DNA of 49,124 nucleotides, taken from a phage. The position numbers and the translations under genes were made by a program. Under the pieces are notes generated by a model that was given only the letters and a program-made list of their open reading frames with translations, did not search any database and was not told where the DNA came from. Where the stretch lies: the sequence record PZ715802.1, one strand, 5' to 3'. Below, piece by piece: positions 1 through 49,124 of this stretch. Positions within the stretch are counted from its first letter, which is position 1; each line of letters starts with the position of its first letter.

Positions 1-28
1 TGTCGAGACAAGCAAAGGAGAATGACAA

Positions 29-340
29 ATGAAAGTATTTACCACTGTTGGATTTAGAACTAACCATTATTACATTGTTAACGATGACGGCGTTATTTTT
101 GCTTCATCAAAACCGTTCTTTGATGGTGATAACTTTTTCAAGAGCGTGTTTCAATCGCCTGGTGTTTTGGTAAGTATGTGCAATCGTGGCTCGTTAGCGC
201 CTTACAACAAAGAGGCTAATGATTTTGTTAATAAGGCAAATGGCATCAAGAGCAAGCGAGAAATGAATAAAAACGTTATCGCCGTTATTGTTTGTGTGGC
301 AATTGCCGTTGGTTCTATTTTCATGGGGGTTTGGTCATGA
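29..340 (+). CDS. hypothetical early protein with C-terminal hydrophobic segment
   Basis: ORF track; ATG at 29 preceded by AAGGAG at 15-20; C-terminal VIAVIVCVAIAVGSIFMGVW looks like a TM helix. Confidence 0.5.
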   Translation: MKVFTTVGFRTNHYYIVNDDGVIFASSKPFFDGDNFFKSVFQSPGVLVSMCNRGSLAPYNKEANDFVNKANGIKSKREMNKNVIAVIVCVAIAVGSIFMGVWS

Positions 341-519
341 CGCTTGATAATAAATTAGAAACGCAAAAGACGATCAACTATTTACTCGCTCTTGCTGATG
401 CACTTGAAAAAGGCGAGGCAGCATTAAATGATGTTAGTATTGAGTCAAGAAATCACGGATGGACTCAGATCGAAGAAACATTAACCGTTCAATATTTTAA
501 GGTGAATAAAGATGGCTAA
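337..519 (+). CDS. hypothetical protein (60 aa)
   Basis: internal ATG of track ORF 292-519; ATGA overlap with stop of upstream gene; GGGGG RBS 8 nt upstream. Confidence 0.4.
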   Translation: MTLDNKLETQKTINYLLALADALEKGEAALNDVSIESRNHGWTQIEETLTVQYFKVNKDG

Positions 520-1087
520 AATTATCATCCTCAATGCGCCTCCTGGTGCTGGCAAAGACACTATCGGCAAGATGATTTCTTTCTATTCACCTGGTGAGCA
601 ATGCCGAATTATTAGCTTTAAAGAACCAATGTTTGATATTGCATTGGCTATCCTTGGCAAAGAGAACTATCAGCGCTTCATGCTGGCTTATGATGACAGA
701 GAGCAGAAAGAAAGGCCGCAAACATTCCTGATGGGTATGTCACCGCGTGAGTTCATGATCTGGATTAGCGAGGATGTAATCAAACCTAAATTCGGCAAGG
801 ATTATTTCGGCGTAAGGTTTAACCAGAAAGTAAAAGAGTGTGATGCTCCTGTTGTTTGCACTGATGGTGGTTTTCCAGATGAAATTATCGCTCTAATCAA
901 TGCTGGTAATGAGGTGAAGCTATGTCGCTTGCATCGCGACGGGTTCACGTTTGCAGGTGATAGCCGCAACTACATTCGAATCAATCCATATTACCAGAAA
1001 AACGGATATAGTGAGCACGATTACTTATTAACCAATGAAAAGCCGATGATTACAGTTAGCGAAATCATTCGCGATCACCTTAAATAG
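512..1087 (+). CDS. P-loop nucleotide kinase (dNMP kinase / polynucleotide kinase-like)
   Basis: N-terminal Walker A LNAPPGAGKDT resembling the start of T4-type dNMP kinases; stop codon is the TAG of the downstream box element. Confidence 0.55.
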   Translation: MAKIIILNAPPGAGKDTIGKMISFYSPGEQCRIISFKEPMFDIALAILGKENYQRFMLAYDDREQKERPQTFLMGMSPREFMIWISEDVIKPKFGKDYFGVRFNQKVKECDAPVVCTDGGFPDEIIALINAGNEVKLCRLHRDGFTFAGDSRNYIRINPYYQKNGYSEHDYLLTNEKPMITVSEIIRDHLK

Positions 1088-1127
1088 CACGAATTGCTAA
1101 AACTTGCGCAAGGCCATTTGTTATAGT
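1085..1127 (+). promoter_or_regulatory. composite box element: TAGCAcgaatTGCTA palindrome, 22 nt with hairpin aggcca/tggcct, TATAGT
   Basis: one of 17 copies; palindrome 1085-1099, -10-like hexamer 1122-1127, about 40 nt upstream of ATG 1168. Confidence 0.6.
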
Positions 1128-1167
1128 GGCCTTATTCAATAGAAGCAACCAATCATAGGAATAAACG

Positions 1168-1365
1168 ATGAAAATTAAATGCACCAAATCAAACACCATG
1201 AATCTGACAGTTGGCGCGATTTACCATATGGAGGAAGGTGTAAACGGGTTTAGCCCAACTGTAACGCATGAATACGGCGGTCACTTCTTCTTAAACGGTA
1301 AAGACGGATTATCTGTAAACGTTGGTTCTTTCGTACTTGCAGAATTTGAGATCGTGGAGGAATAA
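1168..1365 (+). CDS. hypothetical protein
   Basis: ORF track; AGGAA RBS; follows box element. Confidence 0.5.
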   Translation: MKIKCTKSNTMNLTVGAIYHMEEGVNGFSPTVTHEYGGHFFLNGKDGLSVNVGSFVLAEFEIVEE

Positions 1366-1367
1366 AA

Positions 1368-1535
1368 ATGTTCTGGATTCATTCGCCGCAAGGGTTGCTT
1401 TATGTGCCTGGCGTTGAATTGGAAGAACGACGCGACGGCGACACGGTAAACATCATAACGAAGGATTCAAAAGGCCATACTCTTAAAACGTATGTTTTTA
1501 ACACTCCGGTTAAGGTCGAAAAAGATGATTAGATT
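1368..1535 (+). CDS. hypothetical small protein (55 aa), not in ORF track
   Basis: ATG at 1368 with GGAGGA RBS at 1354-1359; fills gap between 1365 and 1525; below the track length cutoff. Confidence 0.35.
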
Positions 1536-1707
1536 TATTGGTTTTGTGGCATTGCTTATGTGCGGAATATTGCTTACTGATAATGACACTTGGCAAAGCG
1601 CTGTTGGCGGTTTACTTATTTTTCTTGCAGGTGGCATGGTTGGCAGTGATGACGCAGCAAACAAGAATAAACTTTCCGATCATTTACGCAGAGAGACAAA
1701 ACGATGA
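1525..1707 (+). CDS. small membrane protein
   Basis: internal ATG of track ORF 1492-1707 with AAGG upstream; hydrophobic FIGFVALLMCGILL and LLIFLAGGMVG segments. Confidence 0.4.
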   Translation: MIRFIGFVALLMCGILLTDNDTWQSAVGGLLIFLAGGMVGSDDAANKNKLSDHLRRETKR

Positions 1708-1949
1708 ATAGAAAAATGCTGGTACGCGCATTCGCAAAGATTGCTAAAAGATGGGGAGATTCTAACAAATCACCTTACACGTTTAGCCGCTACGGTTATA
1801 AAAATGCTCGCGCCTGGGGTCGCTGCATTGCGGATAACTACAACGCCGAAATGCTGGAAGATTTCGCAAAGTGGATTGATACGCCTTTGAAGGATTGGTG
1901 TCAATTTGACTATGACTATTTCGCAGAAGAAGAAATTTCTTGTTGGTAA
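1704..1949 (+). CDS. hypothetical protein
   Basis: ORF track; ATGA overlap with upstream stop. Confidence 0.45.
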   Translation: MNRKMLVRAFAKIAKRWGDSNKSPYTFSRYGYKNARAWGRCIADNYNAEMLEDFAKWIDTPLKDWCQFDYDYFAEEEISCW

Positions 1950-1961
1950 GGAGAATAAAAT

Positions 1962-2459
1962 ATGAAAGCTAAAAATGATTTTTATAACTACCTGACAAAA
2001 GGCCGTGACTATACCGTTTTGAATAGCATAGATACTCTTTACCTTGTTGTTGCTGATAATGGCGTTAGAGTTTGGCTTGATAAAACTCTTTTCGAAAGCG
2101 AGCACCTAAGCAACGCAAAGCGGATCGCAGATGAAGCAAGCGCATTAGCAGAGCGTGAACGAATTCGCGATATAGTATCGGAGCAGGTTAGAAATTCGTG
2201 CTTACCTGGTGGCGATATCTTCAAATCAATGCGCGGTGAAATGACGGTTGGAATTCAAGATCGCGTAATTTCAAAGTCAGTTGATTCTGTAATTGAGAAT
2301 GCGCGATTCAATGCGTTGATTAACTCAGAGCATAACGAATACGTCAAAGTATTAGAGCAACTGCGTGAAGTGCTGCGAGTGCCGGAAGGTGAAAATATAG
2401 TGACTCATGCAAAGGTTGTAAGAGCGTTGGCTGATGCGCTGATTGGTCTGCAAAAATAG
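1962..2459 (+). CDS. hypothetical protein
   Basis: ORF track; AAGGAGA RBS; stop codon TAG is part of the box palindrome at 2457. Confidence 0.55.
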   Translation: MKAKNDFYNYLTKGRDYTVLNSIDTLYLVVADNGVRVWLDKTLFESEHLSNAKRIADEASALAERERIRDIVSEQVRNSCLPGGDIFKSMRGEMTVGIQDRVISKSVDSVIENARFNALINSEHNEYVKVLEQLREVLRVPEGENIVTHAKVVRALADALIGLQK

Positions 2460-2499
2460 CACTTTTTGTTAAAACTTCCGCGAGGGCATTTGTTAAAGT
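2457..2499 (+). promoter_or_regulatory. composite box element: TAGCActtttTGTTA, 22 nt, TAAAGT
   Basis: palindrome 2457-2471; hairpin gagggca/tgtcctc flanks the -10-like hexamer 2494-2499; precedes ATG 2533. Confidence 0.6.
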
Positions 2500-2532
2500 G
2501 TCCTCATTGAAGCGAAACACGGAGATTTAAAA

Positions 2533-2736
2533 ATGGCTGTATACACTGGCAAGATGTTTGAAAGCGAAAACCCGATTTACGGCGGCACTTATGAGCTAAT
2601 CATTGATGAAGATCGCGTTATCCTGGCTGATGACGACAGCGAGGAATATTATGAAGTAGAGGCCGACAAATGGGATAACGACGTTATGTTTCTTGTTGAT
2701 AACAACCGCATCAAGTTTTACGCAGTGGAGGAATAA
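2533..2736 (+). CDS. hypothetical protein
   Basis: ORF track; GGAGA RBS. Confidence 0.5.
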   Translation: MAVYTGKMFESENPIYGGTYELIIDEDRVILADDDSEEYYEVEADKWDNDVMFLVDNNRIKFYAVEE

Positions 2737-2739
2737 CAG

Positions 2740-3045
2740 ATGATCGCAATCAACCTATCAGAAGAACAAGCGAAATCGTTGCTAATGTGCCTTGGTTGGC
2801 GCATGGGCGCAGGTAACGAGGCGGTTGTAAACATCAAAGAGGAAGTAGCAAAAGAGCTTTTTGTGCAGCTTGAGCATAAACTGATGCCAGCCTCAACAAG
2901 CGCGGCGGAGTTGGCAGTATGGCGGCATGAAAACGGCCTTAATGAAATGGACGTTGAGAAGTGGAAACGTAAAAACGGAAAAGCTGTTGATAAGGTTGGT
3001 TTTGTTTGTCGCTGTATTATGGTTAACGTGGAGAAGTTCAGATGA
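2740..3045 (+). CDS. hypothetical protein
   Basis: ORF track; GGAGGA RBS. Confidence 0.5.
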   Translation: MIAINLSEEQAKSLLMCLGWRMGAGNEAVVNIKEEVAKELFVQLEHKLMPASTSAAELAVWRHENGLNEMDVEKWKRKNGKAVDKVGFVCRCIMVNVEKFR

Positions 3046-3380
3046 TTTACATTCACTCTTACGGCGTTGGCAAGTTTGGCAGCAAGCAGATCAGAAACAT
3101 TCACGACACGTTAGAAGAAGCGCAAGCACAGCAACGCGTTTTAGGTGGAGTTGTTCAGGCGTTTGAGTCAGTGGAAAACTTAGAAAGCGAATGGATGGAT
3201 CGCGAGCATATAAAGGATCTGATTGTTGATGAGGTGTCATGCTTGATTGACGATCTCACAACTGACGCGCCAGGGTCGCCGCGAAACTATGAGCCAGGAT
3301 CAACGCAATGGGATTGCTGGAAGGTCAAAACGCTAGGCAACATCCGTGATATTCTGGACGGAAAATTTAACGAAAATTGA
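3042..3380 (+). CDS. hypothetical protein
   Basis: ORF track; ATGA overlap with upstream stop. Confidence 0.5.
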   Translation: MIYIHSYGVGKFGSKQIRNIHDTLEEAQAQQRVLGGVVQAFESVENLESEWMDREHIKDLIVDEVSCLIDDLTTDAPGSPRNYEPGSTQWDCWKVKTLGNIRDILDGKFNEN

Positions 3381-3391
3381 TAGCTTTTAAA

Positions 3392-3426
3392 GCGCCTCAA
3401 TCGCATTATAAGAGGCGCATTTTTTA
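3392..3426 (+). terminator. intrinsic terminator
   Basis: stem gcgcctc/gaggcgc with 13-nt loop followed by TTTTTT. Confidence 0.5.
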
Positions 3427-3439
3427 GGAAGGTGATTCT

Positions 3440-3568
3440 ATGCCTGAATACATAAAACCGTCTCAGTGGTGCGCACAGAAGCAAGAAGAAGCATTAGAGC
3501 GCGGCGACACTGACACAGCATTGCACTACTTTGAAATGTTTCAACTTTGGAAATCAAGAGGACTTTAA
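3440..3568 (+). CDS. hypothetical small protein (42 aa), not in ORF track
   Basis: ATG 3440 with GGAAGGTG RBS; ends 1 nt before next start. Confidence 0.3.
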   Translation: MPEYIKPSQWCAQKQEEALERGDTDTALHYFEMFQLWKSRGL

Positions 3569-3569
3569 A

Positions 3570-3797
3570 ATGTTTGGACTTAATGAGGCTGAATACAACA
3601 TTGTTAAACGTGCTGCAAAAGAGTGCATGAAGGATCTGAAAGTTGAAGTGACAAGCGGCAACAAATACGATCATATTGCGGCTGGCATTATAACCAAACA
3701 TCACGCGCCAATTTCTACCCTAATCACTCGAACAAAGTTTGTATGGCTTGCTGGCTATATAGCTGGTCGATGGGGTAAGCCTGGCGAGTACGAATAA
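3570..3797 (+). CDS. hypothetical protein
   Basis: internal ATG of track ORF 3531-3797 with AAGAGGA RBS. Confidence 0.45.
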   Translation: MFGLNEAEYNIVKRAAKECMKDLKVEVTSGNKYDHIAAGIITKHHAPISTLITRTKFVWLAGYIAGRWGKPGEYE

Positions 3798-3819
3798 TAA
3801 GCACTTGAATCAATGAAGG

Positions 3820-3848
3820 TTGACGGCGTGTTGTCTGATTGGTAGATT
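3820..3848 (+). promoter_or_regulatory. sigma70-like promoter candidate TTGACG-N17-TAGATT
   Basis: hexamers read directly at 3820-3825 and 3843-3848. Confidence 0.3.
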
Positions 3849-3979
3849 AAACGCCGTGAACATAAGAGGCTCAACAGAGCAAAGCTCGGCGCGTTAGCCG
3901 TAAAACTTAATCGGATTGGATCGCAAGGCGAATGACAATCGCGGGAACCGTAACCCGCAACCATTCAGGAGAATTCACG

Positions 3980-4141
3980 ATGCAAAACAAAGAAATCGCA
4001 AAGGTAACAATTATCGTTGAGCGTGACGGAAAGAAAACGCGATACAAGAAGCGATTTAAACAAGGCGAGGCGATGTTAGGCCGGATCGGTGATTTCATGG
4101 TGAAATTGCAAGAGGATAAGCCGGATGAAATTCAAGGTTAA
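3980..4141 (+). CDS. hypothetical protein
   Basis: internal ATG of track ORF 3932-4141 with AGGAGA RBS. Confidence 0.4.
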   Translation: MQNKEIAKVTIIVERDGKKTRYKKRFKQGEAMLGRIGDFMVKLQEDKPDEIQG

Positions 4142-4307
4142 GCTAACCATCCGTCGCATGGGTCGCAATTGCGGATCATGTAAACAAGATTTCGAATGCG
4201 AGGTTGAAGCGCTAAACAATGTTGATGCGGTTCAATGTGCTAAAGTTCTTTCAGGTGCTAACCCTGAAACACACCAATTTTCAATTAATTATGTGAGGGC
4301 TATATAA
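4125..4307 (+). CDS. hypothetical protein with Cys pairs
   Basis: ORF track; GAGGA RBS; CGSC...C...C pattern. Confidence 0.4.
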   Translation: MKFKVKLTIRRMGRNCGSCKQDFECEVEALNNVDAVQCAKVLSGANPETHQFSINYVRAI

Positions 4308-4537
4308 TGCTGATGTTCATTGCGGGTTTTGGTTTTTGTGCGATTATCTGTTTTTTTCTCTATCTTTGTGTTTCGTGGGGTGTACAGCGTTGCGTAAAAG
4401 ACAACGAATTAGTGATCGCCATTTACGAAAATAAAACTGATAAATGGAAGATTACTAAAAACTTTGAAAAGATTGCTGATGAAATTGCATTCCGTCGCAA
4501 GTTTGGCAAGCCTGGAAGCATTAAGTACATCGACTGA
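4307..4537 (+). CDS. small membrane protein
   Basis: ORF track; N-terminal hydrophobic MLMFIAGFGFCAIICFFLYLCV. Confidence 0.45.
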   Translation: MLMFIAGFGFCAIICFFLYLCVSWGVQRCVKDNELVIAIYENKTDKWKITKNFEKIADEIAFRRKFGKPGSIKYID

Positions 4538-4554
4538 TGCAACAGCAAAAAGAT

Positions 4555-4578
4555 AACCCGCCTTGAGCGGGTTTTTTT
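4555..4578 (+). terminator. intrinsic terminator at end of early gene block
   Basis: stem acccgc/gcgggt, loop cttga, then TTTTTTT. Confidence 0.6.
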
Positions 4579-4627
4579 GTGTCTGCAATTTAGCTATAAT
4601 CATGCCTCAACAATGGAGGATTCTATT

Positions 4628-5152
4628 ATGGCAAAAAAAACAGATGCGCCAGCGGCTGAAAGCCTGAATTTTAAGAAACTATGGAATAAGCAATATTCAG
4701 ATCTCATTGGCACTAAACTTGATAAGCGCACAACGCTAACGCCAGAGCAGGTTATGAATTTGATTGTTCAGTATTTTGAATGGGCTGAATCAAACGCTAT
4801 AAAAGCAGGTGAAACGGCAACATTTCAGGGGCGTGTTTATCAGGATACGATTCACAAGCCGCGCATTTTTACATGGGAAGCGTTGAAGTTGTTTTGTGGT
4901 TTTTCCGGCACAGCACTAGCGAAATGGAAATTAAAGCCTGGCTATGATGTTGTAATTGAATTTGCTGAATCTGTAATTAAAGAGCAGAAATACCAGTTAG
5001 CGGCAAACGGAATGATTAACAGCACCATGATCGCAAAAGAGCTTGGCATTGATAAGGGCGACACGTTCAATATTAGCGCTAACGCTGAAACGGAAGTTAA
5101 CACGGAAGAAGCAATGAAAAACGCCGTCGCAAGCGTTCTAAGCAAAATTTAA
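4628..5152 (+). CDS. terminase small subunit (by position)
   Basis: internal ATG of track ORF 4577-5152 with GGAGGA RBS; immediately upstream of large terminase. Confidence 0.5.
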   Translation: MAKKTDAPAAESLNFKKLWNKQYSDLIGTKLDKRTTLTPEQVMNLIVQYFEWAESNAIKAGETATFQGRVYQDTIHKPRIFTWEALKLFCGFSGTALAKWKLKPGYDVVIEFAESVIKEQKYQLAANGMINSTMIAKELGIDKGDTFNISANAETEVNTEEAMKNAVASVLSKI

Positions 5153-5154
5153 AG

Positions 5155-6735
5155 GTGAATGCTATGTTGATATGGGAAGATTTAAGCAAGCTGGAAAAGC
5201 TGGCTATTAAAGAATTGAGTACGCACGATTTTGATACTTTCGTTAAAATCTGGTTCCCGATCCAGCAAGGTGAAAAATGGATTCCTAACTGGCATCACCT
5301 TTATATCGCAAGAGCGATTGATGAAATTATTGAAGGTACACGGAAAGATACGATCTTTAATGTAACTCCAGGCTCAGGTAAGACGGAATTACTTTCTATC
5401 CATTTCCCGCCGTACTCTTATTTAAAACTTAATAAGGTGCGGAACCTAAATATTTCATTTGCCGATACGCTTGTTAAACGAAACAGTAAGCGTGTGCGTG
5501 ATCTGGTTAATTCTCGAGAATGGCAAGAGCTTTTCCCTGCAAAAACTGGTACAAGCAAAGATGATGAATTTCAGGTTTTAAATGACGCTGGCAAAGTTCG
5601 CCTGGAAATGATTAGTAAATCAATGGGCGGTCAGATTACTGGTAGCCGTGGCGGTTACATTACGCCTGGCGTTTATTCAGGTTGCGTAACGCTTGACGAT
5701 CCAGAAAAGCCAGATGATATGTTTTCGAAGGTAAAACGTGAGCGCGGTCAAATGATCGCAAAGAACACCATTCGATCACGTCGCGCACATTCAGAAACGC
5801 CAATTATCGTTATCCAACAGCGTTTACATGCGCAGGATATGACATGGTTTTTAATGAATGGCGGCATGGGTATAGAGTTTGATCAGATCTCTATTCCGGC
5901 GATGGTTACAGAAGAATACGGGAAATCGCTTCCTGATTGGTTGCAGCCGCACTTTGAAAAGGATGTGCTTTCGTCTGAATACATCGTTATTGATGGCGTG
6001 AAGTATTATTCTTTCTGGCCTAGCAAGGAAAGCATTCATGATCTTAAAGCGCTACGCGATGCGGATTTGTACACGTTCCTTTCTCAGTATCAGCAAGAGC
6101 CAATTGCTCTTGGCGGTAACGCAATTAACGTTGGATGGTTCCAGTATTACGGAACCGGAGAAAAATCAACGATGCCAAAACCGGATCGCTTTGATTATAC
6201 GTTTATTACAGCAGATACCGCTCAGAAAGAAGGTGAGCTAAACGACTACAGCGTTTTATGTTATTGGGGCATGTTCAAAGGCCGTATATATTTTATTGAC
6301 GGTGTGCGCGGAAAATGGGAAGCGCCAATGTTAGAAACGCAGTTTAAAGCGTTTGTTAAACAGTGCTGGAACCGTAACAAAGAATGCGGAAACTTGCGTA
6401 AAATTTACGTGGAAGATAAAGCGAGCGGTACAGGTTTGATCCAGAATTGCCGCAAAGCATTTCCGATAGAAATTACTCCAGTGCAACGCGATAAAGACAA
6501 AGTAACGCGCTGCATGGACGCACAGCCAGTGATCAAGAATGGTTATGTTGTATTGCCGGAATCGCATCACATGCTTGCTGAATTTCTGGCAGAGGCGGCG
6601 GCATTCACTTATGATGATAGCCATCCTCATGATGATATTATGGATAACCTTTTTGATGCGGTTAATATTGAGCTTAACCTTGCTGATAATGCGGTTGATA
6701 GAATGAAGCGTTTAGCTGGATTAGCGAAGCGTTAA
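5155..6735 (+). CDS. terminase large subunit
   Basis: 526 aa; Walker A TPGSGKT; C-terminal nuclease-like region; position before portal; track start is GTG at 5155, alternative ATG at 5164. Confidence 0.85.
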   Translation: MNAMLIWEDLSKLEKLAIKELSTHDFDTFVKIWFPIQQGEKWIPNWHHLYIARAIDEIIEGTRKDTIFNVTPGSGKTELLSIHFPPYSYLKLNKVRNLNISFADTLVKRNSKRVRDLVNSREWQELFPAKTGTSKDDEFQVLNDAGKVRLEMISKSMGGQITGSRGGYITPGVYSGCVTLDDPEKPDDMFSKVKRERGQMIAKNTIRSRRAHSETPIIVIQQRLHAQDMTWFLMNGGMGIEFDQISIPAMVTEEYGKSLPDWLQPHFEKDVLSSEYIVIDGVKYYSFWPSKESIHDLKALRDADLYTFLSQYQQEPIALGGNAINVGWFQYYGTGEKSTMPKPDRFDYTFITADTAQKEGELNDYSVLCYWGMFKGRIYFIDGVRGKWEAPMLETQFKAFVKQCWNRNKECGNLRKIYVEDKASGTGLIQNCRKAFPIEITPVQRDKDKVTRCMDAQPVIKNGYVVLPESHHMLAEFLAEAAAFTYDDSHPHDDIMDNLFDAVNIELNLADNAVDRMKRLAGLAKR

Positions 6736-6749
6736 TGTGTAAAATCAAA

Positions 6750-6774
6750 GGCTGGAATATTCCGGCCTTTTTTA
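6750..6774 (+). terminator. intrinsic terminator/attenuator between terminase and portal
   Basis: stem ggctggaat/attccggcc then TTTTTT; near-identical copy at 10433. Confidence 0.45.
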
Positions 6775-6788
6775 TTATGGGGGTATTT

Positions 6789-8087
6789 ATGAGTGACAAG
6801 GTAAAGGCCATTACTAAAGAAGATGGTTACAACGAAATTTTCGGATCTAAAGATGGAACGTTTAGGCCAAATGCTTTTTACATGCAAAGTGCGGCATTTA
6901 AAACGTTATCGCAATTTTATGAAGAAGATGGAATGGCTCGGCGCATTGTCGATGTTATTCCCGAAGAAATGGTAACGCCTGGTTTTAAAGTTGACGGCTT
7001 GAAAAATGAAAAGGCTTTTAAATCGCGTTGGGATGAATTGCGATTAAACGCTAAAATTATTGATGCGCTTTCATGGTCTCGTTTATTTGGCGGTTCTGCA
7101 ATTCTTGCTGTTGTTGCTGATAACAGAATGCTTAAATCACCTGTAAAGCCTGGAGCACAACTTGAAGATATTCGCGTATATGATCGCTATCAGATCACCA
7201 TTCAGGAACGTGAAACTAATGCGCGGAGTGTTCGTTACGGTGAGCCGAAACTTTATAAGATCTCACCTGGCGGAGATATACCGGAATTCTTTGTTCATTA
7301 CTCGCGTATTTGCATCATTGATGGTGAGCGCGTATCGAATGAAAAACGCCGTCAAAATGATGGTTGGGGCGCAAGCATTTTAAACAAGCGTTTGATTGAG
7401 GCGATTGTTGATTATAACTATTGCCAGGAATTAGCAACGCAATTGCTACGCCGAAAACAACAAGCAGTATGGAAAGCGCGTGATCTGGCTTTGATGTGCG
7501 ACGATGAAGAAGGGCGCTACGCGGCGCGTTTGCGTTTGGCTCAGGTTGATGACGAAAGCGGAGTTGGTAAGGCAATTGGTATTGATGCCACAGATGAAGA
7601 ATATGAGGTTCTCAATTCTGACGTTTCCGGCGTTCCAGAGTTCTTACAGGAAAAGATTGATCGAATTGTTGCCCTAACTGGCATTCATGAAATCATCCTT
7701 AAAAATAAGAACACTGGCGGAGTTTCAGCGAGTCAAAACACGGCGCTAGAGACTTTCTATAAGTTGATTGATCGCAAGCGCGTAGAGGATTACAAGCCGA
7801 TTCTTGAATTCCTTTTGCCGTTCATGATCTCAGAATCCGAATGGTCTATTGAATTCGAACCGTTAAGCGTTCCGAGCGATAAGGACAAAGCTGAAATTAT
7901 GGCTAAGAACGTTGAATCTGTTGTAAAATTGAAAGCTGAACAGGCAATTAATCTCAAAGAAACAAGAGACACTTTGCGATCCATTTGTCCAGATCTTAAA
8001 ATCATGGACAATGACAACATTGAATTGCCAGAGCCAGAAGAAGAACAGGAACCGGAACCAGGAACGGAGGAATTAAACAATGAATGA
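6789..8087 (+). CDS. portal protein
   Basis: internal ATG of track ORF 6735-8087 placed after the terminator hairpin; GGGGG RBS; size and position after large terminase. Confidence 0.7.
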   Translation: MSDKVKAITKEDGYNEIFGSKDGTFRPNAFYMQSAAFKTLSQFYEEDGMARRIVDVIPEEMVTPGFKVDGLKNEKAFKSRWDELRLNAKIIDALSWSRLFGGSAILAVVADNRMLKSPVKPGAQLEDIRVYDRYQITIQERETNARSVRYGEPKLYKISPGGDIPEFFVHYSRICIIDGERVSNEKRRQNDGWGASILNKRLIEAIVDYNYCQELATQLLRRKQQAVWKARDLALMCDDEEGRYAARLRLAQVDDESGVGKAIGIDATDEEYEVLNSDVSGVPEFLQEKIDRIVALTGIHEIILKNKNTGGVSASQNTALETFYKLIDRKRVEDYKPILEFLLPFMISESEWSIEFEPLSVPSDKDKAEIMAKNVESVVKLKAEQAINLKETRDTLRSICPDLKIMDNDNIELPEPEEEQEPEPGTEELNNE

Positions 8088-8820
8088 TGTCTCATGGAGA
8101 TTTCCAGAGGCAACGAGGCGCGACGTTGATCGCGCCTTACAATTGCTTGTGAGGGATCTTGTTGTAAGAATGCGCCGTAACACAAAGCGCCTTAAATTTG
8201 ATGATCAGGTTAGTGAGGCGGCGGCAGATAATGAATCATACGCAGAGGAATTAATTTCCGCATTCATTGCGCTACTGCCAACTTTCGCGCTATCCATCTA
8301 TAAATTCAACTCAAAGGAATTTATCAGGATCGCAAATAAGACTGGAGGCAAGAATAATTTAGCCGTCCTGTTGCTGATTGGTCGAGGGGCTAACGCTGGT
8401 GAATCGTGGTACGCTCCTAAATATCACGTATGGCGGCAAATGGTGCGCGACTCTATCAGAAAGATGGTTGACAATATTCTTGACGATTGGGAAATGCAAG
8501 TAAGGTTAGCCGAATTGCACGAAGCGGATCAGAAAAGATTAAACGCAATTATCGAAAGGCGATTTAAGGTCTATAAAAATTGGGCGTCACGTCGCACTTC
8601 TGGTATAGTTGGCGCTTGGAATAGCGTGTTAATGTATCAGCGTTGTGTTGATGCTGGCGTTACCCATTATATTTGGCGCGGTCAGTTAGATGATCGCGAG
8701 CGTGAAAAACATTTGATGTGGGAAAAGAAACGGATCGCCTTAACATCTAATCACGTTTTTCCTGGTGAGGAATTTAATTGTCGTTGTTGGGCGCAACCGG
8801 ATTGGGAGACAGCAAAATGA
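8080..8820 (+). CDS. head morphogenesis / minor head protein
   Basis: ORF track; GGAGGA RBS; position after portal. Confidence 0.5.
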   Translation: MNDVSWRFPEATRRDVDRALQLLVRDLVVRMRRNTKRLKFDDQVSEAAADNESYAEELISAFIALLPTFALSIYKFNSKEFIRIANKTGGKNNLAVLLLIGRGANAGESWYAPKYHVWRQMVRDSIRKMVDNILDDWEMQVRLAELHEADQKRLNAIIERRFKVYKNWASRRTSGIVGAWNSVLMYQRCVDAGVTHYIWRGQLDDREREKHLMWEKKRIALTSNHVFPGEEFNCRCWAQPDWETAK

Positions 8821-9926
8821 AAAAGGTGCAACGTTTTGATAGCGTAAGAGTAAAGGCGCATTTTGATGAACATGGTTTTTTAGTTGATCGGCCTATTGTA
8901 GCGCGGATTGGTTTGCAGATTTACCAAACGCCATTTGGAGAGCGTAGAGAGTTCAGGCCAGCAAGTGAAGTATTCAAGGCTGATTCACTGGCAACCTATG
9001 CAGGAAAACCAATCACAGTAGGTCACGTCACCGTAACGCCGGAAAATGCGCGTAATGTTGTTGTTGGTACTTGTTCAGGCGCTGGCATTCCAAATGGGAT
9101 CGGAGTTGAAGCGCCTTTGAATATTTACGCAAAGGATGCAATTGAAAGCGCGAAGAAAAAACAAACGGCTGAAATCAGCGTTGGCTATACTTCAATTGAT
9201 ATTGATAAGCCAGGTTGGGGGTCTAATGAAACGGGCGAATACATCTTTGAAGAAGATCTAAAAGATGGTGAGCAGCCGCCGAAAGATTGGGTTAAGTTTG
9301 ATGCGCTACAAACAAACATTAGCGTAAACCATATCGCGCTTGTTTTTAAAGGTCGTGCCGGAATTGCAAAATTGAATCTTGATAGCGAGCAGGAATTCCC
9401 GTATGATACTGACGTTAAATTAAATAAAGAGGACGAAGTTATGACCGTTAAAATTAAACTGGATGGTGCTGTTGAATTTGACGTACCAAAAGAGGTTGCT
9501 ACCTTTATCGAAACCGTAAAGGCAGATGCTGAAAAAGCCAAAACCAAAGCCGACAGCCTGGAGGCAGAGCGTGACGCGCTACAGTCGAAAGTTGACGGCA
9601 TTCCGGCGCAGATTGAAGAAGCAGTGAAAAAAGCAAAAGCTGACGCTGATGAACATGCCGCACTGGTCGCTACCGCTTCCGAAGTTGGCGTAAAATGCGA
9701 CGGACTAACAGCAAAAGAAATTAAGATCGCATATGTGAAAGAGGTCATGGGTAATGACATTAGCGCAAAGGCTGATGCATATATTGATACCGCTTTTGAT
9801 ATCGCGAAAGAATCTGATAAAATGGCGGCTCAACGTATTGCACTGAAAGGCGATTCAGCAAAAGAAAAAGAAGATGGCGCGGATTCTGTTTTAAATCCTT
9901 CCGCACGTCTGAACAAAGCTAAATAA
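8817..9926 (+). CDS. prohead scaffold / protease-like protein
   Basis: internal ATG of track ORF 8778-9926 in ATGA overlap with upstream stop; C-terminal coiled-coil-rich AEKAKTKADSLEAERDALQSK region; position before capsid. Confidence 0.45.
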   Translation: MKKVQRFDSVRVKAHFDEHGFLVDRPIVARIGLQIYQTPFGERREFRPASEVFKADSLATYAGKPITVGHVTVTPENARNVVVGTCSGAGIPNGIGVEAPLNIYAKDAIESAKKKQTAEISVGYTSIDIDKPGWGSNETGEYIFEEDLKDGEQPPKDWVKFDALQTNISVNHIALVFKGRAGIAKLNLDSEQEFPYDTDVKLNKEDEVMTVKIKLDGAVEFDVPKEVATFIETVKADAEKAKTKADSLEAERDALQSKVDGIPAQIEEAVKKAKADADEHAALVATASEVGVKCDGLTAKEIKIAYVKEVMGNDISAKADAYIDTAFDIAKESDKMAAQRIALKGDSAKEKEDGADSVLNPSARLNKAK

Positions 9927-9938
9927 GGAGAAAATATT

Positions 9939-10427
9939 ATGGCTCAGATTTCAGCAAGTTATCATGTTGCAATGGCTCGCGCCTTGCCTGGTCAAGTTTC
10001 CGACACTTCCGCGTATAACATCGACGGAGCTTGTGTTCTTGAGAATGCAGCAGGCAATCAGAATAAGCCTGTTTTTGTTGGTGTGGCGGTCCAGCATGGC
10101 GGCGTTGATGCCATGGGCAATAAGCTGATTAAGCCGATGGAGGCAAGCGGCAAGGCTTACGGCGTTGCTATTCGATCCAACTTCCAGACCACATCTAAAG
10201 ATGGTCGCATGGTTTATGAGGCTGGTAGCGGAATTAACGTAATGACTAAAGGGCGCGTTTGGATGTTATCTGTAGAGTCGGAAGCGCCAGCATTCAAAAC
10301 AGCTATCAAACTTGATGATTCAGGACAGGTTGATTTAACGTCTGGATTAATTGAAACCACTTGGATCGCAACTGGAGACTTTACGGAATTCCAAGGTCTA
10401 AAACTCGTTGAGGTTCAACTGGTATAA
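9939..10427 (+). CDS. structural protein, paralog A of a tandem pair
   Basis: AAGGAGA RBS; shares YNIDG, NV.T.GR.W and C-terminal ..VQL with 10471-10911. Confidence 0.5.
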   Translation: MAQISASYHVAMARALPGQVSDTSAYNIDGACVLENAAGNQNKPVFVGVAVQHGGVDAMGNKLIKPMEASGKAYGVAIRSNFQTTSKDGRMVYEAGSGINVMTKGRVWMLSVESEAPAFKTAIKLDDSGQVDLTSGLIETTWIATGDFTEFQGLKLVEVQLV

Positions 10428-10432
10428 TAATA

Positions 10433-10457
10433 AGGCCGGATTATTCCGGCCTTTTAT
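10433..10457 (+). terminator. intrinsic terminator/attenuator
   Basis: stem aggccgga/tccggcct, loop ttat, then TTTTA; near-identical to hairpin at 6750. Confidence 0.5.
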
Positions 10458-10470
10458 ATATGGTGGTTTT

Positions 10471-10911
10471 ATGTCTGATTACGGTTCTATAATAGGTATA
10501 GTTGAAAATGGGTGCTTGGTAGATTCAAGCCTTTATAATATAGATGGCTCGCCAGTTATGGATGTTTCAGCCGTGATAGGTAAGGCCGTATGTGTTGATC
10601 GCATATCTTGCGGTTACAAAATAATCAGCCACAATTTTAATGAAAACTCAAAGCATTACGGAATCGTTACGCGTGATTATATGGATTTTTGCAAAGAATA
10701 TTACGACGCCGGAGATCCTGTTAACGTAATAACTCATGGTAGAATTTGGGTAATCACTCAGGACGAACAGGATATTCCATCGTATAAAGATCCTGTTTTT
10801 GTTAAAGACAATGGCTCTATATCAACAAGTGGATTTCCTACTAGTTGGTTTTTTACTGGCGAATACGTAAGATATTCACACGGATATATTTTACTATCAG
10901 TTCAGTTGTAG
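10471..10911 (+). CDS. structural protein, paralog B of a tandem pair
   Basis: internal ATG of track ORF 10408-10911 placed after the terminator; protein similarity to 9939-10427. Confidence 0.5.
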   Translation: MSDYGSIIGIVENGCLVDSSLYNIDGSPVMDVSAVIGKAVCVDRISCGYKIISHNFNENSKHYGIVTRDYMDFCKEYYDAGDPVNVITHGRIWVITQDEQDIPSYKDPVFVKDNGSISTSGFPTSWFFTGEYVRYSHGYILLSVQL

Positions 10912-11000
10912 CGTGCTAACACAAAAAACACTTGAACGTTTAACAAAAAATGCTATATTAAAGCCGTTATTGTGACGGCTTTTCTATGAGGGGAAATATT

Positions 11001-11978
11001 ATGTCTAAAGAAAAAATTAAATTTGATGAATTTGAAGCGTCTGTGATTTCTAATCACCTGCAACTGCAAGGCGCTAAAAACGATGCGTCTGATATGGGTA
11101 TTTGGACGGCTCAAGAGCTACACAAAATTAAGTCTCAGGCTTATGAGAAAGAATATCCGGCAGGTTCCGCACTGCGTGTATTCCCTGTAACGTCAGAGCT
11201 TTCCGATACTGATAAAACTTTTGAATACCAGACTTTCGACAAAGTAGGTCACGCAAAAATCATCGCTGATTATACTGATGATCTGCCAACTGTTGACGCG
11301 ATGATGACTTCTGAATTTGGTAAAGTGTTCCGCCTGGGTAATGCGTTCCTGATTTCCATTGACGAAATCAAAGCAGGTCAACGCACTGGCAAGAGCCTTT
11401 CCGCTCGCAAGGCAAACGCCGCACAGAATGCGCATGATCAGCTTGTCAATCACCTGGTTTTCAAAGGCTCTAAGCCGCACAAAATTATCAGTGTGTTTGA
11501 ACATCCGAACATCACAACTATCACCTCCGCAGGTTGGAACAACGCCGCAGGTACTGGTAAAAAGCCGGAAACAGCACAGGATGAATTAGAGCAAGCGATT
11601 GAAAAAATCGAAACGCTGACCAACGGGCAGCACCGCGCTACTCACATTCTGATCCCGCCGTCAATGCGTAAGGTTTTGAGCGTTCGTATGCCGGAAACCA
11701 CCATGAGCTATCTTGATTACTTCAAGCAGCAGAATGGAGGTATCACTATCGAATCCATTTCCGAGCTTGAAGATATCGACGGCGCAGGGACTAAAGCGGC
11801 GCTGGTTTACGAAAAAGATCCGATGAACATGAGCATTGAGATTCCAGAAGCGTTTAACATGCTGACCGCGCAACCTAAAGACCTGCATTTCAAAGTGCCT
11901 TGCACCTCTAAATGTACTGGCCTGACGATTTACCGTCCGTTGACGCTGGTTCTGATTAAAGGTCTTGTAGTAGGCTGA
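11001..11978 (+). CDS. major capsid protein (by position and size)
   Basis: internal ATG of track ORF 10986-11978 with GAGGGG RBS; about 325 aa; strong terminator immediately downstream. Confidence 0.6.
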   Translation: MSKEKIKFDEFEASVISNHLQLQGAKNDASDMGIWTAQELHKIKSQAYEKEYPAGSALRVFPVTSELSDTDKTFEYQTFDKVGHAKIIADYTDDLPTVDAMMTSEFGKVFRLGNAFLISIDEIKAGQRTGKSLSARKANAAQNAHDQLVNHLVFKGSKPHKIISVFEHPNITTITSAGWNNAAGTGKKPETAQDELEQAIEKIETLTNGQHRATHILIPPSMRKVLSVRMPETTMSYLDYFKQQNGGITIESISELEDIDGAGTKAALVYEKDPMNMSIEIPEAFNMLTAQPKDLHFKVPCTSKCTGLTIYRPLTLVLIKGLVVG

Positions 11979-11994
11979 TAATTCAATTAATATA

Positions 11995-12021
11995 GGGAAC
12001 CGTTAAAAGGTTCCCTTTTTT
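11995..12021 (+). terminator. intrinsic terminator
   Basis: stem gggaacc/ggttccc then TTTTTT. Confidence 0.65.
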
Positions 12022-12039
12022 ATATATGGAGAAAAACAA

Positions 12040-12312
12040 ATGGCTAAAGAAAAAGAAATTACACTGGTTAACACTGGCGTTGCACTGATTATTATTGATC
12101 GCATTGACGTTATGCCAGGTAAGGAAATTACCGTTGCGGAAAGCGTGTTAGAGCGGCAAGGCACTAAAGCACTTATGGCAGAAGGTAAGCTAACAATCAA
12201 AGATAACAGCGATCTCAATGCTGAAATCGTTGAAGCGTTTAAGAGCAAGCGCAAAAAAGATCCGAACGAAGGCAAGACAAAAAAAGAGCTTGAGGACGGC
12301 GGCGAGTATTAA
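12040..12312 (+). CDS. hypothetical head-associated protein
   Basis: ORF track; GGAG RBS; flanked by terminators. Confidence 0.45.
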   Translation: MAKEKEITLVNTGVALIIIDRIDVMPGKEITVAESVLERQGTKALMAEGKLTIKDNSDLNAEIVEAFKSKRKKDPNEGKTKKELEDGGEY

Positions 12313-12319
12313 TTAATAA

Positions 12320-12344
12320 AGGCGCTTATTTAGCGCCTTTTTTA
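12320..12344 (+). terminator. intrinsic terminator
   Basis: stem aggcgct/agcgcct then TTTTTT. Confidence 0.65.
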
Positions 12345-12357
12345 TTGGGGGTAAATC

Positions 12358-12762
12358 ATGAATGATATTGAGATCTTAGAGCAGATTTATAAACTTGCTC
12401 CAGCATTTAAAAAAGTAGATCCTGAATTGATTCAGGCATGGATCGAATTAGCAAAAGATTTCGTTTGCGTTAACCACTTCAAAGACAAGTACAATCGCGC
12501 TGTTGCTCTTTATACGTTGCACCTGATGACTCTTGACGGCGCAATGAAACAGGAAGGTGAAAGCGTAGAAAGCTACTCGCATCGTATAGCGTCATTTTCC
12601 CTGACTGGTGAGTTTTCTCAGACATTCAGCAAAGTTAGTGACGACACAAGCGGTAACACGTTGCGCCAAACGCCGTGGGGTAAAATGTATGAAGTTCTTA
12701 ACAAGAAAAAAGGCGGCGGATTTGGCCTTACAACTGCCTTTCGTCGGAGGTGCTCACGATGA
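12358..12762 (+). CDS. head-tail connector (gp6-like) protein
   Basis: ORF track; position; ALYTLHLM-type motif recalled from head-tail connector families. Confidence 0.45.
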
Positions 12763-13130
12763 ATTATGAACAAATCAGATCTATGGCATCGGCTGGAATT
12801 AATTTTTTTAGCGATGGAACTGGTGAATTTGATTGCATTACTCAACCTGGAAGCGTTGAAATTGTTGGCGGTATTGAGGTTGAAAAACCTGAAATAAAGG
12901 TGAAGATTAAAGGTCTTGTGAGAGCACCACGGACGCGAGAAGTTGACGGAGAGACAATTAGAGTTACCGACAAGTTAGGCGTTTTTAATGCTGATGTAGA
13001 GCTTAAAAACGGATATCAGATTGATATCGACGGCGAGCGTTATGTTATGGTTGAAACAAGACCAATCAGACCAACAAGCATTACCGTTGCTTACCGTCCA
13101 ATAATGCGGAGGGTTGCGGTTCATGGCTGA
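12759..13130 (+). CDS. neck / head closure protein
   Basis: internal ATG of track ORF 12750-13130 with GGAGGTG RBS; position. Confidence 0.4.
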
Positions 13131-13563
13131 TTATTCGATCCGAGAATTTCATGGCAATGTTGATAAATGGATCGAGCAAGTAGAAAGCGGATTGAATGAC
13201 GTGATTCAGATTTTTGGTGAAAAGGTTCACGGCGCATTAGTTGATATTGCGCCAGTGGACACAGGACGATTCAAAGCAAATATGCAGATCACAGCAAACA
13301 AGCCACCTCTTTACGCGCTCAATCAATATGATCCTGATGGTGAGAAAACAAAGGCGGAAGGTCGCAGGACGCTTTATGCTTTATTGCATGGCGGCGGCGC
13401 TATTAAATCAATATACTTTTCCAATATGCTGATTTACGCTAATGCTCTTGAATATGGTCATTCAAAGCAAGCGCCAGCGGGGGTATTTGGTATCGTTGCG
13501 ATCCGGTTGCGCTCTTACATGGCGGAAGCGATAAGGGAGGCGAGAAAGAAAAATGCACTATGA
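13123..13563 (+). CDS. HK97 gp10-like neck/tail component
   Basis: internal ATG of track ORF 13114-13563 with GGAGGG RBS; PVDTGRF motif. Confidence 0.45.
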   Translation: MADYSIREFHGNVDKWIEQVESGLNDVIQIFGEKVHGALVDIAPVDTGRFKANMQITANKPPLYALNQYDPDGEKTKAEGRRTLYALLHGGGAIKSIYFSNMLIYANALEYGHSKQAPAGVFGIVAIRLRSYMAEAIREARKKNAL

Positions 13564-13945
13564 ATTATCTGTTGCGGCAAGAATGGCGCTGGCTCAAGAA
13601 TACGAAAGCGAATATATGATCGCTTATGAAAACGTTGAATTTACGCCACCAAAAGGCGGAGGCATTTGGCTTAAATATGACTACAAAGAAGCAGATACAA
13701 TAATTCATGATCTGAAAAGGAAATGCATTAGCTATATTGGAATGGTTCAGATCGGAATTGAATTCCCGCCAGGTTCAGGAATTGATAAGGCTCGCAAGCT
13801 GGCAAAAAATATTGCTGATTTCTTTGAAGATGGTAAAATGCTTTCGAATGGCTATATTTCAGAAGGTGCAAAAGTGCATCCAGTTCAGAAATCAGAATCA
13901 GGCTGGTTTTATCCAGTACGTTTTTATGTTCGTTATGATGGTTAA
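13553..13945 (+). CDS. tail terminator / completion protein (by position)
   Basis: ORF track; position before major tail protein. Confidence 0.35.
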   Translation: MHYELSVAARMALAQEYESEYMIAYENVEFTPPKGGGIWLKYDYKEADTIIHDLKRKCISYIGMVQIGIEFPPGSGIDKARKLAKNIADFFEDGKMLSNGYISEGAKVHPVQKSESGWFYPVRFYVRYDG

Positions 13946-13959
13946 TAAAGGGGGCTATT

Positions 13960-14622
13960 ATGCACTTACCTAACGGAGCACAGATTTTTATTGAGAATAC
14001 TCGCGCACAGGCAGTAAGCGCAACCAACGTTAGCAACGCTGAAAAACCGGAGTTCACTGTTGCAAGTGGCGGAACTGACTTTAAAAAGGGTGATTACATT
14101 ATCGTTACCGCCTCAAGTTGGGGTAAATTGCTTGATCGCGTTCTGCGTGTGACGGCGGCTGAAGAAACTAAGGTTACTGTTGAAGGTATCGACACAACCG
14201 ATACTAACGTTTTCCCTGCTGGCGCTGTAACTGCGAGCTTTGCGAAAATCAACGGTTGGACAGAGATCCCATGCGTACAGGACTTGGGGCAGGACGGAGG
14301 CGAGCAACAGTATTACAATTACCAGTGCTTGAGCGATGACCAGGAGCAGCAGTTACCAACCTATAAAAGCGCGGTATCACTGACTTACACATTTGCGCAT
14401 GAATACGATAACCCGATTTATCCGCTATTGCGTAAGGCTGACGAATCCGGCGACGTTAAAGCATTGCGCATGTATGTACCAAAAGCGAAAGAAATGCGCC
14501 TTTGGGCTGGTGTGCTTTCTTTCAACGAGATCCCACAAACGGCGGTAAACGAAATGGAAACCGTTTCTTTGTCGGTATCCCTGAAAGGTCGCTTTACTTT
14601 CCTCCCTGCTAACCAGGATTAA
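13960..14622 (+). CDS. major tail protein (by position)
   Basis: ORF track; AAGGGGG RBS; followed by terminator and then the frameshifting chaperone gene. Confidence 0.55.
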   Translation: MHLPNGAQIFIENTRAQAVSATNVSNAEKPEFTVASGGTDFKKGDYIIVTASSWGKLLDRVLRVTAAEETKVTVEGIDTTDTNVFPAGAVTASFAKINGWTEIPCVQDLGQDGGEQQYYNYQCLSDDQEQQLPTYKSAVSLTYTFAHEYDNPIYPLLRKADESGDVKALRMYVPKAKEMRLWAGVLSFNEIPQTAVNEMETVSLSVSLKGRFTFLPANQD

Positions 14623-14628
14623 TATTAA

Positions 14629-14651
14629 GGGGCGCATTGCGTCCCTTTTTT
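14629..14651 (+). terminator. intrinsic terminator
   Basis: stem ggggcgc/gcgtccc (one G-U) then TTTTTT. Confidence 0.6.
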
Positions 14652-14699
14652 ATTTGATGTAATATCACCTCAATATTTAACCACTCAGGAGAAATGACA

Positions 14700-15014
14700 A
14701 TGGCTAAAATGAAATTGACTCTTGCCCCGCTTCCAGATTTCAAACTTCCAGTTAAATTTGTATTGCCGGATGGTAACGAGCAAAAAATTGTGTTTACCGT
14801 TAAGCATAAAAAGGCCAGCGAGATTCAAGAGCTTTACCAGAAAGAAGGTATTAAAGATCCTGAATTCATCATGAATGTTGCCGTGGGTTGGGATCTGGAG
14901 GAAGAATTCAACGAAGAAAACGCGCAACTGTTAGTTGATTATTATCCTGGCGCGGCGCTGGCTCTTATGGGATCTTATTTAAGTGCGCTGGCAGGGCAAC
15001 GCGTAAAAAACTAA
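14700..15014 (+). CDS. tail assembly chaperone, G-like short product
   Basis: track ORF 14694-15014; AGGAG RBS favours ATG 14700; lies between major tail protein and tape measure protein. Confidence 0.6.
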   Translation: MAKMKLTLAPLPDFKLPVKFVLPDGNEQKIVFTVKHKKASEIQELYQKEGIKDPEFIMNVAVGWDLEEEFNEENAQLLVDYYPGAALALMGSYLSALAGQRVKN

Positions 15015-15331
15015 AACGGGCGGTTTATCTGTATTATCAGAAACCGCCGACAGATGCAGAATTGCAAGCCGTAGGATTAACCCGCGCAGACTATGAAGGA
15101 GAAGATCCGCCAGAGGTCATATTTGATGAAAGTATGATGCAATCATGGGATATATTTTGCGCGATGGGTACACAGTGGCGTAGTGCTGGCGCTGGTGCTT
15201 ACGGTTTTGATTATAATGTTTTGCCTATGTTATTCAGAATCTATAAAATAGACGATGAAGAAATGGCCTTAAATGACTTGCGCATCATGGAACAAAAAGC
15301 ACTGGAAATGATGCAAGCAAATAACAAATAA
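14700..15331 (+). CDS. tail assembly chaperone, GT-like product via -1 frameshift at 15005-15011
   Basis: slippery heptamer A_AAA_AAC just before the stop; -1 frame is open from 15011 through track ORF 15062-15331. Confidence 0.55.
15005..15048 (+). other. programmed -1 ribosomal frameshift signal
   Basis: heptamer A_AAA_AAC 15005-15011, 7-nt spacer, perfect 8-bp stem ggcggttt/aaaccgcc at 15019-15048. Confidence 0.6.
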
Positions 15332-15353
15332 AGCGCCTACGGGCGCTTTTTTT
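15332..15353 (+). terminator. intrinsic terminator
   Basis: stem agcgcc/ggcgct, loop tacg, then TTTTTTT. Confidence 0.6.
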
Positions 15354-15368
15354 ATGAGGGTAAAATAT

Positions 15369-18278
15369 ATGGCTGAACAATTTGCAGGTTTAACACTTGG
15401 CGTTAACGTCGAGCAGTTAAACAAAGCTGTTAAGTCGTTACAGGACTTTAAAAAAGCCAACGACGAAGCAAAGAAAGGCGTTGAGAGCTTTGTTAACGAG
15501 GAAGAAGTTGCAAAGCAAAAGGCTAAACAGTTAGCCGATGAATTAGCGAAACAGAGCCGTGAATTTAAGAGAATTCAGGATACAGTTGATCCGACAGCGG
15601 CAAAAATGCGCAAGCTGTCACAGGCAGCAAGTGATCTTGATAAGCTATGGCAAAAAGGGATTGTACCTGATGAAACATTCTTCCAATTAGGGAGCATGTT
15701 GGAAACTCAGATCAGTAAATTGGAGCGCAACAAAAAGGCGCTTACGGAAGAAGGCCGCGCAGCGTTGGAAGAATCACGCACCAAAGAGAAAGCAGCGGCA
15801 GCAGGAAAGAGCTTCCTTGCGGATCTAGAATCACAAGCGGCTGCTCTTGGAAAAACCAAATCTGAATTACTGGAAATGAAAGCCGCGCAACTTGGCGTAA
15901 GTGCTCAGGCCGCGCCATTCATTGCACAGCTTAAAGCGCAAGAGCGCCAGATGAAATTAACCGGAATTAGCGCGGGGCAATATAACCAGGCAATGCGACA
16001 ACTTCCGGCTCAGATCACTGACGTTGTAACGTCGCTGGCTTCCGGCATGCCTGTTTGGTTGGTTGCAATCCAGCAGGGTGGGCAGATTAAAGATTCTTTC
16101 GGCGGCGTTGGTAATACGTTTAAAGTGCTGTTGTCGTTTCTTAATCCGGTAAACGTTGGCCTTGCCGCATTAGCCGTTTCAATGGGTGCTCTTGTTAAGG
16201 CTGGTTATGATGCGTATAAGTCGCAACGTGACTTGCAAGAGGCGTTAGTGATGACTGGTGGATATGCTGGCACAAACGGCGCACAGTTTGACAAGATGGC
16301 GCAGGATATTAATAACAGCACTGATGCGACCATTGGCAGCATTCGCGGCATTGCAACAGAGCTTGCAAAATCTGGAAAATACACCATTGATCAGATTAAA
16401 GCCATTACGAAAACTACCGCTCAGTGGTCAACTGTAACGGGTGAATCAAGCGATAAGATTACTGGTTACTTTGATAAGATTGCTGGCGATCCGGTTAAAG
16501 GTCTTGCAGAGCTAAACGAGCAATTCAACTTTTTAAGCGAAGGGCAGTTAACTTATATTGCAGACCTGGAGAAAACGAAAGGAAAAACGGAAGCAGTGAC
16601 GGCGGCGACAAAGTTATTTGCTGATGTTATGGATCAGAGATTAGCTAAACTGGCAGACTCCGCAACGCCATTAGAAAAGATGTGGACGAACATTAAAAAA
16701 TGGGCGTCAGATGCTTGGGGATGGGTTGGAGATCACACGCTGGCGGCGCTTAACCTGATTATCGACGTTGTAGCCGGAACGGTTGAGCAGGTCAGATACT
16801 TGCTTAATCAGGGTGATATTCTCATTGGTGAATTTATTGTGTCGGCAACTAAGACGATGCAAAAAATCCCAGGTCTTGATAATGTTGGCGATTCTGTAAT
16901 TTCGCAACAACAGAAGATCATTAATAACGCCAAAGAGAACAACAAGGAGCTATTAAAATCAATTGCAGAACGTAACGAGCGAGTCAAAAAAGGCGAGCAG
17001 GGTTACATTGACATGATGAAAAATCGTGCGGCGGTTGAACAGCAATATGCGACAAAAACAAAAGAGAATATCAGGAAGGAAGCCGAGGAATTAGCCAAAC
17101 GCGATAAAAAGCAAAAGGCTGAAAAAGTTAAGGTATCGGCTGGCGATAAGCTGGAAGAACAATATCAGCGTGATATCCTGGCGTTAGAAACTCAATTAAG
17201 AGTATTGAAAGAGCACAAGACGATCACAGATACCATAAGCCAGCAACGTAAATCTTTATGGGCTGAACAAGCTAAAATTCAGATTTTGCAAGAAGCCTCA
17301 ACAAAACGGCAACTTACTGATGAAGAAAAAAGCATTTTAGCCAACAAAGATAAGATCCTGGCGATGGCTGAACAAAAAGCTATTTTAGGAGATCAGATTG
17401 TTGCACAAACGCGCCTTAATCAGTTGCAAGATAGCTCAATCAAGTTTATCCAGCAGCAGAAAGCAGCAACAGAAGCACTAGCCAAAACCAGAGGGTTAAG
17501 TGAACGTGAAGCAGCAAGAGCGGCGGAACGTGCAAAGGTTGAGGCTGATTATCTTGCCAAAGGAGGTAAGGAAGGAGATCCGCAACTCACCGCCATGATG
17601 GATGAATTAGACAACCGCTATAAAGAGGAAGATGCTAAACGTGCTGATTGGTTATCTGGTGCAAAACATGCCTTTGCGGAGTACGGCGAAGAAGCAATGA
17701 ACATGTATGATAATATCGGCAACATTGCGAGCCAGGCGTTAAACGGCCTATCGCAACAAATGGCTGATTTCTTGACTACTGGACAAGCAAACTTCAAAGA
17801 CTTTGCAAAATCGATCATTAGCCTTATTGTTCAGATGATCACAAAGATGGTTATCTTCAATAGCATTTCCGGCATGATGGGCGGCTCAACCTGGACGCTT
17901 GGAAGCCTTTTAAGCGGTGCTGGTTTTGCTAGCGGCGGTTATACTGGCGACGGTGGCAAATATGATCCGGCTGGCGTTGTTCATAAGGGTGAGTTTGTTT
18001 TCACCAAAGAGGCAACGCAAAGAATCGGAGCTAAAAACCTGTATCGCATGATGCGAGGTTATGCAAACGGCGGTCAAGTAGGAAGCGTGACAACTGGCGG
18101 TGCTGGCATCAATCGCGGTGCATCGCAATTTGCATTTGGTGATATCAACGTTAACATTGACAACGGTCAAGATCCAAAAGGGATGGAAACTGGTATCAAG
18201 ATGATTTTCACTGAAATGATTCAACGGTCATGCTCGCAAGGTGGCGAGGTTTATAATTTTGTTCATGGGAGGGCTTAA
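15369..18278 (+). CDS. tail tape measure protein
   Basis: internal ATG of track ORF 15354-18278 with GAGGG RBS; about 970 aa, Ala/Gln/Lys-rich helical sequence; position after chaperone. Confidence 0.8.
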   Translation: MAEQFAGLTLGVNVEQLNKAVKSLQDFKKANDEAKKGVESFVNEEEVAKQKAKQLADELAKQSREFKRIQDTVDPTAAKMRKLSQAASDLDKLWQKGIVPDETFFQLGSMLETQISKLERNKKALTEEGRAALEESRTKEKAAAAGKSFLADLESQAAALGKTKSELLEMKAAQLGVSAQAAPFIAQLKAQERQMKLTGISAGQYNQAMRQLPAQITDVVTSLASGMPVWLVAIQQGGQIKDSFGGVGNTFKVLLSFLNPVNVGLAALAVSMGALVKAGYDAYKSQRDLQEALVMTGGYAGTNGAQFDKMAQDINNSTDATIGSIRGIATELAKSGKYTIDQIKAITKTTAQWSTVTGESSDKITGYFDKIAGDPVKGLAELNEQFNFLSEGQLTYIADLEKTKGKTEAVTAATKLFADVMDQRLAKLADSATPLEKMWTNIKKWASDAWGWVGDHTLAALNLIIDVVAGTVEQVRYLLNQGDILIGEFIVSATKTMQKIPGLDNVGDSVISQQQKIINNAKENNKELLKSIAERNERVKKGEQGYIDMMKNRAAVEQQYATKTKENIRKEAEELAKRDKKQKAEKVKVSAGDKLEEQYQRDILALETQLRVLKEHKTITDTISQQRKSLWAEQAKIQILQEASTKRQLTDEEKSILANKDKILAMAEQKAILGDQIVAQTRLNQLQDSSIKFIQQQKAATEALAKTRGLSEREAARAAERAKVEADYLAKGGKEGDPQLTAMMDELDNRYKEEDAKRADWLSGAKHAFAEYGEEAMNMYDNIGNIASQALNGLSQQMADFLTTGQANFKDFAKSIISLIVQMITKMVIFNSISGMMGGSTWTLGSLLSGAGFASGGYTGDGGKYDPAGVVHKGEFVFTKEATQRIGAKNLYRMMRGYANGGQVGSVTTGGAGINRGASQFAFGDINVNIDNGQDPKGMETGIKMIFTEMIQRSCSQGGEVYNFVHGRA

Positions 18279-18625
18279 TGTTAGATGAATTTACCTGGTG
18301 TACGCAGATTCAGAGCGGCGGAGGTGTAATGACAACTACCAATAACGACAGGGAAGTTGTTTTTGGTAACGGCTATCGCCAAAAGGCATCTTCTGGATTT
18401 AACACGGAAAGGAGGGAGTTTTCTATTGTATATGTTGGCAATGATTATAAGGCTGTTAAAGCATTTATGACGGATCACAGGTTAAAGCCTTTCTTGTGGA
18501 AAACTCCAGACGGTAGTTTTGGGTTGTTTACCGTAAAAGCCGGAACGGTTGGACTAACGCCAATTAGCCGAACCGCTCAGGAAGTCAAAGCAACTTTTAC
18601 GGAAGAATTTACATCAATGCGATAA
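18278..18625 (+). CDS. minor tail protein (lambda M-like)
   Basis: ORF track; GGGAGGG RBS; size and position. Confidence 0.6.
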   Translation: MLDEFTWCTQIQSGGGVMTTTNNDREVVFGNGYRQKASSGFNTERREFSIVYVGNDYKAVKAFMTDHRLKPFLWKTPDGSFGLFTVKAGTVGLTPISRTAQEVKATFTEEFTSMR

Positions 18626-18630
18626 ATCAA

Positions 18631-18653
18631 AGCCGCCTTGTGCGGCTTTTTTA
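18631..18653 (+). terminator. intrinsic terminator
   Basis: stem agccgc/gcggct then TTTTTT. Confidence 0.6.
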
Positions 18654-18691
18654 TTGTGTCTATAATGGTGCTTTATTGGAGGGCATAAAAT

Positions 18692-19450
18692 ATGGCTGAA
18701 AAACAGATCAAAAAGACTTTTGAAAATTGTCTGCAATCGCTTTTTCCTGGTGAGATTATTACTCTTGTCGAGGTTGACGGCACAAAATTTGGTGCTCAGG
18801 TTTACCGCTTTCATGCTGAAAATATCGCGTACACGCCAGAGGAATTAATGAAAGCGCGTGAAACTGGAATATTGCCGCCTAAAGACATTAAATTCCGTGG
18901 CGAGGTTTACGGGGCGCGTCCTTTTGGGATTACTGGCATAGGATTTACAAGTAACGGAAAGGCAGAGAAACCACAATTAGCGCTTTCAAATTTAGATAGC
19001 CGCGTATCTGCATTAATCAGATCATATAATGGCATGATGCAAGCCAAAGTAACAATTTGGGTTACATCGGCTGATTTAATTGATGATGAAGGTAATGTGG
19101 AGGACGGCGCATATAGAAAACTGGTTTATTATATTGAGCGTCCAAATTTTGTTAATCAGACGGTTGCACGTTTTGAATTAACATCCCCTTATGATATGGA
19201 TGGAATTATGATCCCGCCGCGACTCACTCAAAGCGTTTGTTATTGGGCGCAACGCGGATGGTATAGAAGCGGTAAAGGTTGCGGATATAACGGATCAGCA
19301 ATGTTTGATAAAGACAATAATCCGGTAACAGATCCGAGTAAGGATTATTGCGCCGGAACGGTAACAGCTTGCAAATTGCGCTTTGGCGCTCAAAATGAAT
19401 TAGACTTTGGCGGTTGCGCGGTTGCATCACTATTGAGGAAAAACCAATGA
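18692..19450 (+). CDS. minor tail protein (lambda L-like)
   Basis: ORF track; GGAGGG RBS; C-terminal Cys cluster; position. Confidence 0.65.
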   Translation: MAEKQIKKTFENCLQSLFPGEIITLVEVDGTKFGAQVYRFHAENIAYTPEELMKARETGILPPKDIKFRGEVYGARPFGITGIGFTSNGKAEKPQLALSNLDSRVSALIRSYNGMMQAKVTIWVTSADLIDDEGNVEDGAYRKLVYYIERPNFVNQTVARFELTSPYDMDGIMIPPRLTQSVCYWAQRGWYRSGKGCGYNGSAMFDKDNNPVTDPSKDYCAGTVTACKLRFGAQNELDFGGCAVASLLRKNQ

Positions 19451-20169
19451 TTAACGCAAAAATTAAACTTGAAATTATGCGCCATGCCAATGACGTTTAT
19501 CCTAATGAATGTTGTGGCCTGGTAACTCAAAAATCACGCGTACAGAAGTATCACCGGATCGACAACGTGAGCAAGGAGCCGGAAAAGCATTTTGAAATGG
19601 ATGCTGAACAATATGCAGAAGTTGAGGACGGCGGCGCAGATATCATCGCGATAGTTCATAGCCATACAGGTGAGGGAGCAACAACAATCCCTAGCGCACA
19701 CGATTTGTGCATGTGTGATGAAACTGGTGTTTCTTGGGTTATAGTTTCGATACCAGAAGGAGACATGAGAATCATAGAGCCACAATCACGGCCTTTGATT
19801 GGTCGCCCCTGGTCGCTTGGCGCTTATGATTGTTGGGGGCTTATTATGGCCTGGCATAAAGAGCAAGGCGTGATCCTGAATGATTTCCGTAAGCCGTATG
19901 AATGGTGGAAGCCGGAACATGGTGAAAACCTTTATCAAGATAATTACTTGAAAGAAGGTTTTATAGAAACAGGAGAGCCACCAAAGCCAGGTGATATGAT
20001 CATAATGCAGTTGCAAGCTCCAGTATGGAACCACGCCGGAATTTATTTAGGCAACAATCAACTATTGCATCATGCATTCGGCAAGTTGTCGCGAGTTGAT
20101 TTATATTCTGGATGGTATCAGGAACACACAACAATGATTTGCAGACATAAGGATCTGAAAAATGAATAA
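19447..20169 (+). CDS. tail tip assembly protein (lambda K-like: JAB/MPN plus NlpC/P60)
   Basis: internal ATG of track ORF 19414-20169 in ATGA overlap; JAMM-like HSHTGEGATTIPSAHD; C-terminal Cys/His YDCWGL...H. Confidence 0.75.
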   Translation: MINAKIKLEIMRHANDVYPNECCGLVTQKSRVQKYHRIDNVSKEPEKHFEMDAEQYAEVEDGGADIIAIVHSHTGEGATTIPSAHDLCMCDETGVSWVIVSIPEGDMRIIEPQSRPLIGRPWSLGAYDCWGLIMAWHKEQGVILNDFRKPYEWWKPEHGENLYQDNYLKEGFIETGEPPKPGDMIIMQLQAPVWNHAGIYLGNNQLLHHAFGKLSRVDLYSGWYQEHTTMICRHKDLKNE

Positions 20170-20761
20170 GGTTATCAACGTAAAATTATCAGGCTCACTA
20201 GGTCGCCGCTTTGGTGTTTTCCATAAATACGCCGTTGAGAGTTGGCCTGAATGCGTAAGGGCATTATCAAGCCAGGTTGAAGGATTCAAAGAATTTATGC
20301 AAAGTGAAATCGGATCAAAGATGAAATTTGCAATTTTCGTTGATGGTAAAAATGTTGGTCTGAATAATGATAGCGCATGGCGTTGCGCTCGCGAGGTTCG
20401 AATTGTTCCGGTTCCAACAGGTTCAAAATCTGGCGGTTTATTTCAGGTTGTTTTGGGTGCTGTTATTATGGTCACTGCGTTTTTCACTGGTGGTGCATCG
20501 CTGGCGGCTATGGGCGCGTTTTCATCGGCTGCATTTATGATGGGTGGTGCAATGGCTCTTGGAGGTGTGATGCAGATGATTAGCCCACAACAAGGGGGAA
20601 TGAGAATGGAGAGCCAAAGCGCAGCAAATAAACCATCATATGCGTTTGGGGGTGCTGTTAATACTACGGCGGCAGGTTATCCGGTATGTTTGCCATATGG
20701 TTATAGAACTGTTGGCGGCGCTGTATTCAGTGCTGGCTCATACGCAGAAGATAAACTTTAA
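20162..20761 (+). CDS. tail assembly protein (lambda I-like)
   Basis: ORF track; position; Gly/Ala-rich hydrophobic C-terminal half. Confidence 0.6.
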   Translation: MNKVINVKLSGSLGRRFGVFHKYAVESWPECVRALSSQVEGFKEFMQSEIGSKMKFAIFVDGKNVGLNNDSAWRCAREVRIVPVPTGSKSGGLFQVVLGAVIMVTAFFTGGASLAAMGAFSSAAFMMGGAMALGGVMQMISPQQGGMRMESQSAANKPSYAFGGAVNTTAAGYPVCLPYGYRTVGGAVFSAGSYAEDKL

Positions 20762-20769
20762 TTATATAA

Positions 20770-20793
20770 ACCCGCCGTTGCGCGGGTTTTTTG
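20770..20793 (+). terminator. intrinsic terminator
   Basis: stem cccgc/gcggg then TTTTTT. Confidence 0.6.
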
Positions 20794-20842
20794 TTACATG
20801 TACAATGGCAGCACGTTTAAATAGCACAAAAGGTTAAAAGCT

Positions 20843-23800
20843 ATGATCAAAAATATGATAACTGGCAGTAAGGGCGGTTCTTCAAAGCCTCATACACCTG
20901 TTGAAATGGAAGATAACCTAATTTCAATTAACAGGATCAGAATTCTTTTAGCCGTTTCTGATGGTGAAGTTGATCCAGACTTTTCATTGAAAGATTTATA
21001 TTTTGATGACGTTCCGGTTATGAATCAGGATGGTTCACTAAACTTTCAGAATGTTAAGGCAGAATTCAGACCAGGGACGCAAACGCAGGATTATATTCAG
21101 GGGTTTACTGATACAGCCAGCGAAATTACAGTTGCTCGCGATCTGACAGCCGCAACGCCTTATATTATTTCCGTGACTAATAAAAACCTTTCCGCGATCC
21201 GTATTAAAATTTTAATGCCGCGAGGGTTTACGCAGGAGGATAACGGAGATTTAACAGGTGTTCGCGTTGAATATGCTGTTGATATGGCTGTTGATGGTGC
21301 TGAATATAAAGAGGTTTTGCATGATGTAATTGAAGGTAAAACAATGAGCGGTTACGACAGAAGCCGACGAATTGATTTGCCTGCTTTTAATGAGCGTGTT
21401 TTATTGCGCGTCCGTCGCCTGGCAGATAGCACGTCAGCAAGGGTAACGGATCTGATTAAAATGCAAAGCTATGCGGAAGTTGTAGACGCTAAATTTCGTT
21501 ACCCCTTGACTGGTTTAGTATATGTTGAGTTTGACAGCGAATTATTCCCTAATGCGTTGCCGAATATCAGCATTAAGAAAAAATGGAAAATCATTAATGT
21601 TCCGTCAAATTATGATCCTATTTCCCGCACTTACTCAGGGTCATGGGATGGAACATGGAAAAAGGCATGGAGTAATAACCCTGCTTTTGTTCTGTATGAT
21701 TTGATTACCAATCAGCGTTACGGACTCGATCAAAGAGAATTAGGCATCGCGCTTGATAAATGGAGCATTTACGAATGTGCGCAGTATTGCGATCAGATGG
21801 TTCCAGACGGTAAAGGCGGAACAGAGCCGCGCTATCTTTGCGACGTTGTGATCCAGAGTCAAGTAGAGGCTTATCAGCTTGTGCGTGATATTTGTTCAAT
21901 CTTCCGTGGCATGAGCTTTTGGAATGGTGAGAGCCTTTCAATCGTGATCGATAAGCCTCGCGATGCGTCATACATCTTTACTAATGACAACGTGGTTAAC
22001 GGCGATTTCAGCTACACGTTTGCCAGCGAGAAAAGCATGTACACGCAATGCAACGTGACTTTCGACGACGAACAAAACATGTATCAACAGGACGTTGAGG
22101 GAGTTTTCGAAACGGAGGCGGCGTTACGATTTGGATATAACAGCACGTCAATTACTGCGATTGGATGCACACGACGCAGTGAGGCTAATCGCCGTGGTCG
22201 CTGGATTCTAAAAACCAACGTTAAGAGCACAACAGTTAACTTTGCTACTGGCCTGGAAGGTATGATCCCAACAATAGGTGATGTTATTGTTGTATCTGAT
22301 AACTTCTGGTCAAGTGCTCTAACGCTGAATCTATCAGGTCGCGTGATGGAGGTTAGCGGGTTGCAGGTGTTCACGCCGTTTAAGGTTGACGCAAGAGCAG
22401 GTGATCGCATTCTGGTAAATAAGCCAGATGGTAAGCCAGTTGGTCGAACCATTGCGCGTGTAAGTGATGACGGTAAAACGCTAACGCTAAACACGACATT
22501 TGGCTTTGACGTTCAGCCGGATACCATTTTTGCAATTGAGCGAACAGATATTGCACAGCAACGATATGTTGTAACCGGAATCACTAAGGGTGACGGTGAT
22601 GAAGAATTTACCTACAACATAACGGCTGTTGAATACGATCCTAACAAATACGATGAAATTGATTATGGCGTAAACATTGATGACCGTCCGACTTCAATCG
22701 TGCAGCCTGACATTTTGCCAGCACCGCAAAACGTCAAGATCGAATCTTATTCGCGAGTTGTTCAGGGTGCGAGCGTGGAAACAATGCACGTTTCATGGGA
22801 TAAGGTTGAATATGCAAGCCTTTATGAAATGCAGTGGAGAAAAGATAATGGCAACTGGAACAACACGCCGCGCACAGCCAACAAGGAAACGGAAGTTGAA
22901 GGTATTTACGCAGGAAACTATCACGTAAGGGTTAGATCTGTTGCAGCTAATGGTTCAGCGTCTGGATGGTCAGCAATTGTTAGCGCCGGATTAACTGGCA
23001 AAGTTGGCGAGCCAGAAAAGCCGATTAACCTTACAGCGTCTGACAATGAGGTTTTCGGCATTCGCGTAAAATGGGGTATGCCGGAGGGTTCTGGTGATAC
23101 AGCTTACATAGAGTTGCATCAAGCGCCGAACGGTGCTGATGGTCATCCTATTGTTGATGAAGCAACGCTCTTAACGCTGATACCGTTCCCGCAATATGAG
23201 TATTGGCATTCAATACTGCCAGCGGGTCATGTTGTCTGGTACAAGGCAAGGGCAGTTGACAAAATCGGGAATGTGTCTGATTGGACTGACTTTGTGCGCG
23301 GCATGGCTTCCGACGATACGAGCATTATCACGGATCATATTAAGGTCGATATTGAAAATTCTGATGGATATAAGTGGTTACAGGAAAACGCAATAAAGGC
23401 CAATGATAAGATCCACAGCACAGCGGAATCAGTGATTGAAAACGCATTAGCGAATGATAAAGATGTGCGACGTATGCGAGTTGAAAACGGCAAGCGTAAA
23501 GCGGAGTTCTTGCAATCGCTGAAACTCATTGCAGACGAAACAGAAGCAAGGGTAACGCAGGTCACTCAAATGAGTGCGCAATTTGACGAGAAATTAACGG
23601 CTCAAAATAGCGAATTGAGAGAGGTAATTGCTAACAGCACTGAAACCATTAGCCAAAGGATTGATCAGCTTACAGCTACGTTTGAGAGCGAAATTGATGG
23701 TGTTAAGCAGGATATCAAAGCACAGATAACTGATGTTAACCAGGCAATCACCAATGAAGCGGAAGCGCGAGCGTCAGCGGATAGGGCGTTATCAACTCAG

Positions 23801-24619
23801 ATTGGTGATACCCAATCAGCGGTGAATCAGAAACTTGATTCTTGGGTTAATGCCGATAGCGTTGGTACGATGTACGGCGTTAAGTTGGGGATCAGGTATA
23901 ACGGGCAGGAATATAGCGCAGGTATGGCGCTTTCTCTTGTCGCTGATGGTAGCGGAGTTAAATCACAATTCCTGTTTGATGCTGGACGATTTGCGATCAT
24001 CAATAATGCTCAAAGCGGAGCCTTTACATTGCCGTTTGTCGTTGAAAATAATCAGGTGTTTATCAATAGCTTACTTGTTAAAAATGGTTCTATCGGTAAT
24101 GCACAGATTGCAGATCAGATAAACTCTAACAACTGGAGTAGCGGCGCGGCTGGCTGGATGATTAATAAGAATGGTTATGCTGAATTTAACCAGGTAACTG
24201 TAAGGGGTGGCGTTTACGCATCATATGGTTCATTCACCGGAAGCGTTTACGCGCAAGATGGTTGGTTTAGGGGTACTGTTTACGCCGAAAAAATTGAGGG
24301 TGACGTTGCAAAGGCTGTTGTTCTTCCGTTTAACGGATCGGTTCACATTCCGGCGGTTAACTACAACAGACATCTTGTGATCCCTTATGTTGGTATTCAT
24401 GGGTACACATATTCAGGTGGTACATGGGGCGGCGGTACTGTTTGGGTTGATTCAACATATGGCGGTCGCCTTGCTAACGTTCAGGCAACTGCAATGCATG
24501 GCGGATCAAGTGGTTATGTTCTGTTGCCAGCAGGTAACGCAACTACGCTTTCATATGGTGGAAATCTAAACCACGCAAACGCAGTACCGATCTTAACAGT
24601 TCTGCTATTCAAAGCATAA
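20843..24619 (+). CDS. central tail fibre / host specificity protein (lambda J-like)
   Basis: 1258 aa; N-terminus GSKGGSSKPHTP and central PSNYDPISRTYSGSWDGTWK...YCDQMVPDGKGGTEPRY match lambda J as recalled. Confidence 0.85.
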   Translation: MIKNMITGSKGGSSKPHTPVEMEDNLISINRIRILLAVSDGEVDPDFSLKDLYFDDVPVMNQDGSLNFQNVKAEFRPGTQTQDYIQGFTDTASEITVARDLTAATPYIISVTNKNLSAIRIKILMPRGFTQEDNGDLTGVRVEYAVDMAVDGAEYKEVLHDVIEGKTMSGYDRSRRIDLPAFNERVLLRVRRLADSTSARVTDLIKMQSYAEVVDAKFRYPLTGLVYVEFDSELFPNALPNISIKKKWKIINVPSNYDPISRTYSGSWDGTWKKAWSNNPAFVLYDLITNQRYGLDQRELGIALDKWSIYECAQYCDQMVPDGKGGTEPRYLCDVVIQSQVEAYQLVRDICSIFRGMSFWNGESLSIVIDKPRDASYIFTNDNVVNGDFSYTFASEKSMYTQCNVTFDDEQNMYQQDVEGVFETEAALRFGYNSTSITAIGCTRRSEANRRGRWILKTNVKSTTVNFATGLEGMIPTIGDVIVVSDNFWSSALTLNLSGRVMEVSGLQVFTPFKVDARAGDRILVNKPDGKPVGRTIARVSDDGKTLTLNTTFGFDVQPDTIFAIERTDIAQQRYVVTGITKGDGDEEFTYNITAVEYDPNKYDEIDYGVNIDDRPTSIVQPDILPAPQNVKIESYSRVVQGASVETMHVSWDKVEYASLYEMQWRKDNGNWNNTPRTANKETEVEGIYAGNYHVRVRSVAANGSASGWSAIVSAGLTGKVGEPEKPINLTASDNEVFGIRVKWGMPEGSGDTAYIELHQAPNGADGHPIVDEATLLTLIPFPQYEYWHSILPAGHVVWYKARAVDKIGNVSDWTDFVRGMASDDTSIITDHIKVDIENSDGYKWLQENAIKANDKIHSTAESVIENALANDKDVRRMRVENGKRKAEFLQSLKLIADETEARVTQVTQMSAQFDEKLTAQNSELREVIANSTETISQRIDQLTATFESEIDGVKQDIKAQITDVNQAITNEAEARASADRALSTQIGDTQSAVNQKLDSWVNADSVGTMYGVKLGIRYNGQEYSAGMALSLVADGSGVKSQFLFDAGRFAIINNAQSGAFTLPFVVENNQVFINSLLVKNGSIGNAQIADQINSNNWSSGAAGWMINKNGYAEFNQVTVRGGVYASYGSFTGSVYAQDGWFRGTVYAEKIEGDVAKAVVLPFNGSVHIPAVNYNRHLVIPYVGIHGYTYSGGTWGGGTVWVDSTYGGRLANVQATAMHGGSSGYVLLPAGNATTLSYGGNLNHANAVPILTVLLFKA

Positions 24620-24741
24620 AAAGGAGGTAAATCAATGCCCTGGCTTAACGGTCGGGGCATTTTGTTTTCTTTTGTTCTACGGTGTTCACAACTTAATCCG
24701 GCGTAGAATTGAGAACGTTATGACAACAAAAAGAACAAATT

Positions 24742-24799
24742 AAATATCTATATAATACATACACTTAGAGTTTAATTATTATTATATATATCTATTTGT
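24742..24799 (+). repeat. AT-rich repeat copy A (AAATATCTATATAATACAT ... TAATTATTATTATATAT)
   Basis: direct sequence match to second copy at 45514-45570. Confidence 0.6.
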
Positions 24800-25024
24800 A
24801 TCCTTCTTGTTTCCATTGTTCTATATGGTTTGTGGTGGTTGTGTGTTTTGTATTGGTTGATGGTTATATATCACATGGTATGTATTTATATATGGTATGC
24901 GGCTTAAATGCGTGAACAATGGAACACTAAAACAACAACTAGTAAAATCATAAACTTACGATGTGATTTTGTTGTCAACGCTAGTTGTAAACGTATGCAA
25001 AACAAAAAGAACGCTTAAATGGTA

Positions 25025-25052
25025 TTGACTACATGAAACATTCACATATAAT
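25025..25052 (+). promoter_or_regulatory. sigma70 promoter TTGACT-N16-TATAAT
   Basis: near-consensus hexamers 25025-25030 and 25047-25052, about 30 nt upstream of exonuclease ATG. Confidence 0.5.
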
Positions 25053-25080
25053 GCAGACATACCAACGAGAGGATGACTAA

Positions 25081-26136
25081 ATGAGCGATTTTAAAGTTTA
25101 CACCTTTGACCAGTTAACCAACGGTGAATATCACGATCCGAAAGGCTGGTCGGCTGAATACGTTAGCGGTTCAAGCCTAGCAGAAATCTTTGCAAGTTGT
25201 CCGGCAGCATGGAAATACAGACCACGCGAGGAAAGCAAAGCGCTTGTTTTCGGTACGCAGTCACACACAAACTTCCAGAGTAGTGAGCTATTCGCAAAAG
25301 AGTACCGCAGAGCGCCAGCGCCGGAAGATTATGAAAACCTGATTACGAGCCAGGCAGCATTGGCAGCGAAATTAAAATCTTTTGGCCTGACTGGTACAAG
25401 CGGGAAAACGTATCCAGATCTGATTAAGATGATGGTTGATTGTGGTGAGGATCTAAATGTGCAATGGCTCATTGAAATGATCGCAGAAAGCCAAGCGCGA
25501 GCGGATAACGTTGAATTGGTTCCGGCTAAAGATTACGACGCTTGCGTTTCTATGCGCCGTGTTCTTGAGGCAATACCAGAGCACAACGCTTGCATGAATA
25601 GCCCAACAGCACAACGCGAGCTATCAATTTTCGGCACTATAAAAGGCGTGAAAGTCAAAGTAAGGCTTGACCATGTTGATATTTGCAAGGATGTGCTTGC
25701 AACGGTAATTTCCGGCTATGACGGTGAAGGGAATCCGGTTTATGAAACAACGCGATTTGATGAAGCGATTGTGATCACTGATTACAAAACAACGTCAAGC
25801 GCTAACCCAACGGAGTTTTCACGGCTGGCATTTAATCATGGTTACTACTTAAAAATGGCATTGCAGCACGACCTATTCAAGAAAGCGTATCCAGAAGAAA
25901 AACGACCTGTTGTTGTTCGACTTCTGGCGCAAGAAAAGAAAGAGCCGTTTTTACCTATCGCATACCGAATGACAGACGAGCAATTGAAGATCGGACGTCT
26001 GCAATACATGAGCGTTATCAACCAGTTTGCAGAATGCCAGGCTAATGACGTTTGGCCTTCATATGCAAACGGTGAGCCGGAAATTGACCTGCAAACGCCT
26101 GATTGGGTACGCAGACAATACAAAGGTTTTTTATAA
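25081..26136 (+). CDS. PD-(D/E)XK recombination exonuclease
   Basis: ORF track; GAGAGGA RBS; ITDYKTT motif; sits directly upstream of Erf and SSB. Confidence 0.6.
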   Translation: MSDFKVYTFDQLTNGEYHDPKGWSAEYVSGSSLAEIFASCPAAWKYRPREESKALVFGTQSHTNFQSSELFAKEYRRAPAPEDYENLITSQAALAAKLKSFGLTGTSGKTYPDLIKMMVDCGEDLNVQWLIEMIAESQARADNVELVPAKDYDACVSMRRVLEAIPEHNACMNSPTAQRELSIFGTIKGVKVKVRLDHVDICKDVLATVISGYDGEGNPVYETTRFDEAIVITDYKTTSSANPTEFSRLAFNHGYYLKMALQHDLFKKAYPEEKRPVVVRLLAQEKKEPFLPIAYRMTDEQLKIGRLQYMSVINQFAECQANDVWPSYANGEPEIDLQTPDWVRRQYKGFL

Positions 26137-26137
26137 A

Positions 26138-26179
26138 TAGCACTTTTTGCTAAAACAGCCATTCGATGCGTGGTATACT
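26138..26179 (+). promoter_or_regulatory. composite box element: TAGCActtttTGCTA, 21 nt, TATACT
   Basis: palindrome 26138-26152; -10-like hexamer in loop of gcgtg/cacgc hairpin. Confidence 0.55.
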
Positions 26180-26211
26180 ACACGCATCAACCAACAAGAG
26201 AGGAAATAAAA

Positions 26212-26502
26212 ATGGAACAGCAATTCAATGAACAAGACACTCAAGACGTTCGCGATCATGTAGGCGGATTTGTAAACGCATTAGGCATTATGCAACGCCA
26301 GTTCTTACGAGTAATTGATCCAAGCGAATCACCGGAAACTCTTGAATACGTTCGCAAGGTTGCATATTCGATTGATAACGTTGTGTTAACAGTTCTTCAA
26401 ATGGAGAATAACGAAGAACACCGCAAGATGATTAATCAGGCAAGTGAAATCATGATCCAGAATTTGATTGATTATCACAACGAGAACAAAGAAAAGCATT
26501 AA
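26212..26502 (+). CDS. hypothetical protein
   Basis: internal ATG of track ORF 26170-26502 with AGAGGA RBS; track start would lie inside the box element. Confidence 0.45.
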   Translation: MEQQFNEQDTQDVRDHVGGFVNALGIMQRQFLRVIDPSESPETLEYVRKVAYSIDNVVLTVLQMENNEEHRKMINQASEIMIQNLIDYHNENKEKH

Positions 26503-26548
26503 TTAACACGGCGGCGCAAGCCGCCATTATTAAACCGGAGTCAATGAA

Positions 26549-27211
26549 ATGAAATTTTCCGATCAAAACGCAAACGTAATTAAGGCATTGTTTGAGGCGC
26601 GTCAGTTATTCACAAAAGTAAAAAAGGATAAGCAAAACACGCACCTTAAAAACAAATATGCAACTCTTGACAGCGTTCTTGATGCTATTATGCCTGGCCT
26701 TACTGATAAGGGTTTATTCCTTACTCAAGATCAGAAAGTTGGCGAAGATTTGAAATCAATGACGGTTTTAACTCGCTTCATTCACGTTGAATCAAATGAA
26801 TGGGTTGAATATAGTTTCACGTTGCCAATGCAGAAATTAGATCCACAAGGCGGCGGCTCAACAAACAGCTATGCGAGACGTTATGCTCTTTGCACGGCTC
26901 TTGGCCTTGCAACGGCTGACGATGACGCAAATCTTGCCACCAAAAACGCGCAGGATTGGAAAAAAGATCTTGATGCTTGCGATAACCTTACAGACTTACA
27001 AGAAACGTTTAAAACGGCTTACAAGCAATCTGACGCGGCTAACAGGAGAATCATTAAAGAGCATTACGACAAGCTAAAAGCAAAAATGGAAATCGGAAAG
27101 GCTCGCGGTTTTAATCCGGCAGCGCCAGCGGCTAATGTTGCGAAGAAGGAAAATGTTGAAAACGAGCCGCAACAGGAAGTAAAATCTCAATCTATCACAG
27201 ACTTTGAATAA
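26549..27211 (+). CDS. erf: Erf-family single-strand annealing protein
   Basis: ORF track; CCGGAG RBS; sequence around SYARRYALCTALGLA matches Erf family as recalled; adjacent to exonuclease and SSB. Confidence 0.7.
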   Translation: MKFSDQNANVIKALFEARQLFTKVKKDKQNTHLKNKYATLDSVLDAIMPGLTDKGLFLTQDQKVGEDLKSMTVLTRFIHVESNEWVEYSFTLPMQKLDPQGGGSTNSYARRYALCTALGLATADDDANLATKNAQDWKKDLDACDNLTDLQETFKTAYKQSDAANRRIIKEHYDKLKAKMEIGKARGFNPAAPAANVAKKENVENEPQQEVKSQSITDFE

Positions 27212-27249
27212 ATTAACGTGGGGCGGTAACGCCCCAATAAGGATTAAGA

Positions 27250-27675
27250 ATGCACGTAATCACCGGAGAAATTCGCAAAGAGCCATTTGTAAAGCAAGGC
27301 GCAAACGGCACATTATACATCGTTGAGCTTTCGGAGTCATTTAAAGATCGTGAAGGTAATCGACAATACACCAATTACAAATTCTTCTTTAATGCTAAAA
27401 GCGACGGCATGAATAATTGGTATCGTGAAGCATTTCAGCAGGGTAAAGTTATTTCTGTATCATGCGATCAGTTACGCATTGATAGCCAGGAATACAACGG
27501 GCAGATTTATAACACATTGACGGCGGCGGGCTTTCCTAATCTTTTATTCAGTCAACGCGGAGAAGGGCAAGCGCCACAACAGCAGCAACCTCGACAGCAA
27601 CAACAATCGCCACGCCAGCAAGCGCCTCAAAACAACGAGCCGCCTATGGATTTTGACGACGATATTCCATTCTGA
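27250..27675 (+). CDS. ssb: single-stranded DNA-binding protein
   Basis: ORF track; Gln/Pro-rich linker and acidic C-terminal tail DFDDDIPF. Confidence 0.8.
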   Translation: MHVITGEIRKEPFVKQGANGTLYIVELSESFKDREGNRQYTNYKFFFNAKSDGMNNWYREAFQQGKVISVSCDQLRIDSQEYNGQIYNTLTAAGFPNLLFSQRGEGQAPQQQQPRQQQQSPRQQAPQNNEPPMDFDDDIPF

Positions 27676-27677
27676 TA

Positions 27678-27707
27678 AAAGAAAAGGAGCCGAAAGGCTC
27701 CTTTTTT
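27678..27707. terminator. bidirectional intrinsic terminator between convergent genes
   Basis: palindrome aaaaggagcc-gaa-ggctcctttt with A-run and T-run on either side. Confidence 0.65.
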
Positions 27708-27708
27708 A

Positions 27709-30072
27709 TTACTTAGCAATCTGAACAAACATTGCTTGCATTTCCGCAATTGCGGCTTTCATTTCTGCGATCTCGTTTTTCAACTCTTTAATTTCCTCCT
27801 GTTGTTTCTCTATTTTTTCTTTCTGCTCTTTGAATGCGTTAACCAAAAGAGCTACAACGCCATTATAGTTAATGCCTTTGATTGCCTCGCCTTTTGGATC
27901 TAGCTGACCATCATTATTCAAAGAATGAACCGCTTCCGGCAAAACCCTTTCAACATCTTGTGCGATCAATCCAGCCTCAATACTATAAACGCTGTTTTCA
28001 TCTTCAATTAGATTGTTGCGCTTGTAGTAAGTATAACCAGTTAGATAATCAATTTTGTCGGATGCCGTTTCGATCTCTTTTAGATGTGCTTTCATCCTTA
28101 TGTCAGATGTGCTGATCCATTGGTTACAACTTGCATTTCCGGCGTGATTAAATATAAATTGCGCTCCCTTAACATAAAGATGTGTTTCAGCACCGCCACT
28201 CGACCAGTTAACGGCATCCATTCCAGTAATCCAAGAATCACCCCAATGAACAACCTTAAATACGTTAACGGCTGCGTCTTTTGCTGTAATCTCGCAAAGC
28301 ATTCCAGCACCACGATCACGCCAGGCATCAAAAGCGCCTTCCTGAATTTGACCGCCAATCATGGCATTTGCCCCACCAGACCTAATGCCAGCAACCCTAA
28401 TGCCGTTTGCATCGTCACTAATAGGCCATATACTCAATAACCCGTACATGTTAAAATCATTAGCTTGGCATGTTGCAATATTTCTACCGTTGCACATTAC
28501 TTGCAAAATGCCATCACCGCCCCACTTAAAACCTGTGTCAGTGTCACCAATTACTAACGCATTACTTCCAAGCGCATTACCAATACCCCTACCGATAACT
28601 ATTGAATTGTAATTTAGCGCGTTACCGCTTTCATCAAATTGATAATAGTTTGTATCACCTCCTTCCCTAGTGACTTGTATTGTTGATTTTGCTAATCCAC
28701 CTTGAATTTCGTTGTAAATTCTTGAGTATGAAAGCTGTACATTTTCTGGACTTTTGTTTATTAAATAAAGAATTCCAGAGTTTGCAGAGTTTTTTTCTGT
28801 TAGGCTTATCCCTCTAAAAACAGGAATGTCAGTTTCACCAATGCCAAAGTTATTCCTTGCTTGGCTTACGTTTGCTGCACCTGTGCCGCCCTGTAGAATT
28901 CCAAGAGGAATATACTGTTGCGATGCGATATTCCAGTAACCCCAACCATCGTTACCAACTGTAAGGTATTTGATCTTATCCGGCGACCGAATAAACGTTT
29001 CACCATCGCCCTGATCAAATCGGTCAATCTGGAAATTAATTCTTGCTTGCGTTACGTTTTCCGCACCAGTACCGCCAGCACCAACAGAAAGAGCGGATGT
29101 GCTGTTATCGCTATTTCTTGCAACTCGCCACTCGCCGTTGTTTGCGATCCGTAATTCATAAGTCCATGCAGGGTTACGAAATGAGTTATAATCACCTGGA
29201 TTTTGACCCTTAACTGAATTAACAGCCTCAACTTTCAGCGCCTCCCTTGCTAAATCTTTATTAGCAAGATCATTAAGATTCTGATCCTTATGCAGAAGGT
29301 TTTCAGGGTTAACTTGTTGTGCCCATTGGCGAGCTTCATCACGCGCAGTTTCAGCGCCTTGTTTAGCGTTTCCGGCTGCAACCTTTGATTGTTCAGCCAG
29401 ATCACGAGCTTCCACGGCTTCATCACGAGCGTTGAAAGCCTCCTGCTTAATGGCTTCCGTTTCTCTAACAGCAGCGTCTTTAATGCCTTGCGTTTGCGTC
29501 TTTATTGCGTCAGTGTCTGCCTTAATCTGATTGGTTTCATAAACAGCAGCATCCTTAATCCGTTGAGTTTCTGCAATCGCAGTATCTTTAATTTGCGTAG
29601 TCTCAGAAACAGCGGCATCCTTAATAGCTTGCGTGTCGTTTTTTAATTGCTCAGTTGCGGCGCGATCTGCATCCGTTTTTTGTGCGGAAGACTCAGCGCG
29701 AGCAACAAGATCCTGTAATGTTTTAAGGTCAAAGTTTTTGAAGAATTCAATTGCTTCCTCAATAACCGTTTCTTTACTTTGGTAATATCTCAGCGTTTCC
29801 GCAACATCTTGCGCCATTCCATCTACCGTTAAAGAGTCATTCAACAGGATCACATAATTTCCGTTTTCTACTGGCTCGCCGTCAGTCTGGATCGCTTTCA
29901 TTTCCGTGTCGCTTACAATATCGCTAATCACAGCCAATTTAAGAGGCGATGTGAGAAATACGATTGTTGCGCCAGTGCGGATAAGAGAAAGCGGCTCACG
30001 CCATTTTGTGCCAGTACCAGTGATAACGCCTTGTGCGTCCATTGCAGCCGTACCAGTGCGATATAAAGCCAT
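27709..30072 (-). CDS. side tail fibre with C-terminal intramolecular chaperone domain
   Basis: 787 aa; internal tandem IKDAAV.ET repeats; C-terminus DYLTGYTYY...IEAGLIAQDVERVLPEAV typical of self-cleaving chaperone domains. Confidence 0.8.
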   Translation of the reverse strand: MALYRTGTAAMDAQGVITGTGTKWREPLSLIRTGATIVFLTSPLKLAVISDIVSDTEMKAIQTDGEPVENGNYVILLNDSLTVDGMAQDVAETLRYYQSKETVIEEAIEFFKNFDLKTLQDLVARAESSAQKTDADRAATEQLKNDTQAIKDAAVSETTQIKDTAIAETQRIKDAAVYETNQIKADTDAIKTQTQGIKDAAVRETEAIKQEAFNARDEAVEARDLAEQSKVAAGNAKQGAETARDEARQWAQQVNPENLLHKDQNLNDLANKDLAREALKVEAVNSVKGQNPGDYNSFRNPAWTYELRIANNGEWRVARNSDNSTSALSVGAGGTGAENVTQARINFQIDRFDQGDGETFIRSPDKIKYLTVGNDGWGYWNIASQQYIPLGILQGGTGAANVSQARNNFGIGETDIPVFRGISLTEKNSANSGILYLINKSPENVQLSYSRIYNEIQGGLAKSTIQVTREGGDTNYYQFDESGNALNYNSIVIGRGIGNALGSNALVIGDTDTGFKWGGDGILQVMCNGRNIATCQANDFNMYGLLSIWPISDDANGIRVAGIRSGGANAMIGGQIQEGAFDAWRDRGAGMLCEITAKDAAVNVFKVVHWGDSWITGMDAVNWSSGGAETHLYVKGAQFIFNHAGNASCNQWISTSDIRMKAHLKEIETASDKIDYLTGYTYYKRNNLIEDENSVYSIEAGLIAQDVERVLPEAVHSLNNDGQLDPKGEAIKGINYNGVVALLVNAFKEQKEKIEKQQEEIKELKNEIAEMKAAIAEMQAMFVQIAK

Positions 30073-30109
30073 AATTTCACCTCATTTACTTGATTAAAAT
30101 AGTGTAGTG

Positions 30110-30138
30110 ATTATGCGATATTGCTATGTTACATGCAA
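30110..30138 (-). promoter_or_regulatory. sigma70-like promoter TTGCAT-N17-CATAAT for tail fibre gene
   Basis: read on minus strand; -35 at 30133-30138, -10 at 30110-30115. Confidence 0.4.
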
Positions 30139-30140
30139 TA

Positions 30141-30164
30141 AAAAACCCGCCGTAGCGGGTTTCG
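30141..30164 (-). terminator. intrinsic terminator after primase gene
   Basis: minus-strand stem acccgc/gcgggt then T-run. Confidence 0.5.
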
Positions 30165-30226
30165 TCAACAACAACGAGAAGTCAATGAAACAGATTCATC
30201 GAAAAGTGTTAGTAGCAGGATGAATA

Positions 30227-31153
30227 TTATAATAAGTCACTTGCCTTGTAAAGCCTCCGCTCTATTCCATTTTTGAATTTACCGTTAATTGGTAGCATTA
30301 CGTCTAATTCTCGATCATCAGCAGCAATCAAAGTGTCGCGATCATTAGCATGGCACACAACGCGCATTTTGCGATCTCCTTTGTATCTGTATGCAACAAT
30401 TTCAAGATTTGAAGGTGAAAAACACGCCCATACTTCTTGCCCCGTCGCCATGTGTATATGTTGCGCATCAATCCAATCAACGCAAAGGTAAATTGTTTTG
30501 TCAGTCTTGCCAGTTACTGCAACGCTTCCGCGCGTGTAATCTTTCGCGTAAAAACTGCTTTTACCTTCCTCATTGACGAAAAGAATATTGCACATGTCAT
30601 CATCCAATTCATCACTATGCACCAGGTGGCAAGGAATAGCGTGTATATGCTCGCAATATCCATTTTCATGAGTTTTTACGCCCACTTGATACGATTCGCC
30701 GTCTAATGGATAAAACGCCTCAAAAACGCTTAGATTTGTTATTTCCATGCGTTCAGTTTTATCCATAACCTCAACACATTTTTCATGAGGCGCTTGAGAT
30801 CCGAAGTTGTAACCGGAATCACGCTTTGCCGCTTTGTTAGCCTTGTTGACAACCTCAACCGGAACCAGGTTTAACCATTCGCCTAGCGTGTCGATTGCTT
30901 CACTGTAATTTTCACCACGTATGCGCATGAATAATCCGATCCCTGAATCATTCCCGCATTGGTTGCAAATGTTTCCGCCGTCGCCTTTCTCGTTGATTTT
31001 GTCAGTCCAACGAAAGCGATCTTTACCGCCGCAATAAGGGCAAGGCTGATGCTTTCCGTTAAAGGTTAATTGAGGAATATCACAAAGTTTCATCAATGCC
31101 GCTTGCCACATGCCGCGCATCTTTGGGATCACTTCTTCTTTTTGATAATGCAT
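30227..31153 (-). CDS. DNA primase (zinc-ribbon type)
   Basis: ORF track; GGAGG RBS; CPYCGGKDRFRW...CNQCG zinc-ribbon motif. Confidence 0.55.
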   Translation of the reverse strand: MHYQKEEVIPKMRGMWQAALMKLCDIPQLTFNGKHQPCPYCGGKDRFRWTDKINEKGDGGNICNQCGNDSGIGLFMRIRGENYSEAIDTLGEWLNLVPVEVVNKANKAAKRDSGYNFGSQAPHEKCVEVMDKTERMEITNLSVFEAFYPLDGESYQVGVKTHENGYCEHIHAIPCHLVHSDELDDDMCNILFVNEEGKSSFYAKDYTRGSVAVTGKTDKTIYLCVDWIDAQHIHMATGQEVWACFSPSNLEIVAYRYKGDRKMRVVCHANDRDTLIAADDRELDVMLPINGKFKNGIERRLYKASDLL

Positions 31154-31165
31154 TTCTCAACCTCC

Positions 31166-31203
31166 AAATAAAAAACCTGGCACGATGATAAACCATGCCA
31201 GGC
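31166..31203 (-). terminator. hairpin terminator between HTH gene and primase
   Basis: minus-strand stem cctggca/tgccagg followed by TTTTTT. Confidence 0.4.
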
Positions 31204-31211
31204 CGGAATTT

Positions 31212-31820
31212 TTAGCAATCAGTGCTATCGACGGAAATCACAACGCGTTTCTTCTGATTGGCTTCCTTTGCTTTGCGCCGTTCTTCTTTCGCCTTGTCGC
31301 GTTCAGCTTTGCGCCGCGCTTTCTCCTTCTCGCGTTCTTCTGGAGTCATAGACCGTAACGGATCGTAAGGCCGGACAAATCCCCTTGCTTCCGCTTCCTC
31401 TTTGGTTACAAATCGCATTAGCTTTCTGTTGCTGCAACGATTCTCTAATGGCTTGCCGTTATTATCAAATTTGATATCTGGACGGCAATATGAAGCGCGG
31501 AAGCCGTTAAAACCTTTGCGTCGGTAATCTTTCTGGATCAGTTCAGCGCCTTTAGTTGAAATCATGCCGCGCTCTTTCCATCCCCATACTGTTTTAAGGT
31601 TAACGCCAATTTCACGCGCCAGGGCAGCGCAACCGCCGTAAGCGTTGACAACTTCATCAAGCCGCGCTTTTAATCCGGCTCTTACTTCTTCCTTTAATAC
31701 AAGATAACCGCTAACAGGTGCGCGACGTTTACGATCTTTACCACGTCTTACGCCGTTGTTACCATTGATTGTGCGTTTGTCGATTTCGCCAGTTGATGCA
31801 GCAATTTTGATTTCGCTCAT
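31212..31820 (-). CDS. HTH DNA-binding protein (Cro/YdaS-like) with basic C-terminal tail
   Basis: ORF track; helix-turn-helix-like CAALAREIGVNLKTVWGWK; Lys/Arg/Glu-rich C-terminus; weak RBS. Confidence 0.55.
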   Translation of the reverse strand: MSEIKIAASTGEIDKRTINGNNGVRRGKDRKRRAPVSGYLVLKEEVRAGLKARLDEVVNAYGGCAALAREIGVNLKTVWGWKERGMISTKGAELIQKDYRRKGFNGFRASYCRPDIKFDNNGKPLENRCSNRKLMRFVTKEEAEARGFVRPYDPLRSMTPEEREKEKARRKAERDKAKEERRKAKEANQKKRVVISVDSTDC

Positions 31821-31831
31821 ATTTTTATATA

Positions 31832-31873
31832 TAGCACTTTTTGCTAAAAAACTTGATTAAGTTTGTGTATGAT
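31832..31873 (+). promoter_or_regulatory. composite box element: TAGCActtttTGCTA, 21 nt, TATGAT
   Basis: palindrome 31832-31846 upstream of helicase ATG 31909. Confidence 0.55.
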
Positions 31874-31897
31874 ATGCCGCAAATGGCATTTAGTCAA
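31869..31897 (-). promoter_or_regulatory. sigma70-like promoter TTGACT-N17-TATCAT for HTH gene, face-to-face with box element
   Basis: read on minus strand; its -10 (31869-31874) overlaps the + strand -10 (31868-31873). Confidence 0.45.
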
Positions 31898-31908
31898 AAG
31901 GATAAAAA

Positions 31909-33882
31909 ATGATTCCTAACATTGAAAAGCAGATTGCAGATCTGGGAGAGGAAAGGATTAAGGCAATCCAGAAGCGTTTCACGGTTGGTGAGATTGTCCC
32001 GTATGAATACCAATGCGTTGCTTACGCTGAAATTGCAAAGCGCTTGAGTAAGTATGTTGATCCGTTTTTCGTTAAAGCGGCGGTGTCGGCAGGTAAAACA
32101 ATCATCTTTGCTATGGTTGCGGCTCAGTGCAGGAAAATGGGATTGAAAGCGTTATTTCTGGCGCGTCAATCTGAAATTGTGGATCAGGATTCAAAAGAGA
32201 TTAGCGCCTTTGGTGTTCCGAATTCCGTTTATTGCGCTGGCCTGAATACCAAAAGCGCTTATTTCCCGATTGTTGTAGGATCGGAAGGTACTGTAATTGG
32301 CGGATTGAATAAGGCGTTAGGTGATTACGTCCCACAGGTTTTAGGTATAGATGAATGTCATCAAGTCAACTGGAATGATATTGTTGAAGCCGAGGAAAAC
32401 GGCGAAAGCATAGAGCAAATGATGACACCGAAAGGTGAACCAGTTGAAGGGAATCCGTTGCTGATTGGTTCAGGCCGCGCACAATACACCATTATCATTG
32501 CAGAAATGCGCCGCCGTTGCCTTGAGACTTACGGTCATCAGTTGCGCATATTTGGAATGACAGGATCGGAATATCGCGGAATTGAGCCGATACTTGTCGA
32601 AGATAAAAGAATTCCTGGGTTTTGGCGTGAGCAGATCACAAACATTGATACTGATTACCTGGTAAAATTTGGTTCAGTTGTTCCCACTTATTTTGGCAAT
32701 GTTGGTGATTTGGGTTACGACTTATCAGAATTTACGCCAGTACATGAATTTGGCGTTGCTGATTATGACCAGAAGCAATTAAAGGCAATGAGTGACAAGA
32801 TTCACAAATCAGGAACCATGACGCAGAAAATAATGCAGATGGTTCATGAGGTGATGAAAAACCGCTTGTGCGCTCTTGTTACTTGCGCTGACGAAAGGCA
32901 CTGTAAAGAGGCGGCGGCGGCGCTTCCTCCTGGCACGAAATATCACATTATCACCGGAAAAACTGGAGAGAAACAGAGGCGCTTATGGCTTGAGGATGCT
33001 TATGAAGGCAGGGTGAAATATATTTTTCAGGTTCAGGCGCTAACAACTGGCGTGAACGTGCCGCCGTGGGATACTTCTGTTATTTTGCGTAAGATCGGAA
33101 GTCTAACGCTATTAACTCAGCTTTTGGGGCGTGGTATGCGTCAATTAAAAACATACCATAAAGAAGTATTGGGGATGCACAAAACGGATCACCTTGTTTT
33201 GGATTTTTCAGGCACGATGTTTGAAATGGGTAATTTGTATTTCGATCCGATGTTAGAGCAAGCGCAATTCCAGTTACGTAAATCACAGGACAAAGATCCG
33301 AAATATTGCCCGATTTGCGGTACAGAAAACTCATTCTATGCTCGCCGTTGCATTAATGAGGATGAAAACGGAAATCGTTGTGAACATTTCTGGACGTTCC
33401 AGGAATGTGAGGATCAGATTGATGACCGCACAAAGAAAGTTATTGTAAAAGGTTGCGGCGCAAAAAATGACGTTGCGGCGCGTGTATGCCGTTGCTGTAA
33501 TGTTCAGTTACGCGATCCAAATGATAACTTATCCGGCAAGATGTACCGTAAAAACGATTGGTGCGACGTGTTAGATTTTAATGTGACGCTGACAAAAAAC
33601 CAGGCTGGCGTAATATTCTGCTACACGTTACGTGATAGTGGCGGCGTAGAATTCAGGGCATACGAAAAATATTTCCCTGAATCAGAACACAAGATATGTA
33701 AAACTCTTTGGACAAAGGCGGTTAGAACACACGTTATAGATCGCCAGGCCGCAAACTTTATGATCACTTGCAGAAATGCAATTAAGATCATGAGTTATGC
33801 TGGGCAAATATTGCCACCAAAACGTGTTACCCATCGCAAGAACACAAAGAAAGAAGATTTGATCGCACAGAAGGAGTTTTAA
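31909..33882 (+). CDS. superfamily 2 DNA helicase with C-terminal Cys-rich region
   Basis: ORF track; Walker A SAGKT; DECH box; CPICG...C...C and CRCC clusters. Confidence 0.8.
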   Translation: MIPNIEKQIADLGEERIKAIQKRFTVGEIVPYEYQCVAYAEIAKRLSKYVDPFFVKAAVSAGKTIIFAMVAAQCRKMGLKALFLARQSEIVDQDSKEISAFGVPNSVYCAGLNTKSAYFPIVVGSEGTVIGGLNKALGDYVPQVLGIDECHQVNWNDIVEAEENGESIEQMMTPKGEPVEGNPLLIGSGRAQYTIIIAEMRRRCLETYGHQLRIFGMTGSEYRGIEPILVEDKRIPGFWREQITNIDTDYLVKFGSVVPTYFGNVGDLGYDLSEFTPVHEFGVADYDQKQLKAMSDKIHKSGTMTQKIMQMVHEVMKNRLCALVTCADERHCKEAAAALPPGTKYHIITGKTGEKQRRLWLEDAYEGRVKYIFQVQALTTGVNVPPWDTSVILRKIGSLTLLTQLLGRGMRQLKTYHKEVLGMHKTDHLVLDFSGTMFEMGNLYFDPMLEQAQFQLRKSQDKDPKYCPICGTENSFYARRCINEDENGNRCEHFWTFQECEDQIDDRTKKVIVKGCGAKNDVAARVCRCCNVQLRDPNDNLSGKMYRKNDWCDVLDFNVTLTKNQAGVIFCYTLRDSGGVEFRAYEKYFPESEHKICKTLWTKAVRTHVIDRQAANFMITCRNAIKIMSYAGQILPPKRVTHRKNTKKEDLIAQKEF

Positions 33883-33884
33883 AG

Positions 33885-34292
33885 ATGGTTACTGACAAAG
33901 GCGATTATCTGGAGTATTACAACAAATCAGATCCAGACGATAGGAAGGAGGAAGCGCACCAGGTTGATTCTTATTCATGGCTAACATATGAGTTTCCAAT
34001 GTGGCTTGTTTGGCACACTAAAAACGAGGGGAAGAAAACCATAGGCACAGCCGTAAAGGATCAGCAAGCGGGTGTGAAGAAGGGAGTTAGCGACATTCTA
34101 ATCCTGACTGGTTTTATTGGCTGCAAGTATTCATTTATAGCCATTGAGCTTAAACGCGCCAACAAGAAAGGCACGAAGGTAAGCGACGAACAAAAGGAAT
34201 TCTTGCGACGTGTCAGAGAGTGCGGAGGGTTTGCCGCCGTATGCTATGGAGTAGAGCAAGTAAAATTGGCTATCGCAGACGCTACAAAATAG
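33885..34292 (+). CDS. VRR-NUC domain nuclease
   Basis: ORF track; AAGGAG RBS; D..ELK and EQKEFLRRVRECGG motifs; stop codon is TAG of box. Confidence 0.55.
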   Translation: MVTDKGDYLEYYNKSDPDDRKEEAHQVDSYSWLTYEFPMWLVWHTKNEGKKTIGTAVKDQQAGVKKGVSDILILTGFIGCKYSFIAIELKRANKKGTKVSDEQKEFLRRVRECGGFAAVCYGVEQVKLAIADATK

Positions 34293-34332
34293 CACTTTTT
34301 GTTAAAACAGGCGCAACGGAATGCGCCATAAT
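34290..34332 (+). promoter_or_regulatory. composite box element: TAGCActtttTGTTA, 22 nt, CATAAT
   Basis: palindrome 34290-34304; hairpin ggcgca/tgcgcc in spacer. Confidence 0.6.
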
Positions 34333-34363
34333 GCACCCATCAGAACGAAACGGAGAAATCAAA

Positions 34364-34690
34364 ATGAAAAAGCTTTTAGCAGCAATCTTATTATCAGCAA
34401 GCTTTTCAGTAAATGCAGACTCTTGCAACAATATCATTCTTTATGCAATGAATAACGCAAAAGATAATTGGGGTTCAGAAGCAAGATTAGTTTCTCAACC
34501 TATGCATGTATCAATTTACAAGGATACATGCAAGACAGCAATAACAGCAAAAGGTGTTATAAGCAAAGATGACTTTTACGAAGGAATAAAAAACGGATCA
34601 AGCGCGGTGCTTGAAAAGCATGGTTATATTGATGCGGCAGATGTAAATTCTTTGGTAGCAAAAATTTCATACGATTTCGCAACAGAATAA
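34364..34690 (+). CDS. secreted small protein with signal peptide
   Basis: internal ATG of track ORF 34220-34690 with GGAGAAA RBS; N-terminus MKKLLAAILLSASFSVNA then DSC. Confidence 0.5.
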   Translation: MKKLLAAILLSASFSVNADSCNNIILYAMNNAKDNWGSEARLVSQPMHVSIYKDTCKTAITAKGVISKDDFYEGIKNGSSAVLEKHGYIDAADVNSLVAKISYDFATE

Positions 34691-34704
34691 GAGGCAAGAT
34701 AAAA

Positions 34705-35445
34705 ATGGCTAAAGATATTCAGGACGTAGCAACTATTGACACTTTCGAGCCGGAAATGGATTTTCATGAATTGCAATACGGAAAATATTCAGATATTGCA
34801 TTGCGCTCAGGTGGTCATTATCAGCCAGTTAGAGAAAACCCATTATTTAAGGTTAGCGGCAACCGTTATGCAGGAAGTAAAACGCCGGACGTTGTTCGCG
34901 ATTTGTGGGAAACGCCAGATGAAATTGTTGATTATCTTGCTGAACGTTACGGCAAATATGATCTTGATGCAGCCGCAACGGAAGATAATAAAAAATGCGA
35001 TAAGTTTTACAGCAAAGAAACAAACTGCTTAAAGCGCTGGTGGGGTAGCAATAAGCACGTTTGGTTAAATCCACCATACAGCAATCCAGATCCATTTATC
35101 AAAAAAGCAATTGAGCAGATGGAACACGGAAACCAGATTGATATTTTACTTCCGGCTGATAATTCAACTGCATGGTTTAGTGACGCACAAAAACACGCGG
35201 CAGAAATTATCTGGATTACTGGTGAAACCTGGAAGGATGAAGAAGGTCGCGAATATTCCAGAACTGGTCGAGTAGCGTTTATTTCTGGCATGACAGGTGA
35301 ACAAGTACAGGGCAACAATAAAGGCAGCGTGATTTTTATCATGCGCCAACTTAAAGAAGGTGAGCAACAGCAAACTCACTATGTGAAGATTAGCGACATT
35401 TGCCCTTCCGTAAAAAATAAACGAGCCAAAGCGCGGAGCATTTAA
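34705..35445 (+). CDS. dam: DNA N6-adenine methyltransferase (phage Dam type)
   Basis: ORF track; AGAGG RBS; catalytic NPPY motif in WLNPPYSNP. Confidence 0.8.
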   Translation: MAKDIQDVATIDTFEPEMDFHELQYGKYSDIALRSGGHYQPVRENPLFKVSGNRYAGSKTPDVVRDLWETPDEIVDYLAERYGKYDLDAAATEDNKKCDKFYSKETNCLKRWWGSNKHVWLNPPYSNPDPFIKKAIEQMEHGNQIDILLPADNSTAWFSDAQKHAAEIIWITGETWKDEEGREYSRTGRVAFISGMTGEQVQGNNKGSVIFIMRQLKEGEQQQTHYVKISDICPSVKNKRAKARSI

Positions 35446-35446
35446 A

Positions 35447-35677
35447 ATGAGCATTCGATTAGCCGATCACATGAAATGGGATTTATTTGTTGGTATGACA
35501 ATTCGCTTACTTGATAAGCATGGTTATAACGCTGATAAAATGGAGTTGATAAACTGCCTGGATATGACATTTGACGAAATAAAAGTTGCGCCTTTGTACA
35601 TGTGGGAAAGAAAAATTGAGCACGACCTGATACAATACAAACGCAGAGAGGGCGCACGATTTTTCAATGTGAAATAG
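35447..35677 (+). CDS. hypothetical protein
   Basis: ORF track; stop codon is TAG of box. Confidence 0.45.
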   Translation: MSIRLADHMKWDLFVGMTIRLLDKHGYNADKMELINCLDMTFDEIKVAPLYMWERKIEHDLIQYKRREGARFFNVK

Positions 35678-35717
35678 CACTTTTTGTTAAAACCCGCTTC
35701 GGCGGGTTTTGTATTAT
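35675..35717 (+). promoter_or_regulatory. composite box element: TAGCActtttTGTTA, 22 nt, TATTAT
   Basis: palindrome 35675-35689; spacer hairpin cccgc/gcggg followed by TTTT also looks terminator-like. Confidence 0.55.
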
Positions 35718-35747
35718 GTGCTTAACGGAGAACAAGAGGATTCAAAA

Positions 35748-35912
35748 ATGAAAATTGTAAACGTTGAATACTTAAAAGATGCGCAATGGCTGGCTAAAGA
35801 ATCATTGTTTATGCTTGATCGCAAACATCCAAAAGTAATTGCACAAATACTTTGGAATGACGCAATGGAGTTACTTAAAAAGGCTTACGGTTATGAAAGT
35901 GACAAAAGGTAA
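35748..35912 (+). CDS. hypothetical small protein
   Basis: internal ATG of track ORF 35709-35912 downstream of box and AGAGGA-like RBS. Confidence 0.4.
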   Translation: MKIVNVEYLKDAQWLAKESLFMLDRKHPKVIAQILWNDAMELLKKAYGYESDKR

Positions 35913-36135
35913 AAAGGAAACTTGGGAGTTAGCGAAAAAAGGCGGTCTTGATGAAGGGATCGCCAAAATAGCGCAATATTTCGATATCAAAGACGTGTGC
36001 GTTATTGTCGGTGATGAAATGGCATATGTGGATGAAAAGCCGCACAAGGTTCATCGCGTTCCGGCAATTCCGACAACAATCGACTATAAAGAAGTGATCA
36101 ACAAAACAAAAGAGCAAAGGAAATATTACAAGTGA
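35893..36135 (+). CDS. hypothetical protein (start uncertain)
   Basis: track ORF 35839-36135; chosen ATG overlaps previous gene by 20 nt; weak RBS. Confidence 0.3.
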   Translation: MKVTKGKKETWELAKKGGLDEGIAKIAQYFDIKDVCVIVGDEMAYVDEKPHKVHRVPAIPTTIDYKEVINKTKEQRKYYK

Positions 36136-36228
36136 AAACAATTAAATTCATGTTTGCTGTTATCTTGCCGCCAATGCTGGCATGGTTTATGATGTACGCC
36201 GTTGTTATGAAATAAGAGGATTTGTGAA

Positions 36229-37344
36229 ATGAGTGCAGCAAAAATTACTGACGAACAACTTATAGCAGAAAGGGCGGCAGGTTTAAAACTGCGTGAGATT
36301 GCGGAAAAATACGGAATGAGCTTGCGCCAGGTTGAGCACCGTCACAGCAAATTGGCTAAGCGTGGCGAAATCTCAACTATCGGATCACCTGGATTTGCTG
36401 TAATTGGTGAATCACAGCTTAAACGTGCAAATGGTGAGGTTGTAATGACCTGGACTAAAACGCACAAAGACAAAGCGCAATTAGATGCAATAATGCAAGC
36501 GGCTATGGCTGCATTTTCGGAAGAATTGCCACGAGTAGAACCGCAACCGGAAAAGATTGTTGACTATTCGAAAACTCTTGCGCTATATCCGATCTTTGAT
36601 ATTCACATTGGCGCAATGGCGCACAAGCATGAAAGCGGTGAGAATTACGACACGGCGACGGCAGAAAAGATCATGAATGAATTCTTTGATTATGCCGTCG
36701 ATAAAGCACCGAATAGCGAAAAGGCTGTATTGCTGATTGGTGGTGATATGATTCACAGTGACGGTCTGGAGGCTGTAACACCTGCAAGCGGTCACGTTTT
36801 GGATCAGGATTCGCGATATGCGAAACTTGTTTATGTTGCCATTCGAGCCACGCGCAGAGCAGTAAGCCGAATGCTGGAAAAACATAAAGAGGTTGAATTG
36901 CAGATCATTGAAGGTAATCACGACCAATCAGGAATGATCTGGCTACGTGCTGCAATGGCGGCGGCGTATGAGAATGAGCCACGCGTAAAGGTTGATGTTT
37001 CTCCGCGCGTCGTGCATCACACTCAATATGGTAAAACTTTCCTAGCTTATCATCATGGTCACACTGTACGCAAGCCAGAAACGCTTTTAATGATGTGTGC
37101 AGCGGATTGGCGGGAAGATTTCGGAAACTCCAATTCAATGTATGCGCATGTAGGGCATTGGCATCACCAGACTGTTACAGAAACGAGCCTTGGCATTGTT
37201 GAGGTGCATAACACTATGGCAGCAAAAGACGCTTACGCCGCGCGTGGTGGCTGGCGTTCACGTCGCAGGGCGGCGGTAATTATTTATGATAAGGAATATG
37301 GCGAAATAGGGCGGTTTATGTTTTACCCCGAAATGATTGCTTAA
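36229..37344 (+). CDS. metallophosphoesterase (calcineurin-like) with N-terminal HTH
   Basis: ORF track; AGAGGA RBS; N-terminal LKLREIAEKYGMSLRQV; phosphoesterase motifs DIHIG, GGDMIHSD, GNHD, HHGH. Confidence 0.6.
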   Translation: MSAAKITDEQLIAERAAGLKLREIAEKYGMSLRQVEHRHSKLAKRGEISTIGSPGFAVIGESQLKRANGEVVMTWTKTHKDKAQLDAIMQAAMAAFSEELPRVEPQPEKIVDYSKTLALYPIFDIHIGAMAHKHESGENYDTATAEKIMNEFFDYAVDKAPNSEKAVLLIGGDMIHSDGLEAVTPASGHVLDQDSRYAKLVYVAIRATRRAVSRMLEKHKEVELQIIEGNHDQSGMIWLRAAMAAAYENEPRVKVDVSPRVVHHTQYGKTFLAYHHGHTVRKPETLLMMCAADWREDFGNSNSMYAHVGHWHHQTVTETSLGIVEVHNTMAAKDAYAARGGWRSRRRAAVIIYDKEYGEIGRFMFYPEMIA

Positions 37345-37357
37345 TTAAATTATCAAG

Positions 37358-37392
37358 AAAAAGGCTGGCTAAGTGCTGGCCTTTTTTTGTTT
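37358..37392 (+). terminator. hairpin terminator candidate
   Basis: aaaaaggc...gccttttttt inverted repeat with 13-nt loop. Confidence 0.4.
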
Positions 37393-37455
37393 TTGTGGTT
37401 AACATATTCACACTAATTTTGGCATTGACATTTTAATTTAATTGAGGATCAGATT

Positions 37456-37680
37456 ATGAGAGACTTTCTTTTAATGGCGCAAAACTCTTTCGGAGGTGCA
37501 ACGGTAGTTGGATCTTTTACTGGTGAGTTTTTGCTTGCACTTGCTACGTTTATTTTGTTCGCTATTTTCGGCTGTTGGGGCGCATGGCTGAAATGGCGTG
37601 ATAGTAAAGCGATCCGAGAGGCTTTAGATTCAGGGGATTTAAAAACGGCGCTTAATCTACGGCAGAAAGAGAGGGTATAA
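37456..37680 (+). CDS. holin (by position and hydrophobicity)
   Basis: ORF track; GAGGA RBS; TM segment [21 protein letters not shown]; immediately upstream of endolysin. Confidence 0.55.
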
Positions 37681-38171
37681 TGACAATCAAGAAAGGTATA
37701 GCCGCCACCGTCACAGGGGCGGCTTTAATGTTGGCATCGCCTTTGATTGAAGAAATTGAAGGCGTAAAGTATAAGCCTTACAAGGATATTGCGGGGATCT
37801 GGACTGTATGCCACGGCATTACAGGAAAGGATGTGATTCTTGGAAAGGAATATACCAGGCGAGAATGTGACGCGCTATTAGCAAAGCATATGAAAGTAGC
37901 GGCTGACGCTGTTGATAAGGCGGTTAAGGTTGAAATTCCTTTATCAATGCGAGCGGCTCTATACTCATTCACTTTTAATGCTGGTACTGGCGCGTTTCGT
38001 AAGTCAACCATGCTGAAAAAGATCAACAATGGTGATCTATGGGGCGGTTGTGGTGAGCTATGGAACTGGACATATTACCGTAACCCTAAAACTGGTAAAA
38101 AGGAAAAATCAAGAGGATTGAAGAACCGCCGCGCCGTCGAATATAAATATTGCGTAAGGGATCTTAAATGA
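37680..38171 (+). CDS. SAR endolysin (T4-type lysozyme)
   Basis: start overlaps holin stop; N-terminal weakly hydrophobic [18 protein letters not shown]; E-x8-D-x5-T catalytic spacing. Confidence 0.8.
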
Positions 38172-38557
38172 AAAAGAAATTAATGGCTGTTTTGATGTGC
38201 GTTATGCTTTCCGGTTGTTCTGCGTCGAGCTTGTTACCTGGCCTGATTGGTAGCAAGCCCGATATAACAGCACAGGCAGGATCTGAAAATGTGAAACAAA
38301 CTGTTGGTGTAACTGCAAAGCATGATACATCAAGCAATCAGGAAACCACATTTAAAGAATCGGCTGTTGGAAAGGTTGACACGTCGAATAAAAAACAGGT
38401 GAGCACTTCAAGCATTAAGGCAGATAACATCACAGCGGAAAGAATAGAGATCCGAAACAATGATGGTCTTAATGTTCCGGCAATCGCAATGGGTATATTG
38501 ATGTTTATTGCTGGTATGCTGGCAGGGTGGGCACTTAAACGTAACAAGGCGGCATAA
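38168..38557 (+). CDS. unimolecular spanin
   Basis: ATGA overlap with endolysin; lipobox LSGC at N-terminus and C-terminal [21 protein letters not shown], the architecture described for T1 gp11. Confidence 0.75.
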
Positions 38558-38573
38558 GCCGCCTTTTCTTTTA
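38547..38573. terminator. hairpin terminator at junction of convergent blocks
   Basis: stem aaggcggc/gccgcctt followed by TTCTTTT. Confidence 0.5.
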
Positions 38574-38792
38574 AAAAATATTGTTCATTAAGTCTTGGAA
38601 ACTATTACCGCTATAATCCTTTTCCTCAATAATGTGAGCGCCTTTCTTTTTTATATCCCACAGCATTTTTTCATATTCGCAGCGGTTAATGCCAAACGTA
38701 CTACCATCATCAACATATGCGGTTCCTTTGTTGTTGAAAACGTCAAATGTAACATTAACAACGCGAATTGTTTTGATAGTGCATTTTAACAT
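38571..38792 (-). CDS. hypothetical protein
   Basis: ORF track; AAAGGA RBS; box element upstream. Confidence 0.45.
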   Translation of the reverse strand: MLKCTIKTIRVVNVTFDVFNNKGTAYVDDGSTFGINRCEYEKMLWDIKKKGAHIIEEKDYSGNSFQDLMNNIF

Positions 38793-38828
38793 TTTGTTTT
38801 CCTTTTGTTGCTACGTTTCGTTAAAGCA

Positions 38829-38871
38829 AATATACCCGATACAAGATCGGGTGTTTTAACAAAAAGTGCTA
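38829..38871 (-). promoter_or_regulatory. composite box element (minus): TAGCActtttTGTTA, 22 nt, TATATT
   Basis: palindrome 38857-38871; spacer hairpin cccgat/atcggg. Confidence 0.55.
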
Positions 38872-39066
38872 TTCAAAGCGCCTGACGTGAATTAGTAGTT
38901 CACCGTCATCATTTGTTAACTGGTGCTCATTATCTTCAAACGCTCGCATATCACTGTAAAGCAACAACATTAGTGCATAGACAAAATCATCATGCGAAAT
39001 TTGCATTGCTGAACTTTCTTTCAAAATAAGATCTATCAAATGCTGGCTTGCTGAATAATTCTTCAT
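38869..39066 (-). CDS. hypothetical protein (overlaps 38990-39382; status uncertain)
   Basis: track ORF; stop codon coincides with TAG of the box, as for several other genes. Confidence 0.3.
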   Translation of the reverse strand: MKNYSASQHLIDLILKESSAMQISHDDFVYALMLLLYSDMRAFEDNEHQLTNDDGELLIHVRRFE

Positions 39067-39382
39067 CGCTCATTTTCTCAATGTTCATCATCTCCCACAC
39101 ATAACGATTGGAATCACCTTCCAGGCTATGCAACTCAAAATTAAACGGCCTTTTCATCTTGTTTTTGCACCAGTACACGCAATGAACGCCGTCAAGATAT
39201 CCATAACCCATCATTCGCGCTATAAACTCTTTGCTTGAGCTTGAAGCGAAATAGCGGGGCGTTACCCCCGCATTTTTGGCGAGCCTTTCACATTCACGGT
39301 GACGGAATATAAATCTTGCTAACTCTTGGCGGTTGAATTTCTCGCGAGACTCGCAAAAGCGATACAGATCTAATAAGAACAT
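38990..39382 (-). CDS. hypothetical protein
   Basis: ORF track; GGGG RBS. Confidence 0.45.
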   Translation of the reverse strand: MFLLDLYRFCESREKFNRQELARFIFRHRECERLAKNAGVTPRYFASSSSKEFIARMMGYGYLDGVHCVYWCKNKMKRPFNFELHSLEGDSNRYVWEMMNIEKMSDEELFSKPAFDRSYFERKFSNANFA

Positions 39383-39384
39383 GA

Positions 39385-40965
39385 TTACCCCATTAACGCC
39401 GGATTTACATAAACAAATTTACCAACGCTGCAAACATAATTCTTTTCTTCAAGCATTGGCAATAATTGTTCCTCAATTCGTTTCATCACGCCTGATTGAC
39501 CTGTAAACGGCTTAACCTTACGCGCACTTTCATAGATAGCTCTTGCATTGGTAACGCCTTTATTTTGACGTGAGATCTTAATGATTATTTCAATTAACTT
39601 GCTCATTTCTGCATCATCGCCAGCGTGACCGGAAGCATTCGCGGCGTTGATATATGTTTTGCTTAATTCGCTGAACATCACCAAAGCCTCTTGCATTGTC
39701 TCAACTTCAATTTCTCGCGACTTTTGCGGCGTACCGTTTGGATTAAACCAATTGCGGATCGTGTGCAATACTGACGCAATGCGGATCACTTGCTTATCCA
39801 TTTTGCCCAAAGCACCACGCAACATTGTATGTGAATATTTCCCGCCGTCTGCTAAATCTGGCTCTAATTGCTGGCGAGCAATATTAAGAACACGCATTGC
39901 AGAACGTGACGGCTTCAATACAACATTTTGCTCAGTCATGATGTTATGAATCAACTGGAAATATTGCGCCTTTAATTCTTTATCAACTGGCGTGTAATCA
40001 AGATCACCATTTTCATCAATAAATACACGCTCGCCTAACATTGTTTTTTCACGTACAAGTAAGAAACGTTCACTAACACCGATACCACGCGCCCCTGCAT
40101 CCATGATCCCTTTTATCGTTTCATCCTGGGCAATTACGCTCATGCAGCCCAACGCAACAAAACTCATATTGTTTTCAGAGTTGGCGCGAGCTATTGAAAC
40201 GTGTCCGGCGTCCCATGCTTTTAGAACCAATTCGCTGTTAGTCTTGCGATCACTATTAGCGTAAGTCAATCCGAGTAAGCTGTTGATGCTTGTTGCTTCA
40301 TCGGAAATAACAGCAAAGTTACCCTGGCGATTGTTGATCTTTGCTAACCCTTCCGGCGTGGTGTCTGATACCGGAAAAACGATATCGCACATTTTTTCTA
40401 ACTTTTCCTCTAATTCCTCCTTTTCCTCAAACAACGCAGCTAACTCAGTGCCGGAACGTTCAGCTTTCAATTCCTTTTCAACGCCTTTTAATTTCGCTGC
40501 GATCTTCTTTCGCTCTTTCTTGCGTTGTTCGTTGATGCGCTCAACTTCACAGACCATTGGCGCAATAGCCAGGCTGTTGATTGCTGATTTACCAGTTGAT
40601 GGCGGCTGACTGGTTACAACGTAAAGCGCCGTTGGTTGTTCAGTGCCGTGGTACTCAACTTGGAAGCGTCCAACCATAGCGGCGGAAACGCAACCTATGA
40701 AATGCATATAGGCCGATGATTCAGGAAATTGAACAGATTGCGCAATGCTACGTGACAGTTTACCCACAACATCAACATCATTACCCAAAGAGATCACAGG
40801 ATAACGGTCATTAGCGCCGTTGATATCCTTCACAGGTTCCCAAAAGCTGGACGATTGGCGGTAGCCGTTCGACTGAATAGCAACGCGAAGCGGCGATGTT
40901 CCCTGCGATTCTGCAATGGCTATAACTTGTTGAGGTGTCAATTTGTTGGTGTCAAAGTCAAACAT
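39385..40965 (-). CDS. Walker-A ATPase, possibly replication-associated
   Basis: 526 aa; AAGGAGA RBS; SQPPSTGKSA P-loop-like motif; box element upstream. Confidence 0.5.
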   Translation of the reverse strand: MFDFDTNKLTPQQVIAIAESQGTSPLRVAIQSNGYRQSSSFWEPVKDINGANDRYPVISLGNDVDVVGKLSRSIAQSVQFPESSAYMHFIGCVSAAMVGRFQVEYHGTEQPTALYVVTSQPPSTGKSAINSLAIAPMVCEVERINEQRKKERKKIAAKLKGVEKELKAERSGTELAALFEEKEELEEKLEKMCDIVFPVSDTTPEGLAKINNRQGNFAVISDEATSINSLLGLTYANSDRKTNSELVLKAWDAGHVSIARANSENNMSFVALGCMSVIAQDETIKGIMDAGARGIGVSERFLLVREKTMLGERVFIDENGDLDYTPVDKELKAQYFQLIHNIMTEQNVVLKPSRSAMRVLNIARQQLEPDLADGGKYSHTMLRGALGKMDKQVIRIASVLHTIRNWFNPNGTPQKSREIEVETMQEALVMFSELSKTYINAANASGHAGDDAEMSKLIEIIIKISRQNKGVTNARAIYESARKVKPFTGQSGVMKRIEEQLLPMLEEKNYVCSVGKFVYVNPALMG

Positions 40966-40992
40966 CTAAAAATCTCCTTCTTGTTGCCGCTA

Positions 40993-41035
40993 ATTATAAC
41001 GGCAACATTCTACAGCCTTTTAGCAATTCGTGCTA
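40993..41035 (-). promoter_or_regulatory. composite box element (minus): TAGCAcgaatTGCTA, 22 nt, TATAAT
   Basis: palindrome 41021-41035; -10-like hexamer in loop of gttgccg/cggcaac hairpin. Confidence 0.6.
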
Positions 41036-41281
41036 TTTGATCGGCTCAACCCTGGCTAATAACTTTCCGTCTATAATGCTATGACATTCAAGAGTTTTAG
41101 GATCGAACGCAAGCGAACGATGGAACGTATGACCAATCAGCAAATATGAATGCTTATCCCTGATGCGATAGACCGTTTCACCTTCCTTTAATGACGATAT
41201 CGCACTAAAAACAACCTTGTAACGATATTTTTGCATAGCCTCAGAACGGTGAGGAATGTAATCTTTTTCCGGTAAACTCAT
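41033..41281 (-). CDS. hypothetical protein
   Basis: ORF track; ATGA overlap; stop is TAG of box. Confidence 0.45.
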   Translation of the reverse strand: MSLPEKDYIPHRSEAMQKYRYKVVFSAISSLKEGETVYRIRDKHSYLLIGHTFHRSLAFDPKTLECHSIIDGKLLARVEPIK

Positions 41282-41640
41282 GAGTATTTGGCCTCAAACA
41301 GATAAGCACCGCCAGCGGCTGAAAATCCAACTTCTTCCCGATACAGAGTGAAACGGTCTCCGTTTTCGTCGAAAACATATCCAGCAACAGCACCTAACAC
41401 GCGGCCTTGTTCGATCTGGTAACGCTTATCGGCTTTGAAAGTTTTCTTGATCTGCATGGAGTGGTTTACCCATGTGCATTTAATGGTTTTGGTCTTAACA
41501 TTTCGGAATGTTAATCCGGTTAAGTTGGCGTGAATCCATTTCCCATCTAACTTAACGAAAGTATCATCATTTTCGTCTACCCGCGCTTTGTATAGGCGGT
41601 TATCAGATCCGATAAGTTTGATTGATTTGAATTTAGCCAT
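41278..41640 (-). CDS. hypothetical protein
   Basis: ORF track; AAAGGAGA RBS. Confidence 0.5.
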   Translation of the reverse strand: MAKFKSIKLIGSDNRLYKARVDENDDTFVKLDGKWIHANLTGLTFRNVKTKTIKCTWVNHSMQIKKTFKADKRYQIEQGRVLGAVAGYVFDENGDRFTLYREEVGFSAAGGAYLFEAKYS

Positions 41641-41673
41641 TTGATTTATCTCCTTTTGTTTTCGTTGAAAGCA

Positions 41674-41715
41674 TTATGCCGGATACGTGATCCGGCGTTT
41701 TAACAAAAAGTGCTA
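41674..41715 (-). promoter_or_regulatory. composite box element (minus): TAGCActtttTGTTA, 21 nt, CATAAT
   Basis: palindrome 41701-41715; spacer hairpin gccggatc/gatccggc. Confidence 0.55.
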
Positions 41716-42408
41716 TTTCTGATTTGCCAGGCATACAGCAAGCGCAAAGCCGCGCGGAGTGAGTGAGCGGATCAGCTTTGTTCGCTTAGACTTGCCGCCG
41801 AGCTTTTGCCAGCCTGGATTGTTGTTCCCTGTTGGCAATACTGCGTTTGTATCCGGCATTACAAAGCCGTTACCCGTCCAAAGACAAGTTTTTTTGGTGT
41901 ACGCATCGCGAGCGGGAATGATTTCAGGAAAGTGAGGATGTTTATCATCTTCCGGCAACAGACCTCCAAACGCGCAAGGATGAAAGATAAAATCAGGTTG
42001 CCGCCACATTGACGACAGAACACTAACAGGATTCTCAATCATGTATGGAACGTTAAACCGATCCGCAATATTGGCAGCAATCTTTGCCGTTTCAACCGCC
42101 TTTTTCTGGAAGTCTGGATCACGTTCACGCTTTGCGGCAAAGTGACGCGATCCACTAACAGCTAAATCAGTGCATGGAGGGAATGCAATAATAAAATCTG
42201 GAGTGCCAAAGACGCGCATCATTGCGTTATGCTGGAATGATAATCCGATCCACTCATTCAAATAAACTATGTTGGGATGAGTCACGCGCACTGATTGGTA
42301 ATCACCATGATCAGCACCGTCGAAATTAAAGCACAGCACTTTGTGACCACGTTCAGCCCACGGCAACGCAGCATAACCAGAACCATCAAATAGTGAGAAA
42401 ATAAGCAT
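41713..42408 (-). CDS. compact DNA cytosine-5 methyltransferase-like protein
   Basis: internal ATG of track ORF 41713-42462 with AAAGGA RBS; motif I LFDGSG, motif IV FPPC, motif VI ENP with spacing as in M.HhaI-type enzymes; only about 231 aa. Confidence 0.5.
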   Translation of the reverse strand: MLIFSLFDGSGYAALPWAERGHKVLCFNFDGADHGDYQSVRVTHPNIVYLNEWIGLSFQHNAMMRVFGTPDFIIAFPPCTDLAVSGSRHFAAKRERDPDFQKKAVETAKIAANIADRFNVPYMIENPVSVLSSMWRQPDFIFHPCAFGGLLPEDDKHPHFPEIIPARDAYTKKTCLWTGNGFVMPDTNAVLPTGNNNPGWQKLGGKSKRTKLIRSLTPRGFALAVCLANQK

Positions 42409-42516
42409 GTTTAAATCCTTTCTGTATGACCTTGTAAGGCGTTTTGTTTGTAGGTGTGACAATCGTATTAGTTACGGCCTGAAATCGCGACATAATGCGA
42501 AACAGGCCGCTATTTT

Positions 42517-42594
42517 TTACTTACAGAATGGGCATGTTGTTTTATTCCCGCTTCCGCCGTGTTTTGGACAGCAAATTTTTTCGATAGGTGTCAT
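42517..42594 (-). CDS. Cys-rich mini-protein (25 aa), not in ORF track
   Basis: ATG with GGAG RBS; MTPIEKICCPKHGGSGNKTTCPFCK. Confidence 0.25.
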   Translation of the reverse strand: MTPIEKICCPKHGGSGNKTTCPFCK

Positions 42595-42606
42595 TTTAAA
42601 TACTCC

Positions 42607-42831
42607 TTAGAATGGGAAACAACGCTTGCAAGATGGATCGAAGTTACAACCGCAATCATTGATTATTGCGTTAGGATCAGCAAGCATCACGCTACTTTCT
42701 TGATCCATATCCATAGCGCCTAATGCGTCATCAAGCGTTATTTCAAGATAGGCAACTTTAAGCGCCCATTCCTTGTTGAGTCCAGCCGCATCCGCTTCAT
42801 GTAGGCGAGCAAAGAAAGCATCTTGAACCAT
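42607..42831 (-). CDS. hypothetical protein with C-terminal Cys cluster
   Basis: track ORF 42607-42849 begins with TTG; first ATG at 42831. Confidence 0.4.
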   Translation of the reverse strand: MVQDAFFARLHEADAAGLNKEWALKVAYLEITLDDALGAMDMDQESSVMLADPNAIINDCGCNFDPSCKRCFPF

Positions 42832-42832
42832 A

Positions 42833-43054
42833 TCAACCCCACTTCTCAATAAACATGCTCATTTCGTCAATCATCGCGTAAGCATCGCTTTCAGTCATGC
42901 GACGGATTCTTCCGCCTGGGTGTTCGCCAACAGCGTAACCAGTTTTTACGCGGGTAATCGTTAACTGATGGAATCCAGAGTCGCGATCCATTTTCAAAAC
43001 TACTTTCCCGTGAGCTTTGACAATGTTCATGATGGATTCAGTTTTCAGTTTCAT
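42833..43054 (-). CDS. hypothetical protein
   Basis: ORF track; GGAGA RBS. Confidence 0.45.
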   Translation of the reverse strand: MKLKTESIMNIVKAHGKVVLKMDRDSGFHQLTITRVKTGYAVGEHPGGRIRRMTESDAYAMIDEMSMFIEKWG

Positions 43055-43085
43055 TTTTGATTCTCCATTTTGTTTATGTGAAAGT

Positions 43086-43128
43086 ATGATACCAATCAGA
43101 GCGTTATCGTTTTTAGCAATTCGTGCTA
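43086..43128 (-). promoter_or_regulatory. composite box element (minus): TAGCAcgaatTGCTA, 22 nt, TATCAT
   Basis: palindrome 43114-43128. Confidence 0.55.
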
Positions 43129-43280
43129 TTTACGGCGATAAACGGATATCCTGTTAAATCTGCATTTCTATAACGTGCAGACCTAACCCAACAGCCGCCT
43201 TTGCTCATAATTAAAGCGTTTTTATGGCGAATATTCACGCGGTAAATTCTTCCGGTTTTTATGTTTTTGAAGTAGGTCAT
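43113..43280 (-). CDS. hypothetical small protein (55 aa), not in ORF track
   Basis: ATGA overlap with stop of 43277-43510; reads through the box and stops within it. Confidence 0.3.
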   Translation of the reverse strand: MTYFKNIKTGRIYRVNIRHKNALIMSKGGCWVRSARYRNADLTGYPFIAVNSTNC

Positions 43281-43510
43281 AATTTAACCTCATGATACTC
43301 TATAAACTCTTGCACATATGCGCATTCGCGCGGCGACTCCTGGCCTTTTATCACCTCACAGCCACCATTAAACAGATAGCAGTGCTGGCAAAGGTTGCCA
43401 CCTGCGTTTTCCTCAGCGATCTGAATTCCGGTACACAAACCGCCACCAAACCTATGAGGAAAATCGTAAGCATGGCAGCGGCACGTTGCTTGATTCCGCT
43501 TACGTTTCAT
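43277..43510 (-). CDS. Cys-rich hypothetical protein
   Basis: ORF track; eight Cys residues. Confidence 0.45.
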   Translation of the reverse strand: MKRKRNQATCRCHAYDFPHRFGGGLCTGIQIAEENAGGNLCQHCYLFNGGCEVIKGQESPRECAYVQEFIEYHEVKL

Positions 43511-43791
43511 TAGATGTTCTCGCTAATAAACTGGATAACCTGGCGAAGATGTTTTTCATCTTTAATTAATGCTGGCAATTCTTCCATAACTTCTTTTTTA
43601 AGATAAATGTTTGCATTCCATGTGAATGAGCCATCACCATTTACGCGGTAAGAGCAAAGCCATTCGCAATCATTATCAGATTCCCAAATGCACAGCGTTT
43701 CAAATTCTTCAAACTTGTTGTAACCCGTTTCAATGCTTAACTCAATGCCACGTTTGCCAGCGAAGTTAGTAGTTGTTTTTGATACCATCAT
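43510..43791 (-). CDS. hypothetical protein
   Basis: ORF track; GGAGA RBS. Confidence 0.45.
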   Translation of the reverse strand: MMVSKTTTNFAGKRGIELSIETGYNKFEEFETLCIWESDNDCEWLCSYRVNGDGSFTWNANIYLKKEVMEELPALIKDEKHLRQVIQFISENI

Positions 43792-43823
43792 TTTAAAATT
43801 CTCCGGTTCGTTTCGATGAATGC

Positions 43824-43866
43824 ATTATGCCAAAACAAACCGGATCGCTTTTAACAAAAAGTGCTA
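43824..43866 (-). promoter_or_regulatory. composite box element (minus): TAGCActtttTGTTA, 22 nt, CATAAT
   Basis: palindrome 43852-43866. Confidence 0.55.
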
Positions 43867-43968
43867 TTTAATTAAAATACTAATACCTTTTCGCACGCTT
43901 TCCGTCGCCTCCGTAATGGTCATTAGCAACAGCAAGAATCCAAGCGTTAGGAATAAAAAATAGCTTCA

Positions 43969-44163
43969 TTAATCACTCTCCATGACAATTACAGGCTCCA
44001 GGCGCTCAAGCACCACTTTGAAATCGGAGTAAAAAGTGGGGCGACATTTTGTTAATTCCTCATATGTATCAGTTGCCAGGCAAGCGCGATCACCTTCATA
44101 GCACACAACTCGCTTACCATTTGCGCGACTGATTGCAACGACGCGATAAGTATTATTGATCAT
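43969..44163 (-). CDS. hypothetical protein
   Basis: ORF track; start overlaps upstream stop. Confidence 0.4.
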   Translation of the reverse strand: MINNTYRVVAISRANGKRVVCYEGDRACLATDTYEELTKCRPTFYSDFKVVLERLEPVIVMESD

Positions 44164-44396
44164 TTCATCACCTCAATTGAATAAATACTTTCAACGCCTG
44201 GCGCGTATAACCGATCTCCATCTTCAGTTATGCAAAGGCAAAGTGCAAGGCCGCGATTGTCTAAAATATGCAAGTCATTTTGTCTATCCATCAAAATTTC
44301 ATATTCGCGATCTTCATCAAATCGCCAAACGCTTAACATGCACTTTCCAGATGATTTAACTTTTACTTTCTTTCCGGCGAAATTTAAACGACTCAT
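44160..44396 (-). CDS. hypothetical protein
   Basis: ORF track; ATGA overlaps at both ends. Confidence 0.45.
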   Translation of the reverse strand: MSRLNFAGKKVKVKSSGKCMLSVWRFDEDREYEILMDRQNDLHILDNRGLALCLCITEDGDRLYAPGVESIYSIEVMK

Positions 44397-44611
44397 TGCG
44401 CCACCTCCACAGTTTCAAATACGGTATTGAATGCCAGAAGTTTAAATTTCTTGCCAGGCTCAACCACTGCGATATTCCAGGTAATGCCGCCGTGATATGC
44501 AACCATATCATCAATATCAACAGTAACCTCAGTACCTTTTTTGAACAATCCTTTTTCGTGGCTCGCATCGCGTACAGTAACCACAGTTTCGAATTGAGTT
44601 TGAATTTCCAT
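44393..44611 (-). CDS. hypothetical protein
   Basis: ORF track; AGGAGA RBS. Confidence 0.45.
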   Translation of the reverse strand: MEIQTQFETVVTVRDASHEKGLFKKGTEVTVDIDDMVAYHGGITWNIAVVEPGKKFKLLAFNTVFETVEVAQ

Positions 44612-44642
44612 CGTTAATCTCCTGATTGGTTTCGATGGGGTA

Positions 44643-44685
44643 ACTATATCAAGATACCCCGATCCGGTTTTAACAAAAAATGCTA
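44643..44685 (-). promoter_or_regulatory. composite box element (minus): TAGCAtttttTGTTA, 22 nt, TATAGT
   Basis: palindrome 44671-44685. Confidence 0.55.
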
Positions 44686-44686
44686 T

Positions 44687-45121
44687 TTACAGCCATTCGC
44701 CGGAAACAATGAAATCAGTGAAATCGTCATGATCCAAAATGCTGTGATAGCCAGTGCAATAATCATTTTTAACCATGTTACCACGCAAACGCACATAATC
44801 AGCCTTTCGATCCGTAATCCAACGAATAAAGCGAGCGTTACGTTGTGGTATCGTTCCGGCGTAAGCCTCTTTGAATCCAATGTGTGCGATGAATGCCACA
44901 AAGCGGATTTGCAAGCCTGGATTGTCTTTCTTTGCCTCGTTAACCAGGTCGCGGAAGTTTTCACGCGTTGGCTTGACCGGAACCAATTCGCCTAACTCGA
45001 TCATGCGGTTGAAGTCTGAAACACTGGAAGATGATTCCATAAACAGCCCATCGCTACCAAACATCACAACGCCGCTTTCGATGAAGTAAGTGTGTCCGTT
45101 GTATTTGTTGGTGTATTTCAT
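44687..45121 (-). CDS. hypothetical protein
   Basis: internal ATG of track ORF 44687-45157 with GAGGA RBS; first gene after the minus-strand box at 45153-45195. Confidence 0.5.
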   Translation of the reverse strand: MKYTNKYNGHTYFIESGVVMFGSDGLFMESSSSVSDFNRMIELGELVPVKPTRENFRDLVNEAKKDNPGLQIRFVAFIAHIGFKEAYAGTIPQRNARFIRWITDRKADYVRLRGNMVKNDYCTGYHSILDHDDFTDFIVSGEWL

Positions 45122-45152
45122 CGTGAATTCCTCATTTCGTTTCGATGAAGTA

Positions 45153-45195
45153 ATCATAGCAATTCGCGTCTGATTGGTTTTAACAAAAAGTGCTA
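45153..45195 (-). promoter_or_regulatory. composite box element (minus): TAGCActtttTGTTA, 22 nt, TATGAT
   Basis: palindrome 45181-45195; first promoter of the minus-strand block. Confidence 0.55.
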
Positions 45196-45205
45196 TTCAT
45201 GCAAT

Positions 45206-45233
45206 AGACCGATTGGTCTAGACCGTTTGGTCT
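45206..45233. promoter_or_regulatory. operator-like tandem 14-bp palindromic repeats AGACCGATTGGTCT / AGACCGTTTGGTCT
   Basis: two adjacent copies differing at one base; includes perfect 10-bp palindrome GGTCTAGACC. Confidence 0.45.
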
Positions 45234-45269
45234 AATGAACGCATCGTTTTGTGTATCGAACGCATTCAT

Positions 45270-45297
45270 GATCCTGTTACGTGATCGTTATATGATC
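45270..45297. repeat. cluster of three GATC sites within 28 bp
   Basis: GATC at 45270, 45283, 45294 inside a non-coding region; the phage encodes a Dam-type methyltransferase. Confidence 0.4.
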
Positions 45298-45513
45298 AGA
45301 TGATGATTGATGTGTGAGATTTTGTGATTGAAATTGATTTGATTTGATTAGATTTGAGTAGTGAGTGAGTAGAAATAATCACACCTTGCCGATCAGTGAA
45401 AACTTTTCCCGCAAAACATCACTCCATGCTCCGCGCGTTTCGTTTTGTTCCTCGTTGTTTTCCGCCAGACCTTCCGCAGTTTAGCGCAACGTTACACAAC
45501 ACGTATAACAACA

Positions 45514-45570
45514 AAATATCTATATAATACATTGAAAAGTAAGATAATTATTATTATATATCTATATTGT
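45514..45570 (+). repeat. AT-rich repeat copy B
   Basis: matches copy A at 24742-24799. Confidence 0.6.
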
Positions 45571-45784
45571 TATATAACTTGTTTTGCTTGTTTCTTGTGA
45601 TATTGATACCCATTTGCGGATTGATAGAGTATAAAATTATAAGATAGGTGCTCTTATTTATTATGGGTGATGCTGATTTTTTGCGAAATAGTGTAACGAT
45701 TTAGAACACCGTTGATTTGAAAGGATAAATTTTCAAATCCTGTTATATTGCGTGATGTTTTTGTTGCCTAATCAAAAATAACAC

Positions 45785-45812
45785 TTGACGCATAAGCCAG
45801 GTTTGCTAAGAT
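45785..45812 (+). promoter_or_regulatory. sigma70-like promoter TTGACG-N16-TAAGAT
   Basis: hexamers at 45785-45790 and 45807-45812, about 35 nt upstream of ATG 45847. Confidence 0.45.
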
Positions 45813-45846
45813 TTCTGCATCGAGCAACAACGGAGGATAACCAATC

Positions 45847-46134
45847 ATGGTAAGGGGCAAAATCGTAAAGCGTGACCTATCCATAGTTGATGCAACGCCA
45901 GAAGATGCAACCAAAGATATCATGCGCCTAATGTACATAGCGCGGATAATTGAGGCGGCAAAACCAAACAGGCTGTATTACATCGACGTTAAGGCATCCG
46001 GTCGAGATGTTAACTCATTGCGCCAGGCAATAAACACGATTGCGAAAGAGGATCGCAGAACCATTAAAACAATAACCACTGATAACGGCTATATCGGCTT
46101 TGTTATCATCGACGTTAAAGAAGCGTTTGTGTAA
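45847..46134 (+). CDS. hypothetical protein
   Basis: ORF track; GGAGGA RBS. Confidence 0.5.
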   Translation: MVRGKIVKRDLSIVDATPEDATKDIMRLMYIARIIEAAKPNRLYYIDVKASGRDVNSLRQAINTIAKEDRRTIKTITTDNGYIGFVIIDVKEAFV

Positions 46135-46145
46135 AGAGGTGAATC

Positions 46146-46589
46146 ATGGAACAAATGACAAGTAAAGAGTTTTGCGATAAATTGCGCGAAGCTGCAAGAG
46201 CCGCTGCAACAGGTGAAGTGATCAAGTTGCCAGTTGCCTATATCACAATGCACGTTCAGGCAGAGGACGCAAAGAAACTAAATTCATCATACATCCGCAC
46301 GATCATGAATCGCGTACCGGAAGTAAAAGAGGTTGGATCTGTAAGTGTCAAGAAAAAGACAAGTGATGACGGCGCGGAGTATTACGAGATCGCAATCAAC
46401 CGCGACACAAAACGCCGCATAGTGACAACTAATGACCTTCCGGCAATCAAAGAGCATGAGCGCGAAAAGCTGGTTGAAAAGATTATGCGCATATCGCCAG
46501 ACTTCTCACACCTGGACGATGAAAAGGCACTTGTTGCAATGCGAGCGGTTGCCACGTTCAAAGATCTGATTAAGGAGATCTCAAAGTGA
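46146..46589 (+). CDS. hypothetical protein
   Basis: ORF track; AGAGGTG RBS. Confidence 0.5.
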   Translation: MEQMTSKEFCDKLREAARAAATGEVIKLPVAYITMHVQAEDAKKLNSSYIRTIMNRVPEVKEVGSVSVKKKTSDDGAEYYEIAINRDTKRRIVTTNDLPAIKEHEREKLVEKIMRISPDFSHLDDEKALVAMRAVATFKDLIKEISK

Positions 46590-46822
46590 AAGCATTCGCC
46601 TTTGTCGCTGCAATGTGGTGTGTCGTTATTGATAGTCCTGGCGTGGCGCTGGTTGTTCTTGGCTTGATATTGTTGGGGGCGTTTGATGAATAAGAAACTT
46701 TTAGATCATGCCGTGGTGTTCTTTATCGCTGCTGCTGGATTTTCGCTGTTGTCAATTGCTTTTTCAATCCTTGCTTTTGCTGTGTCAATGCTGAAATGAC
46801 GGATTACATCCTGATTGGTAAA

Positions 46823-46865
46823 TAGCACTTTTTGTTAAAACTCGATTGGGGTAGTTTGGCATAAT
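46823..46865 (+). promoter_or_regulatory. composite box element: TAGCActtttTGTTA, 22 nt, CATAAT
   Basis: palindrome 46823-46837; spacer hairpin ggggta/tacccc. Confidence 0.6.
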
Positions 46866-46897
46866 TACCCCATCGAAACGAAACGAGGAAAACACAA

Positions 46898-47056
46898 TGA
46901 CTACATTAATCACCTGGGAACACGAAGCAAGCCAGCCAGTAACCCGCGAGTTTGAAACTCTTAGCCAGGCTTATTTGCTGGCGGCGAATGGCGGTTATTA
47001 CAAGGCTCAAGTCATTGATGAAATGGGGGTGATTGTTTATGAGTTTAAAGCGTGAT
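46898..47056 (+). CDS. hypothetical small protein (52 aa), not in ORF track
   Basis: ATG 46898 with ACGAGGAAA RBS immediately downstream of box. Confidence 0.35.
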
Positions 47057-47239
47057 GTAGCCTACCAGAGTGCATACGGTACGCGCCAATACAAATGGGA
47101 CGGCTTGCACGTTTGGACGCGCGGATTCCCTGGCGAAATCTGGCGGCTGGCGGCTGGCTGGCCTCAGCCTCAGATGTCAAAGCGCGATCTTGAATATTAT
47201 GTGAACAAAGGCGAATTTAAGGAGTGGGATAATGTTTGA
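47039..47239 (+). CDS. hypothetical protein
   Basis: first ATG of track ORF 47033-47239, which begins with TTG. Confidence 0.4.
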   Translation: MSLKRDVAYQSAYGTRQYKWDGLHVWTRGFPGEIWRLAAGWPQPQMSKRDLEYYVNKGEFKEWDNV

Positions 47240-47489
47240 ACTGAAACGCGTAACTGTTGAGATCCTGAATGATGGCTCTTACGATGGAATGAAACACTTA
47301 ACCTTCCCGATCCGCATTGAGAATTGCATTGATTACGGTATTGAAGTTGGCATGGTTGACGTTCCTCTTGATGCACTTATCGCGGCTGGCTATGACAAAG
47401 AGAAAGGCCAATGCGCCGATATACCGGATAGCTATGAAAGCGACACACATTTTCCGTTCACCTATGGCGAATGCCGGATTGTTGATTGA
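47232..47489 (+). CDS. hypothetical protein
   Basis: ORF track; AAGGAG RBS. Confidence 0.5.
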   Translation: MFELKRVTVEILNDGSYDGMKHLTFPIRIENCIDYGIEVGMVDVPLDALIAAGYDKEKGQCADIPDSYESDTHFPFTYGECRIVD

Positions 47490-47563
47490 GGTTATAAAAT
47501 GAGCAGTTGGCACAATGAGCACGTAATGCAATTCTACCGCCACAGAATAAAGAAAATGATCAA

Positions 47564-47606
47564 TAGCACGAATTGCTAAAACAGAATCCTGGGGTTGCGG
47601 TATAGT
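47564..47606 (+). promoter_or_regulatory. composite box element: TAGCAcgaatTGCTA, 22 nt, TATAGT
   Basis: palindrome 47564-47578; spacer hairpin ggggtt/aacccc. Confidence 0.6.
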
Positions 47607-47638
47607 AACCCCACACCAAACGAAAGAAGGAAATCAAA

Positions 47639-47962
47639 ATGGAATTAGCACGTAACGCAATTTATGGCTTACACCTCAAAGGCGGTAAAGGTTCAACCTA
47701 TGTTCACCTTTTTCATGTGAATGAGCGCAACCAGGTTGATATTGCGATGTATACAGATCAGTTTCTGGTAAAAGGTGAAATGGGCGATAGGTTTAATCCG
47801 CAATTCGTCGAACAAGATCCAACGTATAGCCATGACCATTGGGTTTGTGATGATTACTATAATTTCATCATGGTTGATAGTCACGTTACGGACACGCGGA
47901 AAATAACAGTTAGCGACTATAAGCGCATGACTCGAAAAGTATTGAAGCATAAAGCGCAATAG
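47639..47962 (+). CDS. hypothetical protein
   Basis: ORF track; AAGGAA RBS; stop is TAG of the next box. Confidence 0.5.
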   Translation: MELARNAIYGLHLKGGKGSTYVHLFHVNERNQVDIAMYTDQFLVKGEMGDRFNPQFVEQDPTYSHDHWVCDDYYNFIMVDSHVTDTRKITVSDYKRMTRKVLKHKAQ

Positions 47963-48002
47963 CACAAAATGTTAAGCGGTCATGTGTCCTGATGGGTATA
48001 AT
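47960..48002 (+). promoter_or_regulatory. composite box element, variant: TAGCAcaaaaTGTTA, 22 nt, TATAAT
   Basis: palindrome 47960-47974; spacer hairpin gcggtcat/atgaccgc. Confidence 0.5.
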
Positions 48003-48034
48003 GACCGCATCAACCAACCAAAGGAGAAGTAAAA

Positions 48035-48142
48035 ATGTCTAAAGAGTCTATCAAGCAGTTTCTGAAATACGGTTCTATGATTGTGCTCGCTACCGTTGTG
48101 CTGGCTGGCATCGCGTATAGCATTATTGAGTTTGCGGGGTAA
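48035..48142 (+). CDS. small membrane peptide (35 aa), not in ORF track
   Basis: ATG with AAAGGAGAAG RBS; hydrophobic MIVLATVVLAGIAYSII. Confidence 0.3.
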   Translation: MSKESIKQFLKYGSMIVLATVVLAGIAYSIIEFAG

Positions 48143-48145
48143 TTG

Positions 48146-48709
48146 ATGTTTACGATCAACTTGTGGGGAAGGGATTATGTTAATCCCTATGTTGCGACAA
48201 AACAGCGTTTCGTTATTTTCGACCTAGACGGCACATTGTCAAATGGTGAGCACCGCTTGCACCTGTTGCCAACGGTTGATTTGCATCTTACTGAAAGCTG
48301 GAGTGAGTTTAATCGCGCCGCAAAGGATGATTCACCATTCAGCAATAACATTTCCGTGTGCAACGCCATGTTTGACGCCGGATACCTGGTTATCATCCTA
48401 ACAGGACGTAGTGATGAAGTTGAAGCAGAAACGCGAGCCTGGTTAGCTGAAAACGGCGTTTCTTTCGATTGGCTAATTATGCGCCGCGCGGAGGACAACC
48501 GGAAAGATACAGTAATCAAAGAGGAAGTTTTACGGACTATCGGACTAGATCGCATTGTCGCATGTTGGGATGACTCACCAAACGTTATTGCACACCTGCG
48601 CGGCCTGGGCTTGACTGTTTACCAGGTAATTGACTACGGCGAGCAGTTACACGATCACTTAAAATCTCACGGCGTGGAGGAATTGAGCGATGACAGCAAA
48701 GATAATTGA
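48146..48709 (+). CDS. HAD-superfamily phosphatase
   Basis: track ORF 48143-48709 begins with TTG; ATG at 48146; DxDGT motif in FVIFDLDGTL. Confidence 0.55.
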   Translation: MFTINLWGRDYVNPYVATKQRFVIFDLDGTLSNGEHRLHLLPTVDLHLTESWSEFNRAAKDDSPFSNNISVCNAMFDAGYLVIILTGRSDEVEAETRAWLAENGVSFDWLIMRRAEDNRKDTVIKEEVLRTIGLDRIVACWDDSPNVIAHLRGLGLTVYQVIDYGEQLHDHLKSHGVEELSDDSKDN

Positions 48710-48878
48710 AGATCGGCATGGTGATAACGTGCTTATTTACATCGAAGGGAAATCGGTGTGGATTGACTGCAAATACGAGGATGACACACATTTGCAGTTT
48801 CGCGGAATCTTTGACAAGAAAGGCGCGTTAGAGTTAGCAGAACACATCAAGCGGCTTGCGGAAGAATTACCGGAATAG
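48690..48878 (+). CDS. hypothetical protein
   Basis: ORF track; overlaps end of upstream gene. Confidence 0.4.
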   Translation: MTAKIIEDRHGDNVLIYIEGKSVWIDCKYEDDTHLQFRGIFDKKGALELAEHIKRLAEELPE

Positions 48879-49074
48879 AGTATTTATTATGTTGACTTTT
48901 ATCTTGATCGCTATCGTTTTAATTCTGTATGTTTGCGGCGCTTTCCTGATGCGAGCGCTACTAAAAGAGGCTGACGCTGATGACAAGGATAGTTGGAAGC
49001 CGATTGTTTTGTGGCCTGGCTATATCATCGTGCCAATTTACGAGCTAATCCGCGATGGTGAGTTTAAATGGTAA
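48856..49074 (+). CDS. small membrane protein (start uncertain, 48856 or 48890)
   Basis: ORF track; hydrophobic MLTFILIAIVLILYVCGAFLM. Confidence 0.4.
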   Translation: MRKNYRNRVFIMLTFILIAIVLILYVCGAFLMRALLKEADADDKDSWKPIVLWPGYIIVPIYELIRDGEFKW

Positions 49075-49117
49075 ATAGCACTTTTTGCTAAAACTTGCTA
49101 AGGCACATTTGATAAAG
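49075..49117 (+). promoter_or_regulatory. composite box element: TAGCActtttTGCTA, 22 nt, TAAAGT; no downstream gene inside the window
   Basis: palindrome 49075-49089; spacer hairpin aggcaca/tgtgcct; would drive the gene at 29 if the ends are joined. Confidence 0.55.
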
Positions 49118-49124
49118 TGTGCCT

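What the first reader, a model, noticed from the sequence alone, without database searches (positions are those of the whole stretch)
45158..45846. 690-bp repeat-dense non-coding region: operator-like tandem palindromes, GATC cluster and iteron-like repeats
Between the divergent minus and plus blocks lie, in order: a box promoter (45153-45195, minus), two tandem 14-bp palindromic sites (45206-45233), an 8-bp direct repeat GAACGCAT twice (45236, 45258), three GATC sites within 28 bp (45270-45297), a run of GATTT/TGATT units and GAGTAG/TGAGTG repeats (45300-45380), the second AT-rich repeat copy (45514-45570) and a sigma70 promoter (45785-45812). GATC clustering together with a phage Dam enzyme and iteron-like repeats is the pattern expected at a methylation-sensitive replication origin or a tightly regulated switch.
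Basis: partly seen in the sequence, partly recalled or inferred. Interest (0 to 1): 0.65.

Follow-up and report, generated by a model that had tools for sequence, protein, structure and literature searches.

The report
Phage packaging-start and early-promoter hub
This 0.7-kb gene-free stretch of a T1/TLS-like phage genome is where DNA packaging most likely starts (the pac site); it lies between two outward-facing promoters and next to a very AT-rich module that may be a replication origin, so it is real and conserved, but its kind was already mapped in the close relative TLS.

Summary
The window is a Tlsvirus (Drexlerviridae) genome.

The region has two parts.

**Left core, about 45177-45420.** It is unique in the genome and strongly conserved, although both flanks are mosaic. 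It holds:
- a 21-nt box promoter facing left;
- two tandem palindromes;
- three invariant GATC sites;
- a one-strand array of TGAT/TGATTG/TGAG units.

The same one-strand array recurs at this locus in every Drexlerviridae genus examined. Three published mappings place the packaging start (pac) at the array's right edge, with packaging going rightward:
- restriction mapping in TLS (record position 1 = window 45317);
- read-derived termini in MSK;
- read-derived termini in SU57.

**Right part, 45420-45846.** It is one of two copies of a module. The other copy is at 24640-25080. Each copy has the least stable AT-rich DNA in the genome, flanking short GT(G/T)AAC-type repeats and a sigma-70 early promoter. 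It is origin-like but untested.

The GATC trio is conserved (12 of 12 columns) but is not family-wide. A methylation-sensitive pac of the P1 type is possible only as a lineage-specific addition. The replication-origin reading of the GATC/TGATT part is not supported.

The parts
45153..45197 (-). Leftward 'DR box' promoter: box ATAGCACTTTTTGTTAAA (45179-45196) and a -10-like TATGAT (45153-45158). It drives the leftward gene block, whose first gene probably starts at the ATG at 45121.
   Evidence: It is one of 18 boxes in the window. In 17 of 18, a -10-like hexamer follows exactly 19-20 nt after the box. It equals DR18 of TLS and is nearly invariant in 11 relatives.
45205..45234 (.). Two tandem 16-bp palindromes (TAGACC-N4-GGTCTA, overlapping by TA). 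Probably an accessory operator for a dimeric protein; the binder is unknown.
   Evidence: Unique in the window. TRF period 14. Invariant in 9 of 11 Tlsvirus phages: UTK0007 has one uncompensated change and CF1 has the whole segment replaced. The replaced allele is also found in U136B and ElisaCorrea. LL5 carries a symmetric double substitution that keeps the dyad: TATACC...GGTATA. As hairpins they are weak, -6.8 kcal/mol.
45237..45265 (+). GAACGCAT twice, part of a 21-nt imperfect direct repeat (45224-45265).
   Evidence: family D3, 81% identity. Only moderately conserved. The 8-mer repeat alone is at chance level.
45270..45297 (.). Three GATC (Dam) sites spaced 13 and 11 bp apart. A fourth, less conserved site is at 45391-45394.
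   Evidence: 12 of 12 GATC columns are invariant while the flanking bases differ between haplotypes (TGATCC versus CGATCA and so on). T1 has two GATC sites 10 bp apart (start to start) at the equivalent place. The other genera examined have none there. The fourth site is lost in 3 of 11 phages.
45299..45372 (+). One-strand array of TGAT(T/G), AGATTT and TGAG(T) units ending in GTGAGTGAGTAG (45361-45372). Proposed recognition part of the pac site.
   Evidence: TGAT density is the window maximum and lies beyond all 200 shuffles. The blocks ATGATTGATGTGTGAG and GATTTGATTAGATTTGAGTAG are invariant or nearly so. TGATTG occurs 15 times against 1.2 expected, and never on the other strand, in the equivalent segments of 5 genera. 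The same GTGAGTGAGTG motif is found in MSK and SU57.
45317..45407 (+). Inferred pac 'end region', where the first cut is made; packaging proceeds rightward.
   Evidence: TLS record position 1 equals window 45317, and the TLS record end equals 45316. The TLS HindIII site at 5876 and EcoRV site at 2733 fit the published ~5.9-kb (5,882 bp) pac-HindIII fragment and the ~2.7-kb EcoRV fragment. The MSK PhageTerm start (36,862) and the SU57 record end lie 17-35 nt after GTGAGTGAGTG. GenBank records GS156/GS71/GS166 are cut at 45374|45375 and YSP2/KKP3830 at 45406|45407.
45405..45419 (+). Conserved block TTTCCCGCAAAACAT at the right edge of the conserved core. Function unknown.
   Evidence: 15 of 20 columns are invariant in 45400-45419, against 1-5 of 20 in the next 100 bp.
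45490..45710 (.). AT-rich module. It consists of CGTTACAC (45490-45497), the AT block (45516-45575, beginning CTATATAATA), and the inverted copy GTGTAACG (45691-45698) followed by GAACAC (45704-45709). It is a candidate DNA-unwinding element or origin, or else promoter-upstream architecture.
   Evidence: Least stable duplex in the window. It is homologous to 24640-25095 (alignment A1). Inverted repeats flank the AT block here, in window copy 1 and in T1 copy 1. T1 also has exactly two such blocks. Comparable AT blocks are present in Sushi, IsaakIselin, PaulSarasin, MSK and SU57.
45785..45849 (+). Sigma-70 early promoter (TTGACG, 16 nt, TAAGAT with TG), ribosome-binding site GGAGGA (45832-45837) and the start codon of the first rightward gene (45847).
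   Evidence: Equivalent to TLS P01. The -35 element ACTTGAC is conserved in relatives.
24640..25080 (+). Second copy of the AT-rich module: TGTTCAC at 24683, AT block 24737-24796, GTGAACA at 24912, GAACAC at 24922, promoter TTGACT-N17-TATAAT at 25025-25052. It lies upstream of the exonuclease gene at 25081.
   Evidence: Equivalent to TLS T50...P51.
4577..6735 (+). Small terminase (4577-5152) and large terminase (5155-6735). These are the proteins expected to recognise and cut pac, about 8 kb downstream on the circular map.
   Evidence: PF16677 GP3_package, E 6e-9. phrog_606 terminase small subunit. ORFs.
34705..35445 (+). Phage Dam (GATC N6-adenine methyltransferase).
   Evidence: PF05869, E 6.6e-63.

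Best explanation
The interval is the 'left-end' control hub of a T1/TLS-like (Drexlerviridae, Tlsvirus) phage.

The conserved left core (about 45260-45420) is the packaging initiation site, pac. The proposed mechanism is as follows:
1. A one-strand array of TGAT/TGATTG/TGAG units is recognised by the P22-gp3-type small terminase.
2. The large terminase makes the first cut in the concatemer within about 45317-45407.
3. Headful packaging then runs rightward, through the early genes towards the terminase and structural genes.

The hub sits in a stretch that is probably not transcribed. It is bounded by two promoters that fire outwards. On the left is a phage-specific box promoter (45153-45197). 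On the right is a sigma-70 early promoter (45785-45812).

The three invariant GATC sites next to the array are probably a lineage-specific accessory. They may tie terminase (or SeqA-like) binding to the methylation state produced by the phage Dam, by analogy with P1 pac.

The palindrome pair is a dispensable accessory operator.

What is shown: the anatomy, the conservation, the genome-wide uniqueness, and the position of mapped termini in relatives. What is inferred: small-terminase binding, any methylation dependence, and the exact cut positions in this phage.
For: 1. **Identity.** The region is 97% identical to Tlsvirus phages.
2. **TLS mapping.** In TLS, a submolar pac-HindIII fragment and a ~2.7-kb EcoRV sub-fragment place pac at the record start. 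That start is window 45317. The TLS restriction sites at 5876 and 2733 fit the published sizes.
3. **Read-derived termini in a different subfamily.** MSK has a PhageTerm start at 36,862, forward direction, p = 1.6e-9. The SU57 end was chosen at a step in read coverage. Both fall in the orthologous gap, 17-35 nt after the shared GTGAGTGAGTG motif. Both lie between the TGAT array and the AT block.
4. **Record boundaries.** Several GenBank records are cut at 45375 or 45407.
5. **Conservation.** The core is conserved while both flanks are mosaic.
6. **Uniqueness and strand bias.** The TGAT array is unique in the genome. It is strand-specific in 5 genera: TGATTG 15 observed against 1.2 expected, and 0 on the opposite strand. 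A single oriented site is what directional packaging needs.
7. **Terminase.** A P22-gp3-family small terminase is encoded.
8. **GATC.** All 12 GATC columns are invariant, a phage Dam is present, and TLS virion DNA is GATC-methylated.
Against: - There are no data on virion DNA ends for this phage.
- The base-level pac assignment in TLS rests only on a 6-nt resemblance to P22 pac. AGATTT occurs 26 times in the window.
- Record boundaries may partly reflect convention rather than measurement.
- Terminase binding is untested.
- The TGA[TG] units are not significantly phased with the DNA helix (p = 0.73).
- In the P22 family, pac lies inside the small-terminase gene. Here it would be about 8 kb upstream.
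- The GATC trio is missing in four other lineages, so methylation control cannot be a general feature.
- According, earlier literature proposed ATATA repeats, that is the AT block, as the T1 pac.
Confidence: 0.74

Rival explanations
1. The AT-rich module in the right half (45490-45710), together with its twin at 24640-25080, is a replication origin. The short GT(G/T)AAC-type repeats on both sides of the least stable DNA would be bound by a phage initiator. One candidate is the DUF3987 ATPase, which has a C-terminal winged helix. Outward transcription from the flanking promoters would help unwinding. This reading is compatible with pac lying in the left core.
For: - The AT block is the least stable duplex in the window, and T1 has exactly two equivalent blocks more than 5.5 SD from the mean.
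- Repeats flank the block in inverted orientation in three of the four module copies examined.
- The TLS allele has cGTGAACAcGTGAACAgcgatGGAACA with a 9-bp period. This resembles the P4 ori/crr type-1 repeats TGTTCACC, seen as GGTGAACAG in tandem next to AT-rich DNA.
- The phage primase shares the PF08273 zinc ribbon with P4 alpha.
- The TLS authors state that the origin is unknown.
Against: - There is no replication data at all.
- The repeat units differ between the two copies within one genome and between genera, and they are only 6-9 nt long.
- T1 copy 2 has direct rather than inverted repeats.
- The ATPase has no sequence similarity to P4 alpha and gave no sequence match to any PDB chain.
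- The winged-helix fold is generic.
- Both copies sit about 200 bp upstream of early sigma-70 promoters, so a transcriptional role explains them equally well.
Confidence: 0.3
2. The AT-rich module is promoter-upstream architecture for the two strong early sigma-70 promoters (P01 and P51). It could be curved or easily melted DNA, with sites for a regulator or nucleoid protein. On this reading it is not an origin.
For: - Each of the two copies lies at a similar distance upstream of one of the only three consensus sigma-70 promoters predicted in TLS.
- The whole unit of about 400 bp, promoter included, is what is duplicated.
- One IHF-like site with one mismatch lies inside the block.
Against: - The third sigma-70 promoter (the P57 equivalent, about 31.85 kb) has no such module (context).
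- The distance from the repeats to the -35 element varies from about 20 to about 100 bp between genera. That does not suit a fixed activator geometry.
- 200 bp is too far for an UP element.
Confidence: 0.35
3. The left core (GATC trio plus TGATT repeats) is a methylation-sensitive replication origin with iterons, rather than pac.
For: - The units are repeated, strand-specific and conserved family-wide.
- An AT-rich block lies about 150 bp away in every genus examined.
- The GATC sites are conserved and a phage Dam is present.
Against: - Mapped packaging termini fall at this array in three phages.
- There are no DnaA boxes.
- The GATC sites are not part of AT-rich 13-mers.
- The GATC trio is absent in four lineages that keep the array.
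- The units are 5-7 nt long and irregularly spaced, unlike 17-22-bp iterons.
- The second AT module has no such array.
Confidence: 0.1
4. The palindromes and the GATC trio form an epigenetic transcription switch for the leftward box promoter, like OxyR and Dam at Mu mom or agn43. A regulator would bind only unmethylated or hemimethylated DNA.
For: - Both elements lie 10-100 bp upstream of the box, on its upstream side.
- There are three closely spaced GATC sites, as in mom-type switches (from my own knowledge, not tested here).
- The palindromes keep their dyad symmetry in LL5 through a symmetric double change.
Against: - The palindromes are absent in three viable phages that keep the GATC trio, so the two elements are not one obligate unit.
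- No regulator was identified. The ORF that KMB25 calls 'GntR-family' has no HTH or GntR match here.
- The 17 other box promoters work without these elements.
Confidence: 0.12

Closest known systems
pac / left-end intergenic region of phage TLS (Tlsvirus type species; PMC11447400) and of T1
   Same: It is the orthologous locus, and the left core is nearly identical in sequence. It has the same DR18 box and a P01-type promoter. It lies in the same place between the leftward small-gene block and the rightward early block. T1 has the same architecture.
   Different: The TLS paper names only AGATTT as pac. It reports no iteron-like repeats anywhere and finds the highest GATC density in the helicase gene. 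The TGATTG array, the invariant GATC trio, the palindromes and the duplicated AT module are not described there. The right half of the gap is a different mosaic allele in this phage.
P22 / Sf6-type pac recognised by a gp3-family small terminase
   Same: The small terminase belongs to the same family, PF16677. Packaging is headful with limited permutation. The first cuts are expected to be spread over tens of bases, as at P22 pac (this P22 feature is from my own knowledge). The site is asymmetric.
   Different: P22 pac is a 22-bp site inside the small-terminase gene (one search gives its sequence). Here the site is a ~100-bp array of short repeats in a non-coding gap about 8 kb upstream of terS. 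Only a 6-nt match (AGATTT) is shared.
P1 pac (seven TGATCA/G hexamers, Dam-regulated cleavage, IHF site)
   Same: GATC-containing hexamers ((T/C)GATC(A/C/G)) are clustered beside the cleavage region, with another copy in inverted orientation on the far side (45391). The phage encodes its own Dam.
   Different: There are only 3+1 sites instead of 4+3. The base before GATC is not conserved. No IHF consensus lies between them. The terminase family is different. The trio is not conserved across the family. Methylation dependence is untested.
P4 satellite ori/crr (type-1 repeats TGTTCACC bound by the winged-helix domain of the alpha primase-helicase)
   Same: Short TGTTCAC/GTGAACA-like repeats, partly tandem with a 9-11 bp period, flank AT-rich DNA. 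There are two separated cis copies per genome. The primase zinc ribbon is shared. An ATPase with a C-terminal winged helix is encoded.
   Different: The ATPase is DUF3987, not D5_N/DUF5906/Pox_D5, and has no detectable similarity to alpha. The repeat sequence varies between copies. Nothing is known about binding or origin activity.
oriC / lambda ori-type origins (DnaA boxes or 19-bp iterons, GATC-rich AT 13-mers)
   Same: GATC sites, short repeats and an AT-rich block co-occur within 350 bp.
   Different: There are no DnaA boxes and no long iterons. The GATC sites are not inside the AT-rich element. The region is not inside an initiator gene.

Membership tests
Headful-packaging pac site | Virion DNA ends, or the first concatemer cut, map to the site, and packaging is unidirectional. 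| tested here: met
   This was not measured for this phage. Published termini were mapped onto the orthologous sequence. TLS record start equals window 45317, and its restriction sites fit the published fragments. The MSK start at 36,862 (forward) and the SU57 end lie 17-35 nt after the shared GTGAGTGAGTG motif.
Headful-packaging pac site | A single, oriented (asymmetric) site per genome. | tested here: met
   The TGAT array is the unique maximum in the window. GTGAGTGAGT occurs once. TGATTG occurs 15 times on one strand and 0 times on the other across 5 genera.
Headful-packaging pac site | Conserved in relatives that share the terminase. | tested here: met
   The core 45177-45420 is conserved in 11 Tlsvirus phages despite mosaic flanks. 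The array motif recurs in Tunavirus, Webervirus, Henuseptimavirus, Changchunvirus and Braunvirinae.
Headful-packaging pac site | Specific binding by the small terminase and cleavage by the large terminase. | not testable with these tools
   Only the genes were identified.
P1-type Dam-regulated pac | Several TGATC(A/G) hexamers on both sides of the cut, each needed for cleavage. | tested here: inconclusive
   There are three sites on the left and one inverted site on the right. The GATC cores are invariant, but the preceding base varies (T or C) and the right-hand site is lost in 3 of 11 phages. The trio is absent in four other lineages.
P1-type Dam-regulated pac | An IHF site between the hexamer clusters. 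| tested here: not met
   The only IHF-like match with one mismatch or fewer in 45150-45850 is at 45525, inside the AT block.
P1-type Dam-regulated pac | Cleavage depends on adenine methylation. | not testable with these tools
   The phage Dam is present, and TLS virion DNA is methylated.
Iteron-type or oriC-type replication origin | DnaA boxes and/or three or more regularly spaced iterons of about 17-22 bp. | tested here: not met
   No TTATNCACA match with one mismatch or fewer. The repeats are 5-9-nt units with irregular spacing.
Iteron-type or oriC-type replication origin | An AT-rich DNA-unwinding element next to initiator sites. | tested here: inconclusive
   The AT block is the least stable DNA in the genome and is flanked by short inverted repeats. 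It is 150 bp from the TGAT array, it is duplicated elsewhere, and its repeats are short and variable.
Iteron-type or oriC-type replication origin | Replication initiates here. | not testable with these tools
   The cumulative GC skew follows the direction of transcription and is not informative.
P4-type origin (alpha protein plus TGTTCACC repeats) | The initiator is homologous to P4 alpha (D5_N / SF3 helicase / Pox_D5 origin-binding domain). | tested here: not met
   The window ATPase is DUF3987. It has no pairwise similarity to alpha, and a sequence search of PDB chains found no match. Only a generic winged-helix fold is present at its C-terminus.
Sigma-70 promoter | -35 and -10 hexamers with a 16-18 nt spacer upstream of a gene with a ribosome-binding site. 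| tested here: met
   TTGACG, 16 nt, TAAGAT with TG (9 of 12 matches) at 45785-45812. The number of such matches in the scanned region is no more than in shuffles (4 found against a mean of 5.6). The site is supported instead by its position, the ribosome-binding site GGAGGA, and conservation of the -35 element in relatives and in TLS P01.
HutC/GntR-type operator (considered because of the GGTCTAGACC core) | A GntR-family regulator is encoded or identifiable. | tested here: not met
   The ortholog of the ORF that KMB25 calls 'GntR-family' (1962-2459) has no Pfam match. It matches only PHROG families of unknown function.

The most novel reading that the evidence does not exclude
The duplicated AT-rich modules (45490-45710 and 24680-24930; also two copies in T1) are the so far unidentified replication origins of T1-family phages. 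Short GT(G/T)AAC-type repeats on both sides of the most easily melted DNA would be bound by a phage initiator, perhaps the DUF3987 ATPase with its C-terminal winged helix. This would be a P4-like logic built from unrelated parts. One origin would sit directly beside pac. In Tlsvirus and T1, the invariant GATC trio would make pac recognition or cleavage depend on phage Dam methylation. That would couple packaging to the replication and methylation state, as in P1.
Probability: 0.22. Interest if true: 0.6.

Novelty: new member of a known kind. Interest (0 to 1): 0.42.

Why it matters
T1-like phages are classic laboratory contaminants. They are also generalized transducers and candidates for phage therapy (TLS and U136B use TolC).

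- **pac.** Knowing pac at motif level, rather than as 'AGATTT', would let one build or disable packaging signals, predict pseudo-pac sites and transduction hot spots, and open assemblies consistently.
- **Family-wide array.** A one-strand TGATTG array at mapped termini across the family gives a concrete target for small-terminase binding studies.
- **Origin.** The duplicated AT-rich module gives the first specific, testable candidate for the unknown replication origin. The TLS authors explicitly list the origin as not found.
- **Box repeat.** The fixed-distance -10 after every 21-nt box bears on another question that paper leaves open: what the repeat is for.

Tried and rejected
1. **Helical phasing of the TGA[TG] units.** It is not significant in the window (Rayleigh-type test, p = 0.73). 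Sushi and IsaakIselin show a period of about 9.8 bp, but with only 6-9 sites.
2. **GATC clustering as a statistical anomaly.** 27% of shuffles reach 3 sites within 28 bp. Only the conservation argument survives.
3. **DnaA boxes and IHF sites.** None, and one weak match, respectively.
4. **Known RNA families.** Rfam gave only two chance-level matches, with E above 0.3 and far below the gathering scores.
5. **Small ORFs inside the gap.** ORFs of 37-51 aa exist, and some are annotated in KMB25. They lie in the least conserved, mosaic part, so I do not consider them genes.
6. **GntR/HutC operator idea for GGTCTAGACC.** No such regulator was found.
7. **Palindromes as hairpins or cruciforms.** They reach only -6.8 kcal/mol with 5-bp stems, so a protein site is more likely.
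8. **Homology of the DUF3987 ATPase to P4 alpha.** None by BLASTP or phmmer, and a sequence search of PDB chains found nothing. The fold search returns only generic winged helices. The high rank of the DpnI winged helix is not specific.
9. **IMG/VR scan with the invariant 16-mer.** It returned only 6 true Tlsvirus loci, which added LL5 and one further contig; the rest were chance hits.
10. **Original T1 and Rtp genome papers.** Neither is held in the library. What they say about the T1 pac is known only second-hand.
Full report
**What the window is.** The interval and its flanks are 92-99% identical to Tlsvirus phages of the Drexlerviridae, such as KMB25, Stevie, Sazh, phSE-2 and LL5. The DUF3987 ATPase of the window is 100% identical to that of LL5. 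The gene order matches T1 and TLS:
- a rightward block of small early genes, then terminase, then structural genes;
- recombination genes;
- leftward and rightward replication genes;
- a leftward block of small genes that ends at the interval.

The window appears to be a complete, circularly permuted genome, so the rightward block that starts at 45847 continues at position 1.

**Check of the observation.** All listed elements are present (details in the observation check). Their statistical weight differs.
- The TGAT-rich run is exceptional. It has 10 copies in 77 bp on one strand; the next best place in the window has 7, and the best of 200 dinucleotide shuffles has 7.
- The palindrome pair is unique in the genome.
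- The AT block is the least stable 60-bp duplex in the genome, 5.4 SD from the mean.
- The GATC cluster alone is not unusual, since 27% of shuffles match it. The GAACGCAT pair alone is at chance level.

The left boundary should be moved. The leftward gene most likely starts at 45121, because the ATG at 45157 overlaps the promoter's -10.

**Conservation splits the interval in two.** I aligned 11 Tlsvirus phages.
- Columns 45177-45420 are strongly conserved, with 13-18 of 20 invariant in most bins.
- The genes to the left and everything from 45420 to about 45800 are mosaic, with 1-5 of 20 invariant and three or more alleles.

Within the conserved core:
- the box promoter is almost invariant;
- the blocks ATGATTGATGTGTGAG and GATTTGATTAGATTTGAGTAG are invariant or nearly so;
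- all 12 columns of the three GATC sites are invariant, while 12 of the 29 surrounding columns differ between haplotypes (TGATCC against CGATCA, and so on; p about 0.007).

The palindromes are invariant in 9 of 11 phages; UTK0007 has one uncompensated change in a half-site. They are wholly replaced in CF1, and also in U136B and ElisaCorrea, so they are dispensable. LL5 has a symmetric double substitution (TATACC...GGTATA) that keeps the dyad. As hairpins they are weak. A dimeric protein site is the simplest reading, and no binder was found.

**The same architecture across the family.** The equivalent divergent gap cannot be aligned to the window in these phages:
- T1 (Tunavirus);
- Sushi (Webervirus);
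- IsaakIselin (Henuseptimavirus);
- PaulSarasin (Changchunvirus);
- MSK and SU57 (Braunvirinae).

Yet it has the same order of parts:
1. a leftward box promoter;
2. a one-strand array of (G/A)TGATTG-like units;
3. about 150 bp of ordinary sequence;
4. an AT block of about 60 bp, which in most of the phages examined begins with a TATAAT-like motif (CTATAAT in Tlsvirus, CTTATAAT in T1);
5. two or three short GT(G/T/A)AAC(A)-type repeats;
6. a sigma-70 promoter and the first rightward gene.

Across five genera, TGATTG occurs 15 times where 1.2 are expected, and never on the opposite strand. The GATC trio is not part of this common plan. T1 has two sites 10 bp apart (start to start) plus one further on, and the others have none at that place.

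**What the left core is.**
- The TLS paper reports a submolar HindIII fragment of about 6 kb and an EcoRV sub-fragment of about 2.7 kb. It places pac at the start of the TLS record, choosing the exact base only by resemblance to P22 pac (AGATTT).
- The TLS record ends with ...GATCAGATGATGATTGATGTGTG and starts with AGATTTTGTGATTGAAATTG... That junction is window 45316|45317.
- The TLS HindIII and EcoRV sites are at 5876 and 2733. The physical mapping therefore puts the end within roughly 100-150 bp of 45317 (my estimate of gel-sizing error). That range is the conserved core.
- Independently, the MSK paper reports a PhageTerm start at 36,862, forward direction, p = 1.6e-9.
- The SU57 authors opened their record at a PhageTerm end that coincided with a step in read coverage.
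- In both sequences these points lie in the orthologous gap, 17 and 35 nt after GGTGAGTGAGTGAATG, between the TGAT array and the AT block.
- The window has GTGAGTGAGTAG at 45361-45372, so the equivalent positions are about 45375-45407.
- That is also where the records of GS156/GS71/GS166 (45375) and YSP2/KKP3830 (45407) are cut.
- The phage encodes a small terminase of the P22 gp3 family.

I therefore read the array as the recognition part of pac, with imprecise first cuts at its right edge and rightward packaging. A single oriented site in a stretch between two outward-facing promoters fits that role.

**The GATC trio.**
- Its invariance argues for function.
- The phage has a Dam of the PF05869 type, and TLS virion DNA is GATC-methylated.
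- The nearest precedent is P1 pac. Its seven TGATCA/G hexamers make binding and cutting depend on methylation.
- The resemblance is partial: 3+1 sites, a variable preceding base, and no IHF site.
- The trio is missing from four lineages that keep the array.

It can therefore only be a lineage-specific addition. I give it as a hypothesis, not a finding. A transcriptional switch for the leftward promoter is an alternative with less support.

**The right half.**
- Region 45420-45846 aligns over about 400 bp with 24640-25095. That second region is a long gap after the tail-fibre gene and its terminator, upstream of the exonuclease gene. It corresponds to T50...P51 in TLS.
- Each copy carries an extreme AT block, the two least stable sites in the genome, and ends in a sigma-70 promoter.
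- T1 likewise has exactly two such blocks, at 214-273 and 30009-30068, the latter upstream of its exonuclease VIII gene.
- Short repeats flank the AT block, inverted in three of four copies:
  - CGTTACAC / GTGTAACG in this copy;
  - GGTGTTCAC / GTGAACA..GGAACAC in the other window copy;
  - a 32-nt arm pair around GTGTTAATC / GATTAACAC x3 in T1.
- The TLS allele (cGTGAACAcGTGAACA) recalls the type-1 repeats TGTTCACC of the P4 origin and crr.
- The phage primase shares a zinc ribbon with P4 alpha.
- The DUF3987 ATPase has a confidently modelled C-terminal winged helix.

This makes an origin plausible. However, there is no homology to P4 alpha, the repeats are short and vary between copies, and a promoter-upstream role explains the duplication equally well. 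I rate the origin reading at about 0.3 and the architectural or regulatory reading at about 0.35.

**Verdict.** The interval is a conserved cis-acting hub with selected GATC sites, but the features taken for an origin mark the packaging start site. The kind of element is known: the pac and left-end region of T1-like phages, mapped in TLS. The motif-level anatomy and the duplicated module are not in the literature I could read. I file it as a new member of a known kind, with moderate interest.

Noticed in passing
window, 18 sites (for example 1084, 2456, 26137, 46822, 47563 on +; 45196, 44686, 43867, 41716, 41036 on -): The 21-nt 'DR' box (ATAGCAY-N3-KKG-N-TAAA) is followed in 17 of 18 cases by a -10-like hexamer (TATAGT, CATAAT, TATGAT and similar) exactly 19-20 nt later. 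The TTG(C/T)TA inside the box is then 22 nt from the -10, too far for a normal -35. This looks like a phage-specific promoter class. The TLS paper lists the function of this repeat as an open question.
   Followed up: partly
window 46845-46868, 47590-47611, 26162-26185, 1108-1128; minus strand about 44640-44665: In many box promoters the -10 lies in the loop or at the edge of a short inverted repeat. The arms differ from promoter to promoter but stay complementary, for example GGGGTA...TACCCC, GGGGTT...AACCCC and GATGCGTG...CACGCATC. I found no explanation for this.
   Followed up: no
window 24620-25080: This is a second long non-coding gap of 460 bp. It holds a terminator, the twin AT-rich module and a consensus sigma-70 promoter (TTGACT-N17-TATAAT, 25025-25052) upstream of the PDDEXK exonuclease gene.
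   Followed up: partly
[not shown]
   Followed up: partly
window 41713-42462 (-): A second DNA methyltransferase (phrog_757) is present besides Dam. It has no Pfam match. By eye its sequence has C5-cytosine-methylase-like motifs (FSLFDGSG, PPCTD), and KMB25 annotates it as a cytosine methyltransferase.
   Followed up: no
window 31821-31908: This is a compact face-to-face promoter pair. The sigma-70 promoter equivalent to TLS P57 (minus strand) overlaps a box promoter on the plus strand, between the HTH-regulator/primase genes and the SF2 helicase gene.
   Followed up: no
GenBank OR786094.1 (hits H22, H58): A record named 'Streptococcus phage MBBL140', with host Streptococcus agalactiae, matches this enterobacterial Tlsvirus region at 94-96% identity and is opened at the TLS start. 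The host assignment looks wrong, or the record is a contaminant.
   Followed up: no
window 44687-45157 (-): The mechanical ORF start at 45157 overlaps the promoter's -10. The real start is probably the ATG at 45121, preceded by GAGGAA. That gives a 144-aa protein, as annotated in KMB25 and as the PHROG profile aligns.
   Followed up: yes
whole window: GATC is over-represented: 284 observed against 182 expected from base composition. This fits a self-methylating phage that has no selection against the site.
   Followed up: no
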